Positions 1 through 64,000 of a DNA stretch of 64,000 nucleotides are shown here, one piece after another. The stretch spans positions 1,120,001-1,184,000 of the forward strand of contig CALSNU010000001.1 of the NCBI GenBank assembly GCA_943787795.1, written 5' to 3'. This stretch comes from an uncultured bacterium. Its GTDB lineage: Bacteria; Planctomycetota; UBA1135; GCA-002686595. A program made the position numbers and the translations under genes. Position 1 is the first letter of the stretch; every line of letters begins with the position of its first letter. The notes beneath the pieces were generated by a model that saw only the letters and a program-made list of their open reading frames with translations, did not search any database and was not told where the DNA came from.

Positions 1-1
1 C

Positions 2-1225
2 GTTTCAGCGTCTGGCTCGACTCGATCTGCCCCGGACCAGATCGAGCGAGAGTTTGCCCTCTCGTTGCTCGCGAGGCTCGGCGTCCCTGGCCTCAAGACG
101 GCATTGCTCACCGTCGCCCGGGATCGGTCCGACCGGCTTCAACCGCGGGCGCTCGACATGCTCGCGCGCTGGGCCGGGCGTTTTGGCCAGGACGACGCGG
201 TCGATCGTTGCCTCGTCCAGCAGCTCGGGGCGGGGATGAGGGCTGGCGATGCTCGCCATCCGATGACGCTGCTCCTTCGGCGGATCGAGAGTTCCGGCGA
301 GCCCTTGGGTCCTCAGGCCGCCGAGCTGCTCGAAGCGCGCCTGCGAATCATGGTCCTCCAGTCTGACTGGCGTCAGCCTGCCCGAGCCATGCGGCTGCTC
401 GGGGCGCTCCCGCTCGAGGGGCAGGTCGGGGTCCTCCTCGACGCCCTGGAGGTCTGGGATCGTCGATCGCGGGGGGAGAAGGAGTACCCAGGCCTCACGC
501 GGATCCGATCTGACCTCTCAGGGGCCCTTCAGGAGATCAGCGGCAAGTTCTTCGGTCCTGAGCCCGGCCCCTGGATCGACTGGTGGGTCGCTGTGCGCCT
601 CGGCAAGGAGCCGCGCCCCGGGAGCGCGGAGTTCGAGGAGGGACAGCGGCGACGGCGGGACGAACCGCGAAGCAGCGCCGGGTTCTTCGGTCTGCGACCA
701 GACTCTGACCGTGTGACCTTCGTCCTCGACATCTCCGGGAGCATGTCGAATCTCTGGGGGACCACGAGGTCCACTCGCTACGAGGAGGCCGTTGAGCAGC
801 TTGTGAGGTTCCTTCAGGCGGCTCCTGAGAAGACGCGGTTCAACGTCATCCTCTTCAACCAGGCGGCCCTCGCCTCCAGCTCCAAGCTGGTGGAGGCCAC
901 CGCGGAGAACCTCGAGCGGGCGCGCCAGGCGCTGCTGGCCCGCGTTCCAGGCGGAGGGACCAACCCGCGGGCTGCCATCGAGCAGGCACTCCTCATGGAC
1001 GCTGATGGGCAGCCGGACGTCGACGCCCTCGAGGCAGACACGGTGATCGTGCTCTGTGACGGCGCAACCGACTCCGGGAGCGCGTGGGTGAGGCCATTCC
1101 TCGATCGCGTCCTCCCGCAGTACCCGATTCGTTTCCACTCGGTGCTGATCGGATCGGAAAGCGACGGCACTCTCGAGGCGCTCGCGGAACAGAGCGGTGG
1201 GCGCTTCCGACGCGTCGGGGGATAG
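2..1225 (+). CDS. VWA domain protein with helical (HEAT-like) N-terminal part; 5'-truncated by the window
   Basis: Frame open from base 2; MIDAS motif FVLDISGSM, FNVILF, GGTN, VIVLCDG, LAEQSGG. Confidence 0.85.
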   Translation, partial: VSASGSTRSAPDQIEREFALSLLARLGVPGLKTALLTVARDRSDRLQPRALDMLARWAGRFGQDDAVDRCLVQQLGAGMRAGDARHPMTLLLRRIESSGEPLGPQAAELLEARLRIMVLQSDWRQPARAMRLLGALPLEGQVGVLLDALEVWDRRSRGEKEYPGLTRIRSDLSGALQEISGKFFGPEPGPWIDWWVAVRLGKEPRPGSAEFEEGQRRRRDEPRSSAGFFGLRPDSDRVTFVLDISGSMSNLWGTTRSTRYEEAVEQLVRFLQAAPEKTRFNVILFNQAALASSSKLVEATAENLERARQALLARVPGGGTNPRAAIEQALLMDADGQPDVDALEADTVIVLCDGATDSGSAWVRPFLDRVLPQYPIRFHSVLIGSESDGTLEALAEQSGGRFRRVGG

Positions 1226-1460
1226 GCCGCGCTTTGCCACGTGGCGGCGGGCCCCGAGCGGCACAGCGGCTCGAAGAGGCTGCTGGCCGCCACGGTCCTG
1301 AGGCTTCAAGGGCCCGTCGATGGTGAACTCGCGGGTGCCGAATCTGAGCCTGGCAGAAGGCGGTGTCGCCGCGGGCGCTACCCCGTCGCCCGCACCGCCC
1401 GGCGGCTCCCGCGGATTGCAGGCCTCTGCTGTACCGCTACCGGCCCCGGTCGGTGGCCCC

Positions 1461-1585
1461 CCACGGCGCAGGGGTAACCACGGCGCAGGGGTAACCACGG
1501 CGCAGGGGTAACCACGGCACAGGGGGTCTCACGCCGCAGGGATCCTCACCGCGCGGGGATCTCCACCGCGCAGTGGTCCCCACGA
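1461..1585. repeat. 17-bp tandem repeat CCACGGCGCAGGGGTAA, 3 perfect plus degenerate copies
   Basis: Read directly from the sequence. Confidence 0.9.
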
Positions 1586-1804
1586 CGGGTCGGCGGCCCC
1601 GGCGCTGGGGTCAGAGAGGCGCAGTGCTCATCTCTGCGCAGGACCGGTCTCTGCAATGAACCCGCCTCGGCGCCGTGCCGCCTCTCTTCAGCGAGCCTCT
1701 CCCTCCACGGCGCCCGCTCTCGGGATGGGGGGGCCTCGCCGCCCGGCGCCTGCGACTGGCAGGGGCTCGAGCTCGCTGTTGCCCTCGCGGTGGCGCGGCC
1801 CGGC

Positions 1805-1948
1805 CAGTGGAGTGAATCCAAGGGCAAGCAGTGGAGTGAATCCAAGGGCAAGCAGCGGAGTCAATCCAAGGGCCAGCAGCGGAGTGAATCCAAGGGCAAG
1901 CAGCGAGGTGAGTCCATGGGCTGACAGCAGAGTCAAGGCATGGGCCAG
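1805..1948. repeat. 24-bp tandem repeat CAGYGGAGTGAATCCAAGGGCAAG, about 6 copies; last copy overlaps the rhomboid stop codon
   Basis: Units start at 1805, 1829, 1853, 1877, 1901 and 1925. Confidence 0.9.
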
Positions 1949-2856
1949 AGGGCGACGGTCCATGCGAGGGCGATGATCGAGAACGTCGCGGCCGCGAGGC
2001 CCGCCTGGGCGCGCGACCCAAGGCGCTCGGCGAGGTCCAACCTGCTGACGGCGACACCGATCAGCGCTCCGGCCGTGAAGCCGGTGGCGTGGGCGAGGAC
2101 ATCGACCCGCCCGGAGCCATCTCCCGCGCCGAGCCACCCGAAGAGCACCGCCCCGCCGAAGAGCGGCGCGACGCGGCGGACCCAGGGGGCGCGTGCCTTC
2201 CCCCGCCGCGCCCACTCGGAGGTCACCATCACTCCGAGCGTGCCGAAGATCGCCGTCGAGGCGCCCACGGCGGTGTGAGTCGGCGAGGTCAGGTAGGACT
2301 CGGTGAAGTTCCCGAGCGCGCCCGCTGCAAGCGTGCAGAACCATGCCAGCCCCGCACCGAGGGATTGAGCGGCGAGGATGCCGAAGAGGGAGCCGAACAC
2401 GAGGTTACCCACGAGGTGCTGCGCATCCACGTGGAGTGTCAGCGCAGTGACCGCCCTCCAAACCTCTCCGGTGCGTACCTGAGCTGCGCTCATGAGGCCC
2501 TCATCCCACCAGTTCAATCCGAACGCCCCCTTCTGTCCGATGGGGAAGAACAGCACGCAGAGCAGACCGAAGGAGAGCGCGGCCACAACGCCCTTGCTGC
2601 GAATCGGCGGGGGAGGTGGGGAGGGGTGGCCCCACGTGGCGGCCTCGGCCGCGAAGTCGACGAGCTCTGCGCTTGCGCCTGGCGCGTCGTGTGCGAGCAC
2701 GAGGACTCGGGCGCCAGCCCCGTTCACCTGGACCGAGTGCTGGATGCCCCGCGCCTGCAGGGCGAGGGCGCTGTCCCTGACCGCGCGCCGGGACCGGCCG
2801 CGGAGGACCTCCACATGGCCCGGAGGTAGTGGGCCGAAGGAGTCGGCCTGATTCAT
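1933..2856 (-). CDS. Rhomboid intramembrane serine protease with N-terminal soluble domain
   Basis: WR motif, HLVGN, catalytic GASTAIFG, AHATGF; start placed at MNQADS. Confidence 0.9.
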   Translation of the reverse strand: MNQADSFGPLPPGHVEVLRGRSRRAVRDSALALQARGIQHSVQVNGAGARVLVLAHDAPGASAELVDFAAEAATWGHPSPPPPPIRSKGVVAALSFGLLCVLFFPIGQKGAFGLNWWDEGLMSAAQVRTGEVWRAVTALTLHVDAQHLVGNLVFGSLFGILAAQSLGAGLAWFCTLAAGALGNFTESYLTSPTHTAVGASTAIFGTLGVMVTSEWARRGKARAPWVRRVAPLFGGAVLFGWLGAGDGSGRVDVLAHATGFTAGALIGVAVSRLDLAERLGSRAQAGLAAATFSIIALAWTVALWPMP

Positions 2857-2894
2857 GGCTTGGAGGGCATCTTGTCCCGCTCGTTCCTCGACTC

Positions 2895-3263
2895 TCAGCC
2901 CAGGCGCAGCAGGCAGTCGGGGCAGCGCTGGGCGCCTCGGGGAATCTCGGCCATGCACGCGGGGCACTGCGAGGACTCCGCGTCGAGGTCGATCACGTGC
3001 TGAGACGCCTCGAGGGCCACGCCCTCGGGATCGAGGCGCATGAGCTCCTCGTTAGCGTCGCGTTGGATGAGCTCGGCTGCTTGTTGAATGTCAGGCTTCG
3101 CGACCGCGAGCCAGAGGGCCGCGCCTCAGCCGTTGGGGTCGACTCCAGGCGGACAGATCACGCGGGCCTCAAGGCCCGCCTTCTCTAGGCGCACTCGCTG
3201 GTCGTTGACGGCCTTGAACTTGCCCTGGCTCAGGACGGCCATGTGTTCGGGGAGCTCGGTCAT
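2895..3263 (-). CDS. Candidate selenoprotein, 122 aa, TGA at codon 46, C-terminal double-CxxC zinc ribbon
   Basis: Manual translation: MTELPEHMAVLSQGKFKAVNDQRVRLEKAGLEARVICPPGVDPNG-U-GAALWLAVAKPDIQQAAELIQRDANEELMRLDPEGVALEASQHVIDLDAESSQCPACMAEIPRGAQRCPDCLLRLG; fills the gap between yciB and the rhomboid gene. Confidence 0.8.
3094..3112 (-). promoter_or_regulatory. Putative bacterial SECIS element
   Basis: GGCUCGC-GGUC-GCGAAGCC hairpin starting 13 nt after the UGA at 3126-3128. Confidence 0.7.
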
Positions 3264-3284
3264 GATCGTGGAGGGAGTGAGCCC

Positions 3285-3902
3285 TCAGTCTTCGGTCGGA
3301 GATTGGGGGCTGTGCCGGTGGATCAACGGCTGCTGCAGGAGCATGAACAGGAAGGTCAGTCCAAGGATCCCGAACAGCTTGAAGTTCAGCCACACCGATG
3401 TGGTCGTGGATCGCCACACCAGCTCGTTCAAGCCTGCAATCACGAGGAAGAACAATCCCCAGCGCAGAGACAGCGTACGCCAGCCCTTCTCATCGAGCTC
3501 CAAGGTGGCCCCGAGCAGGGGCTTGATCAGCGCCTTACCCAGAGCCCAGCCAATGAGGAGGGTCGAGCCCATGAGCCCGCTGACGATGGTGGGCTTGTAC
3601 TTGATGAAGCGCTCGTCGTTGAAATAGACGGTCAGGCCTCCCATCACGAGCACCACGGCGCCGGTAATGAGTGGCATGGCGTGGATCTTGCGCTCGATGG
3701 CGTAGGAGATGGCCAGAGCGATCGCGGTCACCGCCACGAAGATCCCAGTGGCCCAGATCAACCCCTGGGTGTCGTCCTCGACGATCCGCTTGGCGACGAA
3801 GAAGGTCCCGAAGAAGACCACCAGCGGGCCCATATCGAGGACGAGCTTCAGCTGGGGGGACAGGGTCGGGGCTGCCGGATCTGAGTCAGGGGAGGTCGCC
3901 AA
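3285..3902 (-). CDS. yciB: Inner membrane protein YciB (IspA/IspZ family)
   Basis: DMGPLVVFF, FNDERFIKYKPTI, NELVWR, WLNFKLFG; TTG start is approximate. Confidence 0.92.
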   Translation of the reverse strand: MATSPDSDPAAPTLSPQLKLVLDMGPLVVFFGTFFVAKRIVEDDTQGLIWATGIFVAVTAIALAISYAIERKIHAMPLITGAVVLVMGGLTVYFNDERFIKYKPTIVSGLMGSTLLIGWALGKALIKPLLGATLELDEKGWRTLSLRWGLFFLVIAGLNELVWRSTTTSVWLNFKLFGILGLTFLFMLLQQPLIHRHSPQSPTED

Positions 3903-4350
3903 GAGAAGGTGGCACGAGGGGTTGGGGCGGTTGGACGTGGAAGACGAGGCGCTCGAGCGTCCGGGGTCGAGGGGCCCCAAAGGCTACCCCGATCATGGAC
4001 GCAAGCGAGGGCTCGATCTCCGTGTCTGCTCTCGGATGAAGCTCGGCGCGAGCTCGAAGTCATAGCTCGTGGTCGCGCTGGGCCACGGTCCACGCCGATG
4101 CGCCCCTCCGTCGAAAGGGGGCCAGCACGAGGCCTCGCACCGACGCGGAGGTCCCGTCCCAGGGGGGCAGCAGTGGGAGCTGCCGGAGAGGTTCAGCGTG
4201 AAGCTCACCTGGTGCCAGGTGTCCGGTGACAGGTCACGGATCACCGGGGCTGGTCGCAAGAAGGTGGGGGGCCCTCATTCTTCCGGGAAGCACGAGTCTC
4301 CCAAGGATCGGACACGGGACCCGACGGTCGATCGGGCCCATTCTCGTTCA

Positions 4351-4452
4351 GGCCCGGCGTCCGGACAGGCCCAGCGTCCGGACAGGCCCAGCGGCCGGGC
4401 AGACCCAGCGGCCGGGCAGACCCAGCGGCCCGGAAGGCCCGGTGTCCTGTCA
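4351..4452. repeat. 17-bp tandem repeat GGCCCAGCGKCCGGRCA, about 6 copies
   Basis: Read directly from the sequence. Confidence 0.8.
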
Positions 4453-4572
4453 GGCTCAGTTCCTGATCCGCTTCAGTCTCCGATCAGGTCTGGTCTCCGG
4501 TCGGACCCCCGCACCATCGAGCTCGGCGCCCATGGGGACCCGTCAGCACCGGGCCTGTTCGCCCCGGGCCCG

Positions 4573-4722
4573 TCAATGCAGAGCCCGTCAACGCAGAGCC
4601 CGTTAACGCAGAGCCCATCAACGCAGAGCCCATCAACATCGGGCCCATCAACGCAGAGCCCATCAACATCGGGCCCATCAACACAGAGCCCATCAACACA
4701 GAGCCCATCAACACAGAGCCCG
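4573..4722. repeat. 15-bp tandem repeat TCAACRCAGAGCCCR, 10 copies, just downstream of lexA
   Basis: Read directly from the sequence. Confidence 0.92.
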
Positions 4723-4736
4723 CCTGAAGCTCCCGC

Positions 4737-5345
4737 TCAGTACTTCCGCACCACGCCGATCACGACCCCGCGAATCTCCACCTCGTCGACGATGATCGGG
4801 CTCATGGTGGAGTTGGCGGGCTGAAGGCGGAACTGATCTCCCTCGCGGTAGAAGCGCTTCAGCGTCGCGTCCCCGTCTGGAAGGACCGCCACCACCGTCT
4901 CTCCGTCACGTGCGGATTGCCGGCGCTCGATGAGGACAATGTCCCCGTCCGCGATGGCGTCCTCGATCATCGACTCCCCCTGGACCTCGAGGGCATAGAC
5001 GTCCTTACCCTCAGGTACGAGGTCCGCGAAGTCGAGCTGCTCGGGCTCCTCAATGGTCTCGATCGGAGCGCCCGCCGCGATCTTGCCAAGCACCGGGAGT
5101 GAGACCCCGCTCCCTGACTCGTCCTCGTCGTCGACGAGTTCAAGGCTCCGGCTCACTCCCTTGGCCCGTCGTCGAATCACGCCCTTGCGCTCCATCTCGG
5201 CCACGTGTCCGAAGATCGTGACCTTGTTGACGCCAAACTGGGCCGCGATCTCCTCAAGGGTCGGGCTGATGCCGTGCTCCTCGACATACGAGCGGAGGAA
5301 CTGGATGATGTCCTGCTGTCGGCGGGTCAGGGGTAGGGTGCTCAT
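4737..5345 (-). CDS. lexA: SOS transcriptional repressor LexA
   Basis: N-terminal wHTH (SPTLEEIA), IAAG cleavage site, catalytic GESM and TLKR. Confidence 0.97.
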   Translation of the reverse strand: MSTLPLTRRQQDIIQFLRSYVEEHGISPTLEEIAAQFGVNKVTIFGHVAEMERKGVIRRRAKGVSRSLELVDDEDESGSGVSLPVLGKIAAGAPIETIEEPEQLDFADLVPEGKDVYALEVQGESMIEDAIADGDIVLIERRQSARDGETVVAVLPDGDATLKRFYREGDQFRLQPANSTMSPIIVDEVEIRGVVIGVVRKY

Positions 5346-5734
5346 GGCGTTGGAATAGGGTCGTGGGGGTGTGCGTGGCAGAGCGCCAGCAAACGAGTAG
5401 ATGGGAGCTACCCCCGAGCGAACTCGTGGGCAGCTCCCGGGGAGTCACTCCGATCGCTGAGGAGGGCGATGCGACGCGGAGTGGGGTGAGGGGGATCCTG
5501 GCGGCGACCAAGCTCGCCGCGGTGATCCTGGCCTCGGCGTTGCCGAGGCTCGGACCCTTTGCAGGAGTGCTTGGGGCTGCGCTGGAGTGATCATTGAATG
5601 AATCGGTCGGTTGCCGTCACTTCGGATCTTCGGAGTCTCTGAAGGGACGGGTTGGACCCTTGGTCCCGATCGGTCCATCGGAGATAGAGACCGCCGAGAT
5701 AGAGGCCGCAAAAAATAGAGACAACGGGAGAGGG

Positions 5735-6517
5735 TCAGATGACAAAGGTGAAGGCCAGCATTGCCGCGACAAACATGTACGAGGCAGCAGCCGTCACCTG
5801 GTGCATCGAGCCCTCTCCCGAGGCCTCAGCCGATCGCAACCAGGTCGTTGCGCAGCTCCACTCAGGCTGCGCCTGAGTGGGGGTCGCCATGGGGAGAGTC
5901 TCGAGAGAGATCCGGCCCGTGGCTTCGATCATCTCGGCCGTCGCGTTCCGCACGTCGGCGGCGACCGGAGCGGCATGACGCGCCTCGACGCGCCGCCGCC
6001 GGATGATGATCGGCCGCTTACGGGCGACGGAGCGACTGCTCCGATCCTTGGCGGATCTGCCCGCGGCGGCGCGATGACCCGCAGCACGTCCGCACGACGT
6101 CGCTTCGGGGGTGCTGAGGAGAGCGGCGGCCCTGGGGGGGTGGGTCCGCAGCGTCCTGTCGAGGATGGCGAGCTCGCGGTCCTGGGAGGCGTTGAGATTG
6201 CGACCTCCGTTGGAGTGGCCGGGCCTCGAGAGCTGGCCGGGCCGGGAACCGTGCCGTTCGGCGCTCAGTTCGTTGGATGCGCCCTGGGCCCAGGCTCGAT
6301 CCGTGAAGGCCGGCTCTTCGCTTTGCCCCGCAACTCCAGCGTCCGCTGCCTCGTCGTCCGTGATGCCAATCTCGCACCAGCGTCGCATCGCCGGGGTCGA
6401 GGGAGTGGAGTCATCCGCAGCATCCAGGGCCACCGGCGGGCCTCCAAAGAGGTCGTGCTGGAGGAGGGACGGTGCCTTGGGGGCGACGGGGAACGGTGAG
6501 CGAAGGAGGCGTGTCAT
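5735..6517 (-). CDS. Hypothetical protein with disordered N-terminus and C-terminal TM helix
   Basis: 260-aa ATG ORF co-oriented upstream of lexA, ending in hydrophobic YMFVAAMLAFTFVI. Confidence 0.55.
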   Translation of the reverse strand: MTRLLRSPFPVAPKAPSLLQHDLFGGPPVALDAADDSTPSTPAMRRWCEIGITDDEAADAGVAGQSEEPAFTDRAWAQGASNELSAERHGSRPGQLSRPGHSNGGRNLNASQDRELAILDRTLRTHPPRAAALLSTPEATSCGRAAGHRAAAGRSAKDRSSRSVARKRPIIIRRRRVEARHAAPVAADVRNATAEMIEATGRISLETLPMATPTQAQPEWSCATTWLRSAEASGEGSMHQVTAAASYMFVAAMLAFTFVI

Positions 6518-6560
6518 GGCGGTTCGGGGCTGGAGTCGTCGGGAGCGGTTGAGCGCTCCC

Positions 6561-6609
6561 GAACGGGTGCCTAACCTAACCGAACCCTGAACCCGAACGG
6601 GTGCCGAAC
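6561..6609. promoter_or_regulatory. Direct-repeat operator candidates GAAC-N7-TAAC and GAAC-N7-GAAC (possible LexA boxes)
   Basis: GAACGGGTGCCTAAC at 6561-6575 and GAACGGGTGCCGAAC at 6595-6609. Confidence 0.45.
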
Positions 6610-6838
6610 CTTGGTGTTTTGACTGACAGATACCTAACCGGCGGCAGGGGGAGGGGTTAGGTGGGCGTTAGGTGTCTCTCGCGCGACCTTGATCTGGCCG
6701 TAATGGGGTAGAAACTGCTCGGATTCGTCTCGGTTGGACGCGATCCGGGGGCGGTGCGGGTCCAACGAGGCGGCACCCGAACTAGACTGTCGGGCCGCTT
6801 CTCCGTCGCCTCGTCGCTCGTCGAGGCGCCCGCACCTC

Positions 6839-8540
6839 TTGGAACAGCTCCGCCGCCTCGATCTAGACCGCTACCTGGTTCCGTTCTCACTGCGCCAGGT
6901 CCCGCAGTACCGCTATGACGTGGTGGTCCTCGGTACGGGGGTGGCGGGTTGTGTCACCGCTCTGGCCGCCGCGCGGGCGGGGGCCTCGGTGGCCGTGCTC
7001 GCCAAGGACAGCGTGGGGGTCACCAATACCTCCTGGGCCAGGGGCGGGGGTGGCAGCGGTCCTCGGGGACGACGACACCTTCGGTGCCCACCTCGCAGAC
7101 ACCGTGGACGTGGGGTGCGGCCTCGTGGATGAGGGGGTGGCCCGCCGGGTCATCGAGGGAGGCCCGGGTTCGGTGGCGCGGCTCGAGGCGCTCGGCGCCA
7201 GGTTCGACCGGGGGGAAGATGGCCGCCCTGACCTGTCCATGGAGGGCGGCCATAGCCACGCCCGGATCCTCCATGCCCGGGGCGACTCCACCGGCAAGGA
7301 GATCCAGGGCACGCTCGGCCAGGCCATCGAGGACGCGCCGGGCATTGACGTGTTCACAGAGATGTTCGGGATCGACGTCTTGAGTGACGATTCCGGGCGC
7401 ACCGTGGGGGTCCTCTGTCGCAATCACCGGGGGGAGCTCACGGCCTATGGCGCGTCCCAGGTGGTGCTGGCGACTGGCGGTGGCGGGCAGATCTATCGAG
7501 AGACGACCAACCCGACCATCGCGACGGGGGACGGCATGGCGATGGGGTTCCGTGCCGGCGCCGCCGTGCGGGACATGGAGTTCATCCAGTTTCACCCGAC
7601 CTGCTTGTACATCGCCGGCGCGGCGCGCGTCCTGATCTCCGAGATCGTGCGGGGCGCTGGCGGCGTGCTCCGTGACAAGGACGGCGTTCGGTTCATGCCG
7701 GAGGTCCATCCCGAGGCCGAACTGGCCCCGCGGGACACGGTCAGCCGTGCGGTGTCGCGGCGGATGGCCGAGACCGGATCAACGAGCGTCGGGCTCGACC
7801 TGACGGACGTGGACCGGGACCCTCACCTGGCCTTCCCCAGCATCAGTCGGATCTGTCGCTTCTTCGGGATCGACATCGCGAAGGACCCGATCCCCGTCCG
7901 CCCCGGCGCGCACTACATGATCGGGGGCCTTGCCGTCGACCCGTCCGGGCAGACGTCGGTCCCCGGACTCTGGGCTGTCGGGGAGTCTGCGAGCACGGGC
8001 CTACACGGGGCGAATCGAATGGGCTCGAACTCTCTGCTGGAGGGCATGGTCCTGGGCGAGACGGTCGGCCGTTCCGCGGCGGTTGCAGCGGAGGTCGCCG
8101 GTCGACCGGAGATCCAGAGCGCCTCTCAACGCATCCGAGAGGACGCACCGTCGGGAGTGCAGGTGAACATCGCTGACCTGACCTATTCGCTGAAGTCACT
8201 CATGTGGCGTCAGATGGGAGTCGAGCGGTCCGCCGCTGGGATGGAGGGTGCGCTGGAGACGTTCGACTTCTGGGCCCGGGCGGTTCGATCGCTCCGCCTC
8301 GACGACGACCGATCCGTCGAGCTCGTCAACATGCTCACCGTGGCGCGCCTGTCGACCCTTGGCGCCTGCCACCGAACCGAGTCTCGCGGGACTCACTTCC
8401 GGAGCGACTATCCGTCCAGGGACGACGCTGACTGGCGCGTTCACATCGAGCAGGTACCCGAACGCATGGTTGAGATCATTCGCTCTGTCGAGCTGAAGCA
8501 GACCCCGGTGCAAACCACCGAGGGCGTCCCGGCACCTTGA
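6839..8540 (+). CDS. nadB: L-aspartate oxidase, with apparent +1 frameshift near 7036-7050
   Basis: GTGVAG FAD motif and TNTSWA in one frame; EGGHS, QFHPT, ELAPRD, GLHGANRMGSNSLLE and ESRGTH in the next; break falls in C/G homopolymers. Confidence 0.93.
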
Positions 8541-8553
8541 AGGAGCGCATCTG

Positions 8554-9927
8554 ATGGGCGGCTCAGGATTCAGCACGGACCGCGCCAAGGAACGCCTGTT
8601 CACGTGTGGTGTTCTCCTCCCGGACCAGCCGCCGGAGAGCGACGGCCCGCTCTCCGAGGTCAAGGCCCTCGTCGAAGCGGCTGAAGCAGAGGTCGTGGGT
8701 GATGGGTTCACCCAGACGCGCAGCCGCCAGCACCCCGCCACGCTCTTCGGCAAGGGCAAGGTGGAGGAGATCGGAGAGGAGGCGAAGCGCCTCGAGGCCG
8801 ACGGCATCGTTGTCGACAACGACCTCACTCCAGCCCAGGGACGCAACCTCGAGAAGGCGTGGTGCACGCGCGTGATCGATCGCTCGGAGCTGATCCTCGA
8901 CATCTTCTCCCGTCGAGCCCAGACCCAGCAGGCGCGTCTGCAGGTGGAGCTGGCCCAGAACATCTACCTCATGCCGCGTCTGCGCCGCATGTGGACGCAC
9001 CTCGAGCGCATGGAGGGGGCCATCGGCACCCGCGGCCCCGGCGAGACGCAGCTGGAGACGGACAAGCGGCTCTTGAACAAGCGCATCACGGACCTGAAGC
9101 GAGAGCTTGGGGTCATCGAGCGCCGCAAGCAGCGCGAGGTGAGCGCCCGGGGCAGCGAGTTCGTGATCGGGCTCGTGGGGTACACGAATGCCGGCAAGTC
9201 GACCCTGCTGAACCGCCTCACGGGCTCCACCGAGTTTGCGGCGGACATGCCCTTCGCGACCCTGGATACCCGCACCCGCCGCTGGATCCTCCCGGACCGG
9301 CGAACGGTCCTGCTCTCCGACACCGTCGGCTTCCTCCAGCGCCTCCCTCACCACCTCGTCGCGTCCTTCCATGCGACGCTCGAGGAGACCCTCCACGCGG
9401 ACCTGATCCTGCACGTGGTGGACGCCTCCAATCCGGACGCGCGTCACCAGATGAACGCGGTGGACGAGGTCCTCGGGGACGTCTCCGGTCACCTCGCCCC
9501 TGACATCATCGTGCTCAACAAGGTGGACCGCGTCGGCGACCGTCTCGGGCTGGCGCTGCTCGACGGCGAGCTGCGCGATCGAGGGATCGAGGTGGTGCAC
9601 GTGAGCGCTCACTCCGGCGAGGGCCTCGAGGGGCTGACCGACCTGGTGCGTCGGCGCCTGGACGATCGTTCGGGCCTCGTGGACGTGACCGCGCCGCCGG
9701 GGGACGGCCGTACCGTGGCGGTGGTCCGGGGGGCGGGGGCGGTCCTCGAGGAGGAGATCTCGGACGACGGGACCATCCGCATGCGGGTCCGCATGAGCCC
9801 GGGGGCTCTCGGGCTCATGAGGCGCAAGGCGGGCCCCGAGGCGACCTTCGCCGCCGCTGACGAGGCCGCAGGCGCGTGGCTCGGGTTGGCACAGGACTCC
9901 GAGAGTGACCAGATCGGTTCAAGCTGA
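8554..9927 (+). CDS. hflX: Ribosome-splitting GTPase HflX
   Basis: RGPGETQLETD, GYTNAGKS, FATLD, DTVGF, NKVD. Confidence 0.97.
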   Translation: MGGSGFSTDRAKERLFTCGVLLPDQPPESDGPLSEVKALVEAAEAEVVGDGFTQTRSRQHPATLFGKGKVEEIGEEAKRLEADGIVVDNDLTPAQGRNLEKAWCTRVIDRSELILDIFSRRAQTQQARLQVELAQNIYLMPRLRRMWTHLERMEGAIGTRGPGETQLETDKRLLNKRITDLKRELGVIERRKQREVSARGSEFVIGLVGYTNAGKSTLLNRLTGSTEFAADMPFATLDTRTRRWILPDRRTVLLSDTVGFLQRLPHHLVASFHATLEETLHADLILHVVDASNPDARHQMNAVDEVLGDVSGHLAPDIIVLNKVDRVGDRLGLALLDGELRDRGIEVVHVSAHSGEGLEGLTDLVRRRLDDRSGLVDVTAPPGDGRTVAVVRGAGAVLEEEISDDGTIRMRVRMSPGALGLMRRKAGPEATFAAADEAAGAWLGLAQDSESDQIGSS

Positions 9928-9976
9928 GACGGAGGGACGTGTCGACCAATGACGGACGCGCCGAGCTTCACGGCGG

Positions 9977-12900
9977 GTGCCTGTCATGCCTTTCCCCGAC
10001 CCAGCCATACCCTCCAGGGGTCACCAGCCTCTGGGTGGTCCTCTGGGTGATCCTCTGGGTCAGCCTCCGGGCCAGCCTCCGTGCCAGCCTCACCCTCTGT
10101 CGGTGGGGGATGCCCAGCCCGGGCCCGGGGCGTCGGCTCGGCAGCCCTCAGGCGAGGAGGCCGAGGGCCCTCCTCTAGAGGACCACTCGGCCAGCAGCGA
10201 GGCCGCGGAGAACCAGCCACCGGAGGCAGAGGCCTCGGGGTCGGGATCCATGGCGACCGGCCTGACCCTGGCGACATTCGCCACGGTGATGGCCTTTGTC
10301 CTGGTCACCGTTTGCACCTTTGTGCTCAGCGAGAAGAGCGCCCTGCGGCGAGCGGATGCCGCGCACTTTGGCGCGCTCGTGGACCAGGCCACGCTCTCCA
10401 TGTCCGAGGACCTGGTCGGGGCCGCGATGGGGGATGAGCTGGTGGCGGACCGTCTCCGCCGATCCCTGCGGCAGGTCGCAGGCATCAGCGGCGTCCGCCG
10501 TGCTTCACTCATGGTGCCCGGGGTGGAGGAGGCGTGGACAGAACTCAGCCCCGAGTTCGAGGGCCGCCAGGGCGCCGAGCCGATCGCGCTGGATGGTCCT
10601 CAACGTCAGCTTGATCCGGACCGCCTGATCGTCAAGCGGACCTTCCGCGCGGCAGGGCAGGACCGGATCCAGGCGACGCTCTTCCTCGAGGCCGGTTATC
10701 CCGGCGTAGATCGCCGGATGCGCGATCTCATCGGGCTAGCGGGGCGCATCGTCGGGCTCTCGGCTCTCTTCCTCGCCTTCCTCCTCCCTGTGCTGACGAG
10801 GGTCTGCTTCCGTCCCCTGACCGAGATCGCCGAGGCCGCGCGGGTCGGGCTGGTCCCGGTTGAACCGACGCTCCCCAGCGAGCTACAGGCCATCGGCCGG
10901 CGTCTCGAGGACGACGCTGCGCTGATGTCGCAGCTCGCGGGAGAGCGTGATGAGGCCATGCGCGCGGCCCGGGCGGAGGTCGAGGAGAGTGAGTTCGCGG
11001 CAGCCCAGCTGCAGTCCCGGCTCACCGACGCGGTGAAGGAGGGGCGCCGTGGGCATCGCGCCAAGGAGGCGTTCGTGGCGAACATGAGCCATGAGGTGCG
11101 GACCCCCCTCCACTCGATTCTGGGGACGACCAGTCTGCTCGCGGAGACCGAGCTGGACGCGGAGCAGCAGGCCCTCGCGGATCGAGCGCTGGGTTCATCC
11201 AGGGCGCTCCTCTCGCTGGTCGACGACATCATGGAGCTGACCAGGTTCGACACCCGATCGATCGAGCTGGAGTCCGCCGCCCTTGATGCCGGGAGCCTCC
11301 TAGAGGAGGTCGCCGAGCTGTCTGCCGACCTGGCGGCGGCGAAGGGGCTGAGCGTGACCACCTACGTGGACCCCGATGTCCCGTATCGCCTCATGGGGGA
11401 TGAGGTTCGGATCCGTCAGGCCCTCATGCGCCTGGTCGATAACGCGATCAAGTTCACGGACTCTGGCGAGGTCACGCTCCAGGTGGCGACATCAACGGGC
11501 GAGGGTGGCTTCCCTGTCACCGTATTCAAGGTCTCGGATACGGGACTTGGGATCGATGACCGGGAGCGTGCGCGTCTCTTCCAGGCGTTCGAGCAGCTGG
11601 ACAAGTCGGACACCCGCAAGCACGGCGGCGTCGGCCTCGGGCTGGCCCTGGTGGCGCGGATCGCCCGCGCTGCGGGTGGTGAGATCAGGCTCGAGAGCCG
11701 CCAAGGGCATGGCTCGACCTTCACGCTGGCGCTGCCGCTGGAGCTGGGACCCCAGGCTGGGGACGGGGCGAGTCGCCGGCTCGAACCACGTCATCAGGGG
11801 GTCCGCGTGATGCTCGTGGACTCGAACCAGGAGGGCGCCGCGCTGCTTGCGCGAATGCTCGAGGAGAGCGGCGCCGAGGTTCAGATCGAGCACAGCGCAT
11901 ACAGCGCGTTCGAGTCGCTCCTTCAAGAGGGGCGTGACGTGGTGCTGGTCGACCCGCGTGTCACGGGGAGCGAGGCGCTGTTCGAAGCCGTGGAGCAGGG
12001 CGACGCGCGGGTCGAGATCAAGGTCGGCCTGATCACGCCTCCCAACGCGATCAGGAGCCAACTTCAACCAGCGTTCCGCGGCGCGCGCGCCTCGGCGCGG
12101 CGCCCGCTTTCACGGGGCGGGCTGCTCGAGCTGGTGGACAAGGCGCTGGGCCGGGAAGCTCAGGCGGAGAGCCCCAAGGCGACTGCCAAGCCCGAGAGCC
12201 TCATCAACACCGACATTCGCGGCCGCCTCCGGATCCTCCTCGTGGAGGACAACCAGGCGAACCAGCAGCTGGTGCAGTACCTGCTCGGCCGACGTGGCTA
12301 CAACGTTGACGTCGCGTCCAACGGGATGATCGCGGTGGAGGCCGCGACTCGAGTTCGCTACGACGCCATCTTGATGGACTGCCAGATGCCGGAGATGGAC
12401 GGGTATGAGGCCACCCGACGGATCCGTACGATCGAGAGAATGGACCGCCGCCGGACCCCGATCCTGGCCATGACGGCGAGCATCCTCGAGGGGGATCGCG
12501 ACAAGTGCCTTGAGGTTGGCATGGACGACACGATCGGCAAGCCCTTCCAGCCGAAGGAGATGATGGCCTGGCTTGAGCACTGGCTGCTCGCCGCATCGCG
12601 GGCGCGCCAGTCCGACGACCACGACGAGGACTTCGGTGTCCCCGTGGAGTCGAGGCCCAAGCCTCTCTCGGTGATGGAGGTCTTCGGCGCCACCGATGAG
12701 TCCGTGCTCGATGACGAGGGGGCCGAGGCTAGCGAGGATCAGGATCCGGCCCAGGATCCGGCCCAGGAGCCAGCCCAGGAGCCTGTCGGAGCGCTCCCCG
12801 GAGAGGGCGGCCCGGATGCGTCAGCGGGCAGCGGCCACTCATCGGTCACGTCCGGGGCTGCCGATGCCGCGTCTGGAAGCCTCGCCCCGGAGCGCAAGAC

Positions 12901-13282
12901 GCCCAACTTTACGGCGGTGACCGACATCCTTGATGTGAGCATCCTGGAGCCGCTCTTCGAGGACGAAGACGGTCGGGACCTGGCGCTCGAGCTCGTGGGG
13001 TCATTCCTCGACATGGCGCCAGCGCTGGTGAAGGACATGGAGGACGCCCTGGAAGAGGACGACCTCGAGGCTTGCGCGAGCGTGGCTCATCGCTTCGTGT
13101 CCACCAGCGGCACGGTCGGAGCGGTTCATCTTGCTCGCCTCCTGAAGCAGATCGAGGAGCAGGCCAAGGCCGGCAGCGCGGGCGATGCCGCCACGCTGCT
13201 CGTCACGTGTCATCAGCAGGTCGATCTCGCTGGGGAGGCGCTCCGTACGGCGCTCGCCGGCGAAGCGTCGTCCTCTCCGTGA
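9977..13282 (+). CDS. Membrane hybrid sensor kinase (HisKA-HATPase-REC-REC-Hpt); true start may be 10250
   Basis: Two TM helices, SHEVRTP H-box, NAIKFT, GVGLGL, ILMDCQMPEMDG, C-terminal Hpt. Confidence 0.93.
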   Translation: MPVMPFPDPAIPSRGHQPLGGPLGDPLGQPPGQPPCQPHPLSVGDAQPGPGASARQPSGEEAEGPPLEDHSASSEAAENQPPEAEASGSGSMATGLTLATFATVMAFVLVTVCTFVLSEKSALRRADAAHFGALVDQATLSMSEDLVGAAMGDELVADRLRRSLRQVAGISGVRRASLMVPGVEEAWTELSPEFEGRQGAEPIALDGPQRQLDPDRLIVKRTFRAAGQDRIQATLFLEAGYPGVDRRMRDLIGLAGRIVGLSALFLAFLLPVLTRVCFRPLTEIAEAARVGLVPVEPTLPSELQAIGRRLEDDAALMSQLAGERDEAMRAARAEVEESEFAAAQLQSRLTDAVKEGRRGHRAKEAFVANMSHEVRTPLHSILGTTSLLAETELDAEQQALADRALGSSRALLSLVDDIMELTRFDTRSIELESAALDAGSLLEEVAELSADLAAAKGLSVTTYVDPDVPYRLMGDEVRIRQALMRLVDNAIKFTDSGEVTLQVATSTGEGGFPVTVFKVSDTGLGIDDRERARLFQAFEQLDKSDTRKHGGVGLGLALVARIARAAGGEIRLESRQGHGSTFTLALPLELGPQAGDGASRRLEPRHQGVRVMLVDSNQEGAALLARMLEESGAEVQIEHSAYSAFESLLQEGRDVVLVDPRVTGSEALFEAVEQGDARVEIKVGLITPPNAIRSQLQPAFRGARASARRPLSRGGLLELVDKALGREAQAESPKATAKPESLINTDIRGRLRILLVEDNQANQQLVQYLLGRRGYNVDVASNGMIAVEAATRVRYDAILMDCQMPEMDGYEATRRIRTIERMDRRRTPILAMTASILEGDRDKCLEVGMDDTIGKPFQPKEMMAWLEHWLLAASRARQSDDHDEDFGVPVESRPKPLSVMEVFGATDESVLDDEGAEASEDQDPAQDPAQEPAQEPVGALPGEGGPDASAGSGHSSVTSGAADAASGSLAPERKTPNFTAVTDILDVSILEPLFEDEDGRDLALELVGSFLDMAPALVKDMEDALEEDDLEACASVAHRFVSTSGTVGAVHLARLLKQIEEQAKAGSAGDAATLLVTCHQQVDLAGEALRTALAGEASSSP

Positions 13283-13368
13283 GACTCCGGCGGAGACCCA
13301 CCCGACGTGACCGCCAGGCCGCGGCGCGGCCATTGACTTCAGTCAGTGGCTCCAGCCAGTGACTCCCG

Positions 13369-13857
13369 TCAGCGCCTCTGGAAAAGGACCGCGGGGTCGG
13401 GGAGCAGCAAGACGTCACCGCTCTTGATGGCGTCGACGCTCTTCAGGTCGTTGTAGTCCGCCACCGCCTTGACGACCGACGAGAGGGGTCGGACCTCGTA
13501 GTGCGTCTGGCAGATCAGGCCCAAAGCGTCGTTGGGCTGGACGATGTAGCGCGCGTCCGAGGGGACCGGCCGGGGCTCGGGCGCCGGCGGGGCATCGATG
13601 ATGGGAGGAGGTGCCGGGACCAATGTTTCGGGGCGTCGGAGCGGCTCAGCGCCGCTGGGGCGGCCCAGGACCAGGAGGTCCCAGGCCTCGCCCTCAACCG
13701 TCGCGTCTGTCCCGGAGCCTGATCCCTCCACGGCGCCCCAGGCGTCCTCTCGGTCGGTGCCCGCAGGCGGGCGCAGGGGCCCGCTATTTCGACTCTGCCA
13801 CTCGCCGGCGAGGATCAGCAGCGCGCCGAGGATCAGGAGGGGGATGAGGGTTCGCAT
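13369..13857 (-). CDS. LysM domain protein with N-terminal signal or anchor
   Basis: YIVQPNDALGLI...IKSGDVLLLP. Confidence 0.85.
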   Translation of the reverse strand: MRTLIPLLILGALLILAGEWQSRNSGPLRPPAGTDREDAWGAVEGSGSGTDATVEGEAWDLLVLGRPSGAEPLRRPETLVPAPPPIIDAPPAPEPRPVPSDARYIVQPNDALGLICQTHYEVRPLSSVVKAVADYNDLKSVDAIKSGDVLLLPDPAVLFQRR

Positions 13858-13973
13858 GGGGAGACCGCCCCATTGTGGCGGACGAGTTCATTGTGGCGGT
13901 CGGGTGGGGATCGAATCCAGCCCCCACCCTCGCATGCGGCGTCCCTCCAGCTTGCCCCGGCCCTCAAATGGCT

Positions 13974-14010
13974 GCGGGGCGCCCCCTCCATCAAGGAAGG
14001 GGCGCCCCGC
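13974..14010 (-). terminator. GC-rich hairpin downstream of secDF
   Basis: GCGGGGCGCCCC...GGGGCGCCCCGC inverted repeat. Confidence 0.55.
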
Positions 14011-14034
14011 TTGGCTCCTCGAGCAGGGCCGCGA

Positions 14035-16971
14035 TCAGCTGGCCTCTGCGGCCTCGGCATCGGCCTCGCGGGCCATCCGGCGCTCCTCAAAGAGCAGCAG
14101 CGCGGGGCTCGCGACGAACATCGACGAGTAGGTTCCGACCACGACGCCGATGATGACCGCGAACGCGAAGCCCTCGAGGTCGTTCCTGCTACCGACGTTG
14201 AGCGCGAAGAGGATCGCCACGGAGAGGAGGGTCGTGACCGACGTGAGCAGCGTGCGGGCCAGGGTCTGGTTGATCGACTTGTCGATGATCTCGGAGAGGG
14301 CCCCTTTCATGCGCGGCCGGTTCTCGCGGATCCGGTCGAACACGACGATCGTGTCGTTCAGGGAGTAGCCGATGATCGTGAGGAAGGCCGCGATCATGAC
14401 CAGGGAGATCTGCGCGTTGATCAGGTTCGACTGGATCGCGAGCGCGAGGAAGCCGAGGGTGATCAAGACGTCGTGCACCAGCGCCACGACCGCCGCGAAG
14501 CCGAAGCTGTACTCGGCGAAGCGGAAGCGGATGTACATGACGATCACGAAGAGCGAGAGGATGATCGCGAGGATCGCGTCATCGCGCAGCTCTTGCACGA
14601 CCTGGGGGCCGACCGCCTCAGACTGGGGGATAGGCTGCGCGAGCTCGAAGGGCCGGCCGCCGGCATCCTTCCGGTTGGCGAAGGCGTCCACGATTCGCTG
14701 ACCGATCTTGGAGTCCGTGTCGGTCGATGAGCAGGTGAACGCGAAGGTCCGGTCGGCGTTGGAGTCTCCGCTCGTCGCGGTGACGGTGACCTCACCGAGC
14801 GCGGCGCCCGTGAGGGCCGCCTCGACGTCGGCGGCGCTGTGCTGCCCTTCGAAGTAGACGGTGCCCGATACCGAGCCTTCGCCACGGGGGTCGAATGTGA
14901 AGCGGTTCGGTGAGAGGATGTCGGCGAGCCCGGTCGCGACGAGCTCGCGGTACTGACTCGTGACGTCACGATCGGTCTCCGTTCCCTCCGCCTTGAATTC
15001 GAGCTGGAACTTTCGATAGCCCTCGCCCTCCTTGGAGTTGAGGAGGGGCTGCACCTTGGCGTCCTGGAAGATGTCGCCGAGGCCGGTAATCGCAGCGAGC
15101 ACGGCCTCTTGGGACTCGGGCGCTCGGGTGACGATTTGCATCGAGTTTCCGCCGAGGAAGTCGATGCTGTACTTGTCCACCTTCGGGAGGCTGGAGAAGA
15201 ACGCGACGCCGCCGCAGATGAAGAGCAGCGACACAACCGCCGTCTTCTTAGCGAGCTTCATGAAGCCGATGCTCGTGTCGTTCACGAGGCGCAGCATCTT
15301 CCACTCATCGACACCCTTCTCGACCGCGAAGTGGACGAGGACGCGGGTGAAGACGAGCGCCGAGAACATCGAGGTGACGATTCCGACGGACAGCGTCGTC
15401 GCGAAGCCCTGCACGGGGCCAGAGCCGAACTGGTACAGGATGATCGCGGTGAGGAGCGTGGTGACGTTGGCGTCGACGATGGTCGAGGTCGCGTTCTTGA
15501 AGCCGTCCACAGCGGCCTGCGCCGCGCGGCGGCCTCGCAGGAGCTCCTCGCGGATACGCTCGTAGATGAGGATGTTCGCGTCGACCGCCATGCCGACGGT
15601 GAGGATGATCCCCGCCACGCCGGGCAGCGTGAGCGTTGCCTGGAGCATGGCCATGCTGCCCATGAGCAGGACGAGGTTGAAGACCAGGGAGAACGAGGCG
15701 AACACCCCGAGGCGCCGGTAGTAGGCCGAGATGAAGGCGAGCACGGCAGCGAGGCCGATGAGCACGCTCAGGAGCCCACTCCGGACGTACTCGGCGCCGA
15801 GGGAGGCGCCGACCGTGGCGCGGTCCTCGAAGCGAGGCTCCAGGTCGAGAGAGCCGGAGTTGATGACCTGGACGAGGTCGGTCACCTGCGCCTGGGTGAA
15901 CCCGAAAGTGCCCCCAGTGATGATGCCGCCGCTGGAGAGAGGGGAGTTGAGCTGCGGATCAGTCACGATCTCGTTGTCGATGACGATTGCCATCTGTTCG
16001 CCCTCGTGCTCCGTGGTGAAGGCCTCGAAGTCATTCTGGCGCAGGAGCGCGATGTCGAAACCGACGGCGGGGGCGCCGTACTCGTCGTACGAGGGGAACA
16101 CCCTCGGGAAGTCACCGCCCGAGAAGAGCCAGTCTTCATTCTCCTCGACCACAAGCGCGACCAGGCGCTCGGCCAGAGTTCGGTCAGCGCCTTGATCCTG
16201 CTCGGGGAAGAAGCGGAGACGCGACAGGGGCTGCCCCGCGTTCTCCGCAGCCAGCATTCCGTTGTACTCGCTGATCTTCGCGACAGGGTTCGCCGTGGCC
16301 CACTCGCGGGCCTTGTCGGTCTCGACGGCCAGGTCGTAGGTCCCCGCCGCGTCGAGCGTGCTGGCGTGCATCATCACCTCGAGCCGGCCGGTGTTCTCGA
16401 TGAGCGCGCGCCAGGGGTCGCTCGCCTCCAGCGAGACGGCGGCGCCCGCGGGGAATGACCTCGCGGTGCTCCCGTCGGCGAAGGTCACCTCCTTGAGGCT
16501 CGACGCACCACGCCGCTGGTAGGCCAGCAGCTCGCCGTCGATCTTGATGCGACCCCCCGTGGGGAACTCTCCCTCCGTCATCGCGGCATCCAGCTGGAGC
16601 GCGGTGTCGTTCAGGTGGTCAAAGGGGGCGCTGAGGACCGAGTCCGCGTTCTGGGCGACCAGCGAGAGGTTGCCCGGGAGCTCAACGATGATGCGTTGCG
16701 CGCCGGACTTGCGCAGCTTCACGTCTCGCACTCCGTCGGGGTCGAGGCGCTCCCGCCAGATCGAGATCACCTCGCCGATCGCCTGGGCGTCGGTCTGGCT
16801 GGCGGGGATCTGCTTCGCCGCGCGCGCCGCGGCCAGGTCCACCGTGTAGGTGAGGCGAGTGCCACCCTGCAGGTCGAGTCCCAGGCGGAACGGGAGCAGC
16901 ATGAGGGCGATCACGGCGACCGCGAGGAAGCCGAAGATCAGGGTGAGCTTGCGGTTGAGGTTGTCGACCAT
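14035..16971 (-). CDS. secDF: Fused protein translocase SecDF
   Basis: LGLDLQGG, GMAVDANILIYERIREE, IDFLGG, GYSLNDTIVVFDRIREN. Confidence 0.97.
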   Translation of the reverse strand: MVDNLNRKLTLIFGFLAVAVIALMLLPFRLGLDLQGGTRLTYTVDLAAARAAKQIPASQTDAQAIGEVISIWRERLDPDGVRDVKLRKSGAQRIIVELPGNLSLVAQNADSVLSAPFDHLNDTALQLDAAMTEGEFPTGGRIKIDGELLAYQRRGASSLKEVTFADGSTARSFPAGAAVSLEASDPWRALIENTGRLEVMMHASTLDAAGTYDLAVETDKAREWATANPVAKISEYNGMLAAENAGQPLSRLRFFPEQDQGADRTLAERLVALVVEENEDWLFSGGDFPRVFPSYDEYGAPAVGFDIALLRQNDFEAFTTEHEGEQMAIVIDNEIVTDPQLNSPLSSGGIITGGTFGFTQAQVTDLVQVINSGSLDLEPRFEDRATVGASLGAEYVRSGLLSVLIGLAAVLAFISAYYRRLGVFASFSLVFNLVLLMGSMAMLQATLTLPGVAGIILTVGMAVDANILIYERIREELLRGRRAAQAAVDGFKNATSTIVDANVTTLLTAIILYQFGSGPVQGFATTLSVGIVTSMFSALVFTRVLVHFAVEKGVDEWKMLRLVNDTSIGFMKLAKKTAVVSLLFICGGVAFFSSLPKVDKYSIDFLGGNSMQIVTRAPESQEAVLAAITGLGDIFQDAKVQPLLNSKEGEGYRKFQLEFKAEGTETDRDVTSQYRELVATGLADILSPNRFTFDPRGEGSVSGTVYFEGQHSAADVEAALTGAALGEVTVTATSGDSNADRTFAFTCSSTDTDSKIGQRIVDAFANRKDAGGRPFELAQPIPQSEAVGPQVVQELRDDAILAIILSLFVIVMYIRFRFAEYSFGFAAVVALVHDVLITLGFLALAIQSNLINAQISLVMIAAFLTIIGYSLNDTIVVFDRIRENRPRMKGALSEIIDKSINQTLARTLLTSVTTLLSVAILFALNVGSRNDLEGFAFAVIIGVVVGTYSSMFVASPALLLFEERRMAREADAEAAEAS

Positions 16972-17075
16972 TGGATCGGCTGGGGCGTTGCTCTCTCGAG
17001 CGGGGCGGCGGCGCGATGGCTGCGCTGCCTGGGTGTCCCGCGCGGGGGACAGGGGAGGGGAGAGGCCTTGGGCCT

Positions 17076-17195
17076 CGGTCGTCGCGTCTGGGAGTCAGTC
17101 GTCGCGTCTGGACGTCCGTCGGCGCGTCTGAAGGTCAGTCGTCGCGTCCTGCAGCCAGTCGTCGCATCAGGCAGCCAGTCGTCGCATCAGGAAGG
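17076..17195. repeat. 20-bp tandem repeat CAGTCGTCGCRTC..., 6 copies
   Basis: Read directly from the sequence. Confidence 0.85.
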
Positions 17196-17199
17196 CCAG

Positions 17200-17240
17200 A
17201 GCGGCGCCGCCTTCCCGCTGAAGGGGGGGGCGGCGCCGCT
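17200..17240 (-). terminator. Hairpin downstream of rplS
   Basis: AGCGGCGCCGCC...GGCGGCGCCGCT inverted repeat. Confidence 0.6.
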
Positions 17241-17253
17241 CCGGGCGTCGGCG

Positions 17254-17694
17254 TCACTCGCCGTCTTCGCTCGAGGAGTCCTTGGCCGTGGAGGCCTGGG
17301 CGGTCCGGCGGACCTTCTCGGCCTCGCGCTCTGCCCGGACCTTCTCGCCGAGACGCTCCTTCGTACGGGTGGACTTGCCGACCCGGTCACGCATGTAGAA
17401 CAGCTTCGAGCGGCGCACGCGGCCGCGCTTGGTCACGCGGATGTCGTGGACTCGCGGGCTGTGGAGCGGGAACGTCCGCTCGACGCCCTCGCCCTGCACA
17501 ATGCGGCGGACCACCATGGTCTTCCGGATGCCGCGGCCCTGGACGGCGAGGACCAGACCCTTGAAGGTCTGGATTCGCTCCTTGTCTCCCTCGCGGATGA
17601 GGTAGTCGACCTCGACGTCGTCTCCGACGTTGATTCTCGGGAGGGCGCCGGCGGGCTTGCCGAGCTCTGACTCGATTTGATGGATGATGTTCAT
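17254..17694 (-). CDS. rplS: 50S ribosomal protein L19
   Basis: EGDKERIQTFKG, GVERTFPLHSP, VRRSKLFYMR. Confidence 0.97.
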   Translation of the reverse strand: MNIIHQIESELGKPAGALPRINVGDDVEVDYLIREGDKERIQTFKGLVLAVQGRGIRKTMVVRRIVQGEGVERTFPLHSPRVHDIRVTKRGRVRRSKLFYMRDRVGKSTRTKERLGEKVRAEREAEKVRRTAQASTAKDSSSEDGE

Positions 17695-17860
17695 GGCTCT
17701 CGATGCGCGCCGCGACGTTGCGTCCGGCGCCGGCTCCATGGTGTCGGGCCGGGCTCACACGAGCGAGGCCACGGTCCCAGAGGGAGCGCTTGGGGTTTCA
17801 GGTTGTCGGACCAGCGCGCGGGCTGCGCGCTGTGGGCTTTGGGGGGGGCGGCCCTGAAGG

Positions 17861-18580
17861 TCAGGGCCGGTCGCGGTCGTCGGAGAGGTCCGGGCGACGC
17901 GAGGCGGTTCGGTCTTCACGCTGAGCTCGGCGCCAGGCCGAGATCTTCGAGTGGTCCCCGTCGAGCAGGACCCCCGGGACTTCCAGGTCCCGGTACACGC
18001 GCGGCCGCGTGTAGTGGGGGTGATCGAGTCCGCCGTCGGCAGCGTCCGTGAAGGAGTCTTCGAGGGCGGAGCGGCCGTCTCCGAGGACCCCGGGGATCAG
18101 GCGCGACACCGACTCGAGCAGGACGAGCGCGGGGAGCTCACCGCCAGCGAGCACGTAGTCGCCGATGGAGAGCCGCTCGAACTTGTGCAGCTCGAGGATG
18201 CGTTCATCGAATCCTTCGTAGCGTCCGCAAAGCAGGAGCACGGGTCGTGGTTCGGCGCCGCCCTCGGGCGGCACGACGAACTCCTCGACCATGCCCTGGG
18301 AGAGGGGCGCTCCGTCGGGGGTCAGCGCGATTCGGCGGTGGGGGCCAAAGCGCTGCTCGATCCACTCGATGGCCTCCGTGATAGGCTCGGGCTTGAGGAC
18401 CATGCCGGGCCCGCCGCCGAAGGGGCGGTCGTCCACCGTGCGGTGCCGGTCGCGAGCGAAGTCACGGAAGTTCACCGTGCGCGTGGTCAGAAGACCGCGG
18501 GCACGGGCGATCCCGAGAATGCCAACGTCCTGGTAGGACTCGATGGCCTCGGGGAAGAGCGTGAGGATGGAAAAGAGCAC
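17861..18580 (-). CDS. trmD: tRNA (guanine37-N1)-methyltransferase
   Basis: VDDRPFGGGPGM, CGRYEGFDER, IGDYVLAGGE, PHYTRP. Confidence 0.97.
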   Translation of the reverse strand: MLFSILTLFPEAIESYQDVGILGIARARGLLTTRTVNFRDFARDRHRTVDDRPFGGGPGMVLKPEPITEAIEWIEQRFGPHRRIALTPDGAPLSQGMVEEFVVPPEGGAEPRPVLLLCGRYEGFDERILELHKFERLSIGDYVLAGGELPALVLLESVSRLIPGVLGDGRSALEDSFTDAADGGLDHPHYTRPRVYRDLEVPGVLLDGDHSKISAWRRAQREDRTASRRPDLSDDRDRP

Positions 18581-18760
18581 CGGAAGGCTCGGATAAAGGC
18601 CCAGCAGGGTAGTGCCGGGGCTCGCAGAGGTCAATATTCCTCCCTATACATGGGGCGGGTTGAGAGCCTCGTCCGGCCGGCCCAACCGGGGCGGTTGGGC
18701 CGGCCCTGCCTCCAGCCCGCCGCCCACGTCCCGTTTCTCCGCCTCCTCCCCACCAGCGCC

Positions 18761-19438
18761 ATGTTCACCGGTCTCGTCGAAGCCGCCGTCCCGATCCGCT
18801 CCTACGAGGCCGTCGGGACCGGTGCCCGGCTGATCCTCCCATCACCGGGGGTGGCCGATCTGGCCTTGGAGGCGACCCCCGGGGGCTGGGGGGCGAGTTC
18901 CTCGGAGGTCTGGAGCGCGTCGATAGGAGATAGCATCGCGGTCTCCGGCGCCTGCCTGACGGTGGCCGAGCTGCTCGAGCCCCCGGACGAGGCCGGATCC
19001 GCCGGGCCGGACATGGCCTTTGATCTGACCGCCGAGACTCTCGAGCGGACCTGGTTCCGCGGCCGCGCCGGCGCCGGAGTGGCGGTCAACGTGGAGCGAG
19101 CCCTGCGGGTCGGGGATCGCCTCGGCGGCCACATGGTCAGCGGGCACGTGGACACCCTGGGGAGCGCTGTGGGCCGCCGCGACGTGGGGGACGGTGGGGC
19201 CGTCTTCTCCTTCGAGGTGCCCGAGGGCTTCGAGCGCTACCTCGTGGACAAGGGCAGCATCACGATCGACGGGATCAGCCTCACCGTCGTCGACCCCCGC
19301 GAACGCCACTTCGACGTCGCGGTCATTCCTCACACCCTCGCTCGCACTCACCTCGCCCATGTCGCTCCCGGGGACCCGACTCACCTTGAGGCGGACCTGG
19401 TCGCCAAGTGGGTTGAGCGGTTGACGCCCCAGCCCTGA
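18761..19438 (+). CDS. ribE: Riboflavin synthase
   Basis: MFTGLVE start, GDSIAVSGACLT, GGHMVSGHVD, KGSITIDGISLT. Confidence 0.96.
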   Translation: MFTGLVEAAVPIRSYEAVGTGARLILPSPGVADLALEATPGGWGASSSEVWSASIGDSIAVSGACLTVAELLEPPDEAGSAGPDMAFDLTAETLERTWFRGRAGAGVAVNVERALRVGDRLGGHMVSGHVDTLGSAVGRRDVGDGGAVFSFEVPEGFERYLVDKGSITIDGISLTVVDPRERHFDVAVIPHTLARTHLAHVAPGDPTHLEADLVAKWVERLTPQP

Positions 19439-19557
19439 GCCGCGCGCGCGGCCCAGGCGGGCGGAGCCGCTTCAGGGACTCAGAGCCCGCGGCAGCCGGG
19501 GATCAGAAGCCGCGGGAGCCGGGCGGCAGGAGCTGAGGAGGCCGAGGAGGCCGGGGA

Positions 19558-20742
19558 TCAGAATCCCAGGAAGACCGTGGAGAGGAACGTCGCGATGGGC
19601 GCGGCCTCTCGTTGCTCTTCGAGGCCGCCGGTCAGCGTCCTGAGGGCTCGTTCGATATCCGTGGCGATGGTGTCGTCGTTGATCAGGATGCCGAGGGTGC
19701 CGCGCTGCTCCTTGATCGCCGCAGCCGCGTCGGCCGCGTCTGCGGAGAGGGCCAGCAGGTTCTCGTAGATATCCGGCTCGTTCAGGAGTCGGCCGACGGT
19801 GCCCTCGGGGTTATTGAAGCCCTTGAGCGCGACCTCTAGCTCGTTGGCGATGGCCGGGTCATTGATGAGCCTCGCCAGCGTCCCGTCACCGCGGTCGACC
19901 TTCTCGGACGCCGAGCGCACCGACTCGACGATCGCACGGGCGCTCGCCGCGACCTCCTCGTCATAGATCAGGGTCGAGAGCACTCCTTCCCCGTCCCTCG
20001 CGTCTGCCATGAGCTTGCGCGCATCAGCCACCGCCTCGTCGAGTCCGAGCACAAACGTCTCGATGTCGTTGTAGAGCTTCTCGTCGTAGATCAGCTTGCC
20101 GATGGTCCCCTGTCCGCCGCGCAGCTCCTCGGTGAGGGCCTCGATGTTATCGAAGGTGCCCTGGGCGGACTCGATCGTCGCGACCACCGTGTTGGCGGTC
20201 TGCTCGTCGTTGAGCAGGCGCCCGAAGGTCCCCTCGGCGCCGTTCAGGCTCGCCATCACCTGCTCGAGGCCGGCGACGGAGTTGCGGATGGACTCGCGGT
20301 TCTCGTCCACGAGCTCCCCGAGGGCGGCGAGCACGTCGGGCGCGCTCGAGGCGCGGAGGGGCGCGTCGAGGTCCACCGAGCCCGTGTCGCGCGAGCCGGG
20401 GTCGATGCTCAGCTGGACGCCGCCGAGCACAGACGCCGACTCGATCCGCACCACGTGATCCCCGAAGAGGACGATGGGCTGGTCGAGGGTGATGTCGACG
20501 CGGACTCGCTCGGCGCGCGGTCGCTCGAGGTCGGGCGCCACGGCCTCGACCTTGCCCCACCGGACGCCCGCGAAGAGCACCGGCGCCCCCTTCCGCAGCC
20601 CGCGCGCGTCCTCGGCGTAGGCGACGATGCTCTGCTTGCTCTCGAACAGCGAGAAGTCCGTCTTGAACAGGGTGTAGTACGAGAGGATCGAGATGGCGCT
20701 CAGGAAGAGCAGCCCGAGGGAGAGGTGTCGGCGGGGAGTCAT
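19558..20742 (-). CDS. mlaD: MlaD/MCE protein with long helical repeat region
   Basis: TM helix, GLRKGAPVLFAGVRWGKV, six GTxxxLxxD-like repeats. Confidence 0.92.
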   Translation of the reverse strand: MTPRRHLSLGLLFLSAISILSYYTLFKTDFSLFESKQSIVAYAEDARGLRKGAPVLFAGVRWGKVEAVAPDLERPRAERVRVDITLDQPIVLFGDHVVRIESASVLGGVQLSIDPGSRDTGSVDLDAPLRASSAPDVLAALGELVDENRESIRNSVAGLEQVMASLNGAEGTFGRLLNDEQTANTVVATIESAQGTFDNIEALTEELRGGQGTIGKLIYDEKLYNDIETFVLGLDEAVADARKLMADARDGEGVLSTLIYDEEVAASARAIVESVRSASEKVDRGDGTLARLINDPAIANELEVALKGFNNPEGTVGRLLNEPDIYENLLALSADAADAAAAIKEQRGTLGILINDDTIATDIERALRTLTGGLEEQREAAPIATFLSTVFLGF

Positions 20743-20747
20743 GGCGG

Positions 20748-21527
20748 TCAGTTCAGGGCGTCCGGCCCGAGGAACTCGATCAGGCGGGGGTGCGAGGGGC
20801 GCAGGAACTCCTCGGTGGGTTGGTGCACGATGGCCTCGCCCTCGTGGAGGAAGACGACCTCGTCGCACACGGTGCGGATGCAGTCGACGCGGTGCTCGAC
20901 GACCAGCGCCGTGCTCTCGTGGCTCTCGGCGATCTCGCGCATGAGCTCGTTGATGGAGCGTGAGATCTCCGGGTCGAGGCCGGCGTTGGGCTCGTCGTAG
21001 AGGAGGATGTCCGGCTCGACGATGAGGGCTCGGGCGAGGCCGACGCGCTTCTTCATGCCGCCGGAGATCTCGGAGGGGAGCTTCTTGCCCGCATCGGGGA
21101 TGTGGACCATGGCCAGCTTCTCGGCGACGCGGTCGGCGATCTCGCCGCGGCCGAGCTCCGTGTTCTCCACGAGCGGCAGGGCCAGGTTCTCCTCGACCGT
21201 GAGCCAGTTGATGAGCGCGCCCTCCTGGAAGACGTAGCCCATGCGCTTGCGGAGCTCGCTGAGGTCGTGGCCGCTCAGGTCGGGGACGTTTCGGCCCTCC
21301 ACCTCCACGCGGCCCGAGTCGGGCTGGAGCAGGCCGATGACGTGGCGCAGGGCCACGGACTTGCCAGTGCCAGAGCCGCCCATGATCCCGAGGACCTTGC
21401 CCCGCTGGACGTCGAAGGACAGCCCCCGAAGCACCCGCTGGGCGCCGAAGGCCTTGTGGACGTCCTCGAAGCGCAGGATGACGTCCTGCGCGGCGGACCG
21501 CTCTGTGGTGGGGGCGGCGGTGGTCAT
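20748..21527 (-). CDS. mlaF: MlaF-type ABC ATPase
   Basis: GGSGTGKS, ISGGMKKRVGLAR, LYDEPNAGLDP. Confidence 0.95.
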   Translation of the reverse strand: MTTAAPTTERSAAQDVILRFEDVHKAFGAQRVLRGLSFDVQRGKVLGIMGGSGTGKSVALRHVIGLLQPDSGRVEVEGRNVPDLSGHDLSELRKRMGYVFQEGALINWLTVEENLALPLVENTELGRGEIADRVAEKLAMVHIPDAGKKLPSEISGGMKKRVGLARALIVEPDILLYDEPNAGLDPEISRSINELMREIAESHESTALVVEHRVDCIRTVCDEVVFLHEGEAIVHQPTEEFLRPSHPRLIEFLGPDALN

Positions 21528-22432
21528 CGGTAAAGGAACCACGTGAGGAAGTAGTTGGCGACGATCACCGCGATGATCGAGTCCCGCACAGCGCGGCTCG
21601 TCGCTCGTCCCACGCCGAGCGCGCCGCCCCGAGCCACGAGGCCGCTGGCGCAGGAGATGATCGCGATGAGCCCGCCGAAGATGACCGACTTGAACAGGCC
21701 CGAGTAGACGTCCATGGGGACCGGGATGAGGGCCCCCTTCTCCTGGAGCGCATCCAGGGCGGTCTCGGTGTACTGGGCGAGGGGGACGCCGAGCTGGCTG
21801 GAGGCGACAAAGCCGCCACCGACGATGCCGATCGTGTCGCAGAGGACCGTCAGGACCGGCGCGATGATCATGAGCGCCGCCACGCGCGGCACCACCAGGA
21901 AGGAGACCCGGTCCACCGACATGACCTCCAGGGCCGAGAGCTCGTCGGAGACTGACATCGTTCCGAGCTCCGCGGCCAGCGCGCTGCCCGTCGTCGCGGC
22001 GAGGACGACCGAGGTGATGAACGGGCCCATCTCCCGGGTCATGCTCGCGGCGACGATCGTGCCGATCTGGTCCTGCTGGCCGAAGCGGGAGAGCTCGATC
22101 CCGGTCTGCAGGGACACGATCATCCCCATGAAGAGCCCCACCAGCAGCACCACGTGCATGTTCCGGACGCCTGCAGCGAAGAGCTGCTCCATCAGCCAGC
22201 GCGAGCGCCGCGGCAGGTGATGGAGGCGCATGGCCGTGGCGCCGGCCAGCTCCAGGATCGAGCCCATCTCGACCACGGTCGCGCGGAACCACGCGGCCTG
22301 CAGCAGGACGTACGCCAGCCCCGCCGCGAAGGCGAAGGGGAGGGCGTCCGCGAGCCACCCGGGAGGGGCGGCCAGGAGGTGGGCTGGCGGGGTCATCACG
22401 GGCACGATCAGGGCCTGGGGAGCCGGAATCAA
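21524..22432 (-). CDS. mlaE: MlaE-type ABC permease
   Basis: REMGP, AELGTM, LVVPR, GALGVGRATSRAV. Confidence 0.95.
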   Translation of the reverse strand: MIPAPQALIVPVMTPPAHLLAAPPGWLADALPFAFAAGLAYVLLQAAWFRATVVEMGSILELAGATAMRLHHLPRRSRWLMEQLFAAGVRNMHVVLLVGLFMGMIVSLQTGIELSRFGQQDQIGTIVAASMTREMGPFITSVVLAATTGSALAAELGTMSVSDELSALEVMSVDRVSFLVVPRVAALMIIAPVLTVLCDTIGIVGGGFVASSQLGVPLAQYTETALDALQEKGALIPVPMDVYSGLFKSVIFGGLIAIISCASGLVARGGALGVGRATSRAVRDSIIAVIVANYFLTWFLYR

Positions 22433-24192
22433 CGACTCGGCGGGGAATCGGCAGCCAAACCCAGCGGGGGGAGCGCCGCATCGACGTCAACCCTCGGCGC
22501 AGGTCCAAGGCTGGCGGCGGTCGGGCCAGGGGCCCCCTCTGATGGCGGCGCAGGCTCCAGCGCAGGCTCCAGCGCAGGGTCCAGCGCGGGGCCGAGAGTG
22601 GGGCCGAGAGCGGGGGCGGTGGATGACGGTGTCCTGCGCATGGGCCAGCCCGGGCCGGGGAAGGAGGGGCGGAGCAGCTCGAAGCCCCCGGCGTCGGTCG
22701 AGCGGTACCGGAGCAGCCCGAAGAGCAGCGACCGCTCGCGGGCGCGCTGGCCGGCGCGCGTGTAGTCCCTCGCGGACCACAGGAAGCTCAGGGACCGACG
22801 ATCCTCGTCCGCGTCCTTCTCGCGCCTCCACAGGCCGAGCCAGGAGCGAGAGCGGACCTCGTCGCCGTTCCGGCGCCGGGTGTAGAGCTCCCAGAGCCAG
22901 GCGTAGTGCTCGTCCACGAACTCGTAGTCGGGGAACGGATTGAGGTCAATGACGTGCACGTCGCTCTGTCCAGGCGCCGTCCGGACGCGGCCGAAGGGCC
23001 AGGCCTTGCGGTAGCGCTCGGTCCCCAGCGGCCCGGTGGACTCGGGCGTCACGAAGGTCCGCTCTCGCTCGTAGCTACGCCAGAGCGGGAAGGCCTTGAA
23101 GGTGTCCTTGGTTCCGTCGTCGTAGTCCTCATGGCGCCAGTTCACCAGCGGCCAGGCCACCCACTTGGAGGTCATGCCGTCGCCTTTGTAGGAGGAGTAG
23201 AAGGGCCACACACGCTTGCGCGTGGCGCGCTCGGGGTCGCCGCCCTGGAAGACCACGAGCGGCCAGGGGCCATCCCACGCCCAGAAGCCCGTGCGCTTGT
23301 CCTTGGCATAGCCGAAGAGCGGCCAGAGGAAGGAGGTGCTCGTGGCCTGCTCGCGGCGGGCCTGCCCTCCGAGGGGCCAGATCATCCACGACGAGCGCTG
23401 CTGCTCGTCCCCGAATTGGACATCGTTGCGCTGCCAGTGGAAGAACGGCCAGAGGAAGAACCAGCGGTCGTACCTGCCGTCCCAGCTCCGGTTGCCGATG
23501 AGGGGCCAGGCGCGCCAGGCGGTCCCGCCGGCTCCGTAGGAGTAGGAGAAGAACGGCCAGAGGAAGTGGTCGGTCGTCCGGCCGGAGCGCTCGGTCCGTA
23601 GCCAGAGCGGGAACAGCACGAAGGTGCCGCGGTCGAGGGAGAGGAACTTCTCCACCACCCCGCCGAACGGGAAGAAGGCGCGCTGGACCCGGCCGTCTTC
23701 ATGGGACGACAGGTAGATCCCCGGGAGGATGAGCAGGGACCACGTCTTGAAGCCGTTGTCCTCCACCTGGCTGGCGTATCGAACCAGCGGGATGAACTGG
23801 GACACCTCGGACTGCTGGGAGGCGTCCTTCTTGATCTGGCCGAACGGCGGGATGAACCACGCCCGCTCGTCGCCGTTCGCGTCCGTGCGGTTGGACAGGA
23901 TGGGCCGCACGGCCCAGTAGCGGCGGTCGCCGGAGTTGGGGTCCCGGCGGGTCACGACCGCGCCCCCGAGCGCCTCCACCTCCGGCACGCCACCTGCGGC
24001 GGAGTGCGAGGAGAAGAACGGAGACAGATTACGCTCGGTCGACGGGCCGGCGCAGGCGGCGCAGAGACTCAGCGCGGCGGCCAAGATGCCGCGACGCCAT
24101 GGCCGCGGACGTCCGGCCCGGCGGCTCCAAGGAGCGCGCCCCGCAGGGCTCCGGAAGCAGGAGCCAAGTTGGGATTCGTGAACGGCGGGCAT
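22429..24192 (-). CDS. Lipoprotein with many Trp/Phe/Pro beta-hairpin-like repeats
   Basis: Lipobox-like LCAAC; repeated FLWPFF, AWPL and VWPFY units; stop overlaps the mlaE start; start uncertain. Confidence 0.85.
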   Translation of the reverse strand: MPAVHESQLGSCFRSPAGRAPWSRRAGRPRPWRRGILAAALSLCAACAGPSTERNLSPFFSSHSAAGGVPEVEALGGAVVTRRDPNSGDRRYWAVRPILSNRTDANGDERAWFIPPFGQIKKDASQQSEVSQFIPLVRYASQVEDNGFKTWSLLILPGIYLSSHEDGRVQRAFFPFGGVVEKFLSLDRGTFVLFPLWLRTERSGRTTDHFLWPFFSYSYGAGGTAWRAWPLIGNRSWDGRYDRWFFLWPFFHWQRNDVQFGDEQQRSSWMIWPLGGQARREQATSTSFLWPLFGYAKDKRTGFWAWDGPWPLVVFQGGDPERATRKRVWPFYSSYKGDGMTSKWVAWPLVNWRHEDYDDGTKDTFKAFPLWRSYERERTFVTPESTGPLGTERYRKAWPFGRVRTAPGQSDVHVIDLNPFPDYEFVDEHYAWLWELYTRRRNGDEVRSRSWLGLWRREKDADEDRRSLSFLWSARDYTRAGQRARERSLLFGLLRYRSTDAGGFELLRPSFPGPGWPMRRTPSSTAPALGPTLGPALDPALEPALEPAPPSEGAPGPTAASLGPAPRVDVDAALPPLGLAADSPPSR

Positions 24193-24450
24193 GGGGCTCC
24201 CGGAGATTCTGTCGGGCTCACGTGGGGGATACCACATGAACCGGTGGTGCCTTGGGCGGAAGCGGCTCCCTGACGGGCGAGATGTGGCTACCGGGCGATG
24301 GCGTGGGCGTGGAGAAGGGCAGCCGGTCGCGGGGCGGGGCGACGGGCGACCCCGGTCCGGCCCGGCTCACGACTCCGCGTCGCTGGCTGGCGGGATTCCT
24401 CCGCGGCGCGGGCTTGACGCGCCGGATCCGCGGGGCACGGTGTGGGCGAT

Positions 24451-25446
24451 ATGACCACAGCAACGCCGACCACCCTCTCGGGAATTCAGCCCAGCGGACT
24501 GCAGCACCTCGGCAACTACTTCGGTGCGATCCGGCAGCACGTGGCCTCCCAGGCCACCCCGGGCGAGCACTTCTTCTTCATCGCGGACTACCACGCGCTG
24601 ACGACCATCCACGACGCAGAGACGCTGCGTGGTCACGTGCGCGACCTGGCCGCGACCTACCTCGCGCTGGGGCTCGATCCGGAGCAGGCGGTGTTCTTCA
24701 GGCAATCGGATGTGCCCGAGGTGACCGAGCTGACGTGGCTGCTGTCCACCGTCACGGGCATGGGGCTGCTGGAGCGAGCGCACTCCTACAAGGACAAGAC
24801 CGCCAAGGGGATCAAGCCCTCGGTGGGGCTGTTCACCTATCCGATCCTGATGGCGGCGGACATCCTCGCGTACGACTCGACGGTGGTGCCGGTCGGGAAG
24901 GATCAGGTCCAGCACGTGGAGATGGCGCAGGACATGGCGACCCACTTCAACTCCCGGTTTGGAGAGGTCTTCACCCGGCCGGAGGCCCGGATCCCCGAGC
25001 GTGCAGACATGGCCAAGGTGCCTGGTCTGGACGGGCAGAAGATGTCCAAGTCGTACGGCAACCACCTGTGGATCTTCGAGGAGGGGAAGAAGCTGAAGAA
25101 GGCCATCGGACGGATCGCCACGGACAGCCGCCCGCCGGAGGAGCCGAAGGACCCGGCGAGCGTGGCGCTCTTTGACTTCCTGGCGCTCTTTCTCGACCAG
25201 ACCGAGTTGGACCAGTGGAAGGGGCGCGTTGAGCTTGGCGGCGAGGGCGCGCCGGGTTACGGCCACCTCAAGGTCCGTCTCGTGGAGGCCATGGACGCTC
25301 ACTTCGCCGAGCCCAGGGAGCGCCGCCGCGCCCTCCTGGATGACCCTGCCGAGCTGGACCGGATCCTCGCGAGGGGCGCGGAGCGCGCGCGCGAGCGGGC
25401 CACGGCGGTGCGGGATCGGGCCTACAGGGCCTGCGGGCTGCGCTGA
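24451..25446 (+). CDS. trpS: Tryptophanyl-tRNA synthetase
   Basis: SGIQPSG, HLGN, YPILMAADIL, VPVGKDQ, KMSKS. Confidence 0.97.
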   Translation: MTTATPTTLSGIQPSGLQHLGNYFGAIRQHVASQATPGEHFFFIADYHALTTIHDAETLRGHVRDLAATYLALGLDPEQAVFFRQSDVPEVTELTWLLSTVTGMGLLERAHSYKDKTAKGIKPSVGLFTYPILMAADILAYDSTVVPVGKDQVQHVEMAQDMATHFNSRFGEVFTRPEARIPERADMAKVPGLDGQKMSKSYGNHLWIFEEGKKLKKAIGRIATDSRPPEEPKDPASVALFDFLALFLDQTELDQWKGRVELGGEGAPGYGHLKVRLVEAMDAHFAEPRERRRALLDDPAELDRILARGAERARERATAVRDRAYRACGLR

Positions 25447-25543
25447 TCGGTCGAGTCGGGGCGGCGATGGGAGGCTGGGCACAAGGACGTCGGTGATCCT
25501 GCCGATAGACCCCATGTCAGGCCCCTTGACCCCCTCGACCTCC

Positions 25544-26131
25544 ATGACGATTCGCTACATCGGCGCCCTGACGGCGCTTCTGCTCCTCACCCCCGGGTGC
25601 CGCTCGGCCGGCACCACCGCGCAGGAGCGGTTCACCGCTCCTGACGATGGTGCCGTCTCCGCCCAGGAGTCTTCAGGCGAGACAGACGGCTGGACGGAGC
25701 CCGAGGCCAACGTGCCCGCCCCGCCGCCCGAGTGGACCGGCGCCTTCGGGGAGACGGCGGTCCTCCTGGCGAACACGCTCCGCATCGAGGGGCCGGCGCC
25801 GCTCATCGAGCACGTGGTGGCGAGCTCCGACAAGGAGCTCTACGACCGCCGTGTGACCACCACGCCCCTCGGGTTTGTCCAGGTCATCAAGCGCCGCTCG
25901 ACCTCCAGCCGTGAGGTCCGCGTCCAGCTGGACGCCTGGAGCCTGGCAGCCATCGATGAGGTCACCATCGTGGAGACCGCAGCCCAGGGGCCGGTCAAGG
26001 TCATCGCCAACGGGAAGGCGATCTGGAGAGACCTCGACGCGCGCCTGATGCAGGGCGAGCGGCTACAGTTCACGGGTGCGATCGGAGACGAATCCCCATT
26101 CATGCCGCCTCCGAGCGGTGACACCCGCTGA
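25544..26131 (+). CDS. Hypothetical lipoprotein
   Basis: MTIRYIGALTALLLLTPGC signal with lipobox. Confidence 0.75.
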   Translation: MTIRYIGALTALLLLTPGCRSAGTTAQERFTAPDDGAVSAQESSGETDGWTEPEANVPAPPPEWTGAFGETAVLLANTLRIEGPAPLIEHVVASSDKELYDRRVTTTPLGFVQVIKRRSTSSREVRVQLDAWSLAAIDEVTIVETAAQGPVKVIANGKAIWRDLDARLMQGERLQFTGAIGDESPFMPPPSGDTR

Positions 26132-27383
26132 GGTGGACCCCGCTGAGGTGGACCCCGCTGAGGCCGGCTCTGCTGATGTCGTGACCCTCGCGTCCGATCC
26201 CCCCCGGGTCCGGCGTCGGCTGTCTCGCGTGAGCTCAGCGCTGGGCGAGAGGGTGCGGCTGCTGAGGCCCGCGCTCATGGCGGCGGGACTCGTCTTTTGG
26301 GGAGCGGGGTGCGCAGCCCGGACCGAGGTCTGGGAGGCGACCTGGGACGCGCCCTACGCGGCGTTCGGACCTGATGAGCGAGCCCAGTTTTCCCAGGTCC
26401 GGCAGCTCCTCGATCGAGGGCAGCGGCTGGACGGGTTGGGAGCTCTGCAGGTGCTCGTGAATGAGGATGGGGACAACCTGGAACTCGCCTGCTGGCTGCA
26501 GGACCTGGAGGCCGAGCTGCTCCTCGACGGGGTGGAGCCGCGTCGGGTCTTCCCGGAGGCCGATGAGCCCCTCGACCGCGCCGCGGCGGAAGTCGGTGAT
26601 CCGGCGGAGGATCTTCGGCGCGTCTACGCGGCCCGCGCCGCGGAGCTGCCCACGGTCCAGGCGTTGATCCTGGCCGCTCGGGTCGAGACCGATGGCCCCG
26701 CCGCGGAGTCCTTGCTCCGCCGGGCGCTCGAGCTGGATCCGGTTTGCTCCTGGGCCCACTATGGGCTCAGCCACGTCCTCCTCGAGAAGCGCTCGCAGCC
26801 AGACCGCTGGAGCCTGGCGAGGGACGCCCTGGACCGGGCTCTGGAGATCGAGCCGGGCAACCTTCGCGCCCGGCGACTGGAGGCCTGGATGCTGGCGGAG
26901 GAGGGGAGCCGTGACGTCGCGGAGAAGCAGCTTCGGCGTTGGCTGGAGGAGTCCGCCGAGGACCCGCGCGTCTCACGGGTGGAGGCGGTGGAGGCGCGCC
27001 TGGACCTCGCGCTCCTGTTGCTGCTGCGCGGGGAGGATCGTCGCGCGGCCAGGCTGCTCGAAGACCTCGAGGGTGAGCCCGTGGGGCGCGCGCGCCGCTG
27101 GATGCTGCTCACCGTCGCGCGCCAGGAGGGCGGTGACCTGCTCGGCGCTTTGGACGCGACGTTGCGCGCCCAGGGCGCGGCGGCGGGGGATGTGCTGCCG
27201 CTCGTCCAGGAGGCGCTGCTCAGTGAGGCGTTCCTGGATCGGCCAGAGGTCGCGAGTGCCCTCTGGGAAGAGGTGGCGGAGCTCGCGGAAGACGGGGCCA
27301 CGATTGGTGACCTCGTGCAGGGGCTCCGCGCGCGGGTTCGCATGGAGCGGAGCCGCTCAGCGGCGGAGGAGGAGACCCCTTGA
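26118..27383 (+). CDS. TPR-repeat putative lipoprotein; start uncertain
   Basis: WGAGC lipobox-like motif, RALELDP and RALEIEP TPR signatures; overlaps the dtd start. Confidence 0.8.
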
Positions 27384-27841
27384 GGGTGGTGCTCCAGAGA
27401 ACGCAGAGGGCTGCTGTGCGCGTGGAGGGCGAGGTGGTGGGCGCCATTGGCTCCGGGGTCCTCGTGCTGCTCGGCGTGATGGAGGGAGACGGAGCTGCCG
27501 AGGTCGAACGACTCGCCTCCAAGGTGGCGCAGTTTCGATTCTTCGGTGACGCCGAGGGGCGAATGAACCTGTCCGCGCTGGACCTGCTCGAGGCAGGGCA
27601 GGAGGTGGGCGTGCTGGTGGTCAGTCAGTTCACCCTCGCCGCCGACGGTCGGAAGGGGCGGCGCCCGTCCTTCGACAAGGCCGCGGCGCCCGCCCTCGCG
27701 GAGCCCCTCTACGAGCGCTTCTGCGCCTGCCTGAGGACTCAGGGACTTCCCGTGGAAACAGGCGTCTTCGGAGCCTCCATGGCGATTGAGCTCATCAACG
27801 ACGGCCCAGCGACCTTCGTCCTCGATGACCCTGCAGGCTGA
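27380..27841 (+). CDS. dtd: D-aminoacyl-tRNA deacylase
   Basis: RVVLQR, VSQFTL, KGRRPSF, FGASM, NDGP. Confidence 0.97.
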
Positions 27842-28002
27842 CGTTGATGAGTACGAGCGATCAGGAGGGGTTGCTGCGCTTGGGGCCTGCGGATTGTCCG
27901 TATGGTGCGGGTCCTTGACGCAGTGCCGGATCAGTGAGAGCATCAGGTAGACCCGTGCGCCGCGCCGCTGCACGTCGCACGCCGGTCTCGTCGACAGAGC
28001 CC

Positions 28003-28419
28003 ATGACGGAATCCCAGTCCAGAACCATCACCAAGCGCGAGCTGGTGAATCGCATTGCAGAGGAGACGGACCTGACCAAGGTCGCGGTGCGCGATGTGAT
28101 CCAGAGCTTCCTCGACTCCATCGTCGATGAACTCTCGCAGGGGAACCGGCTCGAGTTCCGCGAGTTCGGGGTCTTCGAGGTGCGGGAGCGCGCCGCCAGG
28201 CTGGCGCAAAACCCCAAGACCCTCGAGAAGGTCGAGGTGCCCGCCAAGCGCGTCGTCAAGTTCAAGGTGGGCCGGGTGATGCGTCAGCGCGTTTGCGACG
28301 AGATCGGTCCGGACGAGATCGAGGCGACCCCCGCGCCGGCCGAGCCGTCGAGCGAGGCCGCCGCGCCCCGTCCGCAGCCGCCGACCCCGCCGCCGACGAA
28401 GCCTGGCTCGCCGTTCTGA
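28003..28419 (+). CDS. HU/IHF family DNA-binding protein with Pro-rich tail
   Basis: ITKRELV, EFREFGVF, AQNPKT, VKFKVG. Confidence 0.95.
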   Translation: MTESQSRTITKRELVNRIAEETDLTKVAVRDVIQSFLDSIVDELSQGNRLEFREFGVFEVRERAARLAQNPKTLEKVEVPAKRVVKFKVGRVMRQRVCDEIGPDEIEATPAPAEPSSEAAAPRPQPPTPPPTKPGSPF

Positions 28420-28500
28420 CGGCTCCTGACTGACGGCTCTCGGCTGCGGCTCTCGGCTGGCGGCTCCGGACTGACGGCTTCGGGCCGACGGTCCCTGGCC
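28416..28500. repeat. About 14-bp degenerate tandem repeat CTGACGGCTC..., starting at the HU stop codon
   Basis: Read directly from the sequence. Confidence 0.7.
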
Positions 28501-28827
28501 ACGGGGCCGGTTCGCATGTTCGCAGCTTCTCTTGTGGCGTCGGGCCTCGGGCCCGTGGGCGGCTGGGCCTCCGGCCCGGCCACGGCTTCGATCCCATGAG
28601 CCCAGCCGTGTCGCAGCTGGAGCTCGGGCCCTGCGTGGATCCTGGACCCCGCCTGGGCCTCGGACCTCGCGGAGCCCATGGTCACGCGAAGCCCATGGTC
28701 ACGCGGAGGGGGGGGCACGCGGAGGCGGGGGTCACCCGGAGGCGGGGGTCACTTGGCGGTGAGGGTCTGAGGCGTCGGGGCCGCGGGGCTCAGGGCGCAG
28801 TTGCGGCTCAGAATCAGACTCGGCCCC

Positions 28828-28949
28828 TTCGAGCGAGTGGACTCCTTCGAGCGAGTGGACTCCTTCGAGCGAGTGGACCCAGTCGAGCGAGTGGACCCAG
28901 TCGAGCGAGTGGACCCAGTCGAGCGAGTGGACCCAGTCGAGCGGGTGGG
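28828..28949. repeat. 18-bp tandem repeat KTCGAGCGAGTGGACYCM, 6 full copies plus a partial one
   Basis: Read directly from the sequence. Confidence 0.92.
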
Positions 28950-29017
28950 GGCATGGGCCGGGCCGACTCAGAACTGCGGACCGCCGGCCGGTGGTTGCGG
29001 CCGGCGGTACGCGGGAG

Positions 29018-30217
29018 TCAGGCTCGGACGCCCGCGGACCGGGCGGCCTGTTCGAGGGCCTGGGCCACGTCGATGAGCAGGTCGTCGACGTTCTCGATGC
29101 CCACCGACAGCCTCACCAGTCCATCCGCGAGGCCAGCGGCGCGGCGAACCTCCGCCGGGATCGACGCGTGCGTCATGGACGGGGGGACCTCCACGAGAGA
29201 CTCCACGCCGCCAAGAGACTCGGCCAGGGTGAAGATCTTTGTGGCGGTGGCGAAGGCATTAGCGGCCTCGACGCCCCCCTTCAACTCGAAGGACACCATG
29301 CCTCCCGGCTGAGACATCTGGCGCTGGGCGATCGTGAGCTGCGGGTGATCGGGCAGGCCCGGATAGATCACGCGGTCCACCAGTTCATGCTCGGAGAGCG
29401 CCTCGGCGACGGCCTGGGCGTTGGAGCAGTGTCGGTCCATGCGGACGCCAAGGGTCTTCGTACCGCGTAGCACGAGGAAGGCGTCGAGCGGTGCGAGGCA
29501 TCCGCCGACCGCGTTTTGATAGAACGCGAGCTCCTCGCGGGTCTTCTCGTCGCGCCCGATCAGGGCGCCACCAATCAGGTCCGAGTGACCGCCGAGGTAC
29601 TTCGACAGCGAATGGAGGACGATATCCGCGCCGTGCTCAAGGGGGCGCTGGAGGTAGGGGGTCGCGAAGGTGTTGTCGACCACCAGCTGCGCGCCGCCAG
29701 CGTGGGCGATCTCCGCGGCAGCGGCGATGTCCGTCAGGCGCAGGAGCGGGTTCGAAGGGGTCTCGACGTAGACGTATCGAGTGTTCGACTTCATCGCCGC
29801 CTGGATGTTCGCGGCATCGGTGGTATCGACGAAGCTGAACTCGACTCCGTAGCGCTCGAAGACCTTGGTGAAGATGCGGTAGGTGCCGCCGTAGAGGTCA
29901 TTGCCCGCCACCACGTGATCCCCAGGATTCATCCGATCCATCAGGGCGTTCGTTGACGCGAGGCCCGACGCATAGCAGAGCCCCCAGTCGCCGCCCTCGA
30001 GGGAGGCCAGGTTGGCCTCGAGCGCCGTCCGGGTCGGGTTGGTCGTTCGCGAGTACTCGTACCCGTGGCGCGGGACCGCAGGGGCCTCCTGGGCGTAGGT
30101 GCTCGTCAGGTAGACGGGCGTCATCACGGCGCCATTGGTCGGGTCGGGCGACTGCCCGGCGTGGACCGCGCGGGTCTCGAACTTGGCGTCCTTGGGGATG
30201 TGATGCGAGTCAGTCAT
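29018..30217 (-). CDS. metB: Cystathionine gamma-synthase/lyase family PLP enzyme
   Basis: YSRTTNPT, LYGGT, ETPSNP, DNTF, SLSKYLGGHSD, SLGGVESL; synthase versus lyase not resolved. Confidence 0.9.
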   Translation of the reverse strand: MTDSHHIPKDAKFETRAVHAGQSPDPTNGAVMTPVYLTSTYAQEAPAVPRHGYEYSRTTNPTRTALEANLASLEGGDWGLCYASGLASTNALMDRMNPGDHVVAGNDLYGGTYRIFTKVFERYGVEFSFVDTTDAANIQAAMKSNTRYVYVETPSNPLLRLTDIAAAAEIAHAGGAQLVVDNTFATPYLQRPLEHGADIVLHSLSKYLGGHSDLIGGALIGRDEKTREELAFYQNAVGGCLAPLDAFLVLRGTKTLGVRMDRHCSNAQAVAEALSEHELVDRVIYPGLPDHPQLTIAQRQMSQPGGMVSFELKGGVEAANAFATATKIFTLAESLGGVESLVEVPPSMTHASIPAEVRRAAGLADGLVRLSVGIENVDDLLIDVAQALEQAARSAGVRA

Positions 30218-30553
30218 GGTGCTGGTGTTCCGGTCATCGGGCGCGATTATGGGGACGGAGTGTATCCGTTCAACGAGCCGTTCGACTCGCCGCTGCGCCG
30301 CTAGCTGACCCGGAGGGCAAAAGTGGTCCGTCCGGGACGCCCCCCGGAGGAGCGCTGGGCCTGCCGGCCCGGGCGTCGCCGACCGAGAGGGCCCCCGACT
30401 CCAGCGGCCAGCGCGCCAGAGGCCAGCACGCCAGCGGCCAGCACTCCAGCGGCCAGCACTCCGGGGTCCCGCGCTCTCAGGACATCAAGGTCCCAAGGCG
30501 CCGAGAGCCCCGAGGTCCGCGGGGCGCCGCCGTCCTCCAGGGTGCAGCCCGCC

Positions 30554-30842
30554 CCAGAGGCCACGTGAACCCAGAGGCCACGTGAACTCAGAGACCACGT
30601 GAACTCAGAGACCACGTGAACCCAGAGACCACGTGAACCCAGAGACCACGTGAACCCAGAGGCCACGTGAACCCAGAGACCACGTGAACCCAGAGACCAC
30701 GTGAACCCAGAGACCACGTGAACCCAGAGACCACGTGAACCCAGAGGCCACGTGAACCCAGAGGCCACGTGAACCCAGAGGCCGGATGAACCCAGAGGTC
30801 ACATAAACCCAGAGGTCACATGAACCCAAAGGCCACATGAAT
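30554..30842. repeat. 17-bp tandem repeat CCAGAGRCCACGTGAAC, 17 copies, no spacers
   Basis: Counted unit by unit; last four copies degenerate. Confidence 0.97.
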
Positions 30843-30959
30843 CCGGCTTCCAGACCAACTAAGAGGCCACGCTCTCTCCCGGGAACGACGCCTCGCTCGG
30901 TCGGACGACGTCGCCCCCGGTACCATGTCCAGCAGACCGCCAGGCGGCTCCAGCGAACG

Positions 30960-33038
30960 ATGACTTCCGACTCACCAGGCTCTGGATCGCTCTTCGCCGA
31001 GCGCGTGCTCGAGCTCGAGGGGGTGCTCTCCCTCATCGCCGAGCACGCCGTGAGCTCGCTCGGCCGGCGTCACATCGGGAGCCTCTCGCCGCGCGGAGAC
31101 GACGACGCCCGGGCGGCGCTCGTCCGCTGCGCCGAGATGGCAGCGCAGCTGGCCGCCGAGGACGCGCCCCCGATGGCCGGCGTCAGCGATCCGCTGCCCG
31201 AGGCGCCCGCCGGCCGGCTGACCGAGGACCGGATCGCGGCGCTGCGAGACTTTCTCGAGGCGAACCTGCGCCTGAAGAAGTGGGCCGCAGACCGCGAGGA
31301 AGTCGCGCCAGCGCTCGCGGCCCTGATGTCGGCGTCCCCCGAGACCTCCGCGCTCGTGGAGCGCATCGATCGGATCGTGGACGGGCGCGGCCGAGTGCGG
31401 GTGGAGGCGTCGGGGCGGCTCACCAACCTGCGTGACGCCATGTCCTCGGCGAGCGCGCGGATCGAGAGTCAGCTGAGGGTCGTGATGGCGCGCGGGGACG
31501 TCCGCGCCTCCCTGAGCGATGGCGGCGTCCACCGCCGAGCGGGGCGGCCTGTGCTGGCGGTCAAGGCCAAGATGTCAGGGCGGGTCAAGGGGCTCGTGCA
31601 TGACCGCTCGCAGACCGGCGAGTCGGTCTTCATCGAGCCCCAGGAGGTGGTCGAGCTCGGCAACCGGTTGGCCGAGGCACGCGCTGACGAGCGGCGCGAG
31701 GTGGAGCGCATCCTGGTGGAGCTCTCCCGCAATGTGCTCGCCGCGAGGTCGGTGATTGACGGCGCGTCGCAGCGTGTCGGGCAGCTGGAGGTGGCGCTCG
31801 CGAGCGCGATCTGGGCTGCCTCAGTGGGGGCCCGGCCGGCGCTCCTGCCCGGGGAAGAGGGCGCCTCCGAGGGGCTCCTGCTGCGGGGGGCGCGGCACCC
31901 GCTCCTGATTGATCAGGTGCAGCGTGGTGCGCTCGATGAGGTCGTGCCCATCGACCTCCGGCTCGGGGTGGACTTTGACATGCTGCTGATCACCGGACCG
32001 AACACCGGTGGCAAGACGCTGGCGCTGAAGACCGCCGGCTTGTTCGCGCTCATGTCACGCGTCGGGCTGCCCGTCCCCGCAGAGGACGGCACGACGATTC
32101 CCCTGTACGACGGCATCGCCGCGGACATCGGCGACGAGCAGGAGATCCGGCAGAACCTCTCGACGTTCGCGTCACACCTCGTGCGCGTCTCCGATGCCCT
32201 GCAGCGGGCCACGCCCGACACGCTCGTCCTGCTGGACGAGCTCGGAGGTGGGACAGACCCGGACGAGGGGGGGGCGCTTGGCACGGCTGTGCTGGAGCGC
32301 CTGCTGACCGCGCGGGTGCCCACGCTCGTCTCCACCCACATCGGCAAGCTCAAGGAGTTCGCCTACCGGCATGCGCGCGCGGAGAACGCCTGTGCGGAGT
32401 TCGATCACGAGACGCTCGCCCCGCGCTACCGGCTGATGCTCGGGACTCCTGGCGAGTCATGCGCGCTCGTCATCGCCCGACGCATCGGCCTCTCCGAGTC
32501 GGTGGTCGAGGTCGCGAGGGCGCGGCTGGAGCGGAGGGAGGGCGAGCTCGAGGACCTCATGAGCGATGTGCGCTCCGCGCGCATGGCGGCGGAGGAGACG
32601 CGCCTGGGCGCCGAGGCGGAGCTGGCGCGGGCGCGCGAGCGGAGCCGCGTGGTGGACGAGCGCGAGGCGGTGCTCGAGCGGCGCATCGACCAGCTGGAGC
32701 GGGAGGCGCAGAAGGGAATTGAGGAGCGCGTCCGTGACGCCGCGCGGACGCTGGAGCGCGGCCGGCGGCTGCTGGATCAGCTCCCGCCGGAGACCCGAAG
32801 GGAGATGGAGGAGACGCTGGACCAGCTGGAGGCGGAGCTGACCGGGGCGTCTCTCACGGAGCGCCGCGAGGCCTTCATCGCAGGGCTCGGAAAGGGCTCG
32901 CTGGTGTACCTGCCGCGCTATCGCCAGCGGGTCCTCGTGCACAAGATCGACCGGGAGCGGCGGCAGGTGGTCGCGAAGCTGGGGTCCATGAAGGTCAAGG
33001 TGTCCTTCGACGAGGTGACCCCGTACGAGAGCCTCTGA
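30960..33038 (+). CDS. mutS2: MutS2 (RqcU) family ATPase lacking the Smr domain
   Basis: ARHPLL, ITGPNTGGKT, DIGDEQ, LDELGGGTDP, coiled coil, KOW-like end. Confidence 0.95.
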   Translation: MTSDSPGSGSLFAERVLELEGVLSLIAEHAVSSLGRRHIGSLSPRGDDDARAALVRCAEMAAQLAAEDAPPMAGVSDPLPEAPAGRLTEDRIAALRDFLEANLRLKKWAADREEVAPALAALMSASPETSALVERIDRIVDGRGRVRVEASGRLTNLRDAMSSASARIESQLRVVMARGDVRASLSDGGVHRRAGRPVLAVKAKMSGRVKGLVHDRSQTGESVFIEPQEVVELGNRLAEARADERREVERILVELSRNVLAARSVIDGASQRVGQLEVALASAIWAASVGARPALLPGEEGASEGLLLRGARHPLLIDQVQRGALDEVVPIDLRLGVDFDMLLITGPNTGGKTLALKTAGLFALMSRVGLPVPAEDGTTIPLYDGIAADIGDEQEIRQNLSTFASHLVRVSDALQRATPDTLVLLDELGGGTDPDEGGALGTAVLERLLTARVPTLVSTHIGKLKEFAYRHARAENACAEFDHETLAPRYRLMLGTPGESCALVIARRIGLSESVVEVARARLERREGELEDLMSDVRSARMAAEETRLGAEAELARARERSRVVDEREAVLERRIDQLEREAQKGIEERVRDAARTLERGRRLLDQLPPETRREMEETLDQLEAELTGASLTERREAFIAGLGKGSLVYLPRYRQRVLVHKIDRERRQVVAKLGSMKVKVSFDEVTPYESL

Positions 33039-33121
33039 CGCTCGAGAGCCGTGGACCCACGCGGCCCGTTGACCCACGTCGCCTGCTGACCCACGAGAGC
33101 CCGCTGACCCACGAAAGCCTG
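33016..33121. repeat. About 18-bp degenerate repeat TGACCCACGAGAGCC, resembling the last codons of mutS2
   Basis: Gene end TGACCCCGTACGAGAGCC compared with copies at 33086 and 33104. Confidence 0.7.
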
Positions 33122-33277
33122 TCCGCACGGCGCCACCGGCGGCTCAGGTCGCCCAGCGGCGTGATCGAAGCCGCGATCGCCCCAATTCGATCCGGAACAC
33201 GGAGGGTCGCGCTGCGGTGAGGGTGCGGCCGGCCTTCGTGGGATCTGAGGCTGGCGGGCGGCGGTACACTTGGGTCC

Positions 33278-35560
33278 ATGCTTGCCTTGATGCTGGCCCT
33301 CGTCGTTGGAGACGGTTTCGATGAAGCCGCCCGCCCCTTCATCGAGGCGCACTGTCTTCGCTGCCACGGGGGAGCGTCGACCCAGGGGGATCTCGACCTC
33401 TCGACCGCGGATGCGAGCGCCCTGGCTCGGAGCCCGGAGGAGTGGGACTGGCTCCTCGAGCGCGTGGAGCTCGGTGAGATGCCGCCGCCAGGTGAGGCGG
33501 CCCCCTCGGCGCAGGAGCGGGAGCGCTTCAGCGCCTGGATGCGGACCCAGCTGGGGGCGTCCGGTGACGTCGTGGGCGACCTCCCAGAGGTTCCGCTCCG
33601 CCGCCTGACCGTGGCGGAGTACGCGGCGGCAGCCAGGGACCTCTTCGATGTGTCCATCGACGCCAAGCGCTACCTGCCGGAGGACGCCGTGGGGTTCGGC
33701 TTCGACCATGTCTCCGCGGCGCAGTCTCTCTCTGACCTGGACTTCAGGCGCTACCTGGAGGCGGCGGAGGCCGTCGCGGATCGGGCCCTGGCGGCCGACG
33801 AGCCGGGCCCTCCTCGGGTCCGTCGGTACGTCCCGTCGGATCTCACGGGCGGTGCGCCGAGGGGGCGCACCTACTGGCTCCATACCCGCGGGGTGGCGGG
33901 CGTACTTGCGCCGCTGCCGAGAGCGGGGGAGTACCTCGTTCGCGCGCAGGTGTGGGGGCAGCAGGCGGGGGACGAGGCCTGTGAGATCCGGCTCGTCCTC
34001 GGGGATCGCGGGAGGGGACGCGTGGAGGAGGCGCGAGGTCCACGCGCGGAGGCTGCCGAGGTCTTCGAGGCGCGGCTCCGCGTTGACGCGGGGGGTGATG
34101 TCCTCGCGGGCGTGGAGTTCCGAAACGACTTCTATCGTCCGGCGAAGGACGGCAAGCGCGCGGCCGATCGGAACCTCGCCGTCGACTGGGTGGAGGTGGT
34201 CGGGCCGCTGGACAAGGGCGGCTCGACGCGCCTCTGGACGCGCTGCTCCGAGCGCCTCGCGGAGGCCGATGACCCCGAGGAGGCCCTCGAGTCGCTGGTC
34301 GCGTCCCTGGCGGCGAACACCTGGCGGGTGGCGGCGGTCGAATCCGGGGACGTCAGGCGGCTCCTGAGCCTCTCCGATCAGGACGACGAGCCCCGAGCTC
34401 GGCTGCGGGCGGCGCTGGTCGGGCTGCTCGTGAGCCCCCGCTTCCTCTTCAAGCCCGAGGTCGGGACGGGGGAGGTGGACGCACGGCGGAGTCGGCGCCT
34501 CAGCGGACACGAGCTGGCCACGCGGCTCGCGGGGTTCCTCTGGAACGGGGTGCCGGACCGCGGGCTCCTCGAGGTCGCGCGGACGGGCGGCCTGAACACC
34601 GAGGATGGGGTCCTCCTTGTTGCCGAGGAGATGATCGCGGATGAGCGGGCGGACGCGCTCGTGCGGAGCTTCGGAGAGCAGTGGCTTCAGCTGCGTGTCC
34701 TGGCGACGAAGCGTCCGGATCGGCGCGCCTTCCCCGGATTCTCGACCCGGCTCCTCCGCTCCATGGTCGAGGAGACCGCTCGCGTCCTGCTGCGGTCCTT
34801 CAGGGAGGAGCGCAGCCTCTGGGAGCTGGTCGACGGGACGGAGACCGTGGTCGACCTGCGACTCGCGAAGCTCTACGGGCTGGACCGCGAGGATCGGCTG
34901 GAGAGCCTCGGAGGCGGGTGGTACGTGTCGGACCTCTCCCGCACGGAGCGCCGCGGCCTGCTCGGGCATGCCAGCGTGCTCTTCGCCACGAGCGAATCCA
35001 CGCGCTCCTCACCGGTGAAGCGCGGCAAGTGGGTCCTCGATGTCCTGCTGGGAAGCGCGCCGCCGCCGCCTCCCCCTGGAGTCGATGGGCTCGACGAGGC
35101 CGCGCCGGGAGAGGAGGGCCTCAGCTTCAAGGAGCGATTTGCCAGGCACCGAGCGGACCCCAACTGCGCCGCTTGCCACGCGCGGATGGACCCCCTGGGG
35201 TTCGGGCTGGAGGCGTACACCGCGATCGGGGCCCTGCGGGCGCCTGGGGATCCGCTCCGCCTGGAGGCCGCCGGAGAGCTCCCGGACGGGCGGACGTTCA
35301 CCGGACCTGCCGAGCTGGCGGCCGTCCTGCGCTCGGAAGACCGCTTCCTCGAGGCCTTCGTCGAGCGCATGTCCATCTACGGGCTCGGTCGCGCGCTCGA
35401 ACGCGGCGACCGGGCGCTGGTCGCGCAGATCATCGACGGATTGGAGCCTGGACGGCCAACGATGAAGCGTGTCATCCTCGGTGTCGTGGCCTCGGACGAG
35501 TTTCAGCGCATCAGCACAGGCGTTCAGACGCCGAGGGCTGCGGAGGTGGATGATGAGTGA
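33278..35560 (+). CDS. Planctomycete c-type cytochrome protein (DUF1587/1592/1588/1585) with CBM-like insert
   Basis: CLRCH, GEMPP, LRRLT, SPRFLF, SPVKRGKWVL, CAACH, DPLGFGLE. Confidence 0.92.
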   Translation: MLALMLALVVGDGFDEAARPFIEAHCLRCHGGASTQGDLDLSTADASALARSPEEWDWLLERVELGEMPPPGEAAPSAQERERFSAWMRTQLGASGDVVGDLPEVPLRRLTVAEYAAAARDLFDVSIDAKRYLPEDAVGFGFDHVSAAQSLSDLDFRRYLEAAEAVADRALAADEPGPPRVRRYVPSDLTGGAPRGRTYWLHTRGVAGVLAPLPRAGEYLVRAQVWGQQAGDEACEIRLVLGDRGRGRVEEARGPRAEAAEVFEARLRVDAGGDVLAGVEFRNDFYRPAKDGKRAADRNLAVDWVEVVGPLDKGGSTRLWTRCSERLAEADDPEEALESLVASLAANTWRVAAVESGDVRRLLSLSDQDDEPRARLRAALVGLLVSPRFLFKPEVGTGEVDARRSRRLSGHELATRLAGFLWNGVPDRGLLEVARTGGLNTEDGVLLVAEEMIADERADALVRSFGEQWLQLRVLATKRPDRRAFPGFSTRLLRSMVEETARVLLRSFREERSLWELVDGTETVVDLRLAKLYGLDREDRLESLGGGWYVSDLSRTERRGLLGHASVLFATSESTRSSPVKRGKWVLDVLLGSAPPPPPPGVDGLDEAAPGEEGLSFKERFARHRADPNCAACHARMDPLGFGLEAYTAIGALRAPGDPLRLEAAGELPDGRTFTGPAELAAVLRSEDRFLEAFVERMSIYGLGRALERGDRALVAQIIDGLEPGRPTMKRVILGVVASDEFQRISTGVQTPRAAEVDDE

Positions 35561-36971
35561 CCCGAGAACAGACCGGTCGATCGAGGAACTGGAGGGCAGG
35601 GGCCCGCGGGTCTCTCGGTCCGGCTTGCCCCGCCGCGCCGTCCTACGAGGGGCGGGGACCCTGGTCGCCCTGCCCTGGCTCGAGGCCATGGCGAGCGCCG
35701 GGGCGCCGCTTCGCTCCGCGCCGCGCACCCGTCGCCTGGTGTACGTCTACGCACCGAACGGCGTCCACGTGGGCCAGTGGAGAGAGCCCCTCGGCGGTGG
35801 AGAGGAAGGGCGCGCCAGAGGCGCGGCGCCCCTGGGCGAGCTCCCTCCGCTGCTCGCTCCCCTGGGTGGGGTCCGCCAGAACCTGCTCCTGTTGCGCGGC
35901 CTCACCCAGGACAAGGCGCGCGCCAACGGCGACGGGCCAGGTGACCACGCGCGCGCCGCGGCCGCCTATCTCACGGGGGTCCAGCCGCTCAAGACCGAGG
36001 GCCAGGTGCGCCTTGGAGAGTCCGCCGACCAGCGCGCCGCCCGCCTGATCGGTGAGCGGACGCGGGTCCGCGCCCTCGCTCTCGGGCTGGAGGCGGGTCG
36101 ACAATCGGGGCAGTGTGATTCCGGTTACGCCTGCGCCTACTCAGGCCACATCTCTTGGCAGTCCTCCACGACGCCTGCGGCGAAGGAGAGCGATCCGCAG
36201 CGGGTGTTTGATCGCCTCTTCCGCGGGGGCGATCCCGGGCGAAGCGCCGAGGCCCGCCAGCGGCGTGCCAACGAACGGCGCAGCGTGCTGGACTTCGTAC
36301 GCGAGGAGTCTCGTCGCCTCGAGCGGCGACTGGGCGCGGAGGATCGGGCCCGCGTGGATGAGTACGAGACGGGCCTTCGGGAGCTCGAGCGCCAGCTGTC
36401 GTTCGAAGGGGCCGCTCACGTGGGCGACGTCCCGGACAGCGCGCGACCTGAGCGTGGCCGACCTGGGTTCGCCGAGCAGGCGGACCTGATGGGGTCGCTG
36501 ATCCGCCTCGCCTTTGAGACCGACGTCACCCGCATCGCGACCCTCATGCTCGGGAATGAGGGCAGCTCAAGGAGGTACCCCGAGGTGGGGGCTCGCGAGG
36601 GGCACCACGCCCTGAGCCATCACAAGGGCGACCAGGGAAAGCTGAAGCAGATCGCCGCGATCAACGGCCTTCATATGGAGGCATTCGCGCGCTTTGTGAT
36701 GGGGCTGGAGGGAGCCAGGGACGGCGGCGGCTCCGTGCTGGATCGCTCGATGGTCGTCTTCGGGAGCGGGATCGCGGACGGGAACCGTCACGACCACCAT
36801 GACCTTCCCGTGGCCGTCGTCGCGGGCAAGAAGGTTGGGCTCGGCGGGGACCGCTCGGTGTCCTTCAAGCGCAACACGCCCCTGAACAACCTGCACCTGG
36901 CCCTGCTGGAGCGGTTGGGGGTCGAGGCCTCGCCCCTGGGCGACAGCACCGGCGTCCTCGCGCTCTCCTGA
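35553..36971 (+). CDS. DUF1552 (HXXSHH) protein with Tat-like RR signal
   Basis: RRAVLRG, LPWLEAM, GPGDHAR, CDSGYACAY, HHALSHH, GNRHDH. Confidence 0.93.
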   Translation: MSDPRTDRSIEELEGRGPRVSRSGLPRRAVLRGAGTLVALPWLEAMASAGAPLRSAPRTRRLVYVYAPNGVHVGQWREPLGGGEEGRARGAAPLGELPPLLAPLGGVRQNLLLLRGLTQDKARANGDGPGDHARAAAAYLTGVQPLKTEGQVRLGESADQRAARLIGERTRVRALALGLEAGRQSGQCDSGYACAYSGHISWQSSTTPAAKESDPQRVFDRLFRGGDPGRSAEARQRRANERRSVLDFVREESRRLERRLGAEDRARVDEYETGLRELERQLSFEGAAHVGDVPDSARPERGRPGFAEQADLMGSLIRLAFETDVTRIATLMLGNEGSSRRYPEVGAREGHHALSHHKGDQGKLKQIAAINGLHMEAFARFVMGLEGARDGGGSVLDRSMVVFGSGIADGNRHDHHDLPVAVVAGKKVGLGGDRSVSFKRNTPLNNLHLALLERLGVEASPLGDSTGVLALS

Positions 36972-37073
36972 CGCCGCCGGGTCGCGGGAGCCGCGAATCG
37001 CTCAAGCCGACCACCGAGGGGGCCGAAGAGTCCTGATGAGGGACCCTCCGCGTAGGCGCTGGGTCCGTTCGTC

Positions 37074-38240
37074 ATGATCCAGAACGCCGGCGGCCCCTTC
37101 TCACACGAGCCCGACTCGTTGCTCGCGCCCGTGGGCGACGTGGACGGGCACGGCCCCAGTCTGGACTCGCTCCCTGACCTGGACACGGTGCTCGTGCTGG
37201 GCGGCGGCGCGATGCGCGGAATGGCGCACATCGGCGTGCTCCGCGCCCTCGACGACCTCGGGATCAGCGTGGACGCGATCGTCGGCACGAGCATCGGCTC
37301 ATTGATCGGGGCGCTCTACGCCAGCTCCATGAGCCCCGCCGAGATGGGGGAGGTGCTCCCCGGGCTCGCCAAGGACGACTACTTCCGACTGAACTTCGCC
37401 AAGTTCCTCAGCCGCGGCATTCGCGCGCCGAGCATGTACAGCGGCGAGACCTTCCGGAAGAGCCTCGAGCGGCTGATCCCCTCGCGGAACTTCGACGAGC
37501 TGAACCTGCCCTTCTTCTGTAACTCGGTCTGTCTGGAGACCGGCGGCCCGGTCTTCTTCGGGACGCGCGGCTTCCGTGATATCCCGCTCATTCAGGCGAT
37601 CTACGGCTCCTGTGCCCTACCTGGCGTCTTCGAGCCCCTGTCCTGGAAGGGCCGCCACTTCATGGATGGCGGCATCACGGACGCCCTCCCACTGCGTTTC
37701 GCGAAGCTCCTCAAGCCGCGCCGGATCATCGCTATTGACCTCACCGTCAAGCCGAGCCACAAGGTGCCGAACTACCGCTCTCATGCGGTCTCGACTCTCT
37801 TCCGGGCCTTCGACATCGTCGAGAACGTGATCATGGAGCACTCCCTCCATGCCCAGGTCTCGGACGAGGTCTGCCTCGTCCAGCCCAAGATCCGGGACAT
37901 GGATCGGTTTGACTTTGAGCGGGTCCATGAGCTGGTCGAGGCTGGCTACCGTGAGGCCGTGCGAGCGGTCTCATCCCACCCGACCACCCGCGGCCTGGTG
38001 CGGAGCGACCTCCCGGACGGCGTGGCCTGCCCGGTGACCCCGCACGAGTACGTCAGCCTCCGCCTTGACCCTGCCGCGTGCATCGGTTGTGGCATCTGCG
38101 AGATGACCTGCGCGACCGGCGGTTTCGAAGCCCGCGGCGACACGGCCGTGGTGAAGAAGCCGTTCAACTACGACTGTACCCGGGATCAGTCGTGCGTCCG
38201 GGCCTGCCCAACAGGCGCGATCCGGCTCGGGAACCTCTGA
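37074..38240 (+). CDS. Patatin-like phospholipase fused to a C-terminal dicluster ferredoxin domain
   Basis: GGGAMRG, GTSIG, DGG; CIGCGICEMTC and CTRDQSCVRACP. Confidence 0.92.
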   Translation: MIQNAGGPFSHEPDSLLAPVGDVDGHGPSLDSLPDLDTVLVLGGGAMRGMAHIGVLRALDDLGISVDAIVGTSIGSLIGALYASSMSPAEMGEVLPGLAKDDYFRLNFAKFLSRGIRAPSMYSGETFRKSLERLIPSRNFDELNLPFFCNSVCLETGGPVFFGTRGFRDIPLIQAIYGSCALPGVFEPLSWKGRHFMDGGITDALPLRFAKLLKPRRIIAIDLTVKPSHKVPNYRSHAVSTLFRAFDIVENVIMEHSLHAQVSDEVCLVQPKIRDMDRFDFERVHELVEAGYREAVRAVSSHPTTRGLVRSDLPDGVACPVTPHEYVSLRLDPAACIGCGICEMTCATGGFEARGDTAVVKKPFNYDCTRDQSCVRACPTGAIRLGNL

Positions 38241-38548
38241 GTCGATGAGCGAGCGGGGGCCCCTCCGCCGCGCCCCGACGGGCTCTCCTCGCGGTGAGTG
38301 GTCGGCACCGAACGCGTGCCTCAGGAGCGGGTGGGGAGCCCTCTTCACGGAAGAAAGTTCCGGGTGAGCCGCACCGAATCAGGTGGTGGGGTGGAGGACT
38401 TCAACGGCGCCCGCCAACTTCTGCTCAAGGTCTGCCCCGGGAATGACTCGATAAGCGACGTAGAACGGCCCGCGCTCTGTCAGCGGCTGTTCACACCCAC
38501 CAAGTGTCTCGTTTCCCCGCTCGCGTCCGTCCAGTGGCGCTCAAGACC

Positions 38549-41500
38549 GTGAATCTCCTCAGCACGCCTGCCGCCGCCGTAGCGGCCCTGTTCAACAAGG
38601 TCCGTCTCGCGCTTCTCGCCATCGCCGTTGTTGCGGTGCCCGCCTGCTCTTCCTCGAGCGGCCCGGACGCCGTCACGACCGGCGAGATGGTCCAGAACCT
38701 CACCCTCGATCCGGCTGGCCAGACCATCGTCGCTACGCTGCAGGGGCTCGAAGGGACGATCCCTACGGCCTCAATCGAGGCCTCCGGCGGCCAGAGCGCG
38801 ACCAGCGTGACCCAGTCGGGCGCGACGTTCTCCATCACCTTTGACGAGATCGTCTCCCCGGATCACCAGGTCCGGTTCCTGGGACTCAGTGGCGTGACTG
38901 AGGAGTGGCGCCCCGTCACCTCGAGCGACTCACGGGAGACGGCCTTCTCGGTTGTCTCTGCCACGCAGGACACCTCGGACCTCGTGCTGGGGGGGGATAC
39001 GATCTCCGTTGAGTTCTACGCGGGGCCCAGGGTCATCGAGACCGAGGCCGAGGACATTGCCAACTGGACGCTCTCGGTTGAGGGGACGACTCTCGACCTG
39101 GTGGGGTCGAGCATCAGCTTCGATAACGCGACGCAGGTCGCGAGCCTTACCCTGGGCCGCTTCGCGAACCTCCACTCGTCCTTCACGATCAGCTGCAATG
39201 CCGCGACCGTCGCGGCGACGTCCGTCTGGAATGTCACCCTGACCGGGGCGGCCACAGGAGACGCGGCGGCTCCAACCGTCTCGACCGTGACCCAGGACCT
39301 CAACGCGGTCTCCCCTGGCGATGAGTTCGGCCGGGTCCTGGTCTTTGACTTCAACGAGCCCGTCAGCCCGATCTTCGGCGCGCAGCCCGCCAACTTCACC
39401 GTCGTGGATCACGCCCAAGCTCAGGGCGTGACCATGCCGACCAGCGTGGACTTCGAGGCCGGCGACGACTCGCAGCTGCGCGTTACCTTCAGTCGGCCGG
39501 TGGTGCCCGGCCTGGACCAGATCGACATTGACGGGCTGGTAGATGCTCACGGCAACCAGATCGTGGCCGTGACCAATTCGATCATCGCCGGCAGCGCTCC
39601 CGCCAACTCGTTTACTAGCGTGACGTTCGAGACGGTGGAGGGGGCGGGCAACGACCGCATGATCGCCAGCACGTCCCAGGCGCTGGACCCGGACACCGCG
39701 GCAGACGCGGCTCTCTGGGCGCTCACGGTCGGCGGTGGCGTCGGGGTCGTGGATCTCACGGCCCAGACGCTCAGCTACGACCTCCTGAGCCGTACCTTAA
39801 CGGTCGACCTGGTCTTCGACGTCCCGAACGGGACGACCGGCGACCTGGTCGCCTCAGGCGTCATTGAGGTGGACGGTGAGGCCTTCTCCGTCGCCGCAGC
39901 TCAGGCGCTCGCCGCCGGTGACTCGAGCTCACCCGGGGTCTCCTCGCTCACGCAGAACCGGATCACGGACAGTTCCGGCAAGACGGTGGACGTGACCTTC
40001 ACCGAGGACCTCGATCCCACGACCGCGCAAGACCCTGCCAACTACACCTTCGCTCCTGCTCTGACGGTGAACTCGGCCACCTTGATGGCCGGCAATCTCG
40101 TGCGGCTGCAAACGGACGACGTGGCCCTGCCGGGGGACTACACCCTCAGCCTGGCGCAGGTCGTGTCTGATCCGGCAGGTAACGACCTCGGCGCGCCCTT
40201 CGGACCCGCAGCGTTCCCCTCGACGGACGTCGCGGCGCCCTCCGCGATCGCCGCGTCGGGCACGGCGGTCGAAGGAGCTGAGAACGACCAGATCTCTGTC
40301 CTCTTCGACGATGTCATGGTTGCAGCCGAGGTGCAGAATCTGAGCAACTGGACCCTCGAGTCGCCGATCGGCACCCCGGTCAACCTGGCTGGCTCGTCGG
40401 TCACCTACACTGCGGTGAGCTCTGCCGAGCTCAGCATCGCCACGCTCGTGCTCGACGCGCCCGGCGCGGCTGCGCTGGTCCGATCCTACGACCTGCAGGT
40501 CGACTTCAGCGGCATGCGTGACCTCGGAGGCAACTCTGTCCTGGGGACCCCCGTCGCCGCGACCGTGGTCGGTGAGGCCAATCGGCCGGGGCTGGAGGCT
40601 GCCTTCATCAACGCCGGCGTTGGAGACGAGGTCACGCTCCGCTTCTCCGAGCCCATGCGCAGAATCACAGACCTCTTCGACGCCGTCTCGAACCCCGCTG
40701 GGGTCAAGTACACCGTGACGGACGCGGTCAGTGGGTCTCCGCTGACGCCGGTCTCTGTCACGGAGGTGGACGGCGGCCTCGGGGCGGTCCTGTCCTTCGG
40801 TACGGTGATCGATCCGGCGTCCACGGTCGACGTTGTCGGGCTGGTGGACCTCGCGGGGAACGTCCTCTTCCCGGTCCTCGCGTCGGCCCTCGAGGCCGAG
40901 GTCACCGACGTCCCGGCGATCAGCTCGGTGACCTTCCTGGCGGTCGAGGGCAGCGACAATGACCAGATCAGCGTGACCTTCAATCAGCCCATGTCGGCCT
41001 GGGGAATCACCTCCGCGGAGAGCTACAGCTGCGCGGATTCCAGGCCGGCTCCGGTCGCGCTGACGGACGCGGCCTTCAGCTTCGACGGCGTGGACACGGT
41101 CACGATCAGCCTCGCTGCCGCGAGCAACGTGGACCTGCAGAGCGCCCTGACCTATACGCTCACCCTGGAGACGTCGCCGACCCGGCCCCTGCGGACCAAG
41201 TATGGGGTGGCGCTGCCCATCTCCTCGTCCTCGCCGGCGACGGCCGTGACGGGGGACGTCACCGTGGGTCCGTCCCCGACAACCAGCCTGGCCATTGTTG
41301 ACCCGAGCTCCACGGAGAATGCCTTCGTGATCTTCAGCGAGAGTGTCAACGCCACGGAGGCCGTGTACGTCCTGAACTACACCTATGACGGGGGTACGGC
41401 CGCCACCTCAGCGGTGCTGGTCGATCCCCGGGTGGTCCAGGTGACCTTCACCGGGGCCACGGTCGCGCCAGCGGGCGTGGTTGATGTGCTTGCCAGCGTG

Positions 41501-42166
41501 GTTGACACCGCGGGCAACGCCTCCGCCGGCTTGCTGAGCCTGGCGGTGACGTCCGACTCGACCGCTCCGACGATCACCTCTGCGACCGCCGTGATCGCCC
41601 CTGGGTTTGGCGGGGACTACGTGGACGTGGCGTTCAATGAGGCGCTCGACCCCGCGACCGCCTCGGTGAGCGCGAACTATGCCCTGACCGTCGGCGGCGA
41701 GACGCTGCGCCTCCTGGGCGTGATCCACGACAGCGAAGCGAACTCGATTCGCCTGCTGGTCGAGGACATGCCGGAGGGCAGCACCGTCGTCACGACCGTG
41801 CAGAACGTCGCGGACTTCGCGGGTAACGCCCTGGCCCTGCCGGTCGCCACACCCGCGGTCGCGGGCGGGGACGTCACGATCCCTGCGCTCGGCGGTGGGG
41901 TGATCAACCTCTGGTGGGATGCCGCCGGGACGACGGTCGACCTGCGCTTCTCCGAGGACATCGACTACGCCTTCCCCGAGGTCCTGGCGAACTGGAGCAC
42001 CTCAGGGACCGCCACCGTCACGGCGGCCGAGGCGATCGGGCTCGACCACGTGCGGCTGACGCTCTCGGCGCCGCTCGCTGTGGGCGAGACGCTGGACCTC
42101 CAGGCGGGCCTCGCTGACTCCGCTGGCAACGTGGCGGGCAGCCTCTCGATCTCGCCTTCGAACTGA
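38549..42166 (+). CDS. Large lipoprotein built from tandem Ig-like (Big_5-type) domains
   Basis: VPAC lipobox; repeated VxF(S/N/T)E...N(Y/W) and DxAGN motifs; Thr/Val/Ala-rich; start approximate. Confidence 0.88.
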   Translation: MNLLSTPAAAVAALFNKVRLALLAIAVVAVPACSSSSGPDAVTTGEMVQNLTLDPAGQTIVATLQGLEGTIPTASIEASGGQSATSVTQSGATFSITFDEIVSPDHQVRFLGLSGVTEEWRPVTSSDSRETAFSVVSATQDTSDLVLGGDTISVEFYAGPRVIETEAEDIANWTLSVEGTTLDLVGSSISFDNATQVASLTLGRFANLHSSFTISCNAATVAATSVWNVTLTGAATGDAAAPTVSTVTQDLNAVSPGDEFGRVLVFDFNEPVSPIFGAQPANFTVVDHAQAQGVTMPTSVDFEAGDDSQLRVTFSRPVVPGLDQIDIDGLVDAHGNQIVAVTNSIIAGSAPANSFTSVTFETVEGAGNDRMIASTSQALDPDTAADAALWALTVGGGVGVVDLTAQTLSYDLLSRTLTVDLVFDVPNGTTGDLVASGVIEVDGEAFSVAAAQALAAGDSSSPGVSSLTQNRITDSSGKTVDVTFTEDLDPTTAQDPANYTFAPALTVNSATLMAGNLVRLQTDDVALPGDYTLSLAQVVSDPAGNDLGAPFGPAAFPSTDVAAPSAIAASGTAVEGAENDQISVLFDDVMVAAEVQNLSNWTLESPIGTPVNLAGSSVTYTAVSSAELSIATLVLDAPGAAALVRSYDLQVDFSGMRDLGGNSVLGTPVAATVVGEANRPGLEAAFINAGVGDEVTLRFSEPMRRITDLFDAVSNPAGVKYTVTDAVSGSPLTPVSVTEVDGGLGAVLSFGTVIDPASTVDVVGLVDLAGNVLFPVLASALEAEVTDVPAISSVTFLAVEGSDNDQISVTFNQPMSAWGITSAESYSCADSRPAPVALTDAAFSFDGVDTVTISLAAASNVDLQSALTYTLTLETSPTRPLRTKYGVALPISSSSPATAVTGDVTVGPSPTTSLAIVDPSSTENAFVIFSESVNATEAVYVLNYTYDGGTAATSAVLVDPRVVQVTFTGATVAPAGVVDVLASVVDTAGNASAGLLSLAVTSDSTAPTITSATAVIAPGFGGDYVDVAFNEALDPATASVSANYALTVGGETLRLLGVIHDSEANSIRLLVEDMPEGSTVVTTVQNVADFAGNALALPVATPAVAGGDVTIPALGGGVINLWWDAAGTTVDLRFSEDIDYAFPEVLANWSTSGTATVTAAEAIGLDHVRLTLSAPLAVGETLDLQAGLADSAGNVAGSLSISPSN

Positions 42167-42194
42167 TCCCGCGCGTCTGAACTTGCGCCCCATG

Positions 42195-42232
42195 GGAGGG
42201 GGGTCGGAATCATTTTCCGGCCCCCCTTCCTT
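42195..42232 (+). terminator. Hairpin after the Ig-like lipoprotein gene
   Basis: GGAGGGGGGTCGGAA-TCATT-TTCCGGCCCCCCTTCC. Confidence 0.65.
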
Positions 42233-42348
42233 CGTGCGTGGGGGCGGAGAAGCGGCCTTCGCCCGACATCCGTGATTCCCATACAGATCCCCGTGCAGGT
42301 CGCTCGATAACCCTAGTGCCCGCTTCAAGCGGACTCTTCCTGCCAATC

Positions 42349-42903
42349 ATGATTCGAGACGCCAACTTCGAGGATCTCCGACGCTCGGCCAATCGCCGCC
42401 GGTTGGTGCACATCGTGATCGGTTCGACGGTCCTGTCCACTCTGCTGACGGTCGGCGTGACTCGGGAAGTGAAGATCTACCGGGAGGTCGGCGCCGTTCA
42501 CCCCGCTGATGTCCGCGACCTCTCTGCCCTCGAGCAGCGGAATGTGGAGCTGGAGCGTATCGCGAGGACGCATCACTTCTGGACTGGCGCGATCGGGCTG
42601 CGGGGCGAGATCTCGGACCTGACTGTCGCGATCGCCGAGCTTCGACGCGCATCAGACGCGCGTGAGGCCGAGTCTCAACGGGAAGAGGAGCGCCTCCGTG
42701 AGGAGGCGGAGCTGGAGCGTATGCGCGGCCTTGCGGCCGTGGAGCGGGGCCGGTACTCGGAGGCCTTGAGCCACTTCAAGGCGGCGCGACAGATCTCCGA
42801 TTCGGTCGGCCCGACGGGGTTCGCCGGCGGTCCGTGGAGTCATCGAGAGCAGGTGATCCTCGATATCCAGGCCCTCGAGCAGTGGGAGGCGGAGCGCCGC
42901 TGA
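42349..42903 (+). CDS. Single-TM protein with coiled coil and TPR-like helix pair
   Basis: TM LVHIVIGSTVLSTLLTVGV; RGLAAVERGRYSEALSHFKAA. Confidence 0.8.
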   Translation: MIRDANFEDLRRSANRRRLVHIVIGSTVLSTLLTVGVTREVKIYREVGAVHPADVRDLSALEQRNVELERIARTHHFWTGAIGLRGEISDLTVAIAELRRASDAREAESQREEERLREEAELERMRGLAAVERGRYSEALSHFKAARQISDSVGPTGFAGGPWSHREQVILDIQALEQWEAERR

Positions 42904-42913
42904 GCGAGCAGTC

Positions 42914-43978
42914 ATGGCCCTCTTGAAGAACATCTGGACCCGTGTATCGGGTTACGCCCTGGATCGTGCATCGACTCCTGAGGCGGCCGCGCGTCGGGTC
43001 CGAAAGCTCGCCGGGGGCGGGGACTACAGCGGCGCCCTGGAGGTCTGCAAGGACGCTCTTGACCGCTTCCCCGAGGACCACAAGCTCCAGCGCTTGTCTC
43101 GCGATGTGCGGCTCGCTGAGCGGGACACTCGGCGAAGCTCGCTCATGGCCGAGCTCGAGGCGACCCCCTCGGTGGATGGTTACCGCGAGCTGTGCGACCT
43201 GCTGCTGAAGCGGGGCGAGGCCGCCGGTGCGCTCGAATTCGTCGGCCGCTGGCGGCAGGTCGATTCCTCCGGAGAGCCGCTCTACTACGAGGCGGCAGCC
43301 TTCGGCGAGCTCTTCTTCGGGAACCACCTGAGCCGAGACGGGCTGCGCGCGTTCCAGCTGGCCGCGGAGGCCGGGAAGATCCGGAGGGATGACCCGCGGC
43401 CCTTCCGCCTCCAATTCGAGATCGCGCGCCGCTGTGGTGCCTGGGAAGACGCCCGCATCGCGCTCGCCCGCCTCCTCGACCTGATGCCAGGCAACCGGCT
43501 CATCGAGGGGCGCTTTCGCGGCGTGATCGCCAACTGCGCGAACTCACGATCGCTCTCGAAGGCGATCGCGGACGTCGAGCGCACTGGCCGGTTCCTGGAT
43601 GACGACCTCGACACGGATGGAACCCTCGACCGCGACCTGATCCGCCCGGGCCTGCAAGAGCTCGCTGGGCGGGATGATGTTCACGTGGCGTTCTTCCTGC
43701 GCGGCAATACTGCGCTTGTTCAGGGAGCCCAGGGGACGGCGGCTGATCGATCGGCGCGGGCCGTCCGAGATGTCCTGTCCATGACGCGGAGTTCGTCGCG
43801 GAAGCTCTTGCTGGGCGTTCCGGTGGAGCTGCGCTGTGAGGGGTCCGGTGGGTCGCTGGTCTTGAAGGCGGGCGATGAAGGCACGGCCGCGGTCTGGGCC
43901 GCGCGCAGCCTGACCGAGACATCGAGCCGACTCATGTCCGAGCTTTCGAGCGGATCCGTTGTGGAGAAGGCCGCATGA
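42914..43978 (+). CDS. TPR protein with C-terminal roadblock-like domain
   Basis: GDYSGALEVCKDALDRFP TPR; C-terminal ~110 aa show an alpha-beta-beta-alpha-beta-beta-beta-alpha pattern. Confidence 0.8.
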   Translation: MALLKNIWTRVSGYALDRASTPEAAARRVRKLAGGGDYSGALEVCKDALDRFPEDHKLQRLSRDVRLAERDTRRSSLMAELEATPSVDGYRELCDLLLKRGEAAGALEFVGRWRQVDSSGEPLYYEAAAFGELFFGNHLSRDGLRAFQLAAEAGKIRRDDPRPFRLQFEIARRCGAWEDARIALARLLDLMPGNRLIEGRFRGVIANCANSRSLSKAIADVERTGRFLDDDLDTDGTLDRDLIRPGLQELAGRDDVHVAFFLRGNTALVQGAQGTAADRSARAVRDVLSMTRSSSRKLLLGVPVELRCEGSGGSLVLKAGDEGTAAVWAARSLTETSSRLMSELSSGSVVEKAA

Positions 43979-44607
43979 TGAAGGACGTCCTGGATTCGGT
44001 GACGAGCCAGCAAGGGGTTCGCCTGGCCGCGATCTTCAGCAACGAGGGCGTGCCCCTCTGCATTCTCGAGGCCGACAGCATCGCTGGCGGTTGGGTTGAC
44101 ATCACCACTGGCTCGACCGTCGCGGTCGACGCCGAGCGCCAGCAGGTGGACGCGGCGTCTATCGTGGCCTTCGCAGCGAGCTGGGTCGAGGACCTCGCCC
44201 GGACGAGTGGGGGGGCCGGCTGGGACTTCGAGAAGCGCTTCTCCATGATCGCCACAGAGGGGGCGCTTGTGGTGCAGCTTGGTCCCGGTGCCAATGTCCT
44301 CGCGGTGCTTGAGCCCGGTGCGGACCCCCAGAGCGTTCACTTCCCCATGGATGTCGCGGTTGAGCGCCTTCATCGGCTGCTCCGCGAAATGGGCCGATCC
44401 GAACAGGAGCAACCGCCCGCGCCGATCGCGGGCGTTCAAACGGAGAGCGAGGGGGCCGCCAGCGCGGCTGGATCCTCGAAGCCGAGCGGAACGGTTCCGC
44501 TCGGGCAACTGATGACCAACACCGTCAGTGAGCCGGGCGCGGCCGCTGACGTCCCGACGGCTGGCGCCGTCAACAACGCAACCAACAGATCCTCGGGAGA
44601 CCACTGA
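43975..44607 (+). CDS. Roadblock/LC7 domain protein (MglC-like)
   Basis: GVRLAAIFSNEGVPL; FSMIATEGALVVQ; VLAVL; ATGA overlap with the upstream gene. Confidence 0.82.
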   Translation: MMKDVLDSVTSQQGVRLAAIFSNEGVPLCILEADSIAGGWVDITTGSTVAVDAERQQVDAASIVAFAASWVEDLARTSGGAGWDFEKRFSMIATEGALVVQLGPGANVLAVLEPGADPQSVHFPMDVAVERLHRLLREMGRSEQEQPPAPIAGVQTESEGAASAAGSSKPSGTVPLGQLMTNTVSEPGAAADVPTAGAVNNATNRSSGDH

Positions 44608-44608
44608 G

Positions 44609-45934
44609 ATGGTTCAGATCAACTTTGCTCAGAAGAGCGTGACGGTGAAGATCGTCTACTACGGCCCCGGCATGTCCGGAAAGACCACCAACCTCGAGAT
44701 CGTCCATCAGCGGGCGCCCGAGTCCAACAAGGGGGATCTGACCAGCATCTCGACGGACGGCGATCGAACGCTGTTCTTCGACTTCATGCCCCTGGACCTG
44801 GGGACGGTGGCGGGGATGCGGACGCAGTTCCAGCTCTACACGGTTCCTGGCCAGGTCTACTACAACTCGACGCGCAAGCTAGTGTTGCAGGGCGTGGACG
44901 GTGTCATCTTCATCGCTGACTCCAGCGGCTCGATGATGGATGAGAACCTGGAGTCTCTCCGCAACCTGGAGGAGAACCTCCGGGAGTACGGGAAGGACAT
45001 CTCCACCATCCCGATGGTGATCCAATACAACAAGCGCGACCTGCCGGACGCGCTCTCTGTCGAGGAGTTGGAGGCCAAGATCAACCGCTACGGCGCCCCC
45101 TCGTTCGAGGGCATCGCGAGCTCAGGCCAAGGCGTCTTTCCGACGCTGAAGTCCCTCGCAGCGAGCGTGCTCGACACGATCCATGAGCAGACAGGCGCGG
45201 CGAGCGCTGGCCGTCCGGCGACCGCCCCCGCGGCAGTACAGCCCGCCGCAGTGCAGCCCGCCGCAGTGCAGCCCGCGGCCCCGCTTCCGGCGCCCGCGGC
45301 CGCCGCGCCTGCCCCGCAGCAGCCACCCGCCGTTCCCGCCTTGGCGGGGCAGGGGCAGCAGGGTGCTGCGGCGCTGGGGACGCCGCCCCAGCCAGCTGGC
45401 GCTGCACCGATGATGTCGATGCCGCCCACCGCCCCGGCTCCACAGGCTCCTGCAGCTCAGGCCCCCGCTGCCCAGGCCCCCGCTGCCCCGGCCCAGCCCG
45501 CCCAGGCTTCGGCGCCGACCGCCCCGGCGGAGGGGCTGCGCCTCGCGGAAAGTCGTCCTGCATCCGCCGCTCCGGCTCCCATGAGCCCGCCGGCCATGCC
45601 CGCCTCACCCCCCGCTTCGGCGATCCCGATGGCTCCGACCCCGCCCCCTGCGTCCTCGCCGCCTCAGGCGCCGGCCGCCAACAGGGGCGCGACGGCTCGG
45701 GCCTATGCGCCCACGGTCGCAGGTCAGCCAGGCCCCGGCGCCTCGGTGCCCGGGCCTCGCGCAGGCAGCACGGCGCCTTCCGGACGCCTTCGCCCGCGCG
45801 GCGCCTCCACTCGGGCCATGTCGGCGACGCCTCAGCAGTCGGCCAGGAAATCCACGTTCATCACCGCCGCCGTGGTCGTCGTCGCTGTTGCGGCGGGGAT
45901 CGCGATCGGCGGAGCCGTGTTCAACCTTATCTGA
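44609..45934 (+). CDS. mglA: MglA-family small GTPase with Pro/Ala/Gln linker and C-terminal TM
   Basis: KIVYYGPGMSGKTTN, DRTLFFDF, LYTVPGQ, YNKRD; ends FITAAVVVVAVAAGIAIGGAVFNLI. Confidence 0.95.
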   Translation: MVQINFAQKSVTVKIVYYGPGMSGKTTNLEIVHQRAPESNKGDLTSISTDGDRTLFFDFMPLDLGTVAGMRTQFQLYTVPGQVYYNSTRKLVLQGVDGVIFIADSSGSMMDENLESLRNLEENLREYGKDISTIPMVIQYNKRDLPDALSVEELEAKINRYGAPSFEGIASSGQGVFPTLKSLAASVLDTIHEQTGAASAGRPATAPAAVQPAAVQPAAVQPAAPLPAPAAAAPAPQQPPAVPALAGQGQQGAAALGTPPQPAGAAPMMSMPPTAPAPQAPAAQAPAAQAPAAPAQPAQASAPTAPAEGLRLAESRPASAAPAPMSPPAMPASPPASAIPMAPTPPPASSPPQAPAANRGATARAYAPTVAGQPGPGASVPGPRAGSTAPSGRLRPRGASTRAMSATPQQSARKSTFITAAVVVVAVAAGIAIGGAVFNLI

Positions 45935-45942
45935 GGGGCTCC

Positions 45943-46446
45943 ATGCGTATCTCGGATGAGAACCTCCGGCAGGGCCGGCTCGTGTTCTACGAGCAGGACG
46001 TCTGCCGACTCGACGGGGAGCTCGACGGCTTCCTCGAATTCTCCGGTGCCCGATGCGCGGTCCTGATTGACCGTGAGGGGCACCTGGTGACCCGCCGTGG
46101 CGATACCGCTTCTGCCAACCTCGACTCGCTATCGGCGCTCATGGCCGGCAGCTTCGCGGCGACCAAGGAGATCGCTCATCAGCTCGGCGAGGAGAGCTTC
46201 AGCACGCTGCTGCACCAGGGCGATCAGCAGAGCATTCAGGTTTCGATCGTGGGAGAGCGGACGCTCTTCTGCGTGGTCTGGGATGAGCGAAGCAACTTCG
46301 GCCTCGTTCGGTTCTACGCCCAGGAGACGACGAAGCGGCTCGAGCAGATCTTCAAGGAGATGTCAGATCGCACGGAAAACCCGAGCGTGAGCCTGTCGGA
46401 CGGATACTCCGACGAGGCGGCAGCTGCGCTCGACGATCTCTTCTGA
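45943..46446 (+). CDS. mglB: MglB roadblock protein (GAP of MglA)
   Basis: LVFYEQD, LIDREG, LSALMAGSFAATKEIA, HQG, FGLVR, acidic C-terminal helix ALDDLF. Confidence 0.93.
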   Translation: MRISDENLRQGRLVFYEQDVCRLDGELDGFLEFSGARCAVLIDREGHLVTRRGDTASANLDSLSALMAGSFAATKEIAHQLGEESFSTLLHQGDQQSIQVSIVGERTLFCVVWDERSNFGLVRFYAQETTKRLEQIFKEMSDRTENPSVSLSDGYSDEAAAALDDLF

Positions 46447-46876
46447 CCCGCACTGCCCCGTCTGATCCGCGCTGGCTCTTCTGATTCGCACGGGCTCCTG
46501 ATCACTCGAGCGGGTCCCCGCTGCCGAGCTTCGGCTCCGAGTCGGCTTGGTGGATCCTGGAAAGCGCGGTCTCCTGGGCCGAAAAGTCGACCTCAATGAG
46601 GGCGCACTCGCGGGACGCGAGCGCGCCCTCTGTCGTTGAATCGCACGCGCGGCGTTGCGGTGACGTGCGCGCAAGCTCCTTTATTTTCAACGCTTGGGGC
46701 GGCGTTCTTGGAAATCCACCATTGCGGTCGGAAAACGCTCCGGATTTACGCGGAGATTTGAGACAGGTCACCCATAGACGCGTCGATGGACGCACCGATG
46801 TCGTGGTTTCCCCTCGCGCTCGCTTCGAGCGCGAACCATCCCCCCAGGGCCTCACGGTCCAAGGAGAACCACTCAA

Positions 46877-47254
46877 ATGGCAAAGAAGAAAGCCACCCGC
46901 AAGAAGGCGACCAAGAAGGCCGCCAAGAAGAAGGTCGCCAAGAAGAAGGTGACCAAGAAGAAGGCCGCCAAGAAGGCGACCAAGAAAAAGGCCACCAAGA
47001 AGAAGGCGACCAAGAAGGCCGCCAAGAAGAAGGTGACCAAGAAGAAGGCCACCAAGAAGAAGGCGACCAAGAAGGCCGCCAAGAAGAAGGTGACCAAGAA
47101 GAAGGCCGCCAAGAAGAAGGTCGCCAAGAAGAAGGCGACCAAGAAGAAGGCCACCAAGAAGAAGGCCACCAAGAAGGCCGCCAAGAAGAAGGTGACCAAG
47201 AAGAAGGCCACCAAGAAGAAGGCGGCCAAGAAGAAGGCCACGCGCCGCCGCTGA
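46877..47254 (+). CDS. Histone H1-like lysine-rich protein
   Basis: AAGGAG RBS at 46861; 69 K plus 4 R in 125 aa, in KKK(AT/AA/VT/VA) units. Confidence 0.93.
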   Translation: MAKKKATRKKATKKAAKKKVAKKKVTKKKAAKKATKKKATKKKATKKAAKKKVTKKKATKKKATKKAAKKKVTKKKAAKKKVAKKKATKKKATKKKATKKAAKKKVTKKKATKKKAAKKKATRRR

Positions 47255-47697
47255 TCTTCCAGCCCCGGTCCTCACTCGACACGCAACGGCGTCCGGCTGC
47301 GCAACTGCGCTTCATCGCCGGGCTCCCGCGAGTTGCCTCGCCCCTCAGGGTCTTCGCTCCACCGCACAGGAGAGCGAGCGTCTGGGGTCGGACAGCAGCG
47401 CGCGCTGACGAGAGTGGGCAGGTGGTTCACCCCGCCCGCGCTGCGCGCTGATGGACCCCAGGGACATCACGCCCCGTAGCGAGAAGAGGGGATCGGAGCA
47501 AAGACTCAGCGAATGCGCCCCCGCCGGCCGCGGGATCATCTGGTGTGGATGGTCTCACGAATCGGTACCGAACGACGAGGCGGCCCCATCCCTGCAGGGG
47601 GTGGGGCCGCCTTTCTCATGGACGGAGTCGACCTCGGCGGCTGATCTGATGCCAGGTCGGGGCGGGCCGCGGACTGTCCCCGGCTCAAGCCCTAGAG

Positions 47698-49374
47698 TCA
47701 GGCCTCTGATTCAGGAAGTTGGACCCTCGGGAAGAGGGCCTCGGGCGTCCCGAGGGCTGCCCCGGCGTCGAGGCCCCGCCAGGTTCCGGCCTGCGGTAGG
47801 CCCGGCCAGGGCTGGCTGGCGACCTCGTCGGTCTTGCCGAGCATCTCCCATAGCTGCTGCGCCTTGGTCGGCATGAAGGGCGCCATCCATCGAGCCTGCC
47901 AGCTCAGCCACTCGCAGAGGGTGTTGAGGGCGGAGGCCGCCTTCTCCGGGTCTTCCTTGCGGAGCGCCCACGGGGCTATCCTGTCCACGAAGATATTGGC
48001 GACCGTGGCGTTGGCCACGACGGCTTCGGCAGCGCGGCGGAAGCGGAATTCTCGTACGTGGGCGGCGGGGTCTTCGATCGGCCCGCACTCCTCCAGGATC
48101 AGTCGATCCATCTCCTCGCGGTGCGGGTCATGCAGCGTCGGGATCACGGCATCGAAGTTCTTGGCGATGAACTTCAGGACCCGCGTCGCTAGGTTGCCGA
48201 TCGTGCCGGCGAGGGATGTGTTGGCGGTCTGGACGAACTGCTCCAGGGAGAACTCCGAGTCCGCCGTCTCCGGCATGGTCGAGCACAGGTAGAACCGCGT
48301 CGTGTCCACGTCCCACTCCTTGGCGAACTCCACGACGTCGAAGGCGTTGCCGCCCGAGGTCGAGAACTTGCCGCCCTTGAGGTTGTAGAACTCATTGGCC
48401 GGTACCGCGGAGGGGAGGACGTAGCCGTCCTTCACCCCGTGGAGCATTGAGGGGAAGACCAGGCAGTGGAAGGGGATGTTGTCCTTCCCGATGAAGTGCA
48501 CCAGCTGGGTGTCCTCGCCCTGCCACCAGTCCTTCCACGCCTCAGGGGTTCCTCGCTCCCGCATGAGCTCCTTGGTAAAGCTGACATACCCGATGGGCGC
48601 GTCGAACCAGACGTAGAGCACCTTGCCCTCTCCAGCATCGCCGACCTCGGGGGGCAGGCTGACGCCCCAGCTCATGTCCCGCGTGATCGCGCGCTCGGGG
48701 ACATCCTCGAGGAGGTTCTCAATGAACTTCTCCACGTTGGCCTTCCACTCGTGGTCGCGGATCCAGGCCCCAATCTTCTCGTCTCGAAGTTTGGGGAGGT
48801 CCAGATACCAGTGGGTGGTGGTCCGCTGTTCCGGGGTGGAGCCGCAGATCTTGCAGCGCGGGTCCTTGAACTCGAGCGGGTCGATCCAGGTACCGCAGCT
48901 CGGGCACTCGTCGCCGCGTGCGCCGTCGGCACCGCACTTGTAGCAGGTCCCCTCCACGTACCGGTCCGCAAGGAACATGTCGTCATGAACGCAGAAGAGC
49001 TGCTTGGTCTGCCGCTCCGCCAGGTAGCCGTTCTCCAGCAGTCGAGAGAAGAACTCGCGGGACGAGTCGGCGTGCTCGGGGCACGTGCTCGTCCCGGAGA
49101 CCACGTCGTAGCGGATGTCCAGCGCGTCGAACGTGGCGCGCATGTTGCCGTTCCAGCGCGCCACGTAGGAGGCGTAGTCCTCGCCCGCCTTCTCCGCCGA
49201 GATCGTGATGGCGACCCCGTGATCGTCCGATCCTGAGACGGCGAGCACGTCCTCTCCGCACATTCTGAGGGTGCGGACATAGACGTCCGCGGGCAGGTAA
49301 GCGCCGGCGATATGACCGAAGTGAAGCGGCCCGTTGGCGTACAGGAGGGCCGAAGTGACGATGGTGCGGGCCAC
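47698..49374 (-). CDS. metG: Methionyl-tRNA synthetase without C-terminal tRNA-binding appendix
   Basis: YANGPLHFGH, Zn knuckles, YVWFDAPIGY, GKDNIPFH, KFSTS. Confidence 0.97.
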   Translation of the reverse strand: MARTIVTSALLYANGPLHFGHIAGAYLPADVYVRTLRMCGEDVLAVSGSDDHGVAITISAEKAGEDYASYVARWNGNMRATFDALDIRYDVVSGTSTCPEHADSSREFFSRLLENGYLAERQTKQLFCVHDDMFLADRYVEGTCYKCGADGARGDECPSCGTWIDPLEFKDPRCKICGSTPEQRTTTHWYLDLPKLRDEKIGAWIRDHEWKANVEKFIENLLEDVPERAITRDMSWGVSLPPEVGDAGEGKVLYVWFDAPIGYVSFTKELMRERGTPEAWKDWWQGEDTQLVHFIGKDNIPFHCLVFPSMLHGVKDGYVLPSAVPANEFYNLKGGKFSTSGGNAFDVVEFAKEWDVDTTRFYLCSTMPETADSEFSLEQFVQTANTSLAGTIGNLATRVLKFIAKNFDAVIPTLHDPHREEMDRLILEECGPIEDPAAHVREFRFRRAAEAVVANATVANIFVDRIAPWALRKEDPEKAASALNTLCEWLSWQARWMAPFMPTKAQQLWEMLGKTDEVASQPWPGLPQAGTWRGLDAGAALGTPEALFPRVQLPESEA

Positions 49375-49606
49375 GGTGCTGCTGGTTGGCGCTAGGGGGG
49401 GGCGGGGGGATCAAGACTGCGACACCCGGTCTCGGACGCCCGAAATCGGCGGGCGGGGGAGGGGAGGACGCGGTGCGGAAGACTAAGATCTTCCGCCTCT
49501 GAACACCGCCACCGATCCCGCGGTCCGGTTCAGACCCGCTGGATTTCCCATCCAGGCAGACGTTGTCACCCCCAGAACACCCGGGCCCCATTCCGCCCGA
49601 ACACGC

Positions 49607-50776
<1,170 letters not shown>

Positions 50777-50805
50777 CTCAGGCGCGCCCGCCGGGCGCGC
50801 CCTGA

Positions 50806-50852
50806 ACGAGGCGAGCCCCCCTCCGCGTATGGCGGAGGGGGGCTCGCCTCGT
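50806..50852. terminator. Perfect 21-bp stem hairpin between convergent genes
   Basis: ACGAGGCGAGCCCCCCTCCGC-GTATG-GCGGAGGGGGGCTCGCCTCGT. Confidence 0.8.
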
Positions 50853-50905
50853 CTCGGGACCCCCCTGACGGGTGGGAACTCCGGCGGAGATCCCAGCGGT
50901 GAGCC

Positions 50906-53450
<2,545 letters not shown>

Positions 53451-53628
53451 AGAGGGGGGGATTCGAAGGCCGGGGCGGGTTGAAACGCGTCCCTGGGGCG
53501 AGAGCGTGACGCTCCGGCAGCCTTTCACGGACCCCCCGAGCGTCCGCGCTGGGCAGGCCGAGCCACCGGTTCGGTGTGAGCGGCCCGCTGGGTGGGGGGA
53601 GACCCCTCACTCCGTGGACCTCGCAACC

Positions 53629-56016
53629 CTACTCAGCGGCGAGGCCGCTCTCAAGGCGAACGTCGATTGCCTTGCTCCCCGTCTCGAAGGAGCCGATCAG
53701 GAGCTCGCCGTGGACGGGTGAGAAGCGCCACCCGTCATCGGACCTCCCCGACCCCGGCGAGACATCATCTCGCTCCGCGTGGACGCCCGCCGGGTCGATG
53801 GGCTCGAGACGACCGGTGATGAGGCGCCGACCCTGGGCATCGGCATCCAGGGTGGCCATGTCGAACCAGAGGTGGGCCCTGCTGCCGCGCCGGACGGTCT
53901 CGAACTCCTCCTGGAGCGACAGCGGCCCCTGATCGGGGGCCAGGAGGAAGCCCTCCGTCCAGGTCGTCCCCTGGGGCCAGCTGCGCACATCCCCCCGGCC
54001 CCAGTCGGGCCTGCGGTAGGAGGTATAGCCCCGTCGCCCGCTGGCGTCCGACACGCGCAGCCCAAGGGCATAGGCGCCCCGCACGACCTCGCCGCGCTGG
54101 TTGATGTCCACCTCGACCCAGTAGAGGCCGTCGCCGGGGAGTCGGGAGACCCTCAGGTCGTCCAGGCTCATCACCTCGCGCTCCGGCCCGAGGGGGCGCT
54201 CGAGGCGCACGGACCCGAGCGTGGACGTCGGCGAGGGCGAGGGACCCTCTCGAACCACGCGGCGGCGCACGCCCTTGGGGACCTGGCGGGTGAACACCAC
54301 CACCGCGCCCGTCCCGGTGTCAGCGGTGCGATCCCAGAAGGCCGCGGCCACGTGGTACTCCCGGGCGAGCACCTCGACGACCTCCGAAGCCCACGGGGCG
54401 TGCAGGAGGGAGGAGTGAATCAGGAGGGCGTCCTGGGCCCGCATCCGGGCGAGGCTGCTCGCCATGGCCTCGGGGTCCAGTCGTACCTTGGCGGCGTCGA
54501 GCTGGAACGGGAGCTTCTCCAGCTCCCAGCTGGCCGGCGTCCGAAAGAGCACCGCCCAGTGGTAGCTGGACGCGACCTTCGGGGCGCGCCCATCTGCCGA
54601 GATGGGCGCCTGCTCCAGCCACCGCGCCGCGCGCTCGAAGGCCCCAAAGGGTGCGGTGGGGGTCAGGGAGGCGAGGAGGGCGGCTTGCAGCACACCGCCG
54701 AGCAACAGGATCGCGACCACCGCGGCCCGCAGGCGCGGCGCGGCGGCGGAGGCGCTGCCCGCGAGGACGACGAGCCCGATGCCCATGTATGCCGCGTAGG
54801 CCGGCAGCACGGGGAGCCAGATGCGCATGTCCTTGCTGCCCTTGAAGCTCGTGAGCGCTCCGTACGCCAGCGCGATACCCAGGGGCATGAGGCCAACCAG
54901 GGCGGCGCGACTCCCGCCCCGGACGGACCTCAACGCGACTGCGGCGGCGCCCAGACCCACCGCGGGCGCCAGCCAGCGCGCGGAGAACCACTGGAAGTGG
55001 TCGAGGTACCAGGTCCGGCCGGCCAGGGCCCTGAAGTCGTCCGTGGATCGGGAGACGTCGTCCAGGGTGACCTCACCGATGGCGTTCGCGCCCTGCTGGT
55101 AGAGCCACTGGCCGAGGTCCACGGCGCCGATCTCGTACAGCAGCTGGCCGGACTGGGGGCCAAAGTTGATCAGGAGGTAGGTCCAGAGTCCCACGCCGAA
55201 CTGCCCGTAGGTCACCCGGTCCAGGACGCACTGGGCCAGCACGAGGGTGGCCAAGGAGGTCATCGCACCGCTGGCCGTCCGCGCGGCAGCCCTGGGCCCA
55301 CTGGAGAGCGTGCGCCCGACCACCATCGCGACCAGCACCATGAGCACCAGCGGGATGGCCTTGTAGGCGCACATCACGGCGACCCCCAGCCAGGCGCCCG
55401 CGGCCCTTCCCCGGCCGCCAGCCCGCCGGCCTCCGCCGGCTTCCTGGGCGGCCCCGGCGGGATCGAACAGCGCTCGCTCCATCCCCAGGGCCAGGGCGGC
55501 GCCCGCGGCCACGTCGGTCATGGGGATGGCCATGAACTGCACGAGCGTGGGGGACGCCAGGGCGGCGGCTGCCGCCAGGTTCCCCGCGGCAGGCAGCCTC
55601 TCGTTCCGCACCCCGATGGCCCCGGCGATCGCGATGGTCAGCTGCCGCGTGGCGAAGAGCAGGGAGGCGCTGATGAGGAGGTGCACGAATCCCGCGTAGA
55701 GCAGCACCCAGGGCCCCTCGGCGACGCCCGCGAGCCCGGCCAGCCAGAGCGCCGGCGCGTGCAGTGCCGTGATGCCGGCTGCGCGGACCTTCTGGGCGTC
55801 GAGAAGCTCCTCACCTGCGACCAGGGCGCGGGCTCGCTCGAGGTACTCGACGACATCGGCGAAGAGGGCGCCCTCGACGCGGATCCAGGACCAGGTGCCT
55901 AGCAGGGCGGCCACGCCGACGAGCGCGAGGAAGCCGGGATCCCGCCACGCTCCGGCGGCGCCTGACGGTGCCTGCGGCCGCGCGCCGGCGGGGGACCCTT
56001 GGTGTGGGGCGCTCAT
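53629..56016 (-). CDS. GT-C fold membrane glycosyltransferase (PIG-B/Alg9-like) with C-terminal soluble domain
   Basis: Many TM helices; ADVVEY first loop, LDRVTYG, KDMRIWLPVLP. Confidence 0.75.
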   Translation of the reverse strand: MSAPHQGSPAGARPQAPSGAAGAWRDPGFLALVGVAALLGTWSWIRVEGALFADVVEYLERARALVAGEELLDAQKVRAAGITALHAPALWLAGLAGVAEGPWVLLYAGFVHLLISASLLFATRQLTIAIAGAIGVRNERLPAAGNLAAAAALASPTLVQFMAIPMTDVAAGAALALGMERALFDPAGAAQEAGGGRRAGGRGRAAGAWLGVAVMCAYKAIPLVLMVLVAMVVGRTLSSGPRAAARTASGAMTSLATLVLAQCVLDRVTYGQFGVGLWTYLLINFGPQSGQLLYEIGAVDLGQWLYQQGANAIGEVTLDDVSRSTDDFRALAGRTWYLDHFQWFSARWLAPAVGLGAAAVALRSVRGGSRAALVGLMPLGIALAYGALTSFKGSKDMRIWLPVLPAYAAYMGIGLVVLAGSASAAAPRLRAAVVAILLLGGVLQAALLASLTPTAPFGAFERAARWLEQAPISADGRAPKVASSYHWAVLFRTPASWELEKLPFQLDAAKVRLDPEAMASSLARMRAQDALLIHSSLLHAPWASEVVEVLAREYHVAAAFWDRTADTGTGAVVVFTRQVPKGVRRRVVREGPSPSPTSTLGSVRLERPLGPEREVMSLDDLRVSRLPGDGLYWVEVDINQRGEVVRGAYALGLRVSDASGRRGYTSYRRPDWGRGDVRSWPQGTTWTEGFLLAPDQGPLSLQEEFETVRRGSRAHLWFDMATLDADAQGRRLITGRLEPIDPAGVHAERDDVSPGSGRSDDGWRFSPVHGELLIGSFETGSKAIDVRLESGLAAE

Positions 56017-56307
56017 GGGAGCGTGAAGATACCCACTGGGAGATCGATCTCTTCGCGGAAAGGCAGCAGCCGGTACTTGAAACGGGCGCGCCCGATCTCG
56101 ATTGTGGGGACGCCCCGGTGCTCCGGAGCGTCGCCCGCACATCGACGCCCCGGATGTTCGCCGGGTCCCCCGTGACCGCGGGGAGCTCCGCACACCGTCC
56201 ACCACACCACACCGTCGGCCCTCGCGCGCCGCCGGCCACGCGCCCTGCTCCAGGGGCGGAGTCTTCTCCGCCCGATCGGCACCGCGCCACCAGAGGGAAG
56301 TTCATCC

Positions 56308-57042
56308 ATGGGAAAGACCGAGAAGATCGTGGTCCTCAGCGTCCTCTTCGCCGTCGTCGTCCTCTTTGTCTGGTCGCTTCAGGGGCCCGAGGCCCGCGCG
56401 TCTGCTGCTGAAGGTCCCGACCCGGTACCGAGCACGAGCCAGCAGGAGGAGTCAGCCAATGTCTTCCAGCGGGCCACGCCCAAGCCCCGCCCCGTCATCA
56501 ACCTCGAGGAGCCCGACGACGTCGATCTGACCCTCGGGGGCACCTCGACCGTCGCCCGCGCTGACGATGTCGCGACCCTGGGAGGGGAGGGCCTTCTCAA
56601 CTCCGCCGTCGTCGTAGAGAACCCGGTAGACCGCAGCGCCGTTGCACTGCAGGCCGGCTGGGACCTCGTCACCGTCCGCGGCCTGGAGCCGACCGTGGAC
56701 CCGGAGATGATGATCCTCCGCCCCGAAGCCGGGTCGACGTGGACCTCGCTCGCCGCCACCCTCTACGGGGACGAGAGCCGGTCGCGCCTCCTGCGTCACT
56801 ACAACGAGGGGATGTCGGCCCCCGGTGAGCAGATCCTCGTCCCTGCGGTGGATGACCTCGGGCCTGCGCCGACCTTCCTCAAGGTCGAGGTCCTCGACGG
56901 GGAGAGCCTCTGGCTGGTCTCCGAGAGGACCCTCGGCTCGGGTGCCCGGTGGAAGGAGATCTTCGACCTCAACCGGGACCTGATCTCCGACGCGAGCAAG
57001 GTCCGCCCGGGGCTCGTGCTGCGGGTCCCGGCGGCCAACTGA
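56308..57042 (+). CDS. Membrane-anchored protein with two LysM-like domains
   Basis: N-terminal TM; VLDGESLWLVSERTLG...WKEIFDLN...VRPGLVLRVP. Confidence 0.88.
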   Translation: MGKTEKIVVLSVLFAVVVLFVWSLQGPEARASAAEGPDPVPSTSQQEESANVFQRATPKPRPVINLEEPDDVDLTLGGTSTVARADDVATLGGEGLLNSAVVVENPVDRSAVALQAGWDLVTVRGLEPTVDPEMMILRPEAGSTWTSLAATLYGDESRSRLLRHYNEGMSAPGEQILVPAVDDLGPAPTFLKVEVLDGESLWLVSERTLGSGARWKEIFDLNRDLISDASKVRPGLVLRVPAAN

Positions 57043-57359
57043 CGGCTCTGGGTCTCCGGGGCTCCGGGTCTCAGGGGCTCTGCGCTCTGGGGCTGCGGGA
57101 CTGGCTCGTCCGCTGGATTCTCCTCGGTCGTTGGGTCCGGCCCCGGGAGCTGGCGCGTCCGGGGGGACTGGTATCCCCTGGAGAGGGGCCCCTCAGGCGG
57201 GGCCGTGATGAAGGGCACACCGCGCCCAGGAGTTCGCGCGAGGGGTCTGACCGTCCGCCTCGCCGGCTCGGCCTTGACCGCTGTTCCAGCGCAGTTCCAG
57301 CGGCGCTGCAGCCGCCTGGTGGCCTCGCCTGAACTGGACCGCCGCGGCCCGCGCCGACT

Positions 57360-58772
57360 TCAGCGCAGGCCGTAGCGGTCCAGCTTCTTGTAGAGATGGC
57401 TGCGCTGCATGCCCAGTTCCTCGGCGGTCCGCTTCACGTTGCCGCTGTTCCGCTCGAGCCGTCGTTCGAAGAACAGGGCCTCGGCCTCGTTCTTGAACTG
57501 CTCGAACGTCTCCGCCTCGAAGGGCCCCTCGACCGATGCCGAGCCCGGGCGAGTCGGGGCGAGCGCGGGGCCGGTCGCGAGCACGCGGCTGATGTCGTCC
57601 CCCTCGATCCGCTGGTCGTCGCAGAAGATCGACGCGGCTTCGAGGACGTTCCTCAACTGCCGGACATTGCCCGGCCAACCGTGAGACTGCAGGGCGTCCT
57701 CCGCGTCGCTGGCGAGCGCGACAGGGCTCCTGCCGATGCGCTCCGCCTGCCGCTCCAGCAGGTGGCGGGCGATGAGCGGGATGTCCCCGGGCCGCGCACG
57801 CAGAGGGGGGACCTCGATGGCGACCACGTTGAGGCGGTAGTAGAGGTCCATGCGGAACGCGCGGTCCTCCACGGCCTTCGAGAGGTCCGCGTTCGTGGCA
57901 GCGAGCACCCGCAGGTCCACGGCTCGGCTGGTGCTGTCTCCGACGCGGACGACCTCGTGAGACTCGAGGGCGCGCAGCACCTTGGCCTGGGCGGGCAGGG
58001 GCATGTCGCCCACCTCGTCCAGGAAGAGGTCGCCCCCGTGGGAGGCCTCGAAGTGACCGACCCGATCCTCATGAGCGCCGGTGAAGGACCCCTTCACGTG
58101 GCCGAAGAGCTCGGACTCCACGAGGTCGGGGGGGATCGCGGCACAGTTGACGGTGACGAACGGGCCGGCGGCTCGGGGTCCGTTGAGGTGAATGTTGCGG
58201 GCCACCAGCTCCTTGCCGACACCGTTCTCCCCGGTGATCAGCACCGAGGCGTCGGTCTGGGCGACCCGTTCGATGGTCTCGCCCATCTGCCGCATGACGT
58301 CGGACTCGCCGATCAGCTCGTAGCCCGACCTGAGCTGCTGCTTGAGGCCCCGGTTCTCGACCACCAGGTCCTGTTCCCGGATGGCTCGATGGACGGTGAC
58401 GAGGAGTCGGTGCTCGTCGAGCGGCTTCTCGAGGAAGTTGACCGCGCCACGCTGCATGGCGTCCACGGCAACCGGCACGTCGCCGTGCCCGCTGATGAGG
58501 ACCACCGGCGGCGCGGACTCGACGGCGGCGATGCGGTCCAGGAGCTCGAGGCCGTCGAGGCCCGGCATCTTCACATCCGTCAGCACGAGAGCCGGCGCCT
58601 CAGGTTCGGACTCCAGGCGGGCCAGGGCCTCGGTGCCCGACCTGGCGGTCCAGACCTCGAAACCCTCGTACTGCAGGGTCATCTCCAGGGTCTGCCGGAT
58701 GTCCGCATCGTCGTCGACGACAAGGATGGCCTTGCGGGCCCCGGGGAGGGCGGCGTTGGTGAGATCTCCCAT
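57360..58772 (-). CDS. Sigma-54-dependent response regulator (NtrC/NtrX family)
   Basis: REC (TDVKMP), GENGVGKE, ESELFGH, GSFTGA, WPGNVRQL, Fis-type HTH. Confidence 0.96.
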   Translation of the reverse strand: MGDLTNAALPGARKAILVVDDDADIRQTLEMTLQYEGFEVWTARSGTEALARLESEPEAPALVLTDVKMPGLDGLELLDRIAAVESAPPVVLISGHGDVPVAVDAMQRGAVNFLEKPLDEHRLLVTVHRAIREQDLVVENRGLKQQLRSGYELIGESDVMRQMGETIERVAQTDASVLITGENGVGKELVARNIHLNGPRAAGPFVTVNCAAIPPDLVESELFGHVKGSFTGAHEDRVGHFEASHGGDLFLDEVGDMPLPAQAKVLRALESHEVVRVGDSTSRAVDLRVLAATNADLSKAVEDRAFRMDLYYRLNVVAIEVPPLRARPGDIPLIARHLLERQAERIGRSPVALASDAEDALQSHGWPGNVRQLRNVLEAASIFCDDQRIEGDDISRVLATGPALAPTRPGSASVEGPFEAETFEQFKNEAEALFFERRLERNSGNVKRTAEELGMQRSHLYKKLDRYGLR

Positions 58773-58860
58773 GGCCCTATTGTGCCCGATCCATCGGTTC
58801 GATCCGCGGGCTCGATCCGCGGAGCCGACCGGCGGAGCCGACCGGGGGAGCGGACCCGAG

Positions 58861-58912
58861 GAGCAGATTCGGGGAGCAGATTCGGGGAGCAGATTCGGGG
58901 AGCCGACTTGCG
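58861..58912. repeat. 13-bp tandem repeat GAGCAGATTCGGG, 3 perfect plus a degenerate copy
   Basis: Read directly from the sequence. Confidence 0.85.
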
Positions 58913-59260
58913 GGGCCGACCCGCGACGCCGTCGCCTCCGCCCGGGGGAGGCGCAGGGAGCTGGGCTGCGTCCGTCCCCTCTCCGGCACAGCGAGCCGGC
59001 GGGCGGGCCCTTGGACGGTGGGCGACGGCTCGACAGCTGACCGCCATCAGGTCACCGCCGCGCGAGGGCCGTCCTGGTCAGGCGCGGGCCTTGCCGGCGA
59101 AGTTCCGGTGAAGTTCCGGTGAGGTGCCGTGGCCTGAGCCCGCCGGAGGTTCATGCGAAGGTCCACGCGAAGGGTCGTGCAAAGGACCGCGAGCGGGCCG
59201 TGGCCATGGGAAGTCCGGGACATGGCCCGCGTACCCCCGTGATTCCGGTTCAATGTCGCC

Positions 59261-60541
59261 ATGCACTCAAGGCCGCCTGGAGATCGAGCGTTCCTCGCGG
59301 ACAGAGACCTGGTGGCGGGGGTCCTGTCAGGGACCTCGGCGGACGGGATCGACGTCGCGGTGGGGCGGATCGCGCTGCGCGACCACGATGGAGGGCAGAC
59401 GGTCCGCGGGGTCGAGGCCACCGAGATGGCGACGGTGCCCATGGCGGCCGAGCTGTCGTCGCGCGTTCGAGGTGTCCTCGATGGGGCCGCGATCTCCCTC
59501 CCGGACCTCGCGGCGCTTGACCGGGACCTCGGCCTCGCCTTTGGCGCCGCGGTCCGAACGGTGGCAGGGGCGGACGCGCCCCTGGCCCTGGTCGCGAGCC
59601 ACGGGCAGACCGTCTTCCACCACGACGGCGAGCCTGGCCTGGGCAAGGTGACCCTGCAGCTCGGGGACGGAGACTTCGTCGCCGAGGCGGCGGGGTGCGC
59701 GGTGGCCTCTGACTTCCGCACCCGTGACTGCGCTGCGGGCGGAGAGGGCGCGCCGCTGGTGGTGTTGGTGGACGAGGTGCTGTTCGCAGCGGCGCCCCGC
59801 CCCCTCGCCATCCTCAACCTGGGCGGGATCGCCAACTGGACGCTGCTGCGCCCTGGGGCTCCCCCCGTGGGGTCGGACGCTGGCCCCGCCGGAGCCCTGC
59901 TGGACGGGCTGGCCCGCTCGGTGCTCGACCGCCCCATGGACAGGGACGGGCTCGTAGCGGCTCGGGGCGCGGTGCTGCCCGGGCCGCTCGAGGCGCTGAG
60001 CGACCACCCCTTTCTGGCGCGTCCCTGGCCAAAATCGACCGGCCTGGACACCTTCGGCCCCGCCTTCGTGGCGGCCTTCATGGCCTCCGCGCCCGGGGCT
60101 TCGGCGGAAGATTTGCTGGCCACGGCCACGCGATTCGTCGCCCAGGCCTCGGTGGGGGACCTCCTCGGGGAGGACCGCTGGAGATCCCTCCAGGCCGGAG
60201 CTGAGCAGGCCGGAGCTGGGCAGGCCGGAGCTGGGCAGCCGGGGGCTGAGCAGGCGGGGGTCGAGGTGGCCGTGGCGGGGGGCGGGGCGAGGAATCCGAC
60301 CCTCATGCGTGGGATCGAGGAGGAGCTCCGGACCCAACTCTCGCCCCTCGGATCCAGGCTAAGCGGGTTCGGGCCATCGGATCGGCACGGGGTCCCCGCT
60401 GATTTCAGAGAGGCCCTGGCGTTCGCGGTCCTGGGAGCGCGGCTCGCGGTGGGCGAATCCTCCTCGCGGCCCGAGGTCACGGGCGCGCGACGGGGCAGGG
60501 TGCTCGGGAAATGGTCGAGCGGGGCCCCGGGCGGGCTCTGA
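59261..60541 (+). CDS. anmK: Anhydro-N-acetylmuramic acid kinase
   Basis: SGTSADGID, SHGQT, GGEGAPL, LNLGGIAN, PKSTG, GGGARN, EALAFA. Confidence 0.93.
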   Translation: MHSRPPGDRAFLADRDLVAGVLSGTSADGIDVAVGRIALRDHDGGQTVRGVEATEMATVPMAAELSSRVRGVLDGAAISLPDLAALDRDLGLAFGAAVRTVAGADAPLALVASHGQTVFHHDGEPGLGKVTLQLGDGDFVAEAAGCAVASDFRTRDCAAGGEGAPLVVLVDEVLFAAAPRPLAILNLGGIANWTLLRPGAPPVGSDAGPAGALLDGLARSVLDRPMDRDGLVAARGAVLPGPLEALSDHPFLARPWPKSTGLDTFGPAFVAAFMASAPGASAEDLLATATRFVAQASVGDLLGEDRWRSLQAGAEQAGAGQAGAGQPGAEQAGVEVAVAGGGARNPTLMRGIEEELRTQLSPLGSRLSGFGPSDRHGVPADFREALAFAVLGARLAVGESSSRPEVTGARRGRVLGKWSSGAPGGL

Positions 60542-60718
60542 GAGGGGGCGGTCATCCAGGAATTGGCGGGTAGCCTCCGGCCGGCACGGGACATATGGAC
60601 AGCGGAGCCCTTTCACTTCGGGCGGGATCTCGCCCGATCCTCCGGTCAATTCCTCCCTTCAGGGCGGCGCCGGCGGCAAGAGATCCTGCTCGCTGACGAT
60701 TGCGGGGCGTTGCGTTCC

Positions 60719-60746
60719 TTGACCACCCCCCTCGCTCCGCTATCAT
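60719..60746 (+). promoter_or_regulatory. Sigma70-like promoter
   Basis: TTGACC-16 bp-TATCAT. Confidence 0.55.
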
Positions 60747-61039
60747 CCTGGCTCCCCCGACAGGTCATCCGACCTTGCCGCGGGGTGCATCATCCCCCCA
60801 AGTTCCTCTCAACGGTCCGCGTTGTGTGACCTGGCCCGGGCTCGCCCGGATCGTCAGGTCTCTCGGATCGCTTCTCCGAATACGGACTTCACCTCCGCCA
60901 TTCTCCCCGACCGGATTCCCTGCTCTGAGCGGCCCTCAATCGAGGGCTTCCTGGGGCGAGTGATTCGGCCTCCTGCGGCCCTGTCCGCCTGAGGCCTTCG
61001 GTCCGACAGTCCGCCTCCACGGGTTCTTCCATTTCCGCC

Positions 61040-63130
61040 ATGAGCCGATCGCGCTTCCTGGGCCTCTTCGCCCTCCCCGTCCTCGTTGCGAGCGCCACCG
61101 CGTTCCCCCTGGACGTTTCCAGCGACTTCGACGCCGCCATCGACCTGTGGTCGCGCGGCCGTAAGCAGGAGGCGCTCGACGCGATGCGTCGCATGCTCGC
61201 CTCCGACCCGGAACCGGCCGAGGTCTTCCAGGTCTATCTCGCCGCGGACTCGGACACCCTCGCCGACTTCATGGCTGAGGGCGATGAGTACACCCAGGTC
61301 GCACTGCGCTTCATCGAGCGCGCGAGCCTCGGCCGTGCCGAGCTTCGTAACGACGATTCGTCGATTCGCAGCCTCGTTCGCGAGTACTTCGGAGCGACGA
61401 CCACCGCTGACCGCCTCTCGGCGCTGTCGCGCATCAGCGCCCAGCACGGTGAATACGCGGTGCCGATGTTCGTGAACGTGCTCGGTGACGACAGCGATCC
61501 CGAGCGGGTCACTGACGCCATGCTGGCGGTTCAGACCATGGGTCCGGCCGCGGTTCAGCCGCTGCTGGCCGCTCTGGCCTCAGAGGATGACTTCCAGCGT
61601 CGCAACGTCGTCATGGCGCTCGGCAACATTGCCGACCCCCGCGCTGGTGCGGCGCTGCTGATGCACGCCACCGCCGACGCTTCCGAGACCATTCGAGCCG
61701 TCGCCGCCCTCGGCGCTGAGCGCTGCGGCGCCGCCGGAGATCCGACGGCCCTCTTCCTCCAACTCGGTGAGGACTACCACCACCGGCGCGCTTCGGTCCT
61801 CCGTGACCTCGACTACAGCGACGTCATCTGGACCTGGAGCGACCGCGCCCTGGTGGCCAACGAGAGCCCGCGTGCCATCTACAACAATGTGCTGGCCAAG
61901 GGTGCGTTCTACCACGCGCTGGGGCTCGCCCCCGACTCCCAGGACGCCGTCGCCGGCATCGCACGTGAGTCGGTGGACATCCAGTCGAAGCTGGCCGCCC
62001 TCGACGCTGCTGGCGAAGACGTCGGCGCCCACCTTGAGGCCGCGAACGAAGGGATGCTGGCCGTGATGAGCGCGGGCACCGACGCCCTCGACCGTGCGCT
62101 GAACATGTCCGTGGCTTCAGGCGACTCCGCCACGGGCGGCCGCCTCGCCTCGGTCCTCGGGCAAATCGCCTCGGCCCCGACGAGCGGCCTCAACGCAGCC
62201 CTGATCGGCGGCGGCGCATCGATGGCCGGTGAGGCCGCCGTGGCCCTCGGCATGATCGGAGCCCGCACCAACACCGCTGTCTCCAGCGATGTGGTCGCCG
62301 AGCTCGGAACCGCTGCGGGTCGCCGTGTCGTCAAGCTGGCCGTGATCATCGACGGGGACGCCCAGCGTGCCGCTGACATGATCACCGCGCTCGACGGACA
62401 GGGCGTCCTCGCCCAGCACGCAGGAAGCGGCGCCCAAGGGCTGGTCATGATCGGCCAGCTCGGCGGCATCGACACGATCCTGGTGGGGGACGACCTTCCG
62501 GATCTCACCACGGACGCGGTCATCTCCCGAGTGCGTCAGAACCCCGCGTTCGAGGGCACCCCGACCTACCTGCTCACCGCGGACGAGGACCTGGCTGACG
62601 CTTACGGCGATCGGATCCAGGGCAGCTTCGCCGGTGCCGACGGGATCGACGCCCTCTCCGATGTCTTCGAGGCTCGTCTCGACGAGAACCGCGCCCGCGC
62701 GGACGCCCTCGCTCAGAGCGCTGCCATGGCACTCCGGATGCTCGCCTGGCGCGGGAACACGGACCTCTCTGGCGCTGTCCCGGGCCTCGCGGCCGCGACC
62801 GACGGTCGCCGCGACGGCATCGCGGTCCCCGCGCTCAACACGATCGGGCTCATCGGCGACGCTTCCCACGTGGACGTGGCCCTCGCGGTGCTCGCCAACG
62901 GCGGCGCATCGGACCTGAGTCGAATCGCTGCCGCGGAAGCTGTCGGGAGGATCGGTGGTCGCATCGACCTCGCCGCTGCCGTCTCCAGCGCCATGCGCGA
63001 GGTGATGGAGAGCGACGCGAGCCTGGAGCTGCGTACCGCCACCGCCAAGGCCCTGGGCCACATGAACCTCGGTGCGGAGTCCCGCGCCGGCGTCCTCGAG
63101 AGCGTCCGCTCGCGAGTCGGCGCTCAGTGA
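61040..63130 (+). CDS. Exported HEAT-repeat protein with embedded degenerate receiver-like domain
   Basis: Signal peptide ending ATA; HEAT units (AVQPLLAAL, ALGNIAD); REC-like block LAVIIDGD...IDTILVGDDLPD...PTYLLT. Confidence 0.85.
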   Translation: MSRSRFLGLFALPVLVASATAFPLDVSSDFDAAIDLWSRGRKQEALDAMRRMLASDPEPAEVFQVYLAADSDTLADFMAEGDEYTQVALRFIERASLGRAELRNDDSSIRSLVREYFGATTTADRLSALSRISAQHGEYAVPMFVNVLGDDSDPERVTDAMLAVQTMGPAAVQPLLAALASEDDFQRRNVVMALGNIADPRAGAALLMHATADASETIRAVAALGAERCGAAGDPTALFLQLGEDYHHRRASVLRDLDYSDVIWTWSDRALVANESPRAIYNNVLAKGAFYHALGLAPDSQDAVAGIARESVDIQSKLAALDAAGEDVGAHLEAANEGMLAVMSAGTDALDRALNMSVASGDSATGGRLASVLGQIASAPTSGLNAALIGGGASMAGEAAVALGMIGARTNTAVSSDVVAELGTAAGRRVVKLAVIIDGDAQRAADMITALDGQGVLAQHAGSGAQGLVMIGQLGGIDTILVGDDLPDLTTDAVISRVRQNPAFEGTPTYLLTADEDLADAYGDRIQGSFAGADGIDALSDVFEARLDENRARADALAQSAAMALRMLAWRGNTDLSGAVPGLAAATDGRRDGIAVPALNTIGLIGDASHVDVALAVLANGGASDLSRIAAAEAVGRIGGRIDLAAAVSSAMREVMESDASLELRTATAKALGHMNLGAESRAGVLESVRSRVGAQ

Positions 63131-63209
63131 GACACGCCCCCGGCTGAGGGGCTGCGGGCGCACCGGCCTGCGGCACTTTGGACGGGTGTTGTCCCGGGTG
63201 AAAAAAACT

Positions 63210-63245
63210 GCGAGGCCCGCTGCCGCTCCCGGCAGCGGGCCTCGC
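63210..63245. terminator. 16-bp perfect stem hairpin preceded by an A7 tract
   Basis: GCGAGGCCCGCTGCCG-CTCC-CGGCAGCGGGCCTCGC. Confidence 0.7.
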
Positions 63246-63320
63246 TATGATTCCTCGCCGCTCGAAGGCGAGCCTGGATCGCGCATCACGCGCGCCGGCC
63301 TTTCCTCCGAGCACCTGAAG

Positions 63321-63395
63321 GCCAGAGTAGCTCAGTGGTAGAGCACTGCTTTCGTAAAGCAGCGGTCACGGGTTCAAATCCCGTCTCTGGCTCCA
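63321..63395 (+). tRNA. tRNA-Thr, anticodon CGT
   Basis: Acceptor stem GCCAGAG/CTCTGGC, anticodon arm CTGCT-TTCGTAA-AGCAG, GGTTCAAATCC T-arm, encoded CCA. Confidence 0.98.
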
Positions 63396-63425
63396 TCCCC
63401 CTTCGCGCCCCAGGAGGGCCCGCGG

Positions 63426-64000
63426 ATGCCGAGCCCCTCCGAGCCGAAGGATCGCCTGGTCGGCGTCCTTCACCTGCTGCCGACGCCGGGCGCGCCCGCC
63501 GCGCAAGGCGGTTCCATGGAGGGCCTTGTGGCGCTCGCTGTCCAGGACGCGGCGGCTTATGTGGCGGGCGGGATCTCGACCCTGGTGGTGGAGAACTATC
63601 ACGACGCGCCGTTCTTCAAGGACGACGCGGGCCCGGCGACCCACGCGGCGATGACGGTTGCAGCGGCCCGGGTGCTCGCCGTTCCGGGGGTCGAGTCGCT
63701 CGGCATCAACGTGCTGCGCAACGACGCCCACGGCGCGCTTGGAATCGCTGCTGCCGTGGGAGCGGACTTCATCCGGGTCAATGTCCACACCGGTTCGATG
63801 TACACCGACCAGGGCCTGATCGAGGGGCAAGCGGCGAGGACCATGCGTCAGCGGGCGGCGCTCTGTCCGGCGGTGCGAGTCTTCGCCGACGTTCACGTCA
63901 AGCATGCCTCGCCGGTGGTGGGGGAGGTCCTCGAGGACGCCGCTCGGGACGCGGTGTATCGGGGACGTGCGGACGGCTTGATCGTGTCGGGGGTGGCCAC
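63426..64000 (+). CDS. BtpA/SgcQ family protein; 3'-truncated by the window
   Basis: AGGAGG RBS; LVGVLHLLPTPGAP, VENYHDAPF, GINVLRND, DQGLIEG, ADVHVKH. Confidence 0.93.
   Translation, partial: MPSPSEPKDRLVGVLHLLPTPGAPAAQGGSMEGLVALAVQDAAAYVAGGISTLVVENYHDAPFFKDDAGPATHAAMTVAAARVLAVPGVESLGINVLRNDAHGALGIAAAVGADFIRVNVHTGSMYTDQGLIEGQAARTMRQRAALCPAVRVFADVHVKHASPVVGEVLEDAARDAVYRGRADGLIVSGVA

What the first reader, a model, noticed from the sequence alone, without database searches (positions are those of the whole stretch)
2895..3263. Hidden selenoprotein candidate: in-frame TGA in a C-x8-U loop plus zinc ribbon
Seen: one reading frame (3263 to 2895) fills the yciB-rhomboid gap and is interrupted only by TGA at codon 46 (3126-3128), in the context ICPPGVDPNG-TGA-GAALWLAV. 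It continues 76 codons to CPAC-x10-CPDC-LLRLG. The ORF track misses it because both fragments are short. Established: bacterial selenocysteine is encoded by UGA with an adjacent 3' SECIS and usually aligns to Cys in homologs. Inference: a DUF2007/PII-like small domain with a Cys37/Sec46 redox pair fused to a Zn ribbon. It is not one of the classic selenoprotein families (FDH, SelD, GrdA/B, Prx), and it would imply Sec use in this lineage.
Basis: partly seen in the sequence, partly recalled or inferred. Interest (0 to 1): 0.85.

Follow-up and report, generated by a model that had tools for sequence, protein, structure and literature searches.

The report
Hidden selenoprotein; relatives swap to tryptophan
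A small bacterial gene that looks broken by a stop codon almost certainly encodes a selenium-containing protein, and some relatives replaced that stop with a tryptophan codon yet kept the selenium-insertion signal, which hints at an unusual natural way of reading the genetic code.

Summary
The frame 3263-2895 (-) is a real 122-codon gene with one in-frame TGA (codon 46), almost certainly selenocysteine. The genome has selA, selB, tRNA-Sec and selD. 38 of 40 matching relatives keep a TGA. A GGUC hairpin 20 nt downstream meets the bacterial SECIS model, and its codons are frozen (96-100% versus 39-80% elsewhere).

It is not a new family. It is a short, distant variant of NCBIfam NF049953, deep-Sep's predicted 'hypothetical protein DG': same Sec site, 53 bits against a cut-off of 130, no N-terminal zinc ribbon. 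The proposed Cys37/Sec46 pair is not conserved (19 of 56). Many homologs have no Cys in the loop, so Sec probably modulates rather than catalyses.

The surprise is in a sister family. 18 genomes of 10 genera have TGG (Trp) at the site, and all 18 keep the hairpin codons unchanged. They do not form one clade (AU p 0.015). All 15 tRNA-Sec genes found in them read UGA. This fits natural SECIS-driven wobble insertion of Sec at a Trp codon, which I found reported only in engineered E. coli. It is untested (probability about 0.4).

The parts
2895..3263 (-). Selenoprotein gene, 122 codons plus stop; short variant of NF049953 (DG) type
3126..3128 (-). In-frame TGA, codon 46, predicted selenocysteine
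   Evidence: conserved in 56 of 74 homologous loci read; unchanged in two other DNA runs; aligns with Cys of bona fide NF049953 members
3094..3112 (-). Predicted bacterial SECIS hairpin; loop GGUC at 3105-3102, 20 nt after UGA, -10.3 kcal/mol; overlaps codons W51-L52-A53-V54-A55-K56-P57
   Evidence: model criteria from PMC13188914 section 5
3153..3155 (-). Cys37, at the end of strand 2; not conserved across the family
   Evidence: 19 of 56 Sec genes; model
3033..3242 (-). N-terminal beta-alpha-beta-beta-alpha domain (residues 8-77), Sec46 in the loop between strands 2 and 3; DUF2007-like (lead)
   Evidence: AlphaFold2 mean pLDDT 93.4; fold matches; atlas on a homolog
2901..2975 (-). C-terminal C4 zinc ribbon (Cys100, 103, 114, 117)
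   Evidence: four Cys invariant in alignment A2 of 40; weak Pfam DZR hit
3285..3980 (-). Upstream neighbour yciB/IspA (ORF as listed; true start uncertain); its stop lies 21 nt before the selenoprotein start
   Evidence: PF04279 E 6e-57
1933..2856 (-). Downstream neighbour, rhomboid protease with a soluble N-terminal domain that weakly resembles the selenoprotein's N-domain
   Evidence: PF01694 E 5e-22; profile comparison 36%, E 4e-4
4737..5345 (-). lexA, upstream on the same strand; syntenic in the genus

Best explanation
The gene makes one 122-residue selenoprotein. SelB binds the GGUC hairpin 20 nt behind UGA46 and delivers Sec-tRNA(UCA), so the ribosome reads on to the zinc ribbon; without selenium it would stop at 45 residues (decoding step: strongly supported by sequence evidence, about 0.95, not shown by experiment). 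The protein is a small soluble module: a DUF2007-like beta-alpha-beta-beta-alpha domain with Sec exposed in a flexible loop, a long helix, and a C4 zinc ribbon. It most likely acts as a protein-binding adaptor or sensor whose loop selenol makes binding sensitive to oxidation or soft metals. Sec tunes it and is not a required catalytic residue (function: inferred, about 0.45). It is a short, divergent form of the predicted selenoprotein family NF049953 (DG).
For: Machinery: selA E 7e-120, selB winged helix, tRNA-Sec 69 bits with UCA, selD with one TGA. TGA at the site in 56 of 74 loci, across at least six families of the phylum (f1, f5, f7, f9, f10, f32, f57). SECIS: meets the four published criteria. 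Codons 52-55 use one codon in 96-100% of 56 Sec genes, against 39-80% at 16 other conserved degenerate positions. Stem changes are compensatory or G-U (L033, L068, L065, L041, L093, L094). The hairpin codons are absent in all 14 Cys-form loci and in the Cys form L201, and the stem is broken in Cys form L143. Three thioredoxin-like selenoprotein genes of a sister family carry the same GC-GGUC-GC apex (L194, L195, L197). The site aligns with a Cys of two above-cut-off NF049953 members, and deep-Sep's DG has U in the matching G-U-G motif (compared by eye). Non-catalytic role: the site is Trp, Thr, Leu or another residue in many homologs, and large groups lack any loop Cys, while the four zinc Cys are invariant.
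Against: No 75Se or mass-spectrometry data. The hairpin is not unusually stable against shuffles (z +0.1 to +1.0 for three windows, -1.5 for the longest). RNAalifold on the 29-row alignment picked a different structure, and covariation is slight (one both-sided change; 19 of 500 shuffles reach it). RNA contigs cover parts of the gene but do not bridge the TGA and do not prove transcription. The function is inferred from fold and substitution pattern only: no Foldseek match reached E 0.001, the Pfam scan of 40 members did not list DUF2007 among the top 25 of 53 families shown, and gene neighbours are not conserved beyond one subclade.
Confidence: 0.8

Rival explanations
1. Sec46 is a metal or chalcogen ligand: the protein is a metallochaperone or a Se/S carrier like Pfam Se_S_carrier (PF11823), with the loop holding Cu, Zn, Hg or a perselenide.
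For: Weak Pfam hit PF11823 over residues 25-66 (E 0.053; 4 of 40 members at E 0.1 or better, best 0.0055). Many Cys forms have Cys-rich loops (CC, CxxC, CxxxC). 14 of 56 Sec genes have a Cys 3-7 residues before Sec.
Against: The hit is far below the Pfam cut-off (13.5 against 25 bits). 22 of 56 Sec genes have no upstream loop Cys, and Trp, Thr and Leu forms exist. No selenium- or sulfur-metabolism gene was identified next to it among the 76 neighbour proteins scanned.
Confidence: 0.2
2. One reading: a thiol oxidoreductase with a Cys37-Sec46 selenenylsulfide as catalytic pair.
For: Cys37 is kept in all 17 genes of this genus that were read. It sits at the end of strand 2, at the base of the Sec loop. 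Most bacterial selenoproteins are thought to be redox proteins (PMC13188914).
Against: Cys at -9 occurs in only 19 of 56 Sec genes. There is no thioredoxin-type fold. Sec is replaced by non-redox residues in many homologs. A genus-specific resolving Cys remains possible.
Confidence: 0.1
3. UGA46 is read through as Trp (or another standard residue), and the hairpin is a read-through stimulator rather than a SECIS.
For: 18 genomes of a sister family have TGG at the site, interleaved with TGA.
Against: A read-through stimulator would be useless behind TGG, yet it is frozen there. Cys is common at the site. TGA is the main stop of the genome (2136 of 2651 long ORFs). The hairpin fits the SECIS model and resembles those of thioredoxin-like selenoprotein genes.
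Confidence: 0.04
4. Two small genes or a truncated product: translation ends at UGA46 and a 48-74 residue zinc-ribbon protein starts downstream, as databases annotate it.
For: Databases hold 69-74 aa C-terminal fragments and 45-57 aa N-terminal fragments as proteins.
Against: The break falls inside one folded domain, between strands 2 and 3. Uninterrupted homologs span both halves. The stop at the site is TGA in all 56 stop-bearing genes, whereas the terminal stop varies.
Confidence: 0.02
5. Sequencing error or recent nonsense mutation (pseudogene).
For: None beyond the presence of a stop codon.
Against: The same codon is seen in other DNA runs and in relatives down to 32% identity.
Confidence: 0.01

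Closest known systems
NCBIfam NF049953 'zinc ribbon-containing (seleno)protein DG' = deep-Sep 'hypothetical protein DG' (Desulfosediminicola; Xiao and Zhang 2025, PMC12013277)
   Same: Only family hit of note (E 3e-14; profile positions 57-171 of 172). Same core domain and C-terminal zinc ribbon. Sec in the same loop, in a G-U-G motif. Predicted only, function unknown.
   Different: 53 bits against a cut-off of 130; none of 401 genomes of the phylum passed the cut-off. No N-terminal zinc ribbon (122 against about 190 aa). DG has a Cys four residues before Sec; this protein does not. About 20% identity to above-cut-off members. Different phylum.
DUF2007 (PF09413) small beta-alpha-beta domains; PDB 2hfv RPA1041; PII-like proteins
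   Same: Atlas neighbours of homolog P0018 include DUF2007 clusters (0.87-0.90). Fold match to 2hfv Z 6.5, rmsd 3.7, 65 residues. Weak Foldseek rows for PII proteins (E above 0.1). That 2hfv represents DUF2007 and that DUF2007 is called PII-type is recalled, not from a call.
   Different: No direct Pfam DUF2007 hit for this protein. Only three strands, not the full PII fold. No oligomer evidence.
First ring-building domain of PrgK/EscJ
   Same: Best fold matches: 4w4m Z 9.4, rmsd 1.2 over 57 residues; 1yj7 Z 9.1.
   Different: Shared small fold only (about 20% identity). The sequence shows no lipoprotein signal or membrane segment, and no secretion gene was identified among the neighbours scanned.
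SECIS-dependent wobble insertion of Sec at UGG in engineered E. coli (Xu et al. 2013, PMC3834832)
   Same: A UGG codon directly before a SECIS, with the native UCA tRNA-Sec, gave a mixture of Trp and Sec products. This is the arrangement in 18 relatives.
   Different: There it needed overexpressed selABC and was artificial. Here it would be natural and kept by selection; untested.
Natural Sec at sense codons through tRNA-Sec with a changed anticodon (Aeromonas salmonicida UGU; as reviewed in PMC10778597)
   Same: A sense codon plus SECIS at a Sec site.
   Different: Those species have a matching anticodon. Here all 15 tRNA-Sec genes found in the 18 TGG genomes are UCA, and selD keeps TGA in the two checked.

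Membership tests
Bacterial selenoproteins | In-frame UGA conserved in homologs | tested here: met
   56 of 74 loci read; 38 of 40 matching genomes
Bacterial selenoproteins | selA, selB, selC, selD in the genome | tested here: met
Bacterial selenoproteins | SECIS: loop 3-9 nt, stem 4-16 bp, G in first two loop positions, 16-37 nt spacing, MFE at most -7.5 | tested here: met
   loop GGUC, 7 pairs with one bulge, spacing 20, -10.3 kcal/mol (criteria)
Bacterial selenoproteins | Cys-containing homologs at the same position | tested here: met
Bacterial selenoproteins | Selenium shown in the protein | not testable with these tools
   needs 75Se labelling or mass spectrometry
NF049953 (DG) | Score above the curated cut-off of 130 bits | tested here: not met
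   53.3 bits; true members score 202-208
NF049953 (DG) | N-terminal zinc ribbon (profile positions 1-56) | tested here: not met
   match covers 57-171 only; the gene starts 21 nt behind the yciB stop
NF049953 (DG) | Core domain plus C-terminal zinc ribbon | tested here: met
   E 3e-14 over residues 6-121
NF049953 (DG) | Sec at the family's site (motif GUxG in the review's table) | tested here: inconclusive
   The site aligns and reads G-U-G as in DG, but the motif here is GUGA, one residue closer to strand 3; the loop alignment has gaps
DUF2007 (PF09413) | Pfam match above the gathering score | tested here: not met
   not among families at E up to 1
DUF2007 (PF09413) | Beta-alpha-beta-beta-alpha fold like DUF2007 members | tested here: inconclusive
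   atlas 0.87-0.90 on a homolog; Z 6.5 to 2hfv is in the range of common arrangements
Se_S_carrier (PF11823) | Pfam match above the gathering score of 25 bits | tested here: not met
   13.5 bits, E 0.053
Dithiol-type oxidoreductases (CxxU, UxxC) | Conserved partner Cys near Sec | tested here: not met
   Cys at -9 in 19 of 56; none within 14 residues upstream in 22 of 56

The most novel reading that the evidence does not exclude
This family is a natural case of Sec read from a tryptophan codon by wobble. In 18 genomes of 10 genera the Sec codon is UGG, the SECIS stays under selection, and the normal UCA tRNA-Sec with SelB competes with Trp-tRNA. The cell would always make full-length protein, and its Sec/Trp ratio would follow selenium supply. 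Lineages switch between UGA and UGG repeatedly. Such selenoproteins are invisible to searches that start from in-frame TGA.
Probability: 0.4. Interest if true: 0.85.

Novelty: new variant of a known kind. Interest (0 to 1): 0.6.

Why it matters
First, a widespread gene (207 of 301 genomes searched in the order) is stored in pieces in protein databases and falls below the only family model's cut-off. Recognising it extends the predicted DG selenoprotein family from Desulfosediminicola to a short form in Planctomycetota whose close strains occur in marine samples. Second, the TGG forms with a frozen SECIS give a directly testable natural candidate for Sec/Trp dual decoding of a sense codon without a changed tRNA. 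If true, bacterial selenoproteomes are undercounted, and an ambiguous codon can act as a selenium-dependent switch.

Tried and rejected
Sequencing error, pseudogene and genome-wide UGA reassignment: rejected.

A conserved Cys37/Sec46 pair: rejected at family level.

Sec recoded through a CCA-anticodon tRNA-Sec in the TGG genomes: rejected. 15 of 18 genomes gave a tRNA-Sec, all UCA; none was found in G461, G452 and G532 (82, 69 and 72% complete).

A general TGA-to-TGG swap in that family: not found. The W-W-G-P-C DNA pattern hit 29 of 91 genomes (32 places), and the 30 places read are not thioredoxin-like. The W-U-G-P-C pattern hit 77 of 91, and 9 of 10 read are thioredoxin-like. Only this one motif and selD (5 genomes) were tested.

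A functional link to the rhomboid: kept only as a weak lead. It is adjacent in 12 of 38 loci inspected, mostly one subclade, and the N-domain profiles match at 36% probability.

Homodimer prediction with a natural Trp-form homolog: no verdict.

PDB sequence search: nothing below E 0.005. Foldseek: nothing at E 0.001. Folding z-scores and RNAalifold did not single out the hairpin.

The family tree (157 rows, quick method, few columns) puts DG among the long forms and apart from the short Sec forms, with weak support (SH-aLRT 85). It cannot tell whether Sec arose once or twice.

Promoter and terminator scan: uninformative. Earlier findings of the scan: none. Haft and Tolstoy 2025 was not held.

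Full report
OBSERVATION. The frame 3263-2895 on the minus strand reads 122 codons with a single internal TGA at codon 46, between yciB (PF04279) and a rhomboid protease (PF01694). Both halves have the codon usage of real genes of this genome. Contigs of two marine DNA runs that are not marked as possible sources bridge the TGA without a listed difference. Two RNA runs cover parts of the region, but none bridges the TGA, and contigs do not prove transcription. Named close relatives are Planctomycetota (4 of the 6 records); the runs that hold half or more of the stretch are marine (14 rows).

SEC MACHINERY. The genome (4.7 Mb, 85% complete) has selA, a selB winged-helix match, tRNA-Sec with anticodon UCA and selD with its own TGA. 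selA was found in 59 of 61 related genomes. TGA is still the main stop codon (2136 of 2651 long ORFs), so there is no genome-wide reassignment.

CONSERVATION. 40 of 61 genomes searched match the protein, and 38 of these 40 best matches carry one TGA (count includes G000). An alignment search of the order found the gene in 207 of 301 genomes. I read 74 loci codon by codon (I dropped a duplicate, a fragment, a paralog piece and three weak matches first). 56 have TGA at the site, 14 Cys, 2 Trp, 1 Thr and 1 Leu. Protein databases hold the Sec forms as N- or C-terminal fragments.

SECIS. A hairpin at 3112-3094 has the loop GGUC 20 nt after UGA and folds at -10.3 kcal/mol. This meets the four criteria in PMC13188914, section 5. 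Codons 52-55 use one codon in 54/56, 52/52, 56/56 and 53/55 of the Sec genes that keep the residue, against 39-80% at 16 other conserved degenerate positions. In this genome the peptide LAVA is written that way in 10 of 194 cases. The exceptions keep the pairing: two genes change both stem partners, one changes two amino acids while restoring the pair, and three use G-U. Cys forms have lost or broken the hairpin (14; L143; L201). Three thioredoxin-like selenoprotein genes of a sister family have the same apex. Against: the fold is not stronger than shuffles, RNAalifold chose another structure, and covariation is slight because the columns hardly vary.

WHAT FAMILY. The only notable NCBIfam hit is NF049953, 'zinc ribbon-containing (seleno)protein DG': E 3e-14, 53 bits, cut-off 130, profile positions 57-171. 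The review PMC13188914 lists it as 'Hypothetical protein DG', motif GUxG, predicted. The source is deep-Sep (PMC12013277), which found it in two Desulfosediminicola species. Its Table S2 sequence has an N-terminal zinc ribbon and a C-x3-U loop. Two database Cys proteins score 202-208 bits, and U46 aligns with their loop Cys. So this is a short, divergent variant: it works like DG and shares its site, but fails the cut-off and lacks the first ribbon. No genome of 401 in the phylum passed the cut-off. The word stem 'Planctomyc' does not occur in the main texts of PMC13188914, PMC12013277 or PMC13326102. Figures, the BSepDB database itself and Haft and Tolstoy 2025 could not be seen and may list such homologs. 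Selenoproteins in Planctomycetes as such are not new (PMC4807772, seen only in the listing).

STRUCTURE AND FUNCTION. AlphaFold2 on a 40-row alignment (U as C) gives mean pLDDT 93.4: strands 8-14, 33-36 and 50-55, helices 16-28 and 56-77, and a zinc ribbon at about 97-121, with residue 46 in the loop between strands 2 and 3. The best fold matches are small domains (PrgK Z 9.4, EscJ 9.1, 2hfv 6.5). The atlas places a natural homolog near unnamed and DUF2007 clusters. These show a fold, not a function. The four ribbon Cys are invariant. The loop is not: Cys37 is in 19 of 56 Sec genes, 14 have a Cys 3-7 residues upstream, one has it at -10, and 22 have none. Many more distant homologs have no Cys in the loop at all. 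I infer a non-catalytic, redox- or metal-sensitive binding module (about 0.45), ahead of a metal or Se/S carrier (0.2) and a dithiol enzyme (0.1). The order lexA-yciB-gene-rhomboid holds in the genus. The rhomboid is adjacent in 12 of 38 loci inspected, mostly in one subclade; the other loci have varied neighbours.

THE TGG FORMS. In family f10 of the same order, 74 of 91 genomes hold the gene: 54 with one TGA and 20 without a stop. I read all 19 full-length stop-free matches and 32 of the 54 TGA matches. 18 have TGG, one has TGC. All 18 TGG genes, from 10 genera, keep CTC GCG GTC GCG, while synonymous codon identity between them averages 0.63. On their tree the four hairpin codons show 0 changes against a mean of 3.9 at 13 control Leu/Ala/Val codons. 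That figure overstates the case, because some branches were probably TGA. Within an all-TGG group of seven (weakly supported) it is 0 against 1.25 per codon (p about 0.004-0.007), and within a group of three p is 0.03-0.07. With the site and hairpin masked, the state changes at least 8 times and one TGG clade is rejected (AU p 0.015, quick tree). Two genera hold both states. selB was found in 17 of the 18 genomes and tRNA-Sec in 15, always UCA. The swap was not seen at thioredoxin W-U-G-P-C sites or in selD. Xu et al. 2013 (PMC3834832) showed in E. coli that UGG before a SECIS yields both Trp and Sec with the native tRNA, with good yield only when selABC were overexpressed. Known natural sense-codon cases use a matching anticodon (PMC10778597; the primary paper was not seen). 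Searches listed no natural UGG-plus-SECIS case by title or abstract start; others listed only 20 of 57, 20 of 22 and 10 of 23 papers, and most subscription papers are outside the library. Alternatives: the TGG states are young and the hairpin has not yet decayed; the hairpin has a second role, such as binding SelB without insertion or stabilising the mRNA; codon bias plus the conserved LAVA strand inflates the signal (5 of 16 LAVA in flanking ORFs have this spelling, a count that may include the gene itself). I put natural Sec/Trp dual decoding at 0.4.

PAPERS SEEN. PMC13188914: abstract, section 5, section 7 parts 1-2, passages. PMC12013277: passages and Table S2. PMC13326102: passages. PMC3834832: abstract and passages. 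PMC10778597: passages. Others: search listings only.

VERDICT. The most interesting result is the repeated UGA/UGG switching with a preserved SECIS in relatives. Interest 0.6.

Noticed in passing
L111-L120, L123, L125, L127-L130, L141, L142 (family f10; e.g. G045:C59:121616-121954, G421:C75:31393-31731): 18 orthologs have TGG (Trp) at the Sec site with an unchanged SECIS, interleaved with TGA forms; tRNA-Sec is UCA where found. Database protein P0006 also has Trp at the site and lies elsewhere in the tree.
   Followed up: yes
G000 genome, L203-L220: The genome looks rich in selenoproteins. Of 18 hand-picked TGA read-through candidates, 14 match redox families across the TGA: selD, nine thioredoxin-fold or TlpA-like, AhpD-like, PrdB/GrdB-like, SelL-related and SelW-like. 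L212 is probably two genes; L220 looks spurious.
   Followed up: partly
L209 (G000:C1:990334 +) and L214 (G000:C2:428135 -): Two TGA read-through candidates with good coding scores and C-U or C-x-U context that match no NCBIfam or Pfam family at the thresholds used; possible unrecognised selenoproteins.
   Followed up: no
window 2650-2856 (-): The rhomboid's soluble N-terminal domain has a residue pattern like the selenoprotein's N-domain without the Sec loop (profile match 36%, E 4e-4).
   Followed up: partly
L051-L055, L057-L060, L062, L099 (family f41): A distant family of the phylum carries a long two-ribbon form with a Cys-rich loop, TGC or TGT at the site and no hairpin.
   Followed up: partly
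L083 (G026:C182) and L086 (G020:C32): G026 has a second match whose C-terminal part resembles the ribbon end of its Sec gene, fused to a different N-domain. In G020 the gene matches in two pieces, which suggests a frameshift or assembly error.
   Followed up: no
window about 1790-1930 and 4480-4710: Short tandem repeats in the intergenic regions beside the rhomboid and lexA, seen as repetitive ORF translations.
   Followed up: no

What the first reader, a model, noticed from the sequence alone, without database searches (positions are those of the whole stretch)
44609..45934. Tail-anchored MglA: Ras-like GTPase on a ~220-residue flexible tether
Seen: a complete MglA domain (intrinsic Arg finger in DRTL, catalytic Gln in TVPGQ) continues without a stop through a Pro/Ala/Gln linker to basic residues (ARKS) and a terminal hydrophobic helix ending 8 bp before mglB. 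Established: characterised MglA proteins are soluble, about 195 aa, and localise through partners. Inference: permanent membrane tethering, functionally analogous to lipidated or tail-anchored eukaryotic small GTPases.
Basis: partly seen in the sequence, partly recalled or inferred. Interest (0 to 1): 0.7.

Follow-up and report, generated by a model that had tools for sequence, protein, structure and literature searches.

The report
Membrane-anchored MglA switch of Planctomycetota
This gene encodes a bacterial Ras-like switch protein (MglA) with a long floppy tail ending in a predicted membrane-spanning helix, a design shared across much of the phylum Planctomycetota, so unlike the soluble forms studied so far it likely works tied to the membrane, as eukaryotic Ras-type proteins do.

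Summary
Real and conserved. Window 44609-45934 is one 441-aa frame: a Group 1 MglA domain, a ~219-aa Ala/Pro linker and a terminal hydrophobic helix. mglB starts 8 nt later. It is not a frameshift: independent assemblies show no indel, and the tail evolves as coding sequence.

Orthologs picked by G domain alone end in such a helix in 98 of 98 complete class-level frames. Elsewhere in the phylum, 70 of 73 carry one. Outside the phylum 0 of 63 do, but 11 of 18 long forms end in a MinD-like amphipathic motif, which points to selection for membrane contact.

The gene lies in a conserved operon: membrane scaffold, TPR-roadblock, roadblock, mglA, mglB. The scaffold is truncated in this family (28 of 28 versus 0 of 50). 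A cultured shape-shifting relative (Poly30) has the same architecture.

Membrane insertion and any polarity role are inferred, not tested. Nine literature searches found no description, and the reference survey excluded proteins over 240 aa. This scan has reported the same family before on other genomes (seven notes). Verdict: new variant of a known kind.

The parts
44609..45934 (+). mglA, 441 aa; the only MglA match in this genome (85% complete)
44609..45193 (+). Group 1 MglA G domain (aa 1-195): G1 GPGMSGKT, intrinsic Arg53, TVPGQ Gln82, NKRD
   Evidence: Foldseek 6izw E 7e-26, target TM-score 0.93
45194..45850 (+). Ala/Pro-rich linker predicted disordered (aa 196-414), with a basic RLRPR motif at 45785-45799 and RK just before the helix; 72-345 aa long in class orthologs
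45851..45931 (+). C-terminal uncharged helix (aa 415-441), predicted tail anchor, with a GxxxG motif
45943..46446 (+). mglB, canonical roadblock GAP homolog, 167 aa, placed after mglA
   Evidence: M. xanthus MglB E 3.6e-22; downstream in 89 of 90 class loci and 68 of 73 phylum loci
43975..44607 (+). second roadblock protein, 210 aa with a low-complexity tail; ends 1 nt before mglA
   Evidence: upstream in 105 of 107 class and 78 of 80 phylum loci
42914..43978 (+). TPR plus C-terminal roadblock fusion, 354 aa; overlaps the next gene by 4 nt
   Evidence: hhalign probability 97%; 106 of 107 class and 75 of 77 phylum loci
42238..42903 (+). membrane helix plus coiled-coil/TPR protein, a truncated form of the ~1070-aa DUF4388-TPR-TM-beta-propeller scaffold of related families (start codon uncertain)

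Best explanation
The gene encodes an intact Group 1 MglA GTPase joined by a long Ala/Pro linker to a terminal hydrophobic helix that is predicted to anchor it in the cytoplasmic membrane, where it likely acts as a membrane-bound GTP/GDP switch marking a membrane site for motility or shape change. Shown: the architecture, the catalytic residues, the conservation and the operon. Inferred steps: (1) the helix inserts with the basic residues and G domain in the cytoplasm; (2) the linker works as a leash that lets the G domain reach partners away from the bilayer, like a Rab hypervariable tail; (3) the downstream MglB dimer is the GAP, as in Myxococcus and Thermus; (4) the TPR-roadblock and the second roadblock form a co-regulator or effector platform, and the membrane scaffold positions the module; (5) the output is likely type IV pilus or cytoskeletal activity at that site. 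Because the switch would not leave the membrane, polarity would be a pattern of GTP loading on a two-dimensional pool, not the release to the cytoplasm seen in Myxococcus.
For: 98 of 98 complete class orthologs chosen by G domain end in a hydrophobic helix. 70 of 73 complete phylum hits carry one, across 35 families. A Lys or Arg lies within 10 residues before the helix in 166 of 168, with 373 such residues before and 70 after, which fits the positive-inside rule (recalled). Linker sequence and length vary while the helix is kept. Long sister forms lacking the helix often end in a basic-aromatic motif like the MinD membrane-targeting sequence: 48 of 90 cluster representatives against a 4% background (motif seen in a passage of 10.64898/2026.10.05.756812). 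R53, Q82 and G1 are invariant in 57 sequences. All 189 complete loci with mglB after mglA have a long MglA, and all 38 with mglB before it have a short one. Genomes with an MglA match average 4.26 PilT-family matches against 2.64 without.
Against: There is no experiment and no dedicated topology predictor. The helix is Ala/Gly-rich and only modestly favourable on a recalled insertion scale (sum -0.39). No pilus, MreB or gliding gene was seen next to the operon in the neighbourhoods clustered, so the output is not shown. PilT-family genes are near-universal (393 of 401), and the copy-number contrast is capped at 5 and confounded by kinship and genome size. 179 of 401 phylum genomes had no match, including whole families such as f3 (0 of 35) and f11 (0 of 24). 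RNA-run contigs cover parts of the gene but do not prove transcription.
Confidence: 0.68

Rival explanations
1. The protein is membrane-anchored, but it is the switch of a trans-envelope signalling complex (periplasmic beta-propeller sensor, DUF4388/TPR scaffold, roadblocks, GTPase), analogous to actinobacterial conservons, and has nothing to do with polarity or motility.
For: The operon opens with a ~1070-aa DUF4388-TPR-TM-PQQ-propeller protein in 50 of 50 loci from other families of the order. No motility gene was seen adjacent. A second MglA in some relatives is fused to what reads as a histidine-kinase module (read by eye, not scanned).
Against: In this family the propeller is lost in 28 of 28 loci while MglA, its anchor and the three roadblocks stay. 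The G domain is Group 1, the class of the polarity proteins, not the conservon Group 2.
Confidence: 0.22
2. The tail is not a lasting membrane anchor. It is a hydrophobic helix that binds a partner, or the linker is cut to release a soluble MglA.
For: The helix is Ala/Gly-rich with GxxxG in 59 of 168. The linker is long and exposed. Two phylum members and many outside replace the helix with a short amphipathic motif.
Against: The uncharged runs are 16-38 residues (median 25) in 182 helices, with basic flanks. The helix sequence is not conserved across families, unlike a binding motif. 14 forms continue with a polar tail beyond the helix, as a spanning segment would allow.
Confidence: 0.09
3. 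An assembly error or missed stop fused an ordinary MglA to neighbouring sequence.
For: The linker is GC-rich and repetitive, and a few homolog records do show apparently frameshifted or truncated tails (8 of 120 lacked the helix).
Against: There is no indel in contigs of four runs from three studies. The tail shows a synonymous excess. 98 of 98 complete orthologs share the design.
Confidence: 0.01

Closest known systems
MglA/MglB polarity module of Myxococcus xanthus and Thermus thermophilus (Group 1 MglA of Wuichet and Sogaard-Andersen, PMC4316618)
   Same: G-domain sequence and fold, intrinsic Arg finger, TVPGQ, and a coupled MglB.
   Different: 441 versus ~195 aa; disordered leash and terminal helix; mglB after rather than before mglA; two extra roadblock genes and a membrane scaffold gene. 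M. xanthus MglA is described as cytoplasmic and diffuse when GDP-bound (PMC9481161 passage).
Eukaryotic small GTPases with C-terminal membrane anchors (prenylated Rab/Ras/Rho; tail-anchored Miro) - recalled
   Same: G domain, then a flexible variable tail, then a basic patch and a membrane anchor.
   Different: The G domain is MglA-type (about 17-23% identity to Ras/Rab). The anchor is a peptide helix rather than a lipid, so GDI-style extraction is unlikely. This is an analogy, not orthology.
MinD C-terminal membrane-targeting sequence
   Same: Long MglA forms in Zixibacteria, Ignavibacteria, Fibrobacterota and a few Planctomycetota end in a similar basic-aromatic motif.
   Different: The window's own protein has a full-length uncharged helix instead. 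The resemblance is by motif and was not tested for binding.
Ragulator-Rag and actinobacterial conservons (roadblock platforms that hold a small GTPase at a membrane) - partly recalled
   Same: Several roadblock domains beside a small GTPase; the second roadblock profile matches CvnB5, LAMTOR2 and Asgard roadblocks.
   Different: Here the GTPase carries its own anchor. No histidine kinase was seen in the operon, and the GTPase is Group 1.

Membership tests
Group 1 MglA | Intrinsic arginine next to the G2 threonine | tested here: met
   R53-T54 invariant in 57 sequences; criterion from a PMC4316618 passage
Group 1 MglA | G3 motif TVPGQ | tested here: met
   T78-Q82 invariant
Group 1 MglA | MglA fold | tested here: met
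   Foldseek top 14 hits are MglA, target TM-score 0.88-0.94
Group 1 MglA | Coupled mglB within four genes | tested here: met
   mglB 8 nt downstream
Group 1 MglA | Single-domain protein of 150-240 aa (survey definition) | tested here: not met
   441 aa; the survey excluded sequences over 240 aa
Group 1 MglA | MglB-stimulated GTP hydrolysis and polar localisation | not testable with these tools
   needs biochemistry and imaging
Tail-anchored membrane protein | One hydrophobic helix at the C-terminus with a basic cytoplasmic flank | tested here: met
   hydropathy 2.55, 27 uncharged residues, RK before it; hydropathy scan only, no HMM topology tool
Tail-anchored membrane protein | Actual insertion in the membrane | not testable with these tools
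   needs fractionation
Myxococcus polarity system (RomR/RomX, SgmX, Agl-Glt) | Orthologs of these partners in the genome | not tested
   only neighbours and the PilT family were examined; the TPR-roadblock gave generic TPR hits only

The most novel reading that the evidence does not exclude
Planctomycetota have a membrane-resident Ras-like switch that organises membrane domains the way Rho and Rab do in eukaryotes, and in the Saltatorellus lineage it directs amoeboid crawling, trunk formation and shape change. The switch sits on a roadblock platform, and membrane contact has been solved in two ways (spanning helix or amphipathic motif).
Probability: 0.2. Interest if true: 0.9.

Novelty: new variant of a known kind. 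Interest (0 to 1): 0.62.

Why it matters
Direct membrane anchoring of Ras-superfamily switches is treated as a eukaryotic trait, and characterised bacterial MglA is cytoplasmic and recruited by partners. A subfamily with a built-in anchor across more than 40 families of Planctomycetota would mean a different way of building polarity. It also gives a concrete, testable candidate regulator for the unexplained amoeba-like movement of Saltatorellus-clade cells. The preprint describing those cells (10.1101/817700) does not mention MglA or any GTPase in its main text. A cultured strain carries the same architecture, so the test is practical.

Tried and rejected
Frameshift or missed stop: rejected.

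Length bias: one search covered only 242-772 aa proteins, so its 112 of 120 was not used alone. It was repeated on genomes with the G domain only.

PilT presence as a co-occurrence test: uninformative, 393 of 401 genomes. Only a confounded copy-number trend remains.

Complex prediction of the MglA G domain with TPR-roadblock, the second roadblock and GTP: weak support. The score was 0.43 against a best control of 0.00, the runs agreed in at least 60% of contacts and partner pLDDT was at least 76. The mark was reached by 116 of 157 solved complexes and 2 of 215 mismatches, but at 0.60 or under by only 18 of the solved ones and both mismatches. MglA-MglB is solved, so the pass may come from memory. 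I treat it as a lead only.

Tree (quick, unrooted, 194 rows; one in five class loci and rows over 45% identity kept): too unresolved to give an order of events. The amphipathic type needs at least 3 label changes.

Promoter and terminator scan: nothing useful; 12 of the 14 terminator-like hits come from the Lys/Ala repeat gene. The RLRPR motif is limited to part of the class (24 of 98, and 0 of 70 elsewhere). The Atlas search gave MglA clusters only. No full-length scaffold gene was found in this genome or three others of its family with one query.

Full report
Observation. Window 44609-45934(+) is a single 441-aa frame. Residues 1-195 are a Group 1 MglA G domain: E 2.6e-67 to Thermus MglA and about 1e-65 to Myxococcus MglA, and the top 14 Foldseek hits are MglA structures. 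G1, Arg53, TVPGQ and NKRD are intact. AlphaFold2 on a 40-sequence alignment gives a confident G domain, coil from about 200 to 414 and a helix at 415-440. The linker is 69 Ala, 52 Pro and 18 Gln in 215 residues. ARKS is followed by 27 uncharged residues to the end. mglB (E 3.6e-22 to M. xanthus MglB) starts 8 nt after the stop. This is the only MglA match in the genome, which is 85% complete.

Artefact tests. Contigs from four runs of three studies show no indel. One DNA contig spans 44620-45292 with no difference, and others cover the rest of the gene. No single contig spans the whole gene, and RNA-run contigs do not prove transcription. Against the three closest relatives, the last 29 codons carry 11-16 synonymous and 2-3 non-synonymous changes, and the linker also has a third-position excess. 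A terminal hydrophobic window arises in 165 of 20000 shuffles. In this genome, 130 of 2461 long ORFs end in one and 18 have it as the sole segment.

Conservation. In the class, 158 of 201 genomes match the G domain. I examined 110 of the 150 listed matches: the best 30, all 51 listed from other families, and 29 lower-scoring ones of the own family. 12 run off their contig or locus, and the other 98 all end in a hydrophobic helix within 15 residues of the stop (294-564 aa, six families). In the phylum, 222 of 401 genomes match. I picked 80 of the 150 listed matches to spread over families outside the class. Of these, 56 have a tail helix, 14 a helix plus a polar tail, 2 an amphipathic end, 1 a borderline helix, and 7 are incomplete or masked. 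The 70 come from 35 families. Whole families gave no match with this query (f3 0 of 35, f11 0 of 24). The protein that its source names Planctomycetes bacterium Poly30 (P0040; 87% identical G domain) has the same design. The preprint 10.1101/817700 (passages and section 4 part 2 read) describes Poly30 as Saltatorellus ferox, with amoeba-like movement, pilus ATPases and two actin homologs. Its main text has no occurrence of MglA or GTPase.

Outside the phylum. Of 65 loci not labelled Planctomycetota, 63 are complete, none has the helix and 18 exceed 240 aa. Eleven of those 18 (Zixibacteria, Ignavibacteria, Fibrobacterota, one Terriglobales, one unlabelled) end in a basic-aromatic motif by my filter. 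The motif resembles the MinD membrane-targeting helix as printed in 10.64898/2026.10.05.756812 (passage). Among the 150 best cluster representatives, 60 have a helix, 48 this motif and 42 neither. The filter is loose, with a few false hits and a 4% background. Over 300 loci, about ten of them duplicates, all 189 complete cases with mglB after mglA are long forms and all 38 with mglB before are short. Kin are not independent, so this defines a subfamily rather than proving co-evolution. The tree is too weak to order events.

Operon. A roadblock gene lies directly upstream in 105 of 107 class and 78 of 80 phylum loci. A TPR-roadblock fusion lies before it in 106 of 107 and 75 of 77, and mglB follows in 89 of 90 and 68 of 73. 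The first gene is a ~1070-aa DUF4388-TPR-membrane-PQQ-propeller protein in other families. The propeller is present in 50 of 50 loci from other families of the order and absent in 28 of 28 loci of the window's family. Here the gene is reduced to about 200 aa (42238-42903), and one query found no full copy elsewhere in the genome. A three-chain prediction gave weak support for MglA binding the two upstream proteins: 0.43 against a best control of 0.00, runs agreeing in at least 60% of contacts, partner pLDDT at least 76. That mark was reached by 116 of 157 solved and 2 of 215 mismatched pairs, but at 0.60 or under by only 18 solved pairs and both mismatches, and it may reflect the solved MglA-MglB complex.

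Mechanism. Shown: architecture, catalytic residues and operon. Inferred: the helix spans the inner membrane with the G domain inside (373 Lys/Arg before versus 70 after in 168 helices; the positive-inside rule is recalled). The linker would be a leash, MglB the GAP, and the extra roadblocks and scaffold would position or regulate the switch. In M. xanthus the GDP form is diffuse in the cytoplasm and the GTP form drives pili and gliding at the leading pole (PMC9481161 passage). An anchored form would instead be patterned by local GTP loading. The output is the weakest step. PilT-family genes are in 393 of 401 genomes. A trans-envelope signalling role is the main rival.

Literature. Nine searches of the open library found no description of a membrane-anchored MglA; (MglA, Planctomycetota, GTPase) returned 0. 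The reference survey PMC4316618 (passages; supplements not opened) dropped sequences over 240 aa, 39 of 488 in its MglA subclade. Passages of PMC3495828, PMC11135422, PMC3791482 and PMC11914678 do not describe it. Subscription papers and bioRxiv supplements were not searchable. The Rab, Miro and Ragulator comparisons are recalled.

Earlier scan notes. Seven notes on other genomes report the same family, the five-gene operon and the amphipathic variant. They are not independent evidence. I had reached the tail and neighbour results before reading them, and took from them the DUF4388/propeller label, which I then checked. What this report adds to the lines of those notes that I saw is the family-specific loss of the scaffold's propeller, the link to a cultured shape-shifting relative, the gene-order split and the weak complex lead.

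Verdict. A real, conserved and apparently undescribed membrane-anchored variant of MglA. Anchoring is likely (about 0.9), and the polarity or motility role is plausible but untested. Interest 0.62.

Noticed in passing
window 46877-47254 (+): 125-aa Lys/Ala-repeat, histone H1-like protein with no Pfam hit; a similar K/A-rich ORF lies downstream of mglB in 44 of 62 class loci checked.
   Followed up: partly
window 38504-42166 (+): 1220-aa Ig-like (Big_5) repeat protein with a lipoprotein-like start, just upstream of the operon; a similar gene is at this position in 21 class loci.
   Followed up: partly
window 37074-38240 (+): Patatin-like phospholipase fused to a C-terminal 4Fe-4S dicluster ferredoxin domain.
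   Followed up: no
L117:1483-3420, L118:295-2079, L119:1453-3366: A second MglA in families f2 and f5 is fused through an acidic linker to what reads as a histidine-kinase module; its G2 region reads ATL/STL instead of RTL, so the intrinsic Arg is missing (by eye).
   Followed up: partly
G207, G268, G236 (L120-L149): Three phylum genomes carry 11, 11 and 14 MglA-like genes with varied C-terminal fusions; the operon copy in G207 and G268 ends in a Lys/Phe amphipathic motif rather than a spanning helix.
   Followed up: partly
L115:1477-2256 (G008): Degenerate operon copy: a divergent MglA (41% identity) that lacks the DRTL Arg motif, still with a C-terminal hydrophobic stretch.
   Followed up: no
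L266, L270, L288, L304: A third long-MglA type ends in a short beta-strand-like domain and has no adjacent mglB.
   Followed up: no
L264, L269, L273, L281, L290, L294, L303: Six Gemmatimonadota loci and one unlabelled locus keep a TPR-roadblock/roadblock cluster upstream but have a short MglA without an anchor.
   Followed up: partly
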